Source: Phallusia mammillata
Lineage: Eukaryota
Direction of reading: 5' to 3'
DNA: 64,000 bases
Assembly (NCBI GenBank): GCA_965637545.1
Contig: OZ281501.1
Span: forward strand, 3,348,001 to 3,412,000
This document shows positions 1 to 64,000 of this stretch, in pieces. Made by a program: the position numbers and the translations under genes. How positions within the stretch are numbered: the first letter of the stretch is position 1; the number at the start of each line of letters is the position of its first letter. Under the pieces are notes generated by a model that ran no database searches, had not been told where the DNA came from, and saw only the letters and a program-made list of their open reading frames with translations.

Positions 1-694
1 ATCCATTTTTAGTGAACTGCGTGATTTTTTTGCTGTGTTGATATCGCAGTGTAAATATCAAGCAACAAAAAATAGTTACGTTTTTATTCTGTGGCAACCA
101 CGTTCATCACGGACATTTAGCTGACCATACAACCGCAAAAGGTGATTGATGATTAAGGAGGATTTTCTTTATGAGCTTGCCAATGATTCCGCGTATTTTA
201 AAATCACGAGATTTTCCAATGTGGTGAAACACTTCGAATTTGACCATATGACTTGAGCTGTGGTTTACCTGTTAGATCGTTGCAATAGGCAATATTATAA
301 ATGGCATAACAGCAAGTTACACAGTTTTAGATAAAGCTTGCAATTAAAGAACTTTGGTTTAAATTGATTTGTAAAAGAAATGCAAGGCAAATTTCAAAAG
401 ACAACAGTTAAAGTTAGTTTGAAAGTTTTTCATTGACTTTGCATTGAAAAGATGGCCAAATGCGGTATAAAGCGAGATAAACATTTTTTTTCTTATTTTC
501 CAAACGCTATATCGTAATATGCAAACAAATTTTAGTTTTTCTTAAAGGGAGTAATGCTTTGATTGCAGGCCTAAAACCACCAATTACAAATTTAACTTAA
601 ATAACAAAAGTGTAATATGGCTTTAGAGCGGTGTAGGTAACATTTTTGTAGTAGCGGAGACATTTAACCAAAACTTTTGCTCTGAATCCCTGAG

Positions 695-863
695 CAGTGT
701 TTGTTTAAGGTGTTTTGGGGGACCGTTTCTCGTTTTGGGGGACCGAAATTTGGACTTGCAATTCGTTTAAGCAAATATGGCTATTTTTTGGTATTTAAAA
801 AAACACTTGCGGTATCTTAAAACTACTTAGCGATCACCCAAACCAAACCTTAAACAAAACCTG
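695..863. mobile_element. hAT-type MITE
   Basis: Imperfect TIRs CAGTGTTTGTTTAAGG / CCTTAAACAAAACCTG; perfect 8-bp TSD TCCCTGAG at 687-694 and 864-871. Confidence 0.85.
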
Positions 864-2862
864 TCCCTGAGCATAAAATTATTCAAGTAGTTCTGTAAAA
901 ATTCTGATTAAAATGCTTTATTTGTTTTCCCGAACAAAAACCATGACGCTACTAAAGATTTTGAAAATCAGCTACTCAAAAACGAAAAATGCGTTTGGTA
1001 CACAAAGAATTCAAGGTACAAGTATGTTAATATATTTTTAGCTAACTAGTTCCGGCCTGCCATAAATTTATTGAAATATTTTTTCTTATCAGACAATGTA
1101 ATTAAAAGTTTCTCCGGCTGTCCATTAGAGAAAGATTGATTGATGACCAGCATACCATGCCATCGCCCTAGAAAGAGTGCATTGTTAAACCGCCTTGTTA
1201 TTGATTGCTTACTAAACGGTTATGTACACATTAAAACATTAATTCCGGACAATAGCGTTGAGTTTGCCATTTTGTTGCAGACATATGCTATGCGCCCACT
1301 GCACGTAACCGCAAACATGTATGACGGAGGCAGTTCCTCTTTTAATAAATTTATCACACAGTCAGCTACGAGATCAAGCGTCCACCGCTTAGCGAATTAC
1401 GTCAGTCAATGTGGACACTATTGATGTTTGTCAGGTTGCGCCACTGACCTCGATAAAATTTGTACAGCGATTACCAATGTTTTGCATTGCGCGCGAACTA
1501 GCACTGATTTGCACGCGAAATTATTAGTTCAGTAGCAATATTTGTCCACAGATGTAAAAGGCGGTCTTGAAAAAGAGAGAATAAGCTAACGAAGCCCTTA
1601 TAGTGTGTACATTGGATTCAAGTTGGTTGAATCAGTGCATATATAAGATGGCTTTCGTCAGGGGGTAGCTCATTCTAATTTTTTATCTTGTGTGTACATT
1701 ATAACCACATAGTCAATTTGATATTTTGTCGTTTTAAATTAGTTATATTTGCCCTTGGAATCGTTTGTGTGGAGTTTCATCTAATTAAGGATGTATTTTG
1801 CATTTCTCCAAATTTAGCGGTTCCTCAAAATGGACTCTTGTGGATTTCTCCTAGTTATTACGGTACGATTTTTTTCATTTTGCCCATAGCTTGCTCTGTG
1901 AAAATTACTGTAGGTTGGTAATTTATTTATGTGTTTAATAAAGGTGATAAATTTCGCACAAACTGCGGTTTGCCAACGTTAAAGTTTATTCTCAGCCCAA
2001 TGCAAAACATCCAGTTCAGGGGAAGATTAGGCATTTCATTAGTTTGAAAATGTCATTCGTAACGTTATATCAGTGACCGTTACGTTGAAAACGTTGCTTT
2101 TGTAAGTGCACCAATTTCTCATTAGTTTTTTACTATGGCAAAACAGGATTTGTAACGTTATAAATAGTTTTCACCTATAAGGATTTCAGATGTCCTATCA
2201 TCAGGGGTAGGGAACCGCTGGCATGTGTGCCAATGTTGACGAGCGAGGTGATAATTTATGACATACTCAGTGATTCGGATGGGCGTTTTCGCATGTCTAA
2301 AAATAATTTGACCTATTACAACTTTTGCTTTGGTGTAGCAATCCTGAAACGCTACCTTACCAGCAATTGTTCAAAACAGCTAAAACAAAAATGCTTAAAA
2401 GGAGAAGCGACTATTATTTTGACAGTACAGCAAGCTAAGTGTTCTTTCTCATCAGTTTGTGATTGTTACAAAACGGTTCCAGTAAGGTTAAAAAATAGTT
2501 ACCAGAAAAGTATTTTGAATAACATACCAGTAACATACAACTGTATTTGCGATGCCCGGCATATACCAATAGTTTCTATAGCAACGGCATGACAAATATT
2601 CCAAGTATTAGGCGAGAATGTCAAATTTGTTATAGGAGCAAACAACTGATAGTTTGGGACTTTTGCAGGGACTGAAGATTATGAAGTGATCTGCAAACAA
2701 TATTATCGATATCCCATTGTTTGTCCAGTCATACCTGTTGGCCCCCAGAGCGCTTGAAATTACCATCAAGTTCACACTAGAAAAAATATAGTTTTAATTT
2801 TATTTTATTTTTGTACACAAACATTGTTTCTATTTCAGTCACTGTACTGAATCAGTATGGCT

Positions 2863-2919
2863 TGGTGACTGGCAGATTCAGAAATAACGCCTTCAATGGG
2901 CCTGGCGTACTGTGATTTA
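2863..2919 (+). repeat. SINE core fragment (family also at 4549, 5258 and 11581)
   Basis: TGGTGACTGGCAGATTCAG..CGCCTTCAATGGGCCTGGCGTACTGTGATTTA closely matches 11590-11645 and the reverse complement of 5258-5312. Confidence 0.7.
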
Positions 2920-3126
2920 TGAGTGTGTTATGATCGCTGGTCTGCATAGAGACGCTTCAGGGCTGATCCCAGTTATGAATTTAGGTTCATCCTAATTGTT
3001 TCTATTAATTACGATTGTCAAAATTTATTTTGGTTGCAACGTTTTCTAACTACCTGCACCAAGTGAAACATCTAAAAAGGGGCACATCCAAGTTATTTAT
3101 CGAAAAAATACCCATATTGTTTAGCC

Positions 3127-3334
3127 CAGTGGTCGGCACGCGACAAAATCGTTACCGGGCCGTATCATTTTTCAGGTTAAATGCTTTAAAACATTTTGGC
3201 CATGTGTCCCGGGGATGATAAATAAATTTATGCGTTTTTATTGTTAAGTATTTGTAGTTTTTTGAAGGCCGGTCCGCGATAAAGAAATTAGTTTCAAAAA
3301 CGGTCCGCAGTAGAAGAAAGGTTGCCGGCCTCTG
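3127..3334. mobile_element. hAT (Charlie/Buster-like) MITE
   Basis: Ends CAGTGGTCGGCA / TGCCGGCCTCTG; perfect 8-bp TSD GTTTAGCC at 3119-3126 and 3335-3342. Confidence 0.85.
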
Positions 3335-3449
3335 GTTTAGCCCATACAACTAATATTTAATTTGCCCCCGCAGCATGTTCTTTACTCTTTAAACAATGAT
3401 TTCAAGTGGGTAATTAATTAAAAGTTATCCTGGCTCAAATTTAAGTGCT

Positions 3450-4140
3450 TCACCCGATATGTCTGAGGTTACATCGCGGTTAAAATAAGGAGTGAAAGTG
3501 TTTTACGGCAAACCGGTTGGCGCCATACCAATACTCCCCGCAAGCTACTAAGTCAACCGAAAGATTCAAACAGTACCTTTAAACAACGAGGTGTTGTATA
3601 TTCTATTCACTGCGCCGAGTGTCCGTTGATATATATCGGGGAGGCTGCATGGAAGGTCACTCAACACCTGTTAAAAGAACATCAACGGGATGTTGCCAAC
3701 AACGACGCGAAGAACTGGAAAAGACTATTTCTTAAGTTATGGAATATTCACCAACCGGGCAACACAATGAACATCAAAGCAGAAGTGATGCTTTCACGCT
3801 CAGTGTATTCGTTGTGTTGTGACGTGCTTGTGTTCCATTCTTTTTTCCTTTGTTTCTCGTGTTATCTTTTTTCGTCTACCCCTGAGCAAGTACAGCTATA
3901 AATTCATTTTCGTCAAAAACTTACTAATCTGATTTTATATTGTGTTCTGATACAAATAGTAAATGGTTTGTCAATTCTAAAATCGTCTAAATCCTAATTG
4001 TGTAACAACTGCTTTACTAAGTGTTATTTACCCAGTGTTAGTGTTATTTACCCTGATGCATTCAGTGTTATTCACCCTGATGAAGGCGATCTGTATAAGA
4101 CGTCGAAACATCGGAATAAAATCACATTTGCCAGAAGAGC
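3450..4140 (+). mobile_element. Penelope-like retroelement 3' relic (degenerate GIY-YIG endonuclease plus hammerhead-bearing terminal repeat)
   Basis: Frame from 3542 reads KLLSQPKD..QRGVVYSIHCAECPLIYIGE..LLKEHQRDV..WKRLFL..TMN, the Penelope GIY-YIG pattern GVVY-x-I-x-C-xx-C-xxx-YIGE..KEH; a CTGATGA..GAAAC hammerhead core follows at 4077-4112. The 5' boundary is approximate. Confidence 0.8.
4065..4120 (+). ncRNA. minimal type I hammerhead ribozyme (Penelope-type), probably impaired
   Basis: CTGATGA 4077-4083, stem II GGCG..CGTC, GAAAC 4105-4109, then ATC instead of GTC (C-A mismatch in stem III). Confidence 0.65.
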
Positions 4141-4398
4141 AACAGTTTATTTATGAAAGTGTTGTGCGGACAACAAACCAAAATACGTCATGGCCAAACG
4201 TTAACAGACCACCGGTCTATTGTGATGTAATGTTGAAAAAAATATCGTATGTTCTATTTGGGAATACGGTCTCATCTTTTGAATTATCGCTACCTCATAG
4301 AGAGAAAATCAAGCAAAAAGATACATTATTGCTTTTACAAAGACCTAAATCTTCTTACCTTTGGTTAAGCACGTTTCATCACATACATTTCACCGACC

Positions 4399-4443
4399 AT
4401 GAAATCGTTGTGCGCGTTGCTCTTTGGACAATACTTGTCACTG
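4399..4443 (+). CDS. candidate exon 1 (signal peptide N-part, MKSLCALLFGQYLSL) of secreted beta-trefoil/IL-1-like gene A
   Basis: ACC-ATG context, hydrophobic 15 codons, phase-0 GT donor (weak, CTG|GTTTTC) with an in-frame stop just after; joins the phase-0 acceptor at 6167 to give a continuous signal peptide ..LSL-VFVFLSNFITNTSG|RS. Confidence 0.5.
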
Positions 4444-4548
4444 GTTTTCACATAAAAAAACTTCAGACGTGTCTTTGCATTGGAAATGGTAATTGTCTAA
4501 AAATGTGTACACAAAGATGCCAATAGTTATTTTGAATGTAAGAGCGCA

Positions 4549-4600
4549 TGGTGACCGGCTTATTTGGTGTGACACATTCACTAGGCCTGGCGTGCTTTGA
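4549..4600 (+). repeat. diverged SINE core fragment
   Basis: TGGTGACCGGCTTATTTGGT..AGGCCTGGCGTGCTTTGAT similar to the 2863 and 11590 copies. Confidence 0.55.
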
Positions 4601-5257
4601 TAGTTTTTTTCAAGTTGTCATTAAAACAAGGTTGACTAGATGAGAATTTAAGTGAAGAGGGAAAGTGTTTTTGTTTTCATAGAGATAAGACTAAAGGGCT
4701 TTTGCTTAAGTGAAGGAGGCGTACTAATAGGTTTTGGCACGCATTCAAACCTGAATTGCAATTTTCATCTAAATAAACAAAAAATTTTTTTACAGTATCG
4801 CAAAGAATTGTTTCAGAAATTGCTTTTCGGAACAGAAACTGAACCGAACTTCTAACTAAGTTTTTTTAAATTTATTCTAACAGGCCATTCTAAGTAAAAT
4901 GGATACATGGGGATTTCTCCTGATTTTAATGGTACGAAAACACATACATTTTGCCTTGTTCGCTGGGTCCAAATCAGTCTTCGGGCTGTTTCATGTGCTT
5001 AAAGACGAAATATATCACTAACAACTTGCTGGTTTGTTACCTGTAGCTCCACACGCCTTTCCTTAACACAAGCGGTTATTATTTGTTCTTCGATCCAGCA
5101 GTAGTGTTTGCACAGTACGTCAAACCAACTTGAGTTTCCTGTATTGCCCTTGGTTTTTGCGCTCCACGACATTCAAACATTTGTCGTCTTTTTAGACTGA
5201 ATGATTGCTGCAATTCTATTAGTTTTTCACAATCGAAAATACTCAACTTATCAAAGA

Positions 5258-5420
5258 ACGCCAAGCCGATTGAAGGCGTTATACCGAATCAGTCGGTCAC
5301 CGAGCATTCACCACCATATGGAAAAACGTATAGGCTAGAAAATCCAGCCTGTGGTGGGATTCGAATCCAAGACAGGAGTCTTTTCAGGACTCGCGCTCTG
5401 CCAACTGATCTACACGACTC
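5258..5420 (-). mobile_element. tRNA-derived SINE (head plus core)
   Basis: Minus strand: A box TAGATCAGTTGG (5412-5401), B box GGATTCGAATCCC (5368-5356), followed by the core repeated at 2863, 4549 and 11581. Confidence 0.7.
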
Positions 5421-5460
5421 AGTGGAGAACCCGCCTTATGTTGAATCACAAGCATCGTTG

Positions 5461-5828
5461 CAGTGGCGTAGGCAGCCAAAAATTTTGGGAGGGGCCAAAT
5501 TTTTTGTTGTCTCGCACATCTTTTTGCTAACGCTCGGCGTGCTTTTACCAAAATCGTGAAACTGTGCCAGACTGTGGTTCGACGGGACAGCCTAACGCTT
5601 TATTGATTTATTTCATGTCTGCATAAATAAAAAAGCATGGATGACAAAAGTCAATGACAAAAAATGACAAAAGTCATTTTTGGTAATAAATATTTTCCTT
5701 TGTCAGTTGAGAGACAAAACCACAATGGACAGGGACGAAACTACTCTAAATTAAAGTTTATCAATGTATAACTTTGAAAATTTGGTAGGGGCCATGTCCC
5801 TTTTTGCCCCTCCTTGGCTACGCCACTG
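5461..5828. mobile_element. MITE with CAGTGGCGTAG termini
   Basis: TIR CAGTGGCGTAG / CTACGCCACTG with GC-rich subterminal GGGGCC/GCCCC blocks; TSD not clean. Confidence 0.7.
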
Positions 5829-6166
5829 TACCGTTACTGTACCGTTGCCTGCCTCGTATATGCTGCACATGTCAGCATGTTTTCTATCTAACGATGCCGT
5901 GATCGCTTGTCTGCATCGAAGCTTCAGGGCTGATCCCAGCTATTCATCTAAGTCTTAAACTCAACTTATATTAACTGTATTTGCTTTTGTGTTGGTTTTT
6001 AGGAATACATAATTAGCTATTTGTAACGTTTTATTGCTCTTCGAAAATGAATCCTAATTACCGTTTGCATTAAACAACCTAAAGAAGTGCTGAATTATAT
6101 CAGATAGGTCAAAAATGATTTTTATGGTTACTAAATGTGTAAGATAATCTTACTCTTATTTTGTAG

Positions 6167-6673
6167 GTTTTTGTCTTCCTGTCAAACTTCATAACCAACA
6201 CATCTGGCCGGAGTATTTGCAAAAAAGTGGTCACTGTACAGTGTTATGATCTAGATGGCCAAACCTTGGGAAAGAAAGGAAAAATACTTAAGATGGTAGT
6301 AGCTACAGAACCTGTGAAATTCCGAATGTGGACATACCCTGAAGTTGACCCGGAAGCGTTTGTTCTAGAGCATAGAAATGGAAAAGTTTTAAACCTAACA
6401 CGCAAAACGCGAAAACGACCACAATTTTTGACACTGTCTAAAAATGGAAGCAAACCGGAAAACTTTAGTCCCGGCGATAAACGTTTTTTCAAAAATCATT
6501 ACGATCCTTTAAATGAGAAAACATATCTTATGCCTTGGCATCAAACAAAAAATAATACCTATTTCCAATGTCGTTTAAGACGTTCTTATGTACCTGAGTT
6601 AAGAGCAGGCTACAAACAAAACAGGACAATGGGTGTATACACTAAACAAACAAACGACACGCAATGCAACTGA
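6167..6673 (+). CDS. main coding exon of gene A: secreted basic beta-trefoil protein, IL-1-family-like (about 183 aa, 154 aa mature)
   Basis: Acceptor TTATTTTGTAG|, 168 open codons; begins with signal-peptide end VFVFLSNFITNTSG; strand pattern VQCYDLDGQTL / VKFRMWTY / FVLEHRNGKVLNL / FLTL / DKRFF / TYLMP / TYFQC parallels IL-1b CTLRDSQQKSL / VVFSM / VALGLK..LYL / LQL / EKRFVF / EFES / WYIST; six N-glycosylation sequons. Confidence 0.65.
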   Translation, partial: VFVFLSNFITNTSGRSICKKVVTVQCYDLDGQTLGKKGKILKMVVATEPVKFRMWTYPEVDPEAFVLEHRNGKVLNLTRKTRKRPQFLTLSKNGSKPENFSPGDKRFFKNHYDPLNEKTYLMPWHQTKNNTYFQCRLRRSYVPELRAGYKQNRTMGVYTKQTNDTQCN

Positions 6674-6724
6674 TCACGTTAGTTTAACCGCTGTGTGGCG
6701 CTACCGATGTGCTAAGCCACACTA

Positions 6725-6975
6725 GCTACCGTCTGGGGCGCCTGACCCATATACAGACATAAAAAACCTGATCGGGATTCGTCCCCGGGAGAGTCCTGGG
6801 TTCGAACCCCGTGAAAACAAAAAAACAAACAAAAAAGAGGTAGTAAAGTCGCGGGCAGAAACTTGGCCGAATGGTCTGTCGCGCCTGACCGACATTCAGA
6901 CATAAAAACTTGTTCTGGATTCGTCCCTGGAAGTGTCCTGGGATCGAACCCCGCAAAAAAGAGGGAGTAAAGTCC
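6725..6975 (+). repeat. tandem dimer of a tRNA(Leu/Ser)-derived SINE-like unit
   Basis: Two roughly 125-bp units sharing GCGCCTGACC..CAGACATAAAAA..GGATTCGTCCC..GTCCTGGG(T/A)TCGAACCCCG, an A-rich tract and GAGG.AGTAAAGTC; A box TGGCCGAATGGT in unit 2. Confidence 0.7.
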
Positions 6976-8422
6976 CAAAAGGAGTTGAATCTTTATGTCA
7001 TACATAGGTTTTTTACATGTAAGTTATACATTTGCAGTTTAATCGTGTTTTCTAATTATATGTAAATATCACCCTTGTTCGACATTTATTTTAAACGTCC
7101 ATGCCCTATTTTTGCAGTTTTACAACTTTCGTAACTCACGTTTTAGCCATTTTCCTCATTTCACCTCCTGTTCAATTTTCTGCTTGTATATGCAACGATT
7201 ACTGTGTCGATTGGGGCCAATCTTTAGTCGAATTGTGTCAATAAAATTGTTTTTAGGTCTCTCTTTTGGAGTTTTGCTTAATGTTATACCTCATCTGTAT
7301 GAATAACTAATAACCCACTATTGTACATGTGTGCTATGGTTAATACCCTTATGTTTTCGAACCAGCAATTTGTTTATTTTTATCCCTAAATAGTAAGCAA
7401 CTTTAATTACTTCCAAAATGTACATACATATTTAATGTATCGTAAACATGCTTGCAATCAGTATCAAGTACTGCTTACTAAAACAGTCATTTTTAACAGG
7501 AATTTTTTTTATTAGTGATGTACCAAATATTTGTTTTGCCAAATTTATTCGGTAAAATCAGCAAATTTTTATCAAGATTTGGTTTCGGTACAAATCTAAT
7601 TAAACCGATTTGGTGTATCACTAGTTTTTACAGCCAAAAATGAGCAGTTTTGGGGCGTCCAGTTTAACCGTACTTTATGCTTTTTCCTTTTTTAATCGAC
7701 TGTATAAACAATGACTAGCTACAAGATCGGATCTTGTGTCTATAATTAAATATTAATGCTGGTGCGATGGCCTTATATCATTTTTTACGAACAAGTGCTT
7801 GAATTTTCGTCGGGCCTACCATGGCGAGCCTTGCGGATATCTGAGTGGGTATGGTGCACTGTGGTCTAAACTAGATAGATTTCGCTGTGGTGGGATCAGG
7901 CTGTACGTTTTTTGATCTGGCTACATGGAAATGATAGCGACAACAGCGTAATTTGGTATCATACTCTTTGTTATTGCAAATGTAAAATATAACACATATC
8001 CGAACAAAAGTATTCGCCATAGGGTCAAAGCATTTTTTACTAAAGATATGTTATGTTTTAACTAACATTTACAAGCGGTTAGTAAAAAAACTACAAATTT
8101 CGCACTGGCTGCGTATAAGTACAGAATTGCAGCATGTTAGTGTATTCTTTCGTAATTGGATGTTCCAACCTGTATTTTTAGCCAGCCGAAACTGTTTTCT
8201 TATTCTTTTCTCAAAAATGAAAAGTTCAGCGACAATGCATTTCCCCTGGGGGACAATGGTTTTTTACCCCACATGCCTTAGTGTGAGTCATTTTACTTTC
8301 GCTTCCTGATCAACACAAACCCACTGAGGTCATACCAACAGCGATAGCAGCAAAGCACAAAAATAGTGCAAGTATCCTCAATTTTGTGAATACAGATCGA
8401 ATGATATATACAATACTTGTAC

Positions 8423-8671
8423 CATGGGCGCCGGCAGTCTTTTTTCCAGGGGGGTCAAATTTGGACAAATTTGCAGGGATAGATTACTATATCAAGTAAT
8501 TATGTACACATTCCTTGTTTAGACATTCACTTTGACTATATCAATTTCCCTTTTTAGAGCATTCGTTTTTCATTCATCTCGTTTTTCAAGAAAATGTTGT
8601 AATTTTGCGGTACTTTGAAATTCCATGGGGGGACAAGTGCCCCCTCTTGCCCCTACGTGGCGGCGCCTATG
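8423..8671. mobile_element. hAT-type MITE
   Basis: TIR CATGGGCGCCG / CGGCGCCTATG; perfect 8-bp TSD ACTTGTAC at 8415-8422 and 8672-8679. Confidence 0.88.
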
Positions 8672-10740
8672 ACTTGTACTAAATTTATTGCAAGATTTCT
8701 GTTCACGTTGCTAGATTCGCATCAGCTTAGGATTTAGATGATGTTTCGTATAAAGTAAACTGTTATAACGTGATTGCTATGACGTCATGCTTGAAATAAA
8801 CTTAAAGTCGGCGACCCGTCGTGACTTGACAGCACTGCAAGGTTTAAAATAAGTCTTGAATTTGCTTGCCTTAATTAATTAAATACTTATCACCCAAATT
8901 TTTCCTAGCGCTTGAATCTTAAAACAAAACTTCCTTAAATTTACGAAACATTCGCAAGAAAAACTGCAAAAATTACCAACGTCCGGCGGACGAAATGCGC
9001 TACAATTCAAACCTTGACGAAGCAATAAGATTGAAAACACCATCTTGTAATGGCTCCTACTCCCACCATAAACATTAGTATGTGTGCCAAACGCAATTCT
9101 GTATAGCCAAACGAAACTTGATTAAAAAAAAAACGCTTTAAAAACGGTAAATTCTACACATAAAAAGTGCAACAGTTTACTGCGCAAAGCTAGTTAGGAA
9201 ACCAGCTTAAGATGCGTAAAAATCACAACAAAAGTAAATCAGTTATAAACGTGGTAAGTCCAATAGCAAGCGTCCAGTACCTTGCTAGCGCTACAAACGA
9301 CTGTATGCAGCTGTTTGACAAACTGCTTTTTTTCACAAATAGTCATAGCATGCATGAGCAACCAGATCAGTTTATGGTTGGCATGTTTTGAAGCAAAGCA
9401 GAAACCCACTTTGTTGGTCATCACCACATCTTATCACGTTTCTGTGAGAAATCAACAAGGCAATTTTCATCGTTCATTAACGATTTGCGTAAACGAAACC
9501 AATTACTTCACGCAAACAGCAACTGGATTTTGAAGTCTAAAACCAGTGGTTCGAATTTTGCTCCTAAGTTTCCCATTTTTGTTGCAAAGACCCCTTTTTT
9601 TAGGTTTATGAAGTCTGTATACCGCTTATTAGAAATTGAATTCTTTTTTTGTATTGCACCTTATAGACCCCTCGACATGACGAACTTTGTGTACTTTGTA
9701 CTACAGTACTCGGCACAAAATTAATTACAATAATACAGTTCGACAAAGGCTCCGAAAGTCAAATTTACCATTGTAAAATTACATTACAAATGGCCTTGAG
9801 CAGTTGAATTTTGACCCGAAAACTTTATTCTTCAATATATTAAAATCATAGCTATCGTTTGTGAATGAAACGTTAATTGACTAAGTTTTACCCAAATTTT
9901 GTCTGATCATATAGCACTACCAAAAACAATTCACATTTTATTATTTTTACATGTTTCCTGCGAAGTAATACAACATATTTGAAGATTTAGCAGATTGTAA
10001 AAATAGAAACAAGTTATATCTAAATTACAGCGGAGCAAGTGGTGCATGTAGTTACGTGCAACACCACGCATAATACACTTGAAGTATTTGTAAGTAAAAA
10101 CTACAAATTTGGTAACCAACATGCGGCACAAAAGTTCAACAATGTACACGTTTTTATAGATTGTTTTCTGTTTATTGCTGCAATGTTGCAAACTATTTTG
10201 TGTTTGTTCAAGCGTTTTTTCGTAAAATATTTTATGACTAGCAGTAAGGATAATAGAAAAATAATTTACGACAAGCATGTGTACATTTGTGTTCTCGTTC
10301 GTCACATTAAAATATTGTGAAAAATTGCCTTTTAAACAAAAAGCGTAAAGCATTAAAACCACGATCGAGCGAAAGCAGTCACCAAGCTGGCAAAGTCCAA
10401 GTCTAAAAAATAAAACTTTGTCTAAAATGTTTTATATTTTTTATAGTTACCATTTTTACATTGTAAATTTATAGTTTATTTTTACTTTAGGAAAAACTGT
10501 AATAAGTATCAGAAAAACACCAGAAAACCGTTGGTTTTGCGCTCAACAAGTGTTGAAGTAAACAAAGTATTATGTTCAAGAGTCAGGTCTACACAGCTTT
10601 GGGTAACAAGGTTTGATACTTTTATGTATAAATGAACAGACCAACGCCTCAACAAAAGATCTCTTCGTTTCGGAGTTTTTGAAAACAGAAACGAAACAGA
10701 ATAAATAACGTAAATTATAGACTCTAAGCAGCTAAGGCTT

Positions 10741-11516
10741 TCAAGCTAGATCCACGTCCCACATATCAACTCCCGAATGGTGTTCTGTCAAAACCAGCTT
10801 TGATTCGTTGCCCAGTGCAACTGAGAGTAAGGTTCCTGATCGATTATTCCACGTAGAGCTGGGATGAAGAAACCCGAAACTTGCTCCACCTGTCCGCGTC
10901 ACATTGAGGACAAAAAGCCGGGGATCGCTGGTGTCAGAGTCGACGTCCACGTCCAGAGGGTCGCCCCATTTGCGTTCCGGTGACAATTTGATTTCTTGGC
11001 TGTCGGTATCACAGACAACGTATTTACGCTTTGAACGTACTGTAACAGCAAACATAAACGTGAGTGGAAATCCTGGCCTGGTTGAGCCAAATTGCCATCG
11101 TATGATAGGGTTTCCGCCATCGACTATTCGGAGTCCCCCTTGTGCCCCCCAGTGCCTGCCAAGCGTGGCGTGTCGAACGTAGCAATCTCTTTCTTCTGAG
11201 ACCCCGGCTTCTAATTCACAAGCGTGAGTTAGGGTGACCGGAGTTTCGCAGACTGGCGAGCCTATGAAGTTCTGCAGAAAATCGGTAAAGTGTTGCGTAA
11301 CCTTGCACTTTTCGCGAGGTTTTGGACTCGTGGATTTTGTTTCTGTTTCATCACTGGTCGCCTTTAGATTCATTTTCTTCATATCGGCCACGCCCGAGTA
11401 ACGCCGCACCGTCTGTTTTACGGATTCCTCTTCAATTATAAAACTTCGTCCGTTTTCGGTTTTAGTCTCTAATCCACAATTTGCACGGGTCGCGAGTTGT
11501 TCTGTCTCGAGTTTGA
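10741..11516 (-). CDS. exon 2 of gene B: leaderless precursor with C-terminal IL-1-family-like beta-trefoil (272 aa in total)
   Basis: Longest ORF in the window; minus-strand acceptor TTTATATTTTTCAG| phase 1; C-terminal ~147 aa shows CYVRH, GFPLTFMFAV..KYVVC, EIKL, DPRLFVL, FLHP, LLSV-x7-LVL, DMWDV, paralleling IL-1b/IL-18 strands. Confidence 0.75.
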
Positions 11517-11580
11517 CTGAAAAATATAAATAAACAAACTTGAGCATGTGTTTATCACGGCACGCTCATAAATATAAATT

Positions 11581-11645
11581 GTGAATGCTTGGTGACCGGC
11601 TGATTAGGTATGGCGCCTTAAATGGGCCTGGCGTACTGTGATTTA
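11581..11645 (+). repeat. SINE core fragment in the gene B intron
   Basis: GTGAATGCTTGGTGACCGGCTGATT..CGCCTT.AATGGGCCTGGCGTACTGTGATTTA matches 2863 and the reverse complement of 5258-5312. Confidence 0.7.
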
Positions 11646-24359: not shown

Positions 24360-27300
24360 TTTAAAAACTTCGTTTTGATATGGTGCTAATTTCCACTTTT
24401 TGAAACGTAATTGAAAAGTGCATTGAAGACACAGAAAAACCCTATATGTTAGGTCTTAGCCTTATCTGACAATTAGCCTTAGCACATTCATGGCTATAAA
24501 ACAACTTTCCATTGCGTTGTAGTATAACAGTATGCAGGTTGTAAACATAAATTTGAGATTTATTGTTGCGGTCTTTGCACTCATAACCTTCGGTCGTAGG
24601 AGCATGCGGCAGTTTAGGGTACACCAAGTCGTTCTCCACCTGCAACGTACAAAGACGCTTTTGTTGAAGTTCACAACTGTATTTAACTATTGCAACATCG
24701 CGAGGTTATGAGCCAGGTTTCTGCATTCAATCATAGTAAAGGTGAAGGTCTTTATGGAATGCTTAAAGTAATATTAATACTGGCTATAAAATATGCAAAG
24801 GTATCGAGGCTAAATTTGATTTATTGTTTGCATTACGGTTCACTGCACTAAGTTTACACTATGAACAGAAAAAAATAGTACAATGGTGCACTATTTGCAT
24901 AGCTTTTGCATCGATTTGTAATGGTTACCTTATGGCTGTTTTTAAATGGATAAAGCAGGTTACTTCTTGTGGCCATTGGTCGCTTGGCTGAGCACGCTTA
25001 GAGACTGAAGAAAGCACATATTGCTAAACAAATATTCGCGAGTATATGCCAAAGGCGTCATTGTTTCGACGCGCCACGGAATTCGAACGAAAGTGAAGTG
25101 TCAAGAATAGGTTTTTCGCCTCGCTTACGGCTCGATTTTCAGTGATAAAGATTGCTACGGTATGCCTGGCGAGGGGTACGTCTTGTTGAGTGATGTTTAA
25201 GCCTCATCTCAGCGTGTTGCGGGCAGACAAAGCGCAGATAAAAGAGCTGGAAACTCGAAGAGAAAAAGAAGGAAGGTAGAGGTTGGTTTCTTCTTTTCCT
25301 AAGCGGCGACGGCTCGAGGCCCTTTTTTCGACTTGGCTTATTTTCGAGGCACGTGAAAAAATGCGTGAACGCACTTTGGCTGGGATAGTGATGACAACGT
25401 TAGACGCCACTTCGAGACAGGTTTTCTCAGTAGTTACGTTCACGTCTGCGCGTTGCAAGTAAAGTTGAACCTGAGTTACGGTCGTTGGTTTTTAGTGCTA
25501 ACGAGGTTGAGAGTCTAAACAGGAGCTGTACTTGCTTAAAGCTTGGCCAAGAAAGTAAACCTGACGTAGTTCAGGCTTTGGGGACAAATTGAACGTTGCG
25601 TTATCGTTGCGCAATCAAGTATTTGAATTTTTACCAAAACAGTGCATGGTAAACGTATTTATTGTTGGTTCTTAAGTTCAACCAACTCTTGTGTGTGCAT
25701 TACTTTTTCATTGGTTTAAGATACATTGAATATTAACTGTATTTGATTCTATTTGTTAATATAAATTAGTTAAGAACCCCCTTAAATAAGCTGTAGATAT
25801 CTACCTATCTACAGATGAAAACGAGAAATCAGTGTGTAGACCTTGGAAACATGAATAGTTGATCGTTGTATTTTCGCGGTAACACAGCGGCCAAATCCAG
25901 GGCGTGTTGCCTCGAGGTCTGTGCGCGTTTCTTTTCAAAATGACGTTGCTGTCATTATAGGCGTATAATTCAGTTGGACAGTGACATCCACCCTTGTAGT
26001 GTGTTGCTTTGTTTCGTTGATAACTCTACTACAAGCAATTAACGTGCGAAATTGTCTAATTTGTCTCATCAGAAACTGCTCTAATAAGAATAGGATGGCT
26101 GAAATAGACGTGAAGAATGACATACTTTGTATATATGATGTTTAAGGAAATAATCATGCCAATATCAATACTATAAGGATACATTGAATTACATAGTTGT
26201 AGATAAACTGGAACATACAATTTGTATTTTATAGTTTAACTTAAAATGCGATGTTCAATGTAATCCAATGCTATCTTATCACGAATTTGTTGCACAAGGA
26301 TATGTAATGGCCAAGATTGTTTCAGGCTTGTTTGATTCGTCCGTGCGCTTTTTAATTTCCCCTAAAATTCATACTGGTACTTTTTTCGTGATGAAAGTCC
26401 CTTGTTTCGTTAACGGGGTTTCTGGTGACTCCAGAAAATACCCATTACTAAAACCAAATTCCCTGTTCTGCTTTCACTAATCCTTGGTTTAATTGGATCA
26501 TTTGATTAGTGTCGCTTCAAAGAGAGAGACAGATTAGTTTCTACAGCTGCGTGTCAACTACTACTTGTAAAGCTCTGTTGGATATTGGAGCGACGCTTGT
26601 GGCATTTAACGTAGTGGTAGCGTTCCTGTGTTAAATCGAAGTAGCAAATAGTGTAGCGTACGACTTGAGAAACAGTGCAGTGTTAAATGTAGACGGCGTT
26701 TTGATGTCTTGGCCAGATTATATTCAGGTGTATTCGAAAAGATTGACCTGCTAGTTTGGTACAAAACTTCTGCTTGTTGAGGGTGTTAAGTTGTAAAACA
26801 AAATAGCATACAGAATTTTGATGAAAAATGCTTTGTTGTGTGATTTGATGACCATTAGTCCATCTCGACTAAACGCTAAGTTTAGGCAAACGTTGTTGAA
26901 AGTTAAGATTTCATGTGGGGTTTTTAGTTCACGCATAAACCACCTACACTTCGTGATTCTGATTCATAGATATAGTGTATTGTGTGTATATGTAAGTAAG
27001 AAGGGCAGAACATTTATTTGGACTAACTACTCGATTAAAAAAGTCAAATGATATTTTGAAAAAGTCTAGGGTAGTAAAAGACCCTGCGATCACCGTGCCA
27101 GCTGCCCCTAACCGATAAGGCATATTGCAGTCGACTTTGCCTAGTAAGTATGTTCTCATTTGTCATACCAGACCAGGAGCTTTCCGTGGGCGAGAGTACT
27201 CAAACCAGCCAGACGTATTTACTTGGGCAGTTTCTCAACATTCAAGCTTTGTCCAGCATTGTAGACACGTCCCAGCGGTTTGCCTTTTGATTTCCATCTT

Positions 27301-29380
27301 CTGTTTGCTGTCTGCTTTCCGCAGCACCAACGTTTACCGACTGAAACGCGACGGAGCCTTACTCAAACCTTGCATAGTGCTGACTAGGTCGCTTGAGTTT
27401 CAAAATGGACAGTCCATCCATTGGCTAGTTGAGGTCCACTGGTCGGTCATTAGTATGCTGGTCAATTATCTTGTTTGTTTAATAATTATGATAGCTGCAT
27501 CCGTTTAGGCGCCAATTATCATCGCTTTACTTGGTGTTAATTATTAGCCCTCGAAAATACATACCAACCTGTGTGATGTTTCGAAATCACTCCGGACGCC
27601 AATGCAATCTTGTTGCGTTGAAAATTGACATTGGTTTTAATGTAACTTGTATTGCAATTGCATCGACAGTTTGAAGTGATATTTTAGTGAGTAAAGAATT
27701 GAATTTCCGGACTTCTAAAGCTTTTCAAGATTTCAACGGTTTAGCTAGTCACGTCTGTTGAGATGGCGTGGTCTGATAGAAGACATAGCTTTTAAGTTTA
27801 CGCGCAACTTCAATTGTATAGGCAGGTTATAGGAAATGGGAATAAAAAGTTAACGGGCATGGAAAGTGCAAGTTTGCCACCTTAATTTGAAACGAAATTA
27901 TACCCACAACGTTTTGCTAGAGGCGTTATTTTGGATGATGTCGTCGGAGCTTAAATATAGCTTTCTCATTTGAAAGTAGCTTCCTTCAACGTAAGTTTAC
28001 ACTTTAGGCTTCGTGCCCTTTACAAGAGCAAGTTAGCATGACAATGTTGTTCTTTCGGCGAATACCTGGCATATTTAAAGCGCAACTGGGGCTTAATAAT
28101 TTGCTTTAGCTGTTATAGCGCTTCGCCAAGACGTTGTTTACACTGTTACGCAGCCGTAGAGTCATCAAAGGCACAGAAAACCTTTCGCCAAGCAGCAAAC
28201 GGTCCCAGGGATGCTGAAAAGGCGTCGCATTGCCTCGTGGCGCTCGGCCGGAACCAGCAGTGAAAGGATAGCACCAGAACCCGAGTTTTCGGCAACCTAT
28301 TTTTACCGATCCCAAACCCCTCTTATCTATTTAAGCGCTGTTGTCTTACCAAAGCTGGATAAAGCAAATTGATACAGTATTTCAGAGCGTGGTAAACGTA
28401 TCGTTGTGACTACTAATACGTTTAACCGCTCAGTTCATAAATCGTAACATTCGCATTGGAAATAAATATGTAAATGCGAAAAGACAAGAATAGCGACGTT
28501 TATACAGTAACGTGGTTATTTGCAAGCAAGCAGCTGGACGATTAGGAGTAAAAAAACAATAATTTTTTATGGCAGCTTTTGATGAATATTTTTTTCATCT
28601 AATGCGTTTGCCAATCTTGGGTGGTGAAATGATAAAGGTTAATGTCGAAACCGTTAGAAAAAATGTTTTCTGTCAAACTGCAATTAACTGCGGCGCGAGT
28701 GGGATATCTCTTGTTTGGTGTTAAGCCTGTGCTTGAGAAGGTCTTGAGTGGTCGTTCTGAGTTGGCGTTGAGTGCCAATTTTATCGGCATAAGCAAGGCA
28801 AGAAGGCGGGGTGGGGTTTGTCTGATGCTTATGCACTACTTTAGTCTTGTCCGTTACGAACTCCTAAGAAAGTTAAGCAAAACAAGGTGCTGGATTTATG
28901 ACGCTGTATGGTTGCTAACACAATTGTAGTTTGTACACGTGCAAAATTAGAGACAGGCTATAAAATTTAAATGATACCACCGATGGATTTTTTGGGGAAC
29001 AAGGTTTGGCGAAACAGGTTTTTTATCGCTGCTGTTTCGTAGATAATACAGAACCTGTTTTTGTGTGTTAGGCGGATTAAATAAGATCTTAGCTTGTCTG
29101 ACTTGCTCCATAGAACTTTCGCACCAGAGACTGAATAGCCACCTTGCTTACTTTCTAATAATCGCAAGTGCAAATAAGGCCTGTTCAATCTAGAGAATAA
29201 GGTTATGGGCCACGAGAAAAAGGAAACAGCCGGTTTTCAGCACTGCTGCTTAGTGAGGACTATCATTATCGCAGTAGCCCACCAAGGCAGGAAGCTTGAA
29301 CGGTAAACTTCCCAAAAGTAATTGTTATTTTCATTTCCTTTCGACAGCCCCAGGGTTAGGTGGTCGTGTAGCATAGTACA

Positions 29381-29488
29381 CATTCGTGTTTTTTCATTCA
29401 CTGTCGACGAAAGCAAGCTGAACTTGATCAGAAGAGCTTCAATTTGGACGTAACCACGAGTTCGTGTTTTTAACCCTTGTAGTGTAAG
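29381..29488 (+). other. candidate 5' UTR exon of the multiplexin gene
   Basis: Perfect donor AAG|GTAAGT at 29489, no ATG, Inr-like TCATT near the start; the next strong acceptor is 30656. Start is approximate. Confidence 0.45.
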
Positions 29489-30669
29489 GTAAGTCGGTGT
29501 TGTGTGACCTTTGTGCCAATGTTGTTTTTACAGCTTGAGTTTACTGTTTAAACTTTAAACTAAAGTGCACTTTCGTTAGTTACTTACAAGACTGTTTCTC
29601 ATAATTTGCTTTTTCAATCTGATAAGGTCCTAAAAGTTTTATTGGTGTTTTAACAATTTAGGGCTTTACTATTCACTTTAGGGCTTTTATAATTTGGGTT
29701 TCATAATTTTTAGGCTTTTAAACCTTCAGTTTTACAATTTAAAATGGTAAGTCATGTAAAGAAGTACTATTTTAGGACAAGTTTTTAATCCCTTTAAAAT
29801 GAACTATAAATATCGTATTTTAACCGTTCTTCATGATCAGTTAATTCAAAGGAACTTGAAACAGTCTATGAGCCACAGACATAAGTTAGTTCGTAAAATC
29901 TTGGTCATTCGTAGAGCCGGTATTTCCAAACGCCTCGGCCGGATATAAGACTGCTTTGATCACTATGGCCCATCTCAAGGGAATCTAAACACGGGCTGGT
30001 GGTCGGCTAGACAACATACGACGAACGTTTTGTACTTGGCAAATTATTAACCCGAATTCCGCTTAAACTAGAACTCCCATGTTCATAATCTTAGGCAGAA
30101 CCACAAGCTGTAGCCTAATGCAAAGTTGACTATTGCTACCCACAGTAGTTGTTTAAGCCACTGGTATCAGCAACATACTTAAATGTCACGATAACTGGTA
30201 AAGTTTGGCTGGGTGGGTGTTTTCGCGTTTGCTGTCAAAGTTATGTTTTTACAACTGTTGTTTTGACAGGTAGAGTCATAGCAATATTGTCGACGCCCTA
30301 ATACTTAGACCAAGAGTATGCTTTACCCCACTAACGGAAAAGTATGCTTGGATATGTTGAAGTGTGCATTTCCACCTAGTTGAAAAGTTTGTGGCATTCC
30401 ATTTGGCTGGCGATTGTTCGTCAATCAAAAATATTTTATAAATAGTGTTGTTCGCGACGTTTATTTGAAAGAAGTCATGCTAGGTCGGGCATAACAGCAA
30501 CCCAATGTTTGCTCAAAGGGACCCCACACCTCTCCAACCCCAATTCAACGCATAAATATAACTATAGTGAGCAAGCAAACCATCTATAACTATTCATTAC
30601 CGGCAAACGTTGAATTTTTTGAGTTCAATCCTTTTAACAACGTCATTTTTTTTCAGTGACGTCATCGTC

Positions 30670-30745
30670 ATGAGGATATTACTCGCGCTCGTTGCGCTTG
30701 GCTTGTGCTCGCTGGACCATGTCGACGCCCAGGGACTGACTTCAG
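30670..30745 (+). CDS. COL15A1/COL18A1-like: multiplexin (collagen XV/XVIII) signal-peptide exon MRILLALVALGLCSLDHVDAQGLTS
   Basis: Acceptor TTTTTTTTCAG| at 30656, classic signal peptide (VDA|Q), donor CAG|GTAAGA phase 1 matching downstream phase-1 exons. Confidence 0.85.
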
Positions 30746-33700
30746 GTAAGAGTTAAGTTGGAAATTGTTTTGACGCCGACCGGGATCCCGTGGTCGCTTC
30801 TAGGGCCTCAAAACGAGACACATGTCCCCCTCCCGCAAATGTACACACAAGAGTTAAACACACACACCTGTAGGCGAGCTTGACGACAAAATGACGAGTT
30901 TTTGGACGTGGTCGTCTGCACTGGTTAGTCACTGAGGTTTGCTGCACGCCGAGGCTTTAGGTTTCCTATTTAGTCAAAATTGAATCCGGCTTTAAAGCAA
31001 TTACTCGTCGTGTAGTCAATGATAATTTGACTTGGAAAGTTAACACCTTGCAATTATGGAAATACATGTTGATGGCGATGGTCAATTACAGGGAAATCGT
31101 GTATCACTAGATAATGTAATGATGGGAACTAATGTCCTGATAGTAGCATCTTATATGTATCCCAATTTCTAACAATCAAACTCGAAATCGGAATTGCTTT
31201 ATGTGACTGTTGAACATAATGGTTTCTCATCAATCAAGAATGATCATAGCCTGTCACAGCATTAGGACTCTTCAACGTGTGAAAGCGGGTTTTTATCTAC
31301 AGTGGTTATGACCTCGTTTAGGGGACGTTCTGTGGGCTAAGCCTAATCGGAAAATGTGGTAATGCGGTCATTAGGCCCTATTACCCAGAAGCAAGTTAAC
31401 TGTCCCGAAGTCAGATAGCACGAAACCTTTGATCGCTGTCGGCTCGTTGATTTGTTGCAGACCCCACGGGTTCTCCGTAAAAGTTGTTTCACACCCGGAG
31501 ACGAATGTACACAGTCTCACACGTGACCAAACCGCGATATTTGTGTAGAACCGCTTGGCGATTGTGCCCTGGGCGCGAAACCCTACATTGCTTTTGTTCG
31601 TCGCTTTGTCCAATGTTTGCGCCCCGAAAAAAAAACTAAGACGCTCACCAACAAAGTGGGCTAAACCACAGTCTGTCTGGCGAAACAACAGTCTTTGAAA
31701 TAAATGAATCATGTCCCGAATAAAGTGGTTTTTTGAATCTACCACTAGAATCTAAACGGTTACAGTGAAAAGGCCAATTCACACTTCCCGATTCAGCCTA
31801 AACTATTCCCTTTAATTTTTAATAAAATCGCCTCGAATAAATTTCTTAACCGGTGTGAACGAAGCTAGACAGTAAAGGCATTTTACGTTTTCCGGTTGCA
31901 TTAAATTCCGCCGGGAGTCAAATGAACACAAATCTGAGAAGGTTTGACGTCTTGTTCAAGAGCGACCATCACTAACGACCGCCAACTCGCGTGCCACGCG
32001 GAAATGATTTTCAAAAGGCCACAGGCTTAGGTTACGCGATCGATGTTAGGTTTTGAAGTCTCAGCTCTCCTTTGTGTTGTGATGGATCGTTTTTGGTCAC
32101 TCGTCTTGCGTCGAGGGTCAGTGGGAAACCGGACTGACCGAGCTGGACTCTAACCGCGACCGTTTTGTTTGCAAATTTTTTAACGACGTGCCGTTCCTGA
32201 AAGTTCGTGAATGGTTAAGGGTGACCTAAAATCTTGCGCGCTTTTTGCATTCGTAAGAGCTCATACTTGTGAAAACCGGAGATTGATGGTCGTAAGTTCA
32301 AGTCCTACTACTTGCTTGCACGCGAATCTCGAAAGTTATTCAGAATTAGTCGAAATCCCTTAAAAACCTCGTGTAAAGGGTGTTGATTGCTTAAACCTAA
32401 ATCATGTAGCCTACTGTTACTATCAGTTGTGGAATGCTTTTCTAAAGTCGTTGATGAATTGGAGCAGTTAAGATATTGTGCACACTAACACACACAATGT
32501 TTCGTGTGTTTGTTCAACATTTATACATTTAACTCGGGTGCATACAAACAACTTGCGAATATATATCATAAAATTCTATTTGAATAAGTAACTACCGATG
32601 CCATTTAGAAGATATGTATGTTCACAATTTAAACGTAAATTGTCTGATCCATTTTTGGTAGAAACGTTTTTCCATGCTATTTATTTATTCACTAAAATGT
32701 TCTTCAATGAACATGTTTTGTCCGTTTGTAGACACATGTTGTTCATTTTCAACGTTATAACAGTTTGCATTCGAGTTTGACACCAATCATTGAGGCGACA
32801 AATTCGATTCCAGTCGCCTAACTTCGCAATCCCATTATTTCTGGCATCCCGTCGTGACACTCGATTCACAAAAGCAGCTGTTCTCGTCAATGCGCCAGCC
32901 TCAATCCTTTGTCGCAAAATCAGGTCTCTTATTTTCGTGAATTTGTTTCGTGACCCGGTAACATTGCGTCGCGAAACAGTCGACCTCAATTTGGCTCCGA
33001 GAACTCCGCAAGACTCGACACGACAGCCCTTGAAACCATGAGTGCGCCTTAAAATAGTGCTTATACCTCAATTAGCCGTGACTTGAAGTGCTAATGCTTG
33101 ACAGTTGCCGATTCCTTAGTATCCAGTTTAACTTGGGACGCAATCGCTTGTTTTTGTGCTTATTGGAAAGACCTGTTCATGTCAATTCCAACAATCTTTA
33201 AAAATACGTTGTTAGTTAAGAAGACACCATTTTAAGTGGCGTTGTTACTGTCTGATGTGTTGTAATACGTAGTAGTTTGAACTCGTTCGTGCTGTGGACA
33301 GCTGTAAACCACCAATATTGATATATTCCCTAACGGCAACATGGAAGACGATTCAGTTTCACAATTGAAGTCCAGTAACTCATTAGGGAACGACTCCAAT
33401 GGTGTGCCATAATTTGCCTACATAAAGTTACAGGTATATTGCTATTGATCAACCATATCAAGAAGTCTGCTTGTAGCCTTAAAATCGAATCAGGAAACGT
33501 TTGGCGGAATACCTGTAAAAGGTCTCATCGCATCTTCAAAGGGTAATTAGCATTTCCTTAGCCATGTCAAGCGCTGTGATGAAAGGGCAGTAGTTTCTGA
33601 CCTGTCCAGTGCGATGGACAGCGCAGCGGGGGCCGGTAACACGAGATGGTAATAGGTAGAAGTATCACAGTTGAAACAAAGCTTCTAAGTATGTTTGCAG

Positions 33701-35314
33701 AGTCTTAAATTGCGACTGAGTTTCCCGTATACACCGACGTTCCTTGTGGACTTAGGTGTCTGGTGATTAAGCAAACGGGTCCCAATGGAATCGAATGTTT
33801 CGGTGGCCTGTTAAGCCCGCCCAATGGGAATACAAAACCCTTTCTCAAGCGCCGATTAGATCCTGGCTTCGTCATAGTTGAAAGTGTGCGTATGTTGTGT
33901 TACCACCGTTGAGGTCATGACTTGGCTGTGTTACATTGCGCTGTAAAGCTAAGAAACAATCTTCGTGTCAAAAACCAGCTTTATGTTACAACTTGAACAG
34001 TGTCAAAAAACGTTTAAGGTGACTAAAAAAACATATAATTAAAACAATAAGCCAATGTCTCATTACTTTTTCTATTACTTTGCACGCCTAAAGGGGCTTC
34101 CTAACACATTTAAACTGTACCTTACTGTTAAGACCCGTTGTGTGTGTGTTTTCTAAACAATTAATTATTCATGTAATGTGTTCCACTTAATGCAAGATAC
34201 TCCCAAATTGCACAACAAACAAACCATTGTGTTTAGGTGGTTTGCTTTCTCATGATTAACCGGTTGCATTTTTTTGCCATTGGTCGTCAAAGGTCTTGCG
34301 GTGTTGATAAGTTTTTCAAATTATGGGAATTGTTGCTTTCACAAATGCGTGTCGCCGTGGTATTTCACAAACAAGCTCTTGCAAAGACAGTTTGTCAAAA
34401 GCGCCAAATTTATACAACCAAATATCTTGAAAATCTGTTAAAAGATACCATTGGTCAATTAGTTCCCAATCAGAACGCGGGTATAGTTGATAAAATTGAT
34501 AGTAATGTATTGAAATTCCTGTCTTGCTTTGGACCAGGGAAGATATCTGGTCTGACAATTCCAAACGTCACAGGCTCTACGTGAGCTTACGGATGACACA
34601 TTTTTTGTGGACCTTTTTAGCACGGCGTTGTTTATGTAGCTACAATCCCTAGGACTCGTGACTGTTTGGACAGCAGCCGAGACGCACGACGGGAAGCAAA
34701 CGACTCACACAAAGATATACTGATTGTGTGACACACAGATACAAGCCCACCCTCGAAGTACTGTTTATTTGACAAAGGCGCTCTATTGGCCCACAGGGCA
34801 TCAATTCCATACACTGTCTGCTTACATAGGACAAGGATTAAGGTTTACAATCATCCTTTACTATGTTTGGTGACACCTCACGCCCGCTGCTGGTTGACTT
34901 TGATTGATATTTACATGCACCACAGTGTTCGAATGTGTTTATTATGGGTCCCCTTCCTTGAAGGGGACACATCTTGATTTTACTCGATTTCTTTTTTTTT
35001 TTTTTCTTTTTTTTTCTTCTTTTTTTTTTTCTTCCCTGAAGTTTGTCCACCCCATTTTGCCCTGAAATGTTTGATGGATTTGGATGAAACTTTCACAGAT
35101 GGTAGATATAGTTGTGTAGATGTGCCATCTGCTTCGTTTGTCATGATAACCCCAGTATTTACCCCGCTAGACCCCAAAATGTAAAATGTGGTTTGTGCGC
35201 ACCACAAACGTTAGTTTTGTGTGATGTTATAAAGACAACTACATATGGTACTCATGTTTAAGGATTGCTTGGTGAACGTGTTTGCGGATAGCAGTCAAGG
35301 GGGTTGTTCACAGC

Positions 35315-35533
35315 CTTGTGACGTCATAAGTCATTAGGTTGTTTGTTAAAACGCCCCCTAGTGGTCAAAATTGAAACATTGGCCAATTTGGACAAAATTT
35401 TACAGGATTGTTGTTTGGGTCATCTTGTGACGTCATAAGTTATTACGGTTGTTGGTTAAAACGCCCCCTAGTGGTCGAAATTGAAACATTGGCCGATTTG
35501 GACAAAATTTTACAGGATTGTTGTTTGGGTCAT
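35315..35533. repeat. tandem repeat, 2 x 109-110 bp
   Basis: Units begin CTTGTGACGTCATAAGT at 35315 and 35424; each contains CGCCCCCTAGTGG. Confidence 0.92.
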
Positions 35534-35567
35534 TGCAGTTTCATATTTTCAACATTAGGGTGAAGAA

Positions 35568-36052
35568 CCCCATCAGTTACCCCACTAGCCCCCTAAAATG
35601 GGTGAATATTTAAACAGGGTCGGAATTGGCTGAAATTTGGATAGCTTGTATAATTTGCCATTTACAATTGATGATTGTTGTGTTAAAACCTGTAGCCCCA
35701 GCATTTACCCCACTAGCCCCCTAAAATGGGTGAATTTTTAAACAGGGTTGGATTTGGCTGAAATTTGGATAGCTTGTACAATTTGCCATTTACAAATGAT
35801 GATTGTTGTGTTAAACCCTGTAGCCCCATCAGTTACCCCACTAGCCCCCTAAAAAGGATAAATTTTTTAAACAGGGTCGGAATTGGCTGAAATTTGGATA
35901 GCTTGTACAATTTGCCATTTACAAATGACGATTGTTGTGTTAAACCCTGTAGCCCCAATAGTCACCCTGCTAGCCCCCTAAAATGGGTGAGTTTTTAAAC
36001 AGTGGGCAATTGTTGGAAATGTTATGCCATTTATAGGTATCGATTGTTGTGT
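35568..36052. repeat. tandem repeat, about 3.7 x 128 bp
   Basis: ACCCCACTAGCCCCCTAAAA..TTAAACAGGGT..GGCTGAAATTTGGATAGCTTGTA..TGCCATTTACAA recurs at about 35568, 35696, 35825 and 35953. Confidence 0.92.
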
Positions 36053-39000
36053 TTTACTTCTTTGTTTTAAACTAGACAAACTTTAAACAATGCTTGAATT
36101 GAGTCGATTTGTATAGTTTGAACTTTGCATAGCATGACTATTTAATCCTAGTACCAATCACAGTGTTTTACTTTACAACACCAAAGTTTCTTATGGTTAT
36201 CTCTTGAAATGCAGTGTTTACAACTTTGCATGTGTGGGGACCCATGAGTTTCTGCCTGCAGAAACAACTAACGTTTTAAAAGACGGTGGCAAATATGGGA
36301 CCCAATATAAAATAAGTGAAGGAATTATATTTATGTTTTAAAATAGATCATAGTGTATGTGCAAGGGCAATATGTGCTAAGCCACCCTTCTAGTTGTCTT
36401 TTGATTGTAACGGGTTCGTGCGACTGCAATTGACCTACACTGAGGTTTGCACTCAAGCCAGTGTAAAGATATAAAACATTCTTCCCCTTTTTCAAGCTTA
36501 AATTTGAATCTAATTGTCCTCAAATACATTTGGGGAGTTTTCAAGACCGTATTTTGTTTGATTGCACGAAGTTTGATAATGATCCTACTTTTTAAAGCGA
36601 GTGCGTTTAGATCCAGTTTGGGACTGGTAAACATTGCTTCGTTTGATTGTATCAAGCTGCCTTAAAACCCACTTTGTGAGCAAGAAAAAAAAATCTTCCC
36701 AGCTTCCAGACTTTAATACAAACCGTCCGACAAAACGCATCTGAATTGATTTACGATTATAGATACAACCCACAAAATCTATATGCAGTCTAATTCCTGT
36801 GTCAATTTGTTTTCCGCCCGACCTTAACCAACCACAGGCAACGATCTAGAATTCTTGGTCTGTTTGTCCGTGTTCCTCCAGTCTCAAGAGACAGCTTCCG
36901 CGACTTGTGTTTGCATTAGCTCAATGTGAAAGTGGCCGTCCCAGTCACGTAAGTCCTTCCATGTCCCGCCGCCAGACATTCTACTTGGTCGCTGTTTTCC
37001 AACCATCTTTAAATCGATTTGAAAAGCTTACCTTGGGTACTGCAGGTTCGTATGGTGCTGTCGTTTTTGCTCGGTACCCAATGTATTGTCAAATTTCGCT
37101 TAATCTCATAAATCGCTTTTCACAAATTTGCCTGATTTAAAGATGTCATCTGTTTTGTAAAACAAGCCTAAAGTTGTAAGTTCTATGCATCATAAATGCC
37201 TGATCCATAAAAAAACGTTTACATCGAATCTATTTGCCATTGGACCAAATTTATTTGAAACGAAACGAATTTTATCCAAGTTACCTGAAGTACTCGATGT
37301 ACCATACGTACCTTTTGCCCCAAATCGCTATATTTGTTCAAGGCTCCTAGTTGTTTAACGTTTGAAGGCTGTGACGTAATTCATGGCCTGTCGCTGACCG
37401 TCGGTTCGGGGTGACGAGTGGGTGGCACCACTTTAGGAAGATGCGCAGACAATTGCGTGGGCGTTGATCTGAGTTTCGGTCGGTCTGCAAAATATGTGGT
37501 TCGTTCAGGTCACACCAAGTTATCCGTTAAATTGTTATATAACAACACTTAATAGTCATAAAAAAATTGACTTGTTAGTTGAAATAGGATTTTTATCCCA
37601 GTTTCTGTTATATGACTGGTTAGTTTGCTATCTGCATTTGGATTACTGACACAACACACACAAATATCTTGTAAATATAGTTTTGTGGTAAATCGAACTT
37701 TTATGGATTTTTCTATTGTTTTTTGATGATTAAATGTACTAAACGTGCTCATAAAGTCGAATGAGACAAATATATCGTTTTTCTATTTCTTTTTGACAAC
37801 TCAGGATGTAATTGTTTATCCCTTAGTCCTACAACGTTTTCAATGGTGGACATCGTCAGGACCCAAAAACTGAGTAAAAAATCTAGAAAAACATAGAGAG
37901 CCAAGGTGTAGGTAACAAACTCTATGCCACGTTCAGTGTTTTTGGCGTTTTATCGGCAACAAAGGACATCTGTATTGGGAATCGCATTTTTGTATTTAAT
38001 TTCAACAGTTCGCTTATCGACAAATCTCATAGCCCCAGGTGTTCTCTGTTCCGTCTCCGTTCGCTGCGTAGGTGTTGCTTGCCGGAGCGTATGTTTGTGA
38101 TAATCTACACAAAACTTTCCATTCCATTGTACAATACAACCACTACAAAGCATTGAATAAGCTGTTTGAATATGACAATTTAGGCTCCTAAAGTCTTAAC
38201 TGAACTTACAAATTTCTAGGAACCGTTTAGTTTTTTATTGATATTAAGTTATTTAATTAAAATTTGATTTTACGTTAAGGTTGTATTTAATTAATTTTGG
38301 TCTTGTTGTATTTTCCGTGGAATTTCCGTGTTTTTTGTGCAGCTTGTCGGGTTAAAATGCGATTCTCGCAAATACTTATTGAGTACTTTTAACAAATAGA
38401 GACATAGAATATGTTAGTTCCACAGTGCTGGTTTGTTAAGGCAATATTAATCTCATGTTATACAGCCTCACTTAAAGTTTAGTTTGGTTTGTACTCTACG
38501 TATACCCAACATCATGCAACGCTTATAGTTATTTTGGTCTCGACCAAAAATTGCAAGTAGCTCATTTTCGCGCCCTGGGTCGTCTGGCATCGTCTTGATG
38601 TTATCTAAGCAATTGTGGCGCATTTGGCTGAAGTAGTTTCATTCGAAATACCTTTATATTACAAAGCAACCTTAACCCACATGCAAAAAAGACTTCCATC
38701 TAAAGTTGATAATTGAGTTTTTTCAGCTGTGCGTTGGTGCAATTGCGTTGCATGGACCGCGGCATTCGCGCGAGCAAAATGCGGATCAAATCTTCAGCTC
38801 TCGTTACAAGGAGACTCTTCGCTCGTGCCCGAGCAAGTATAGGATGTCAAAATAACGACGAGGCCGCCAGACTTTAACCCGGTTTCCCTAGGAGGGGCTG
38901 ACCGCCCTTGCTCATACGATGGCCATTGCCTCTTAAGGAGTCCTCTAAGATGACTCAAACGACTTCAGTCTTTTGTTGTTCACAACTGTATAAAACCAAA

Positions 39001-42000
39001 GTCTGGCATTGTTAGGTGGCGACTAAGGTGGTTTTAACGGGTTATTTGTTGTAATGTCTGGATAAAAGGTCATAGCTAGGTATGTTTAGAGCTGAGGTGT
39101 CTAAACCCTTAACAGTATCAGTGGTCACGGTACAAGTTGGTATTAGTGGTTAAATATACTTTTATGAAATTGACATCAGCAGTTCCTTATTCAAATAGAA
39201 AAGGCTACAACGTTTCAAAAATGATCTTTTGTGTTTATATGCACCTGTTCGTATCCAGAAAGTCCAAACGAAATTTATTTGGCCGAATTGATAAGTGAAT
39301 TAAAGTATTATACTTCAAGCTTCACGTCCAATTGTTTCTCGCGCATCTTAAATGCACGACTTTATTCCTTTAATGCTCATCGAACTTTGTGCTTGTAACT
39401 TGTAATATTGGGTGTTATTTAATTGTCTCCTTCAAAAACACATAGGTTTTTTAGCTCCTCAAGTAAGCGAACGGCAAGGTTGCGACTGCGCGGTCATCAT
39501 ATCGTGATCGTGTAATATGTAATTGACAGGTCCTTAAAAATAGTTTTTGAAATGGGCACTGAACACATGCAAATTCATCATTCATCATGTTGCTAAGTTT
39601 CATCATTTATCACGTACTCCTCTAGCAAGTGGACAAGGTAGCGTTTCGTTATCGCATAATCAAAATGCGTTATCACATTTCCACAACAAACCCGTGTCTC
39701 GCTTGTTCCGGGCTCAGCTTAAATCCGACTATTACCGCGACGTTCATCCCCGATTTTGTCACATTTACCCGCAGTTAAAGGAAAGGTCTTCGTAGTCCAG
39801 GAGTGATTAGCCCACGATGTTTACATTCATATCAAGATCGCATCAGCATCAGTTGCGAGTTCTTGAACGTAGGCGGAACTTGTTTTTACGCCTCTGGCAA
39901 TGAGATTAAACTCTGCCAAGCGAATGCACAAGGCAGGGTATGCGGGCAACACAATGAAACGAATTGTGGTGCAACGTAATATTGAAATCCGGATGTTTGG
40001 ATGACCGACATGTCTTTGTTTTGACACCGCGTGGGCATACATGGGCGTTCGCAACATGCCTCATGTTTTGTGTAAATTTTCTTCGAGATTGGGTCTAGTT
40101 ACACCTCCCGTCCTCGGCACATAAAGCATAAAGCATTGTGGTAAAATTTTTCGCAAACATAGTTTTAAAGCTAGCCCAGCAAGGTGATGTAAATTATAAG
40201 TTCTTATGTATGTTGTATTAAACCCAATTTACGCATGTAAAGACGTGTTTCATCGCTTTAACAAAAATTACCACGAAAAACGACTTTTTTGAGCTTTTCA
40301 CATTTTAAGGCGTTGGTTGTTTGTTTTTACACAGTCAGGTCAAAACCTTTTAGACTCGCGGGTCTACACTTGAAAGCTGACGTCAGACTTAATGTTGTGA
40401 CGCCATGGCTGTTTGTTGTAAACCACGGCACCGAAGCGTCCATTCTCGTTTGAGTAACCGTCTAGAAATTCCCGGTTAATGCTGCATATGATTTCCATAG
40501 TGCTAACTGAAAGAGTTTATCTTGGTTATTTTATCTTGGTATACCAAATTTCAGCTTTTGATGAATTCTTTTGAAAAATAAATTTTGAATTTCTTTTGAA
40601 TTCTTTTTTTTTAATTCATTCTCGAACTTTTTGAATTCTTTTTTTGATGAGAAATATTAGAGCCCAACTAAACGTAAAAAGCGACATGCTTTATTGCTCG
40701 AGCTTTTCGGCAAATGCCCATGCCATCATTAGTGGTATGAGGCTACAACAGTTTTTTGAACAGATTAGAGTATAACTTCTCCATTGAATTGTTGAAATTT
40801 GTGACAAAATTACGTAACCACGGGTGAATGCGCGAAACTCTTTGGCCCGTTTATTTGCGCAGTAACATATCCTCTTACAATTTTGCTGCTTGGGAAATGT
40901 CTGAATTTACAACATACAAAGTAATGCTTGTTTATCTCATGTTATGTGAGATGGCGTACCAACGAGTAAACCATGTTTCCTGGTTTGTCTTGTGTGTGAA
41001 ACTTTGCTCAAATTATGTACAGCATAAGGGAAAGCTTGTAAAACACATCACCACCACTCGTGTAAGAATGTGTGTCGAGTTTCAATGTTTGCTTGTGGAC
41101 AATTTGATAAACCAGTGTGCTAACGGACAGTTGTATATTTCAGACTATAACCACATGAAAAAATCTTTAACCCCCTTGGTTGGTCATTTTTTGCATTTGA
41201 CGCTTTTCTAATGTATGGGTTCATGCGATCTTGATAGGCTTTTGCAAAAGACGTGTATTACAAACTTCTTTCTATTTAAACTTTTTTGTCCGTTAAGCAT
41301 AAAATACAATGAATATCTGTTCAACTCAATATATAGCAAGGTCGTAATGTCAATTTACGCCAAAACAGGCCATCCATATATACAACACAGAAAAGACTTG
41401 AAAATAGGCGCTCTTTAGAGGTGGTCGGCGTGGGGGTGTTTGTTAAACGTCACAGTGTAACGCTAGGCCGGGAAAAGTACACAAACTTCAAGTGTGGATA
41501 CGTCACGATCAGATAATGACCTTCTTTGTGGGGCTCGGACCCTTCCGACGCACAGACATTACGTCATTAGAGAACACGCGAGGCGCTTCGAATATTTCTG
41601 TCCCTGTAACGCTGATCTTTATGATAGAGCGCCGTGATGAATAAATGATAAAGGGCGGATTCCATAAATTACGGCCTGTGCCGTAAACTTGAACATTTAA
41701 AAATTCTTTGATCTTTGTTTTCTTTCTAAGCCTAAATAAATGAATTTTGTATAGATTTATTTGGTTGTAAAAATTAGCCAAAACATTGAATACAATGCTC
41801 TTCAAAAACCTAGACATTGGGTTACCAGTGCATCAATTAAAACAATTAATCAAATTTTAAGTATGTTATCCATTTCAATACATAAGTATATGTTTGCTGA
41901 ACTATACTTTACTTTGGTTTAACCTGGTAAAATTCTTATAATACGAAAACCATCAATTGTTGGTTGAGGCGTGGGGTGAAATAAACAAACAGTGGAATGA

Positions 42001-45000
42001 CCATTGGTAACCGGGGGTAAATATAACTACGTCGCACACACCGTGTCATAATATTGACCGTGTCCGATAAATTATCTTGTGGTACTTCGCCAATTGTTGG
42101 TCTAATATCGGTCGACGCTTCCTTGCGTTTTTATATCAAACGATATGTTTATAAATGGCAACCTATTTTAGACCACAGGCAACCTATAAACAAACCATGA
42201 ACCCTATGAACAGCATTTTTGACAGGTAATAGCCATTTTAAACCAATCTCAAACACACCATTAAAAAATATATAACAAAGGGAAAAAACTCTAATCTAAA
42301 AACAGCTCAGCTTTATATTGAGCACTTTATAGGAGCAAACCTTATTTAAAGTAGGCCTAAAATGGATTCTTTGCGAATGGCCTTCAATTGTAAATTACCG
42401 TGACTATTTTGGATTTGGCAAAGGTAGACGGTCTTTAGGTCGAAATTCGTCTTTTAAGGCAGGCCTAGATAAGAAGTCGTTAATGTGTGATAACCTTGCC
42501 GGTCGAGATGCTAGCTTGATATCTGTATAGATTGATGACGGGCTTTAGCTATGCACAATGGGACGATGGTGAATTTTGAAAACTGATCTTTATCTCTTTT
42601 TACACTAATCTGTTGCGGAAATTGAACATGCAACATAAAAAGTATACGGTTTGGTTAGAGCACGTTTCTGTACTATTTTAGGTTTTAATGAGTTTGTAAA
42701 ATTACCAAGTTCGAAATTTTCTGTAAAATACCGCACCTCTGAACGATAAGTTTTTCTTTAAAAAACAAAACAAAAATGTAGTTTCAAGTTGTACAAGACA
42801 CATGTGCTGTGTCATGTCATTCACCACTTCAATAATATACCCAACGCTTTGTATAAATCAGCCAATTATGCAGGACCCATTTGCAATCAGCAATTATCAA
42901 TGTGCGTGCTTTCCAAAGGTAAATGTATATTAGATGTCCCTTAGGGATTTCTATTGGACGACTAGCGTGAGCTATGAACTGGAAAGCAGTAATATATTTG
43001 TTTTTGTTTCCTTATGTCTAACAAATGCAATAACGCAGTTAGTGTGATCAAATCATTAAGCTCAAGTTATAATTGCTTTAAATTAGATTGTCAAAATGTT
43101 TTCAAAACGCAAATATTTTTCAAAATGTATACCTTTCAACTAAACCTTAGGCATTTTAGGGGAATTTATGCTTTAAAAAGAGTGTGTACATTTTAACGTG
43201 TTGTTTGAAATGTATATTTATTTGTCAAAAAACATGCGGACGTACCAGCAAAACTTAAGTCAAATGCTTCAACGCAAACATATCCGAAACCCCACGTATG
43301 CAGCTTCTATATACAGGCCATAAATCACTTCGAAAAAAAAAACTTTACGCCACGCACATTTAGACCACTTAAACTGCGCAGCGTTCCTAAAACTGGATGA
43401 TCCGTGGGCATGTTTTGCCATTTGCACAACGTTCACCTTGAATGGCGAAACCATTTCACGGCCTGTTGATCCACCGGGACTTTAGGCTTCAGGACCTATA
43501 GCCTGAACGCTAGACACTTCGTCGATTTGAATTCAAATTAACACGTTGAGAGAGAACTTGCACCCGCAATTTCGGGGCTGACCTACTGGCAAGTATTTTG
43601 CGAAATTTGACACCAAATACATGTTTTGTCAGCACTTATGGCACGCACTACCCTAATGCGAATCATATGTAGCGAAATGCAGAAAGTTTTAAACTCTTAA
43701 GCGAGCATAGTTGCACCAATACCACTCCAAATCTAAAATTGTGCGATTTTTAAGTCAAAAAAGTCCAATTGTTATGGTGTTTGGCTTTCACAATTGTGAA
43801 AAGTTAAAAAAAGTATATTTAATCGAGATTACACATGCTTTTTAATCACATTCTGAATCTAAAATAGATTTATCTGTTGTACAAAGTATAGAAAGGCATA
43901 GAAGTGTTGTTATCATGAAGATTTTCAATTGACATGGGGTTGATAAACCTATTTGATTCATAATAAACACTTAAGGACTAAACATCCGATTCAGTAGCTT
44001 ACAATTCACTTTATGAATGCTAATGTCAAACCTGTATAGCATAGTGGGGACTTCACATACTGACACCATTCATCTTTTCACTAGTAGTTTTTCAATAGAG
44101 GTTAAACAAGTACTGAGTATACTTGAAACTTGAAATACAAGCATATCACATTATAATTTGGGTTAAAAGTTTGTGCCGCAGCGAAACTGAAGAAGGTAAA
44201 GTAACTTTAAACTGTTCAAGTGTGTACACCTGTGTTCCCAACCAAAATGCAAGACACCAAAACCAAAATCCTAACCCTTTTGTGTTTAGTTGACAGGAAC
44301 CCAGGTTGTTATTGGTTCCCTTCCCTGAACACAAATTGTTTTTGTCCGTGCCTTTGTCTGTCCAACGCTGGTTTGTTCTAAGCGTTTGGCCAATAAAAAA
44401 TGCTTCGAGCTTATTCAAATTGTTAGCTTGTTATCCAAAGTTGATCCATTTGGCCCTGGATGATCCAGCGGTTCACACACATACGTACAAAACGTGAAAT
44501 TTTACTTACTAGAGTACATGATCCAGGAGTTTCATACTTTATTGGATGCTGCATTGCAAAAGGTTTTAAATGTTTTTGTAACTTTTAGTTGGATTTGCGC
44601 ATTTAATTCTGCAAATGGAAAAGTCACCTAAAAAACATTACATCGCATCAAATCTATACAACCGTTTTTAAAGAAATTGAACTTTTTCTAAATCATTTTT
44701 TTGAAGCGTTTGAAACGCAACTTTATACAAAATGCATTTTACTGACTAAGAAATGTGCCCAGTAACCTCGGTTTAAACGTACAAGATTCTTGACTCGGCG
44801 TCTCAAGTCAGGGTCCATTAGCGCTAAACCCTAGCTTAGCATGTTTGGGTGTTTTCGTAATGTTATGAGCTCCTCTCTTCCAAGAGCGTGACCTTTGCGA
44901 TGGGTGACGTGTTTATGACGTCTGAAATGGACGTTCTAGAATTGAAATCGGATGTTAGGGCCGTTGACGAGTGACGCGACGTTAGAAAGTTTGACGTCAT

Positions 45001-48000
45001 TATGTGTACCTTCAAAGGCGATGTTGATGTATTGAATTCAAGCGAACGGGGAAAATTATGTTACTGCGTTGAAGATTTAAGTCTGTCTGGTCTTATTTCC
45101 CGTGTTTGTATAAGTTAAATCAAATCACGTTGATGGCTTTAAATGCACATCTACAAAATGTCTAGTGGTATTGGCATGGTTGAAATGGCGAGAGAATATA
45201 ACTTACCTTGTTTTGATGCAAGTTTATTGTATTATCTAACGAAGATTATACACTTGGAAAAATGAGTTTATTCTCAAATCGTATAGATTAATTTTTCGTT
45301 GTAAATTATCCTGTACAAATTCTGGCAATACCCAATATACTGTGGCTTCTATTTTTAACGGAACTGGTCGAATCAATTTTTATATAAAACTTTTCAAAAT
45401 GTTTGTGTTTGGGAATATACACCGATACTTTCACTAAAATTATACAGGCTATATTTTACGTTCCGCACATAGTATAAAATTCCTTAATGGACAGACAAGT
45501 TACATGATGTAAGCATTCATGTATTGATTCGTGTAACCACATTTCGCGATAGTTCAAAACAGGATCGGTCAAGCCCGGACAAGCCTTCCATATTTACCTA
45601 GTGGCCCGCTCGCAAACGTTTACATCTCTTCTATGTTGGCACTGGATTTTTCCATCACCGCTTTTAACGCAGATCAAGTGTTGTTCCTAAGCGTCCGCCA
45701 ACGCAAAAATATTGTTGATTGCCTTTCCCTTGAGGCACGATCGGCGTTTAAGTTCATACATTTGGCCATGTGTGTTGTGTACAGCTGTAATCTAATCTAG
45801 ATCTCTTGGTATTTGAATGTACTCCCTTCTGCGCCTGTACAGCTAAGTATTTTTGCACATACCTAGTGAAATACTTGTTTTGTATTTAACGAGTTTTAAC
45901 TATCGTTTTTTGCGGGTAGGCATTCATTTAGAGATTGCCCAAATTTTTTCATCCGCTTTAAGTGCTTGTTAAACTCGTTATGTCTTGAAAACCGATCCGT
46001 CGACGCCAATACCCATTTATCGACGGTCAAATATGGAATTTGTCATGTCTACATAGCAAATTCCAGGCAAATCGGTCTGGTAACGTTTCATTCCGTCTCA
46101 AACCGTGATAGTACCATTGTTCCTCAGGGCAGAAACTAGACGAAAAATTGCACTGATGAAATTCCGCAAAGTTTTTTAAACCTTTTTCTACGCATAAATC
46201 ACTTATCGAAGCGTGAAAATCTTGTTGCTAACCGCTGTGAGTAAAGACTTTCTTGTTTGAATAGCTTGACTCGTTTTTTCCGGCCTCTTTCAATCGTCAA
46301 TGGCGTTTCACGTTAACCTGTTTCCGCGCTTCATCCGGCATAAACAACCCAGCATCAACAAGCAGGCGTTTTATCTTTTACTTTCCGTCGTTGGCGTGAA
46401 GCCACAAACGAAAACAGGTAGCTTTTCTGGCGTATCACTTTCCTAAAGCTTTCGCGACACAGAAACCTTAATCGCCTAATAAGCAGAAAAAACGGGCCTG
46501 GCAGGGTCAAAGGGCGAATAGAAAGAGGATCAGCTGGTTTTGGGTCCAAGTAAGTGATATGGACGTTTGCAAGGCGTTCCAACTTGCGTTTGATGTTACT
46601 CAACGGCCACAGCACGGGCCATTTGTTTTGCAAACGGCGTTTGGGCCCAGGCGCGCCCGGTTTCGCCACTAATCCCGAAACGCAGAGAGAAAGAAATAAA
46701 CGGAACCGAAGTAGGGACACGCGCTGGTTTTGCACGCCGGTGCGTTCGTTAAAAGTGCGCACCGCCTGTCGGATGTCTGTGTTTTCGCTTTATGTTTTAC
46801 TGGTCGCTCGCCGGTTCGGAGGGCCTTGAGCGTTTCTTTCATGCTCTTGTACACGATGCGGCCCGGCGGCTGAACCAGACGTGCCATTTCCTGCTTTGGA
46901 GATAGCAAACTTGCGACGGGTACCTATCGTGTGGGTTGTTGTACTGCTGCTTACAAGATACGTTATCGCTAAGTATATTCCCATTAACAAAACCCCCTCG
47001 AGCAGCTTGACTGTAAAATACCGAATCTTCAAAACATTTCAAGCCTATAATTTTGCAACTTGCCTAAATTGTTAAAGGAATATTTTTCTTTCAAATTAGA
47101 TCATTCGCTGTTTTCAATAAGAAAAAATATCGATAAGAACTGATGGTTGCAAATATGATCTCATACCGTTTTGTCCTTACATGAAGCCTCCTCCAGTCAG
47201 TAATAGTAAAATGAGTGCTCAAAAATCGAAACTAACGATGTTTTCGTTTTGTCGATCGAAGCAAATTGAATTTTTCGCCAAGAATGACTAAAATTTTCGG
47301 CAAAACGCATCAGTTCCGCTTGAGCAAATTCCGTCATCGATTAGGAAGGGGGTCGAGTCGCTTTGTTTTGTGCAACTTACCTTAAAAGCTTGGACGCTGT
47401 CTCTTGAGAAAGATAGATAGCTTGTGTCGGCTCTTGATCGATTCGAAGCCTTTGACCCCACCGGCTAAAGTTGCGCCATTATTGAGTCATTTGTGCACAA
47501 ATTCCAACGCTTTACTTTTTTTAGGTATTCTTTTCTGATCCTCAAAAATTTGTACGTTAATATGACACTAAAATTTTAAAATTTTCGTAGTTCAAGTTAT
47601 ATTTGCATTTAAAATCTTTTTATCTCTGTTGATGTTTTGGTTTGAAAATTGTAGACAGTCTGATGGTTTCCTCAGTAGTTGACACGACTAATCCAATAAT
47701 TTGTTCCCGAAAGACACAATGCCAAAACCTGTCATAATTGTGATGAATCGGTGTGACTGTTTCCAAAAAAAACCTTGTACGAAAATTTGTCTATGAAGAG
47801 ATAGAGGTAGTTTCTAGTGAATCGTTGTGAAAGGTCACGAAACCGAAAAGACAGCTTTTCTGTGTTAAATAATTCAGCCTGTTTACGAAAAAGTGCTCAA
47901 TTTCACAGTAAATAATTGATGAAGCTTAAGTCTTTGTGCATTGACTTGCTGCAAATTGTAATCACCAGCTAAAACTTACTTTGACCCGGAGGTCATGTAT

Positions 48001-49091
48001 TTGATGTAAACCTAAAGACAGTTTTAACTAAGATCTTATTAGGACAACACAATCGTTAGTATTGGGCTTCTTCTATGACCCATTTCAAGCAATGTTTTTT
48101 AATATAACTGCCGGTCAATTATTTTTGATCACACTTCAACTAAAGGGTCGATATTCTATTTGAACCGTGGAGTCTTTATAATTTAATTTCCTTATACCCG
48201 GTAATGTCGCAACCTAGCTGCCAAAGCTGGGTTTGTTTTGAACCTCTAACCTTTCCTGAGCCTCAGTTCACGCCTCAAACAGTGACGCCATGTCCAATGA
48301 CTACTCAGTTTGCAATTCGTACGAAAAACTCGAATTTTAGCCTCAAAGAAGCACTACAAAGAGTTAGTTGATTCATACACCTATTTTTGCCACATGCAGC
48401 GCTATGTACCCCAACAACTGTAATCCTTGCTAATTCTATCAGAGCTTTGCTTTTCCATGCATAATTGCGCTGGTCGTATATTATGCATTAGTAGCAATCG
48501 TTACATTGCCTGTAGTTAGTAGGAACTAACTTAAATCTAACAGCATCTTTGGTGACTCTTATATATTTACTAGAATACATTGGAATGGTAATATATTGTA
48601 AAGGTGTGCTTACTATACTTTTCCATGCTGCATTGTAGATTTTATTACTGCAGTCATTTGATAATTGATCATACAATCCATCTTTTACATTCTTTTAATA
48701 AGTTTACTTGAGTGATATTAATCTATTTTGTGTTTGCTTTTTTTCCATTCCTACTTTTCTATTTCCATTTCTCTTCTCAATTTTCTTTCCTTGTGTTCTA
48801 TTGTGTCAAAAATCCTGACTAAATTAATTACTCTGTTCTTGTAATTCGAAATTATATAAAACGCCGCATTTTGTGCGCTCGTATTGCATCCCCTTGTCAA
48901 ATTTAAACGCTTTTCTGCGTTCGAACATGCATTGTCATGTCCGAATGTTTGTGCCTGGCTAAAAATATCCAATAACACTTAACATCGAATATTAATTAAT
49001 TGACCCGCTTCTATCATTTGTGGCGCTGCTTTCACCTCTGCTGACCCCCTTGAACCCCGCTTTCCATTATCCCCATGCATGCCATATACAG

Positions 49092-49370
49092 AACCAACCG
49101 CGTTTGACCTCACTACTGAGCTTACTACGAGTTCCTCGACTATGCCTTACCCGACGGCTGATTGCAACGTCGAATTTTGCCTAATCAACTACAAGGAGAT
49201 AGTGACCAATGACACACCGTCGCCGGTTCGGTGTACGGCCTTGCGCCGACTCCACGACTGCATGCTAAACTCGCCGTCTCACTGCGCAACTGCAGACCCC
49301 CGCTACATGCTTATTGATGAACGGAGGCAGGATTCATACAAGACATTCCAATGCTCGCGTTTCGCATCAG
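49092..49370 (+). CDS. cassette exon of the multiplexin: Thr/Ser/Pro linker plus RGM N-terminal-like six-Cys domain
   Basis: CTGAC branch-like motif and pyrimidine-rich tract, acceptor ATACAG|, donor TCAG|GTTGTC; 279 nt, phase 1-1, in frame with the 30745 donor and 50390 acceptor; C-x4-C..C-TALRRLHD-C-x7-C-ATADPRY..C. Confidence 0.7.
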
Positions 49371-50389
49371 GTTGTCATGGCAATGCCGAATGACGTCGTC
49401 GTTTTTGTTGTCTGTCTTCCCACACACTTGTTTTTGCTCAGTTGTGTGTTTTTTGTGTTCAGTTCGAGCTACTACAACTTGCAGTTGTGTGGCTGGCAAC
49501 TGTAATTTGAAACACTTTGCATGTTAAACGTTACAGACAGTTTAAATCGGACTTAACTATCCCACAAAGACCTATTTTTAAATGTAATGAGTTTCAAATT
49601 AGGTTATTCAAATCTACCTATTGCAATGATTAAAATCTTTCCTAATGGTAAAAATTTGTCATTTAAACTACACGATTTGGGAGTAAAATTAATGAACAAT
49701 TTTTGAGCTGTAAACAAACGATTACTTACAGTTGTGGTATTATATTCAGACATGCCAAGCCTGCTTGTCCTCAAAGAAAATGCATGACATTATCTGAACT
49801 GGCCCTGTAATTTTGCAAACCTTACCGGAACTTGCATGTTTAAGTTCCGTACCTACCCTGTAATTTGTGCTGGCCGTTTATGCATGCATGTCTGGTGTGT
49901 TAATTTGTGTCTGCTAGCCAAAACACATTCCACTGAAACTGAACTAATGGTTGTCACAATGTGGTACACTGTTTTTTTGTAACAATTTCAAGTTTGAGGC
50001 ATATTTGTGACAGATATATTTTGGTACCATAAGTTGTCTATCAGAGTCCACTAGGACACTTGCTACAACGGTTTCAATGGCAGTCAATCTTATTGTCAAT
50101 TAAACCAACAGGCAATATGAGCACTTCAAAAACATAAGGAACAAAGCATGTTGTTTTGTAGGCATATCTTCCAGTGTTTTTGCTTAAAATGCTCCATTTC
50201 CACAAAGACTTTGGCGAGAAAAAAAAGTTTTTCTCCATACCATGTATTTCATGCCATTTTTAGTTAACTAACCAAGCACAAATCCTCGGTAAAATTTGGC
50301 CAGTAAAGATATTTAGTAGACAAAACTCATACACTACAAATCCTGTGTACCTCTATTTCTAACTGCTTCTGTGATTGAATTCGTTCCAG

Positions 50390-50518
50390 GTGTGAGCCAC
50401 GATAAAGTGGATTTTATAGCTGCAATACCAACTCCTCTCGATGCGTCAATTTCCTATGTTCGAGGCCACAACGGATTTCCTGCCTTTGAATTCATGAGCA
50501 ACGGAAAGACAACCATCA
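50390..50518 (+). CDS. COL15A1/COL18A1-like: multiplexin TSPN/LamG domain exon 1
   Basis: AG|..|GTAAGT, phase 1-1; VDFIAAIPTPLDASISYVRGHNGFPAFEF is a typical multiplexin TSPN start. Confidence 0.9.
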
Positions 50519-50558
50519 GTAAGTGCTACATCTTACAACGTGCATTAATAGTTTAGAC

Positions 50559-50734
50559 CAGTGGTTCTTAACCTTTTTTCCTTGCTGCACCCCTTTCAAA
50601 TCACCAACCAACTTTCTCACACCCCCCTGGATTTTTGTGCTTATATAGAATAGACCTAACCAACCTTAATGATTCAGCATCCCCGCACCCCCTAGGAACA
50701 GTTCTCGCACCCCTTGGGGGTGCATGCACCCCTG
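50559..50734. mobile_element. hAT (Charlie-like) MITE with shortened right TIR
   Basis: Left end CAGTGGTTCTTAACCT, repeated GCACCCC motifs, 8-bp TSD GTTTAGAC at 50551-50558 and 50735-50742. Confidence 0.8.
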
Positions 50735-51543
50735 GTTTAGACTAAATGAAATTTTGATCTGTGGATATGCAACTAATTTTTAAAAAACAAGCTGTCCTAT
50801 AAGCATAAGCAAAGTTTTACCTCGATGTAATTTCTCAAGAACCAACACAGTCAAATAATTATAAAATATTTCTTTCATATAAAATAATTTGTAAGCAAAA
50901 TTTGGGCTTTATTAGGAAACACATGTCATTTGTTAAACACGTTTTGACACATGATACTGGCTAATGGTGTTGGAACACATAGCAGTTAGTCGACCCAAAA
51001 TGCGGTTTTCCGATCTCCAAATTCCTGTGAATGTTATTTTCTTTCCGGTATTCGGCAATGCAAAAACAATTTAGAAACGCAAAAAGGAATCTATACAGCC
51101 GCACCTGCATGTCAATTACTGTGTTAAAAGTCTCTTGCCGACTTGGTGGTCGAATTTGTGGCGCAACAGCACAGTTGAGCGAGTGCAGGCGCCTGGCCCT
51201 TGTGTCCATGATAAATACTCCACGTGTGCGAAATGGAATCTGATGCAAATACGAAAGTGGAGAGCTTGAATCCAGTGAACTGGAACCTTTCGTTCGTTCA
51301 ACAGACTGAACTCACGCTAGAACTTGCCCGCGAGGTTACGCACCCGAGGCCTAAGACCCGTAGATCCTATTATTTTGTTTAAACCTATGTCCAACGTCAA
51401 AATAACGTTTAACTCGATTTTTTGTATTACTGAGTTATTCATTTTCGTTACAGATTAATATTTCGGGTTTAAACTACCGTACTTTGAATGTTTAAGTCAT
51501 GCAATTTTTTTGCACTTAGATAAAAAAAGTAAATCACTATAGG

Positions 51544-51723
51544 CAGTGGTGGGATTCAAATTTTTTGTCAGCCGGTTCTATCACAAAAGTCATATTTTTC
51601 AGTCGGTTCTCTTACAAAAGGTCCATTGACTGTAACCAGTAATGCTAACCGGTTCGCTGATCTCATAAAATTTCGTGAGACGGTTCTATAGAACCGCTGC
51701 GAACCGGCTGAATCCCACCACTG
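51544..51723. mobile_element. hAT-type MITE
   Basis: Perfect 15-bp TIR CAGTGGTGGGATTCA / TGAATCCCACCACTG; TSD ACTATAGG/ATTATAGG (7 of 8). Confidence 0.9.
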
Positions 51724-52017
51724 ATTATAGGACAAATTTGAAAAATAGCACACACTTCTAAAATCTACTTGTCAAATCATGTTGTAGTATTTAGTATTAG
51801 GCGCATTTTTATACATTTATGTGATAACTTTAGATAAATCATTGAAATTGTTTCTTAACTTGGTGTTCTCGGAAATTAAGCTTGATGCATTGAACTTGGT
51901 CAAAGATGGCAGTGATGTCAGTTTGCCTGTTAACTTTTTTGAACTTGCCATTTGTGATTCCAAATGTTTTTAACCAACTTTACCCCATTGTAACAAGTAT
52001 TCTAAACTTCTTCTCAG

Positions 52018-52238
52018 ACGAACCAACCGCTGATCGATTCCCGAATGGCCTTCCCGAAGAGTTTGCCATTCTAGCTATTGTCAACCCACGGACTCGGGAG
52101 TGTGGATATCTTTTCGAAGTCAAGGACAAAAGCGGATCTAAGACACCCCTGGGAGTCCAGATCTGCCCGCTGGAGGGCGACTCTGAGCGCATGAAAATCA
52201 GTCTGTTCTGGAACAATGACGTCATCGCCAATTTTAAG
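52018..52238 (+). CDS. COL15A1/COL18A1-like: multiplexin TSPN exon 2
   Basis: FPNGLPEEFAILAIVNP..GYLFEV..LGVQI..ISLFW; phase 1-0. Confidence 0.93.
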
Positions 52239-54299
52239 GTTTGTTGTGGTGATTTTTAAGTTACAATTTCTCAACTCCGAAACTAATGAGACCTAATTTG
52301 TTTGAAAATAGTGAATGGAAGTTGAAATTAGTTTTTGAATTTTTGTCGGTTCATTTTTTTCTAATATGTGTACACATAGAATTTTGATTAGCATTTTTTT
52401 ATAAAATATGGCTTTTCATGTAATTGTAAAGTATAGTATAGGAATATACGAATACCGGGTCAAATGCAAAATTTGGTTATTCCCGTTAATTATGGCTTTT
52501 TGGTTTCAACCAATTACCCAAATTCAGTCTTGCTTTCCATACCAAGTTAAACCATTAAACAAGCAAGTCATGGCCATGCCGGTTTTCCTTTATAAGCTCA
52601 GCCCTAAAGGTCTAGACAAAATTGCCACCTTTGAAAGCAATTTACTACGTTGTTCGTCTCCCGCTGACGAAGGTACCACGTTTTTAACTTCCTCTGCCCG
52701 GCCGCACGTCTTGCCAATTATCGCAACCTCTAACTCTCCCAGGCTATGAAGTGATTACCTTTTCACCTCGCTGTTTAACCCGGTTTTCACGTGTGAAATC
52801 GTGAACGTGGTAAAGGCTTGTCTCGAGGGAAATTCACTGGTTGCGTCATTGGCCTTGAGATATGAGACATGATTTTTAGAAAATGTAATTGTTTCCCTCA
52901 AAAATGCAGGAATATGCACAGCTACTTAAGAATAGTCGACTAGAATCAAAGAAAGGCAACAAATTGTCTTGTTGGGTAAAAAAAGATGAAAAAATATTTT
53001 GACAAAATTTTATGTCCTTTGGTATTAACCATTATAAATATTCCACATTCGAAAGTAAAGATACAAAAATATAGTTTTTACTGTTAATAACAAAACTTTT
53101 ATATATGTATCATAGATTTATTTTACTCATAGCATTAACCATCTATTTGCAAATAATCTATGATGTTTTCAAATGTCGGTCTAAGAGGGCAAAAGTTTAC
53201 CACACAATAACACCACATGTTTTATCGTTTAACAAACAACAAAGTCAGTCTTGTATTTGCTTCAGTTGGTTCACCTTTACAGTAAGCCAAAGTCGTTATG
53301 TTTCCCACACTCCAGCCGCAAACAGTATATTTGCGGGTAATTCTGGTAATGTTTCATCGTGTGTGCACCAGACGACGGCATTAAACCGTGCGCTGTCATT
53401 TGGGTTTGACAAATGAAATGTAAATATTCCGACTGACGTAGAAACTAGTTGTGGATATACGGATTGTCCAAATTGGATGCATTTTTTTCCTACTGCGTTT
53501 TGATTATGTTTATTATTACCATCCTGTTTTTGATTCTATTTGAATAAGGGAATAATACAAATTTACAGTTTGTCACAGAAACCTTGGCCACTTGCATATA
53601 TGTTCAAAATATTGTTTATTTTAAGAATGGTCGGATAGCTTGTCTTTAACCTGCAATAACCTTTTGTTTAAGAATAAACCCTTTGGGGTGATTACTTAAA
53701 ATGCCCTGAGCGATTAGTCAAAATAATATACAAATGTATTACATTACATGAAGAAGAGCAACTAAAACGATTGTATTGTGTGCTTGCTATGTTAAATCAA
53801 CAGCTTTGCAGACGGGTAGGAGTTGACATTGCTTAGAGGTTTAATTATTGACTACAAAGAGACGGTTAGGCAAATAGCACAGCGGTCCGGGAGAGGCTGT
53901 TAACTTGTATGCTGGTTTGTTGAATGGCTACAAACACTAGTTATATCGCCACTTGAACTATGTCTCGGTCAATACATTAACAGGTTGTTACATTTAGGAC
54001 ATCATACGAATGCTTTGTAGCAAATTCACAAATTGACACTGCAATCGTATGTCAGAAACACATGTCTTTTGTAATTATATTATTCGAACATCTATGAAAA
54101 GGGAAAAAATGTTTTATCTTAGATTGTGTTCTGGATCCATGTGTTTGTCTTTAGTAAATAAAATGTTTTGTCAAAATGTCTAATATACTTCGCTTATTAT
54201 AACATGTCAATGTATTTCATATGTAATCACAAATATATTGTTACATTGCCAGTTGAAATGATTTACCATCTATTAACTGCGCATTGTTTTACTACACAG

Positions 54300-54488
54300 G
54301 TGGACAACTTTGTCGGAAAATTCACTCGTCTTGCCTTCGAAGTTCGCCGTGATCAAATCGCTCTTTACTTCGACTGCGTGAAGTTAGATGACCAAGTCGT
54401 GATGAAGAAGTCAACTGGCAACGATGTAGACATCCCATCGGACGGCACAGTCTTCCTGGCTGGTAGCACACTCGCCAATAGGTTTATT
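54300..54488 (+). CDS. COL15A1/COL18A1-like: multiplexin TSPN exon 3
   Basis: VDNFVGKFTRLAFEV..IALYFDC compared with COL18A1 AFVGQWTHLALSV..VALYVDC; phase 0-0. Confidence 0.93.
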
Positions 54489-54859
54489 GTAAGTATAAAT
54501 GTTGTGTAATTGTAGGTCATCTTTCGTAAAGGGGGAACATATCTTTTTCGTTCGTTTTTTCCGTATTAAAGGGTTTGTTCGTGTTATTTGGTCAAGAAAA
54601 GTGCTTCAAACTTTTTTAAATTGACTTATGTGACAAGTATCTTTCTGAAGTTGGTCTATGTAAAATGCAATTCACCCACATGCCTCCGAAACGCGAAAAT
54701 TAAAAAAAACAGCTATACTTGCTATTGTATTAACACCCAGTGTATTTTTATCTGCTACATTTTGTCGACAAATCATAAATGGCATATGTTTTTGAGAAAC
54801 CATCAAAAACATTTCGCAATTTCAGCTTCCTCAAATGCATTTACTTCGTTACATTTCAG

Positions 54860-55198
54860 GGTTCTTTGCAAGAGTTAGAGATTTTGTTTGACCCCAAGAA
54901 AGCGGAAACGTATTGTCTTCCTTCCCGCGCGTTGAGGTCCAGTGACACTGAAGGTAGTGGAGCTAGTGGAGACGGATCAAGCGATGTTGATGCTGAAAAA
55001 GATGATGAAGAAAGTACTGAAGAAAACAAGACTGAAATCGATGAGCCAACTGAGAGTCCTATGATAATCCCTAGTGAAGAAGCGGAGTTTACTACTACCA
55101 CGATTCTGAGTCCAACCACTGCGTTTGTAGAGGTTGAAGAGGAATTAATTCACCCCCGCATTGCACACGTGACCCCATTGACTGAACCAACGCATGAG
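54860..55198 (+). CDS. COL15A1/COL18A1-like: multiplexin TSPN end plus acidic Ser-Gly GAG-attachment linker
   Basis: GSLQELEILFDPKKAETYC then EGSGASGDGS and an E/D/T-rich tract; phase 0-0. Confidence 0.93.
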
Positions 55199-55873
55199 GT
55201 AAACTTGAAATTGTTTTAAACAGGTTGTAACTTAGTAGCAATAATTTAGTTCTAGTAACTTTTCTCCAATAAAGGATCAAATTAAATTTTTATAAATGTT
55301 GGTAGGCCAGAAAGAGTTTTTTTGGGGAACTAACTTGTGAAGTACTTCCTTTTTTTAAGACTATTGATTTTTAAGACTATTGTTTTGCTGTGGTCGCCTC
55401 AGACATAGATTTGGGTTAAAACATTTAAAATAAGTAATCTGGCGATTAATTGCTATTCAGAATTACCATCTAATTTATCTAGTGTTATACAATAAAGATA
55501 ATTAGTCCTTAAGGAATTACCCGCTTTTACAAGTGGTTTCCAAATCTGCTTCAGAATAACAATACACCATTGTAGTTAAATGTGTCAAATACAGCGTTAT
55601 GTGGCCAACCGCATATTCAAATTTTATCCTGTGACTGGAATAACTATTTCACACAATTTCGTTCCAACACACACCTTTGCAAACCGCAAAAATCGCATGT
55701 GGTTAAACATGTGTCTGTTCTTTGACAGTTTAACCTTAGTGTAGTTGAACTAATTGCAGCATAAGTGAACAGCGTGTTATTAAATTACATCCTATGTGTT
55801 AGAGTATTGTGTAGTTTTGTTATTTTGAAGAAGATAATTTGACACTGAGACGTAATTGTGATGTGTTTTGCAG

Positions 55874-55940
55874 AGTTTGGTTGAAGAACCAGAACCGGTA
55901 CCTACAGATGATGTTGAAGTTGAAGTGAAAACAGTCAGAG
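55874..55940 (+). CDS. COL15A1/COL18A1-like: multiplexin linker exon (SLVEEPEPVPTDDVEVEVKTVR)
   Basis: TTTTGCAG|..AG|GTATTT; phase 0-1 bridges to the first Gly-X-Y exon. Confidence 0.85.
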
Positions 55941-56158
55941 GTATTTGAATTTTTTGTCTGTAAAATCATTTTGCAAATTATGCTGGTGATTTGGTTGGTG
56001 AAAAAAAAAACGATTTCACAACTGTTAAAGTTGGATCAATGAATATGGAAAATTGCTACAATGTACAAACCTCGTTAACTATATTTGTTTGTACGTTTGA
56101 AAATGTCTATGTTTTGTTTAGTTTTAATACTTTTAAAAATAATACTGTCATATTTCAG

Positions 56159-56209
56159 GTGAAAAAGGAATGAAAGGCGAACCAGGAGTAGGACTGGTTG
56201 GACCTAAAG
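56159..56209 (+). CDS. COL15A1/COL18A1-like: collagen exon GEKGMKGEPGVGLVGPK
   Basis: Gly-X-Y, AG/GT, phase 1-1. Confidence 0.9.
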
Positions 56210-57817
56210 GTAATGCAAGAATTTTTAACCAGTTATCCAAGAAGTATAAAAACCTTTTGGTAAATCTCCTTGGTTGAAACGAAATAAGTCAGTTATAGGT
56301 GACAGAAATATGTATTTTACCGTTTCGAAAGTAACCTTATTCAAATAGAATGATTTTAAAATTATTTATTTGAGATAGGGACTATTGTATTGCATAGAAA
56401 ATAGATGCCGTTGTCAAACCCTTAAGGACCAATAGTGGGCGTTCGTGTTTGTTAAGATTAAGAACGGCTGACAAGTTAGAAGGTTTTTGGCATAAAGTTA
56501 GCACTGATGGTCTTGTGCCACTGAGAGCATTTTGTTTCCTATTTCCCTCCCTCTATGGGGCATTCCTGTTCTGCATACCACACAGCGAAAGGTCTCCGAC
56601 GTGATTTTCAAAGCTCTTCTAACGCAATTTGGGGCTTGGCTTTAAGCGTTGTAATACTGCCTGTGCACTTTCCTGGTGTGGCCATAAACTTTACCTGGAT
56701 TGCAATAAAAACGTCGTTAGCCCATTTTGCACGGGAAAATTGTTTCATAAAAACGTACACGCAAGTTAAGCAAGAAGTCTTCAAATGCTTTGCTAACCGA
56801 CAAAAGCGTTTACTTTTTGTCCTTATTTTCAACCTAAAGCAGATGATAGACATTTTAGCATGTAGGATTTCTTAATAGAGATGTATTTCTTTGTATGTTT
56901 AGAGGCGCCCATAAAATCGAAGAAGCAAGGCAATACTCGAAAGTAATTTGTGCTAATGACACAAAACGCTATTTGAATCATCAAACTGATTTACACCCAA
57001 AGATTTGACTTTTACATTTAATTAAGATAAAATTGAGGGCTATGTTTTTGAGCTGGGAAAGTTTATGACTAAGCAGGTTTGTTTAATGTTTCAAAAAAGC
57101 GCCATCCTACAGCTGATGCCACTTTAGGGTGTGGTCAATGTCGAGGCCCCAAATGGGTGTTGACAGTTACCTTTCAGGCGACGAGACTCAAAGCGGTTTA
57201 CGGTTTTGTTATTGGAGGGTTTGGGGGAAGTAGCAACCAAGCGAGCCCTCGGCCTGACAGTCTGGCGGTGCATCAGACGCCATAGGGCCCTTGTGGCGAG
57301 CGCAAAAATTTCCGGTCGAAATTTGATGTCTGCTGCGTTAACCGTTGCAACACAGGGTTAAGTGCCTGGTTAGCTTAACCGACAACAGTTGCGCATTGTT
57401 GTGGGGCATTAACGTGGGGATTGCGCGTAAGCTTAGGATCGGCCAAACCGCTTTGCACTTACACTAGTTTGAGTTAAACTTAATTGTTCAGATTTTTTTT
57501 ACAACTATTATGGCGCTTTTACACGGCCTGAAGTGTCTGTAATCTCACTTTTAAGTAGCATGGCTCTTGAATGGTTACTGTTTATGTTAAATCCAATCCG
57601 TTAACTGAAGATTTTCTGGTGTTAGCAGATCAAATCGTCTAGTGTGTAAAATATTTGGCTGCCAAAAAATTGTATGTGGATAGAACTATTTTTTTGACCC
57701 GGAATTCAGTTTTTTTCAAATTGTAAAATTATATCTGATTGTAGCGAAGTTATAGTTGAACATACATTTACATTTTTGTCTTATACAAACCGACTTATAC
57801 AAAACGTTATGTTTTAG

Positions 57818-57915
57818 GTGCACAGGGTGATCGAGGTACTGATGGAGCAGATGGAGAACCTGGTCCCAAAGGAGAGCCTGGAGACGTTGGACTGCAAGGA
57901 CCCGAAGGACCACAG
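57818..57915 (+). CDS. COL15A1/COL18A1-like: collagen Gly-X-Y exon
   Basis: GAQGDRGTDGADGEPGPKGEPGDVGLQGPEGPQ; phase 1-0. Confidence 0.93.
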
Positions 57916-58068
57916 GTAAACTAATAAACTTTCAGTTGATGTATATTCGAAAAATTATCAGTTTGAATAGCTTTCTATTTCTTCAAACCTCTAAAGGAAA
58001 TCTACCACTAAATGTGCAAAATAATTAGTACTGCAGCATATACGTAATGCATTTTTTCTGTCTAACAG

Positions 58069-58095
58069 GGTGAAGCTGGCCAAAAGGGTGAACAG
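58069..58095 (+). CDS. COL15A1/COL18A1-like: collagen 27-nt exon
   Basis: GEAGQKGEQ, CAG|..|GTAAGA. Confidence 0.9.
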
Positions 58096-58280
58096 GTAAG
58101 ATGAATGTGATACAATCGTTTTCTGAAATTTACCGAAGATCGTAGAAAAAAATATTTTCAGTGACAAACATTAACACATTTAACCTGAATAAAAATGTGA
58201 AAGTAGTGTTTAAAGAAAAGTGAAATTTTCGGTTAAAGATAGAATGATTTAAAATGAAATTAATTGACCTGTATTTTTAG

Positions 58281-58373
58281 GGTGAGCAAGGTATGAAAGG
58301 AGAAAACGGTGTAGCTGGTGAAAAGGGTGACAAAGGAGAAGATTCGGTCGTACCAGGCTCTCCTGGACCCAAA
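58281..58373 (+). CDS. COL15A1/COL18A1-like: collagen Gly-X-Y exon with interruption
   Basis: GEQGMKGENGVAGEKGDKGEDSVVPGSPGPK. Confidence 0.93.
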
Positions 58374-59294
58374 GTAAGCCTCTTTCTTTAAAGCTTACTT
58401 GTTTTGAAATACATTTTTACCTTGGAAAGTTTCCTTATAAACTGAAGCTAGGGCAGCGATAAAAAGGATTTGGCTTTCTTAACAAATGTGTCACCCAATT
58501 TGATTCAAAACTTTGCAAAAAACATTCAGCTTGTGCTCTGACAATAGCAGCTAAATGTGTCGTTAACGTATAATATATCACCTGTGTCCAATTTATTTAT
58601 CTGATACAACCAAGTATTAAATGAACACGATGTTGAGCAAGTATTGGTGTCAATCTATCACCCATCGCTTGTTTGGCATCGTGCCGTTGAAAGACGATCG
58701 TCATCGACAAGAAATAGTCCAAACGTATTTGCTTACTTGGCGAAACAAGTTAGAACACACGTAACCTGTCGTGTGACATGCTGGAACTATGTGGGTCACA
58801 CTCCTAGTAAAACCGGGCCTTTCTCAAACAAGATCTAAACCTGTGTGCCCAATGTTTGCCCTATCTCCAACCAAACTATATTTGCACTTATAGTAAATTA
58901 TAATGTGCTCTTTACTTTTCGTGGTCAGTCCGTAACTAGGCCGTTACGTTCTAAGTACAGAAATAGCGCCCGTGCTTACTCAAAGCGGTAAAAATAACGC
59001 AAGTATTTGAAATGGTGGACATACCACACATGCCAATGTCGGGGTTAAGAGTTACCAACCATTGACACAAAGTTAAAATTTATCTCCGTTACGTCTGGTC
59101 AAATCCAATAGAAGTCATTTTTTACAATCCGACCACATGTGTAAGAATGATAAACTTTTAACAAACTTTTTTTGCCAGCACCACATAGCAATAACCAAAA
59201 ATATATTCATGAACATCCCATAAATGTTACTAATTTCTAAAATGTTACAAATTTATTTCATGACCTTTAGTTAATCGTTGTGCTTTTTGTAAAG

Positions 59295-59384
59295 GGTGAA
59301 GTTGGAATTGGTATTCAAGGCATCCAAGGTGAAAAGGGTGAAAAAGGAGAAGCCTCGATTATTCCAGGACCGCCTGGTGCTGAT
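59295..59384 (+). CDS. COL15A1/COL18A1-like: collagen Gly-X-Y exon with interruption
   Basis: GEVGIGIQGIQGEKGEKGEASIIPGPPGAD. Confidence 0.93.
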
Positions 59385-59830
59385 GTAAGTAGAATTTTAC
59401 ACGATTGTGTTTTCTACCCGTTAAGCCAAACTTATCCTTGCTGAAATTCGAACCCACAACCTCAGTATATCTGGTGAATACGATCTGCATAAACTATGTC
59501 ACATATGTGCTACTGAATCGACCTAAATCGACAACATGTTCATATTTTCCATTAACTAGCAGTTAACTGTGTATTTGTTAAGAACTAAACTCCAAGTGTA
59601 AAGTTTAGACTGCTCTACAATGATAAAAAACATTGCCCCTTTAATCTGTAATCTTCGTAGGAAACGATTTCTTAACCCTATCGTGTGACAGTTTGCTGAG
59701 TAAACAGAACTTTAAATCCAAACCTTCCGGCATTAATCCTCGTCTTGGAAACCAGCTCAGATAACTTGTGCTGCCAAAAATCCGCCAACGGGCTCGAATT
59801 TCTTGCGGTAAAACTTGTTTTTCTTTGCAG

Positions 59831-59857
59831 GGTGCTGTTGGGCTGCAGGGCGCCAAG
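59831..59857 (+). CDS. COL15A1/COL18A1-like: collagen 27-nt exon
   Basis: GAVGLQGAK with consensus splice sites. Confidence 0.9.
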
Positions 59858-60899
59858 GTAAGATCTCCTGATATATGTTGTTTATCCGTTTGTGCATTTT
59901 CCATTACCACCTAACATAGTCTAAACTTTTAGCCTGACTCTAAATTATGCAGTGTTAAACGGCATTACATCCAAAGGCCAAAAATGTACACGTTTGAACA
60001 AGAAACATCATTGTAGCCTCAACAGTTTGAACTTTGCTTTGTAGTGTTACTTGTGTAAACCTAATTTATCTTGTTACCATTTGGGATGTTGTGACCGGAT
60101 TTTGCACCCATCGGTTGTATGTAATAGCCACCGCAAATGGGATAGTTAGGTCACGACCATATTTCCTTCTAAAGCTTATCTAAATTCCCGGCTACCAGCC
60201 AACACAATGTGCCATGGAGATTAACTTTAAGCCCAGGTTCAACAAACGTGCCAAGCCATTTGGGTTTGGGAGAATATTCTCACGTTAACATAAGAGGTCA
60301 TTTTGAGTTGACACGTCTAAAGGTCTCTCCGCATTCTTTTCGACTTGTATCGTTATGAGAATGAGATCGAATTTGAAATCAAAGCTTCGGAAAGAAATTA
60401 AAGTTTCATATGTCGAGTGGACACTTGAAAATGCGGCTAGCCGTTCGTCGATTTGTGCTTAGAATTACAACGCCTTCTTACAAGTGTTGCCATTATAGCG
60501 CGCATGGTGTACGATTACGACACTTTAGAGATATTCCAAATTGACCATTGTTTGAATCAACATCGTACGTAAATAAATGCCAACGAACTTGACTTTTTTA
60601 ACATTCAATATTTCATTTGGACTAAACCAATTTCTTTTAAAGAGAAGAGTGATTTTTTTTCTTGCGAAAAACAAAGTTGTTTCTGGTCGAAGTTTACAAC
60701 AACAATCCCAAATGGTTCTTTTTCAAACAAAGCCTGAATTTGGCCATAAATTTGGTAACAATGCAACGAAAAATGATGTCTAATGTGAATTCAGGCGAAT
60801 CAAACCTGTTTTTATTGAAACTTAAGCCTGGTTCAAACAATGATCATAACATTGAAGTACCCAGGGATGAGACTAACTTGCTGTATTAATTATTTAAAG

Positions 60900-60962
60900 G
60901 GTGAACCCGGCGAAGATGGAGAAGATGGTGAAGACGGTGATGACGGCGAGGATGGAACGAAG
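60900..60962 (+). CDS. COL15A1/COL18A1-like: collagen 63-nt acidic exon
   Basis: GEPGEDGEDGEDGDDGEDGTK. Confidence 0.9.
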
Positions 60963-61413
60963 GTGTGCTTGTAGTTTATGTTTAATGTTCAGTTATAGAA
61001 ACGTACCAACACTAGCAACTCCCACGCTTACGTTATGGGTGATGTGTGCAAAATAAGGTTGAATGCCCTTGAATGCCTCACCTTTGCTACAAAAAAATGC
61101 TTTGTAAATCGTATAAGATAACAATATGTATTTGGAAGATTTAACCTTTATGTATTTCGCATACTAGTACAGTATTATACACTGAAGACAGTGTACACTG
61201 TTGCAACCTATGAGGTCTGATCAGTGCAGCTGGTGGTCAGAGGTAGGCCGAAACAGTGAGCACTGTCTGCAATATTAGAATGGTACTTTTTCCAAGAAAT
61301 ATATTAAACTGTTTGTTAGACGGTTTGTGCGTTATCAATTCTACTGCAATTTAGTTAGCTTTGTTACAATGAGATGTTAAAATATGGTCATAAAACTTTC
61401 TCCCATTTTTTAG

Positions 61414-61485
61414 GGTGATCGTGGCCACCCTGGTCCAGCTATTCCAGGTCCTCCAGGTCCACCAGGACCACCAGGCGCTCACCCG
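61414..61485 (+). CDS. COL15A1/COL18A1-like: collagen Gly-X-Y exon
   Basis: GDRGHPGPAIPGPPGPPGPPGAHP. Confidence 0.93.
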
Positions 61486-61667
61486 GTATGTATTTACCAA
61501 ACCAAAAGACACCCTAATTTTTTTTTAAAGCCACGTTATATTACAGTCTAGTTTAAAATAGTAAAATGTTTTAATCTCTTTTCATACAAAACTTTACCAA
61601 AACCCTTTATCAAATTATCATTTTTTTTACTCAATGCCCAACTAAATTGGTTTCCTTCTTTGTTTAG

Positions 61668-61706
61668 CGAACGGCTTTCGTTGACATGGAAGGGTCAGGA
61701 ATGGAG
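61668..61706 (+). CDS. COL15A1/COL18A1-like: non-collagenous GAG-site exon RTAFVDMEGSGME
   Basis: DMEGSG motif conserved in vertebrate collagens XV and XVIII; phase 0-0. Confidence 0.92.
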
Positions 61707-61872
61707 GTATGAAAACTAAATACAATCAGATATTTATGTAACAAATATTACCAGTTGTGTTTGTGTGTAAAAAACAAAATATCGTATGTGTTCGTGTCTG
61801 AAACCTAGCAATATACCAAGCAATGCCATTCATGCACAACAAAACTATCAGTTCTAATTGTATTGTAAACAG

Positions 61873-61986
61873 GGACCAGCTGGCCCACCTGGCCCACAGG
61901 GACCACAGGGCCCTCCTGGACCAAAAGGACCCGCTGGCCAGAACGGCACAAGCGTCAAAGGCGACAAGGGCGAAAAAGGCGACACT
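61873..61986 (+). CDS. COL15A1/COL18A1-like: collagen Gly-X-Y exon
   Basis: GPAGPPGPQGPQGPPGPKGPAGQNGTSVKGDKGEKGDT. Confidence 0.93.
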
Positions 61987-62308
61987 GTAAGTCCGGATTA
62001 AGCAGTTTGTTAGCAAACAAATTCTTTACTCTCGAGAGAAAAATGTCTGTCGCACTTCACTGGGCAGAAAATTGAAAACGAAACCACCCAGAAGAAATTG
62101 TAGTAAAACGTTTTTAGGCCTCACTTTGGCGTAAATATGTCAACTTAACACATGCAGGTCACGGGGTTAACGTTTCGTCAAATAAGCCATTGGTGTTGGT
62201 GACTACATAATTTGTTGCTGTCCCCGTTGGGAAAACCTTAATTTAAATACTACAGTAAAGCAAAACATTGCAACATATTTGAAATAAATAAATTGTTTGT
62301 GTTTTAAG

Positions 62309-62380
62309 GGTGAGATTGGTTTGATGGGACCTGAAGGCCCACAAGGCCCCCCTGGAAGGTCTGGAGTGGATGGATTGAAC
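62309..62380 (+). CDS. COL15A1/COL18A1-like: collagen Gly-X-Y exon
   Basis: GEIGLMGPEGPQGPPGRSGVDGLN. Confidence 0.93.
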
Positions 62381-63139
62381 GTAAGTAAAAGACTTCAACT
62401 ACAAATATATAACATCATCTCTTCTATCTTTTTTTCCATTTTCAAGCTTTTCTCTATAGGTGAAATAAATTTATTACCAGTTTCTCTGTTGTGTCTATTG
62501 TTTCTTTCTTCATTCAGTTCGAAAATTTGCTTCAACGTGTAGTATCTCATTTACACAAAAACAAAGATCAATCTGAACGTCCCTCTCCTTTCGGTTTTCC
62601 GCGTCGTCAAAGTTTCAATTTTGGTTCAAGGGATGGCACACCTTACTCGGTACAATTTCTTTCTTTCCAACCTTCTGTTTACCTTCTTCCCTAACTCTCT
62701 CTCTTTTCTTTTGTGCTTTTTTCTCGTCACTTCTCTCGCAGCCGGGTTGGGCTTTTCGTGACGACCATTTCAGCGATTCTCAAACCAATTTTGGGAGACA
62801 AAAACGCGTTTATCGGCCGAAACCCTTTGGTCTTGGTGGCCCCGGAAGCACCAATCTTGTTTCCACAAATGACATAGGAAATCCGAGGGTATGGTGTCGA
62901 CTTCTTTTCTCTTTTACTGTCAATCTACACTACATTCAAACTTCCCTATTATCATTATGCTTGACACTGAAATACTTTACAAAACTTTGCAATTGTTTTC
63001 ACAAAATTGGCATACATGTTACCTCCTTTCAATTTCATGTTTCTTCATTTATGAAGATGCATACTGGATATCGAATTTTATTTTATAGATCTAACATATA
63101 TTTGACATGTAATTTAACACAGGAAATACTTTTAAACAG

Positions 63140-63181
63140 GGTGAAATGGGACCACCTGGACCAGCTGGCGTCGGTGCTAAG
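63140..63181 (+). CDS. COL15A1/COL18A1-like: collagen Gly-X-Y exon
   Basis: GEMGPPGPAGVGAK. Confidence 0.9.
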
Positions 63182-63444
63182 GTAAATCTTTTTCCTAGGT
63201 CTTTGTTTGTGTAACAACTTGTCCACTTTGTTGTGTTAAAAGCAGCTTAATCATTTCTGTTAAAAAACTCCCAAACAAAGTATAACACATGGAGGCCTAT
63301 ACTATAAAAAGGGAGATTTTTATCTATTGCAAAATTGTATGAGTTTATCGAAACATTTTTACAATTATTTAACTAGGTAATGTAATGTTGATGAACAACA
63401 AGGAAATTCACAACAGTATCAACACCTTGTTTGTTTCATCTTAG

Positions 63445-63532
63445 GGAGAACCTGGCGAAGATGGCAAAGCAGGCGCCCCCGGGCCACCTGGACCCCCAGG
63501 CGTGTGCGCAGCCAAATCACATATGCCAACAG
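63445..63532 (+). CDS. COL15A1/COL18A1-like: collagen Gly-X-Y exon (gene continues beyond the window)
   Basis: GEPGEDGKAGAPGPPGPPGVCAAKSHMPT, donor CAG|GTAGAG; no stop codon or endostatin domain in the window. Confidence 0.9.
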
Positions 63533-64000
63533 GTAGAGCTAAAAAATGCAGACTATGATCTTTGTCTTCCAGTAACCAAGTGAAAATTGTCACGATAAAA
63601 GCCTTTCTCGGCATAGCTGCAGGGCTTGTGTGGTTAGGATGCAATTTCGAAGGGCGGTTTTTCCTGGAAGTTAACTCGTTCCAATAAAACGACCATTGCG
63701 CTGGTTCTGCAAATACCTGGCACATTTACCACATTAGAAACGTTCTTTTAGCATGACAGGCATTCCTTAGTTACTTGCGTTTTTTCAAGGGCTTTGGATA
63801 GAGCTGTATCAATCACATTTCATTACTATGACATTCTTCTATTGAGTTTGGCATGTTCGAATATGAGCGTATTGGTAAAAAGATTTTAGGGATAAACGTA
63901 AACCGTAGGGTTTTAAATGAAATTGAATTCATAGTATTTGGAGACTAGATTGTGAAAAATAAACCACTTAACACCAAAGTCAAATTCCTTAAAACCATGT

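Follow-up and report, generated by a model that had tools for sequence, protein, structure and literature searches.

An apparently genuine gene for a small, basic and probably exported protein of predicted beta-trefoil fold in Phallusia mammillata

The window analysed here is a 64,000-nucleotide stretch of the genome of Phallusia mammillata. Towards its left end lies an exon of 168 open codons followed by a TGA stop (the main exon, Table 1). The frame was open in 0 of 20,000 mononucleotide shuffles. An in-frame TAG occupies 6164-6166, so we place the start of the exon at 6167, and directly 5' of it is a strong acceptor, ttactcttattttgtag. The first in-frame ATG is M42, so an upstream coding exon is needed. 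The first AATAAA after the stop on the forward strand is at 7240, 567 nt away, and the 3' flank passes into a high-copy repeat.

Table 1. Features of the locus, in coordinates of the window.
Feature	Position	Strand	Basis
Sister mini-exon 1a, MDSCGFLLVIT, phase 0, GTACGA donor	1830..1862	+	conservation
Earlier-proposed exon 1 (MKSLCALLFGQYLSL), not favoured	4399..4443	+	poor donor
Mini-exon 1b, best candidate first coding exon, MDTWGFLLILM	4899..4931	+	conservation, phase, donor
Putative intron, 1235 nt, GT..AG	4932..6166	+	splice inferred
Main coding exon, whole predicted trefoil domain inside	6167..6673	+	reading, paralogy, models
First 14 codons, VFVFLSNFITNTSG, putative end of hydrophobic core and c-region of a signal peptide	6167..6208	+	translation
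Putative mature protein, 154 residues, pI about 10	6209..6670	+	translation, counts
RKTRKR basic patch, residues 79-84	6401..6418	+	alignment
Gene B, neighbour in the same 50-kb cluster	10744..11547	-	

The initial annotation had read this exon as the end of a signal peptide followed by a glycosylated, basic trefoil, and its description of the protein holds up on counting. The translation does open with a hydrophobic stretch, VFVFLS. Signal-peptide cleavage is judged by the general -3/-1 rule, and small residues stand at -3 (T) and -1 (G) ahead of R15. There are seven N-x-S/T sequons in the exon, six of them after G14 (N76, N93, N99, N129, N152 and N163), whereas shuffled sequences contain 1.68 on average (P = 0.0003). 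The four cysteines are residues 18, 26, 135 and 167, two of them close to the termini. The protein has a computed pI of 9.95 and a net charge of +17, and the basic patch that had been pointed out lies within an insertion of 6 residues that the paralogues lack. All three members of the family have a pI of 9.5-10, so basic charge is not particular to this copy.

To judge from the searches, the exon belongs to a family of three genes seen in this genome alone. Two genes that lie upstream on this contig are homologous to it (E 1.3e-10 and 4.2e-5), and the reciprocal search with a paralogue returns it at E 1.3e-10. Searches of its own genome, with this protein and with a paralogue, found only these three members. 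The protein is 30-34% identical to the paralogues, with a 10-residue gap in its last third relative to them. The paralogues contain no sequons and at most one cysteine, against seven and four here. In each of them the domain begins with an ATG, preceded by an acceptor like that of the main exon. Between paralogues dN/dS is 0.53. Two allelic differences fall inside the main exon; both are non-synonymous and one deletes a sequon, which fits fast evolution and also fits relaxed constraint.

Elsewhere the searches returned almost nothing. None of the candidates from three protein-set searches (12 for the exon, 5 for the paralogue, 544 for the family alignment) scored as a homologue. Among 1.84 billion representatives searched exhaustively there was one match, P0001, at E 2.8e-7 summed over 6 repeats. 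This is a repetitive, seemingly bacterial sequence of 1800 residues. The match consists of two short motifs spanning a repeat boundary, and hhalign of the family profile against it gives a 24% probability; we do not count it as a homologue. Sequence and family-profile searches of the PDB gave chance rows only (E 0.72-1.9) and no trefoil, and the best score in an ESM Atlas search with the exon was 0.89, with no consistent family. No additional trefoil exon emerged from a local hmmsearch of six-frame pieces covering 104 kb.

The choice of first exon is where we part from the initial annotation. It had proposed 45 nucleotides at 4399, which is probably wrong. The donor, CTG/GTTTTC, has T at +3 and +5, and a generic donor matrix gives it -4.8 bits. 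Nothing of its own backs this exon, its conservation being no higher than that of the duplicated block around it (88% identical). We believe the most likely first coding exon, on the pattern of conservation and phase, is mini-exon 1b. It is an ATG followed by 10 hydrophobic codons, in phase 0, with the Kozak context aaaATGg, a donor GTACGA at 4932-4937, and a pyrimidine tract and AG 15 nt 5' of the ATG. GTACGA is not a textbook splice donor. A sister copy, mini-exon 1a, is a possible alternative. In register the two are identical at 33 of 43 bases; in ten windows from the flanks the figure is 7-20 of 43.

The pattern of an ATG, 10 hydrophobic codons and GTACGA occurs four times in the 240-Mb genome, always on the forward strand and always in this cluster, and all four copies have the phase of the main exon's start. 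The reversed pattern occurs nowhere in the genome, and shuffles of the window gave none. The block carrying the mini-exons forms the right-hand portion of a tandem duplication some 20 kb long, and it stops 24 nt 5' of the main acceptor; it would therefore be native in front of the main exon. The same duplication set a copy of the mini-exons in front of a leaderless paralogue, the second of the two, at position 3344051 of the contig. No mini-exon resembling 1a or 1b was found upstream of the first paralogue.

Other possible first exons, such as 4517-4537 (MPIVILN, donor GTAAGA), have nothing of their own in their favour. An ORF between the mini-exons, at 2164-2589, was set aside as an exon since its frame is interrupted in the duplicated unit. 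A depth table places high-copy repeats at about 5200-6000 within the putative intron, and no tRNA, Rfam or Pfam match was found in the intron or in the repeat ORFs.

Structure prediction was suggested as a check on the trefoil, and it supports that fold at low model confidence. The AlphaFold models of this protein and a paralogue were built from 3-sequence alignments and are of low confidence (pLDDT 48.9 and 54.6, pTM 0.52 and 0.56), and they match almost nothing but structures that we class as beta-trefoils on general knowledge. Foldseek rows shown for the paralogue model are all IL-18, FGF, IL-1beta, IL-37 or designed trefoils, with a best E of 8.7e-3, and VIA-align puts FGF21 and IL-1alpha at its top (Z 8.0). 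For the low-confidence model of the present protein IL-1Ra comes first (Z 7.5, rmsd 3.6, 106 residues aligned), followed by IL-1beta (7.3), FGF12 (7.2) and a fungal trefoil lectin (7.2). No Foldseek match reached E 0.001, and no row for this model reached Z 8. The ten best named ESM Atlas clusters for the paralogue carry the families RicinB_lectin_2, Fascin, FRG1/FGF, Inhibitor_I66, CCL2-like or Inhibitor_I48, all of which we take to belong to the beta-trefoil group.

We believe these observations describe what looks like a genuine gene for a small, basic, sugar-decorated beta-trefoil protein, one that is probably exported from the cell. The hydrophobic start, the in-phase ATG mini-exon, the excess of sequons and the extra cysteines support a secretory character. 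The sequon excess, over composition and over the paralogues alike, points to the secretory pathway because seven were found where 1.7 would be expected.

We propose that the gene has two exons. The first, short and most likely 1b, would provide the start codon and begin the signal peptide; the main exon would complete the signal peptide and encode the entire domain of about 150 residues. The product would enter the endoplasmic reticulum, be cut at about G14/R15, carry N-glycans at up to six sites and probably be stapled by disulfides, for which Cys18/Cys167 and Cys26/Cys135 are the candidates. Once secreted it would act as an extracellular basic binding protein. Since it has the RKTRKR loop and a net charge of +17, its likeliest target would be anionic glycans or a cell-surface partner bearing them. 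It would then be the secretory member of a fast-evolving family of three. Taken whole, with every step included, we hold this to be slightly better than an even bet.

The alternative that survives best is that the protein is not secreted by this route at all. The main exon could be joined to some other upstream exon, perhaps one encoding a pro-domain such as gene B has, or it could receive a trans-spliced leader and start at an internal ATG; either way the protein would be leaderless. The paralogues invite this reading, since each opens its domain with an ATG after a similar acceptor. So does the opening of the exon, where FL.NFI...C weakly resembles an internal, non-signal stretch of gene B (E 0.86). 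No junction was observed in the four runs examined by coverage, and the mini-exons are only two of 106 ATG..GT phase-0 candidates upstream of the main exon, which leaves 104 others. Against it stand the sequon excess and the four cysteines, neither of which the paralogues have, and the conserved hydrophobic mini-exon lying in phase directly upstream. A start at M42 would moreover remove the first strands of the domain. We consider a leaderless product unlikely.

It could also be argued that the gene is silent or recently dead: an old paralogue, now unexpressed, whose own ATG has been lost. Words from the exon are absent from 12 guessed RNA runs, two of which were examined by coverage and showed repeats only. 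The exon is present in 2 of 14 runs, where the contigs continue unbroken from the intron across the acceptor; for that reason we take these two to be DNA. The lack of an ATG at the domain start, the gap relative to the paralogues, the two out of two non-synonymous polymorphisms and the repeat in the 3' flank can all be read in the same way. However, all 168 codons are open despite the divergence from the paralogues, and a frame of such length would not survive that divergence without selection. Decay does not yield a gain of seven sequons either. We regard a dead copy as a shade less probable than a leaderless product.

A third reading keeps the secretion and changes the function: a sugar-binding lectin or protease-inhibitor type of trefoil, a defence protein with nothing of the cytokine about it. 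Lectin and inhibitor trefoils tie with cytokines in the structural rows of both models, and the nearest named Atlas clusters of the paralogue are RicinB_lectin_2, Inhibitor_I66, CCL2-like and I48. Tandem duplication, the dN/dS given above and confinement to this genome would suit it. On the other side, the exon has no match to a Pfam lectin or inhibitor family and no Q-x-W repeats, which we take to be the motif expected of ricin-B-type lectins, and the paralogues are seemingly leaderless. This strikes us as improbable.

The initial annotation went further and saw an IL-1-like ligand or antagonist, or an intermediate between IL-1 and FGF, sharing the motifs D-x-R-x-F and L-x-P with gene B. The patterns do align: D104-x-R106-x-F108 and L121-x-P123 fall on DPRLF and LHP of gene B. 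The statistics fail to follow, with BLASTP of the two proteins at E 0.86 and hhalign of the two families at a probability of 0.5% (E 0.12), so the profile alignment suggested as a check yields nothing. Overall the annotation is supported in part: the exon and the features listed for it are there, its first exon is probably wrong, and the statistics do not back the sharing of these motifs.

A very divergent true IL-1 or FGF member, paired with gene B as secreted ligand or antagonist, is nevertheless worth stating carefully. On this reading the partner would be the leaderless, IL-18-like gene B, which lies 4 kb away, tail to tail. The top rows of the model are IL-1Ra and IL-1beta, those of the paralogue IL-18, FGF and IL-1alpha. 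The 50-kb cluster counts six predicted trefoil genes from two families, and vertebrate IL-1 genes are clustered likewise. It had been stated that IL-1Ra alone in the IL-1 family has a signal peptide. That is outdated, since a 2026 survey describes one in the IL-1.1 of lamprey and hagfish (PMC13736523).

The results for the exon itself go the other way. It matches no Pfam family at E <= 10, IL1 (PF00340) and FGF (PF00167) included, and gene B and the paralogues match none either (cut-offs E <= 10 or <= 1). The IL1 profile has no match in the whole genome, a result of low power as the controls were silent too. The FGF profile has 17 matches, of which 13 pass the cut-off; they fall at about six loci, all away from the contig that carries this gene. 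Those loci match in 2-3 separate pieces, whereas here the whole trefoil is in one exon. The translation lacks FES and LES, the (F/L)ES motif being one used in the survey (PMC13736523). For the low-confidence model, IL-1, FGF and lectin trefoils are tied at Z 7.0-7.5, and lectin, fascin and toxin trefoils come within 0.5 Z of the cytokines. Nothing examined shows the product to be an interleukin-1 or FGF cytokine, and we judge membership in either family very doubtful.

The boldest version would make the 50-kb cluster the sea squirt's missing IL-1-type system, one too divergent for sequence searches to recognise. Its leaderless agonists would be the gene B family together with the two paralogues that carry an ATG at the domain start, and the present gene would be a secreted, glycosylated antagonist or decoy, arisen in parallel with IL-1Ra. 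In its text the survey reports IL-1 homologues in many invertebrates and none in tunicates (PMC13736523). We think this a long shot, the least probable of the readings given here. It does at least put concrete genes on the table with which the tunicate question can be tested.

Whatever the affinities of the family prove to be, it has a further meaning. One small trefoil family holds a copy rich in sequons with a putative split signal peptide, together with copies that have neither. This is the same dichotomy of export that runs through the IL-1 and FGF families, and it would make the family a compact natural case of a leaderless trefoil converted to the classical secretory route. The duplicated mini-exons in front of a leaderless paralogue may even be such a conversion in progress.

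Comparison with known systems shows how far the likeness extends. One of them is gene B, whose family also has three members in the same 50-kb cluster and whose D-x-R-x-F and L-x-P are similarly spaced, but which has a long N-terminal extension and no leader. Secreted IL-1Ra and the IL-1.1 of lamprey and hagfish are trefoils of about 150 residues behind a signal peptide, as the present product would be, and in the IL-1 family too the other members are leaderless. Our gene differs from them in having no sequence or profile similarity, no (F/L)ES and its trefoil in a single exon, and for its low-confidence model the Z of IL-1Ra is not above that of unrelated trefoils. Secreted FGFs, which bind heparin and are glycosylated, are likewise basic trefoils in which basic residues cluster; their family too mixes leaderless and secreted members, and FGF12, FGF8b, FGF19 and FGF18 are among the top structural rows of the model. 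However, the FGF profile that finds the canonical genes of this genome misses this one, and the exon structure is different.

This locus most likely holds a real gene of two exons whose product is a basic beta-trefoil protein, predicted to be N-glycosylated and secreted. The main exon (6167-6673, plus strand) has 168 codons, no internal stop and a TGA at its end, and its translation starts with the stretch VFVFLSNFITNTSG. The G of ttactcttattttgtag immediately precedes it. The acceptor TAG is in frame, so no earlier frame start is possible and the exon must begin at 6167. In 20,000 shuffles of its sequence the frame never stayed open. Counted on the translation, the features reported by the initial annotation hold: there are seven N-x-S/T sequons (N11, 76, 93, 99, 129, 152 and 163), six of them beyond residue 15, cysteines at residues 18, 26, 135 and 167, and RKTRKR at residues 79-84. 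The product has a pI of 9.95, with 30 K+R against 13 D+E. Composition predicts 1.68 sequons for the seven in the whole exon (P 0.0003) and 1.29 for the six in the mature part (P 0.00015). Among the internal signs that this copy passes through the ER, as its two relatives would not, this excess is the strongest.

Those relatives came from a six-frame search of the same genome (240 Mb). Both are on the contig and strand of the main exon, 28 kb and 10 kb upstream of it, and match it at E 1.3e-10 (38% identity, residues 19-124) and 4.2e-5 (35%); a reverse search from the first relative recovers these three loci again. Between themselves they share 69% identity, and with this copy 30-34%. In each, the domain begins with an ATG that lies about 50 nt past a pyrimidine tract and CAG, and an AATAAA overlaps the stop codon. 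Neither has a sequon, they have one cysteine or none, and their pI values are 10.0 and 9.5. Basic charge is therefore a trait of the whole family, while the sequons and cysteines set this copy apart from the other two. Within this orphan family of three, the gene is most likely the one secretory member, such features being absent from its relatives. The family evolves fast (dN/dS 0.53 at dS 0.35 between the two relatives), as many secreted recognition and immune proteins also do. The inserted RKTRKR and the net charge lead us to prefer, as the predicted extracellular target of this gene's product, anionic glycans or a surface partner that bears glycans.

The main exon has no in-frame ATG upstream of residue 42 and no usable ATG at all, so an upstream phase-0 coding exon is needed. 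The initial annotation placed it at 4399-4443, a choice undercut by its donor, CTG/GTTTTC. T at both +3 and +5 makes a donor poor by general rules, and this one scores -4.8 bits on a generic matrix composed from general knowledge. The phase-0 candidates of the form ATG..GT in positions 1-6166 number 106, and two of them, mini-exons 1a and 1b, drew attention by their mutual likeness. Each has A at position -3 and G at +4 relative to its ATG, and a pyrimidine tract with AG 12-15 nt upstream. In register they share 33 of 43 bases over exon and donor, against 7-20 of 43 in ten equally sized windows of flanking sequence. A pattern that fits both has these two sites alone in the window and none in 100 shuffles; genome-wide it finds four, and its reversed control none. 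All four are in this cluster on the plus strand, two ahead of the main exon and, farther upstream, two more at distances of about 18 kb (1a) and 16 kb (1b). The changes between 1a and 1b are synonymous or retain a hydrophobic residue, which may be read as purifying selection on a mini-exon encoding Met-Asp and a hydrophobic stretch. The last eight residues of mini-exon 1b (WGFLLILM) carry no charge, nor do the first five of the main exon (VFVFL). SNFITNTSG comes next, placing small residues at -3 and -1 ahead of R15. Given the predicted splice and cleavage, mini-exon and main exon side by side would be arranged like a signal peptide some 25 residues long and a mature protein of 154 residues.

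Features of the locus and its cluster (window positions, or positions on the contig, C8, where so marked)
Feature	Position	Strand	Remarks
Mini-exon 1a	1830-1862	+	MDSCGFLLVIT, GTACGA next
Mini-exon 1b	4899-4931	+	MDTWGFLLILM, GTACGA next
Mini-exon copies	L014, C8:3337215-3337247; L017, C8:3331469-3331501	+	6.8 and 12.5 kb upstream of second relative (L003:1436-1950)
Tandem duplication, putative, ~20 kb	C8:3318341-3354142 (window up to 6142)		identity along unit 78% to 95%
Allelic differences	6463 and 6549		N99K (NFS sequon lost) and K128T; DNA contigs, two public runs
Very high-copy repeats	2800-4200, 5200-6000, 6600-7000		contig depth 100 to 1000 times flanks
Gene B paralogue L012	C8:3310441-3310923	minus	left cluster end; L012/L013 E 7.6e-9 and 4.1e-7
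Gene B paralogue L013	C8:3316511-3317008	plus	left cluster end; L012/L013 E 7.6e-9 and 4.1e-7

The history of the cluster bears on which gene owns the mini-exons. By BLASTN, window positions -267 to 6142 are collinear with C8:3329093-3338475 at 84-95% identity, and from 3338476 on that region is collinear with the one upstream of the first relative. This reads as a single tandem duplication of a unit made of relative and mini-exon block, with its right end 24 nt ahead of the acceptor at 6166. The order before duplication would then read as relative, mini-exon block, main exon, making the block the native 5' part of the main-exon gene. In the second relative (C8:3344051) the 17 codons from acceptor to ATG are open in phase 0; with the block copy upstream, they suggest a possible secreted isoform of this apparently leaderless gene. 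No additional trefoil exon was found within the 104 kb examined. An ORF between 1a and 1b was rejected as an exon, its frame not being preserved in the other duplicated unit.

Two of the 14 sequencing runs listed contain 78% of the main-exon words. Their contigs pass without a break through the acceptor (5948-6760) and through the donor first proposed (4138-4448), so these runs are genomic DNA. They differ from the window at two main-exon sites, both non-synonymous. Twelve runs guessed to be RNA contain no main-exon words, which argues neither for nor against transcription; in the two of them assessed for coverage, it is confined to the very high-copy repeats. Among these repeats, those near 5280-5400 and 6700-6900 show tRNA-like termini (ggttcgaa..), where ARAGORN and Rfam called nothing.

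AlphaFold2, given an alignment of the three paralogues only, produced poor all-beta models of this copy (pLDDT 48.9, pTM 0.52) and of the first relative (54.6, 0.56). All Foldseek matches listed for the relative are either a designed trefoil or chains of IL-18, FGF, IL-1beta or IL-37, the best at E 8.7e-3 and TM 0.46; the list for this copy is led by ryanodine-receptor N-terminal domains, chicken IL-1beta, IL-1Ra, FGF18 and IL-36gamma (best E 3.4e-2). VIA-align against 48,161 chains gave Z 7.5 for IL-1Ra, 7.3 for IL-1beta and 7.2 for both FGF12 and a fungal lectin with this copy, and 8.0 for both FGF21 and IL-1alpha with the relative. In our own classification, the other matches listed in these structure searches are trefoil proteins too (lectins, fascin, toxin domains, inhibitors). 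Since Z of 7-8 is the typical best score of models without a clear match, the fold argument draws on the uniformity of the lists rather than on score values. An ESM-Atlas feature search with the relative adds support: its ten best named clusters score 0.91-0.93, and we assign all their families to the beta-trefoil group. Run with this copy, the search gave nothing informative. The family's best-supported predicted fold is a beta-trefoil, of no specified kind. The structure matches support the trefoil proposed initially at low model confidence, with IL-1, FGF and lectin trefoils level.

None of the sequence, profile and motif tests places the protein in the IL-1 or FGF family. The protein matches no Pfam family at E <= 10, PDB sequence and profile searches gave chance rows only, and its translation lacks the (F/L)ES motif of a 2026 survey. 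Searched against the whole genome, the FGF profile matches 17 pieces, of which 13 pass the cut-off, in about six loci on other contigs and none on this one; those loci, on C1, C2, C4, C5 and C7, are canonical matches of 2-3 pieces each. The IL1 profile matches nothing in this genome, but it is equally silent in all 14 control genomes, and the power of that search is therefore low. Gene B (10744-11547, minus strand) likewise belongs to a family of three in the cluster, and the six predicted trefoil genes of the two families occupy at most 50 kb. The D-x-R-x-F and L-x-P motifs noted as common to gene B and this copy are real alignment columns, but they are not evidence of kinship by themselves: the two families align at a profile-profile probability of 0.5%, and BLASTP with gene B gives E 0.86.

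Wider protein sets were searched as well. Two single-sequence searches and one profile search of 5.8 billion proteins yielded 12, 5 and 544 candidates, none of which scored. An exhaustive search of 1.84 billion representatives returned a single match, P0001, a bacterial-looking surface repeat protein of 1800 residues matched at residues 671-777 and in five other repeats. It reaches phmmer E 2.8e-7 over six repeats and 24% with hhalign. The match consists of two short motifs, V.CYD..G..LG and F..GD.YF.T.H, similarly spaced across a repeat boundary, and is probably a likeness at the level of motifs only.

According to the 2026 survey, no IL-1 candidate was found in Ciona intestinalis, Botryllus schlosseri or Styela clava, and a classical signal peptide is present in the IL-1.1 of lamprey and hagfish (PMC13736523). 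The initial statement that only IL-1Ra has one is therefore outdated. The details that are new here are the duplication of the mini-exon and a single family that would hold a signal-peptide copy beside copies without one. Rather than shown membership, what this family has in common with IL-1 and FGF is a resemblance in fold and in the logic of export.

Follow-up and report, generated by a model that had tools for sequence, protein, structure and literature searches.

Near its 5′ end, a collagen gene of the sea squirt Phallusia mammillata contains an exon whose product is very probably homologous to the N-terminal domain (RGM-N) of RGM proteins. The host gene is a multiplexin (collagen XV/XVIII), the exon is carried in every transcript seen, and the residues through which RGM proteins contact BMP are replaced throughout the tunicate family. 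The reading that we narrowly favour is a tunicate-lineage docking module, derived from RGM, whose remodelled surface would serve another partner. No other RGM N-type domain outside the RGM proteins came up in the searches run. Databases leave it unannotated, with Pfam calling only collagen, trimerization and endostatin in the protein, and the searchable literature contains no description of an RGM-N–multiplexin architecture, as the initial annotation of this DNA had also supposed.

The host collagen gene and its additional exon

The window (the whole 64,000-nucleotide stretch of DNA that was analysed) covers the 5′ part of the collagen gene on the + strand. The gene continues beyond the window end, and its trimerization and endostatin domains are encoded outside the window. 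The encoded protein, P0001 (CAB3232608.1 / A0A6F9DAB5), is recorded as a “collagen XVIII homolog” of Phallusia mammillata. The features are as follows:

30670–30745 (+): coding part of the signal-peptide exon, residues 1–25 of P0001; ends in phase 1
49092–49370 (+): exon for the stalk and RGM-N-like domain, phase 1-1, residues 26–118 of P0001
49092–49162 (+): S/T/P-rich stalk, about half S/T/P
49163–49354 (+): six-cysteine three-helix domain with predicted RGM N-terminal fold, 64 residues, Cys1 to Cys6
49283–49309 (+): loop following Cys5, with the beginning of helix 3; counterpart of the RGM “RGD loop” and His106, unconserved here
49368–49376 (+): weak 5′ splice site CAG/GTTGTC, used in RNA
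50390–50518 (+): TSPN exon 1 (RNA joints, BLASTP, fold match)
52018–52238 (+): TSPN exon 2 (RNA joints, P0001 alignment, frame check)
54300–54488 (+): TSPN exon 3 (RNA joints, P0001 alignment, frame check)
54860–55198 (+): end of TSPN and acidic/Ser-Gly linker exon, candidate glycosaminoglycan site
55871–63532 (+): small exons for the linker end and the interrupted Gly-X-Y region, limits approximate

Pfam searches of P0001 return the trimerization domain (PF20010, E 1.5e-8), endostatin (PF06482, E 1e-63) and collagen repeats, and no RGM_C match; the protein ends in endostatin. TSPN receives no Pfam call in P0001; the segment aligns with fish col15a1b at 30% identity (BLASTP, E 3e-24), and its model matches the TSP-1 N-domain and collagen IX NC4 in a fold search (E about 1e-10). 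The initial annotation had placed the domain directly before TSPN in a multiplexin, and the TSPN, Gly-X-Y, trimerization and endostatin assignments all agree with this. Acidic Ser-Gly motifs in the linker are candidate glycosaminoglycan sites. At the 5′-end, P0001 aligns by tblastn at 100% to 30670–30744, followed by the donor CAG/GTAAGA. Expression of collagen XVIII in Ciona is placed in the notochord, nerve cord and endoderm by work cited in PMC5612238.

The additional exon (49092–49370, +) is 279 nt long, is bounded by an AG acceptor and a GT donor, and is in phase 1 at both ends. Its coordinates, ends, phase and position between the signal peptide and TSPN are exactly those originally proposed, and its translation likewise gives a T/S/P-rich stalk and then a Cys-rich domain, with six cysteines spaced 4/17/8/7/22. 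This pattern occurs once in the six frames of the window and in none of 100 shuffles. When the exon is included, a frame check on the joined exons gives 298 open codons, 294 of them identical to P0001. The S/T/P fraction of the stalk is 0.54, 0.39 and 0.42 in three full-length proteins, a composition that suggests a likely O-glycosylated spacer. The stalk motif A-[FY]-D-[LF]-T-T (window 49092–49125; P0022, P0011) is common to Phallusia, Ciona and P0011, and the rest of the stalk is variable; other stalks carry D-P-V-[SA]-[ST]-T-E.

Elsewhere in the window, short interspersed repeats are found in the TSPN introns at 51543–51723 and 50568–50737. The first of these is MITE-like, with matches in many different transcript contigs and a very high summed depth. 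Two long open frames, at 6167–6670 (+) and 10744–11565 (−), have no Pfam match.

Inclusion of the exon in transcripts

The exon is present in 18 runs from five studies, all with small, transcriptome-like assemblies; none of these runs is on record as RNA, and their transcript status is judged from the look of the assemblies. The predicted junction 49370>50390 (GT..AG) is found in transcript-like contigs from three of the four runs aligned to 48800–54700, representing three studies. These contigs run on to 52018 and 54300 over GT..AG introns, and the flanking intron is without depth in the contigs that join 49370 to 50390. They begin aligning at 49089 and carry approximately 190–230 nt more upstream sequence, as expected if the preceding exon ends in CAG, as the one at 30745 does. 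As P0001 also joins its signal peptide (residues 1–25) directly to the domain exon (residues 26–118), the contig extension and the order in the protein together lend indirect support to the junction 30745>49092. A strong acceptor-like site is located ahead of the start codon at approximately 30658 (window 30560–30669), and the transcript contigs hold approximately 100–140 nt more 5′ sequence than 30658–30745 accounts for.

The exon was initially described as optional. The in-frame part of that description holds, as skipping leaves 205 open codons in a stop-free frame, but actual skipping was not observed: every transcript seen includes the exon. The skipped form was seen in none of the Phallusia contigs, two Ciona models and plankton transcripts, in a type of data (contigs) that drops rare variants; the Phallusia stretch aligned, 48800–54700, begins downstream of the 30745 side of the skip joint. 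One run from which the exon is absent (X19) was discounted as skipping evidence, the gene being covered there only by low-depth fragments. A skipped isoform is somewhat less likely than not.

The donor of the domain exon is weak. Only one of the eight orthologues scored has an A at position +3, whereas the Phallusia gene has it at 16 of its 18 other donors; in seven of the eight the donor score falls near the bottom of the range of other donors. Ciona and two more loci likewise have a donor without +3 A. Because the orthologue donors are mostly inferred and come from related sequences, this pattern is a lead only; a conserved weak donor would hint at splicing regulation. The donor is non-consensus in nearly all orthologues (window 49368–49476; L001–L005, L007, L010, L013–L015). 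The 100 nt after it contain 27 TG/GT dinucleotides in Phallusia and 29 in L001, against 3–22 in 18 other introns of the gene, a richness that resembles regulated exons.

Two candidate short forms were rejected. In the plankton transcript contig L009 (174–596), the signal-peptide exon is spliced to the domain exon and followed by intron read-through, so that the predicted product of the contig as read is a short secreted protein whose only domain is this one. Its later joint is without AG and lies on a 4-nt microhomology, and it is a single contig, probably a partly spliced RNA or a chimera. The second candidate was a GPI-anchored short isoform made by read-through of the weak donor. The Phallusia tail has 7 residues, and other frames are equally hydrophobic; read-through tails look hydrophobic in two or three orthologues, not consistently.

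Distribution of the domain and its relationship to RGM-N

An exhaustive search recovered 13 further domain proteins, all from unannotated contigs and three of them nearly identical to one another; P0012 and P0013 were excluded from the set as repeat artefacts. A word-seeded homologue search with the exon gave no matches. All six cysteines are invariant in the 14 sequences, with a family spacing of 4/17–21/8/7–8/22. The full-length Ciona protein XP_078489240.1 and a marine plankton transcript share the order signal peptide, stalk, domain and TSPN, and six other genomic loci (L001, L002, L003, L010, L013 and L014) have TSPN exons downstream of the homologous exon. Every locus checked has a phase-1 AG/GT donor after Cys6. 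Identity is 41–47% in the domain versus 26–38% in TSPN, and the third codon positions of the domain are far more diverged than the first and second, for which purifying selection on the domain appears to be the best explanation. A tree of the domain sequences gave no resolved branching. The acceptor used for the domain exon by the Ciona RefSeq model (L013, 11416) is without a pyrimidine tract, and the older Ciona model XP_018668678.1 begins within the domain; the 5′ annotation in Ciona may be imperfect.

In Saccoglossus, oyster, human COL15A1 and fish col15a1b, the signal peptide leads directly to TSPN (PMC10381214 supplement). The echinoderm models examined begin inside TSPN. Because the hemichordate, oyster and vertebrate collagen XV proteins are without the domain, the insertion looks tunicate-specific in a comparison that covers these four proteins. 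The earlier proposal of a lineage-restricted insertion with symmetric phase is supported within that comparison.

An AlphaFold2 model built on the orthologue alignment has three helices (pLDDT 90), and RGM chains rank first in its comparisons. Foldseek rows 1–11 are all RGMB or RGMC chains, the top ten with TM 0.70–0.74 at E 0.2. In a Foldseek-independent search of 48,161 chains, RGMB (Z 9.4) and RGMC (Z 9.0) are the only ones to exceed Z 8, the next fold reaching 7.2, on a scale where values below 13 can be generic for a small helical bundle. Among Atlas clusters, the model matches RGMA at TM 0.77, neuritin at 0.60 and a DUF19-like cluster at 0.56. Model residues 5–69 align with RGMB 53–121, with the first and last cysteines in register, and the predicted model superposes on RGM-N with an rmsd of 1.6–2.6 Å over 56–70 residues. 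The cysteine spacing is also RGM-like, as first noted, with 22 residues instead of 21 before Cys6.

Sequence-based scores are lower. The Pfam RGM_N family (PF06535) matches nine of the 14 members, always under its 24.2-bit cut-off (best E 5.5e-4; 12.5 bits for the domain exon, 19.3 bits for P0006). Queried with the exon itself, with three orthologues and with two profiles, the PDB sequences gave no RGM match at E up to 10, and Atlas feature searches gave weak rows only, with DUF19 at 0.77 among them. The domain could instead come from another six-cysteine helical module of the neuritin or DUF19 type, which would make RGM function uninformative. Its 15–23% identity to RGM, the matches of the model to the neuritin and DUF19-like clusters, and the appearance of DUF19 both among the feature matches and as the single Pfam hit outside RGM_N (one of 14 members) speak for such an origin. 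However, RGM is clearly best in every comparison, and the NRN1 Pfam model matches none of the 14 members. Details shared with Ciona RGM point the same way: Arg before Cys3, “AL” after Cys3 and Tyr at Cys2+4, together with (numbering backward from Cys6) Asp/Asn at −19 and an aromatic residue at −16 and −2. We regard a non-RGM origin as improbable. Each line of RGM evidence falls short of its own formal threshold and no single score is decisive; the high probability that we give to RGM-N homology comes from the agreement of the profile, the cysteine spacing and three structure libraries. The initial preference for an RGM-N-like fold over Frizzled or neuritin is supported.

Compared with the RGM N-domain, the tunicate domain has the same three-helix bundle and cysteine arrangement (4/x/8/7/21–22), with Asp/Asn at −19 and an aromatic residue at −16, and differs in having one residue more after Cys5 and in being without the RG[DN]LxxH epitope. 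The protein that carries it has no RGM_C domain with the GDPH site, to which neogenin binding belongs in RGMs, and no GPI anchor, and is instead a secreted collagen. Ciona retains a separate, normal Rgm gene (PMC10605842). Neuritin/CPG15, a small GPI-anchored protein (PMC6502786), and DUF19-type domains have a similar helical bundle with a poorer fit.

The proposed binding face and the collagen XVIII parallel

In RGMB, BMP is contacted by a loop (R100-G101-N102-L103) and by H106, a residue of helix 3, which crosses the BMP fingers; the RGMB substitutions G101R, L103E and H106R impair BMP2 binding, and RGMC G99V/R and L101P result in haemochromatosis (PMC7354924). The motif RG[DN]Lx[YF]H is kept in RGMs from hemichordate to human, Ciona included (sequences from the PMC10605842 supplement). 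Counted backward from Cys6, RGMB R100, G101, L103 and H106 correspond to −21, −20, −18 and −15, and the register is fixed by the Asp −19, aromatic −16 and −2, and Ile −13 that the tunicate domain retains. These four contact positions are among the most variable columns of the 14 sequences. None of the 14 holds Gly −20, Leu −18 or His −15, and only the D and Y/F equivalents of the epitope are kept. At −18 most sequences have a charged residue (E, D, R or K; four of them Glu) and Phallusia has the single Pro, while three sequences have Arg at −15, so that some tunicate substitutions resemble binding-dead RGM mutants. As the G101, L103 and H106 equivalents are never kept, BMP binding in the RGM mode is unlikely on this alignment. 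The BMP-binding or BMP-trap role first proposed for the exon is therefore not sustained, each of these residues being needed in RGMB, and the change from RGD to TAD, which had been treated as minor, sits inside the binding epitope.

A BMP, GDF or TGF-beta-family ligand could still be bound through a shifted or co-evolved interface, with the collagen as a trap or presenter. The predicted fold is that of the BMP-binding RGM domain, the helix that crosses the BMP fingers in RGM, helix 3, carries the conserved tunicate residues, and three copies per trimer would add avidity. An alternative, less likely register places an aromatic Tyr/Phe on His106. The same slot holds a Wnt-binding CRD in vertebrate COL18A1 (PMC6801662), and GDF15 binding can be engineered into the RGM scaffold (10.1101/2025.09.03.673894). 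In either register, however, the Leu103 knob is lost (in the alternative one it is Asp in 13 of the 14 sequences), and Gly101 is never Gly. E, P and R occur at places matching the impairing L103E, RGMC L101P and H106R mutations, and the contact columns are highly variable where a binding epitope should be conserved. Binding of such a ligand appears unlikely.

The family has (near-)invariant residues of its own, namely Glu at Cys1+3, Arg before Cys3 and Met after Cys4, and on helix 3 Arg −17, Lys −10 (Lys/Arg) and Arg −9. On a helical wheel of helix 3, positions −17, −14 and −10 share one flank, and −9 points to the buried side. From these conserved residues beside the variable BMP-contact positions, and on the wheel instead of coordinates, we infer a binding face that was rebuilt and selected for another partner. 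These residues also admit a structural role without a signalling ligand, in chain-end association, TSPN packing or collagen cross-linking. The invariant E, R, K and R could make internal or inter-chain salt bridges, Arg −9 is on the buried face, and the exon appears constitutive. On the other side, other multiplexins assemble without the domain, its linker to TSPN is of low confidence in a two-domain model (pLDDT <50 at 71–78), and all six cysteines would be paired internally if the domain folds as in RGM; a purely structural role thus seems rather improbable. Heparin binding was also considered and rejected, the core not being consistently basic (8 K/R versus 8 D/E in Phallusia).

Our preferred reading remains the docking module. 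An RGM N-type exon, probably shuffled from Rgm, would have entered the gene in phase 1-1, behind the signal-peptide exon and ahead of the TSPN exons, in a tunicate ancestor and been maintained as part of the main transcript. The product would be a secreted collagen trimer anchored in the basement membrane, with three copies of the domain at its N-terminal tip, held out by glycosylated stalks. Each copy may act as a protein-docking module through the rebuilt helix 3 face, with invariant Arg −17, Lys/Arg −10 and mostly Phe/Leu at −14. It would bind a partner different from the canonical wrist pocket of BMP; the likeliest target would be an acidic patch, whether on a secreted factor or on a protein of the matrix or cell surface. 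As a natural variant of RGM-N in which the scaffold is retained and the BMP epitope exchanged, the domain is useful for asking about other binding partners of this scaffold.

COL15A1, COL18A1 and Drosophila Multiplexin share with the sea-squirt protein a signal peptide, TSPN, an interrupted helix with acidic Ser-Gly motifs, trimerization and endostatin; the stalk and six-Cys helical domain ahead of TSPN are extra. In the long isoform of vertebrate collagen XVIII, a disordered segment is followed by a Cys-rich module and then TSPN. The domains concerned are DUF959 and a Frizzled CRD, which is restricted to certain isoforms and binds Wnt3a (PMC6801662). Frizzled has no match in P0001 or the Ciona protein, and the 18-kb intron contains no candidate for a Frizzled or second Cys-rich phase 1-1 exon. 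The parallel is positional, not homologous. Both proteins present a disordered, glycosylated segment and a Cys-rich module of signalling-protein type before TSPN, whereas the tunicate module has 6 cysteines instead of 10, is unrelated to the Frizzled CRD in fold and origin, and is carried in the dominant transcript. It is a long shot that tunicates and vertebrates each independently made a morphogen regulator of collagen XV/XVIII, the vertebrate one using Frizzled for Wnt and the tunicate one using RGM-N for a TGF-beta-family ligand with a new surface and weak-donor-tuned inclusion. In each of these sister chordate lineages, the slot ahead of TSPN would have received, independently, a Cys-rich module from a signalling protein.
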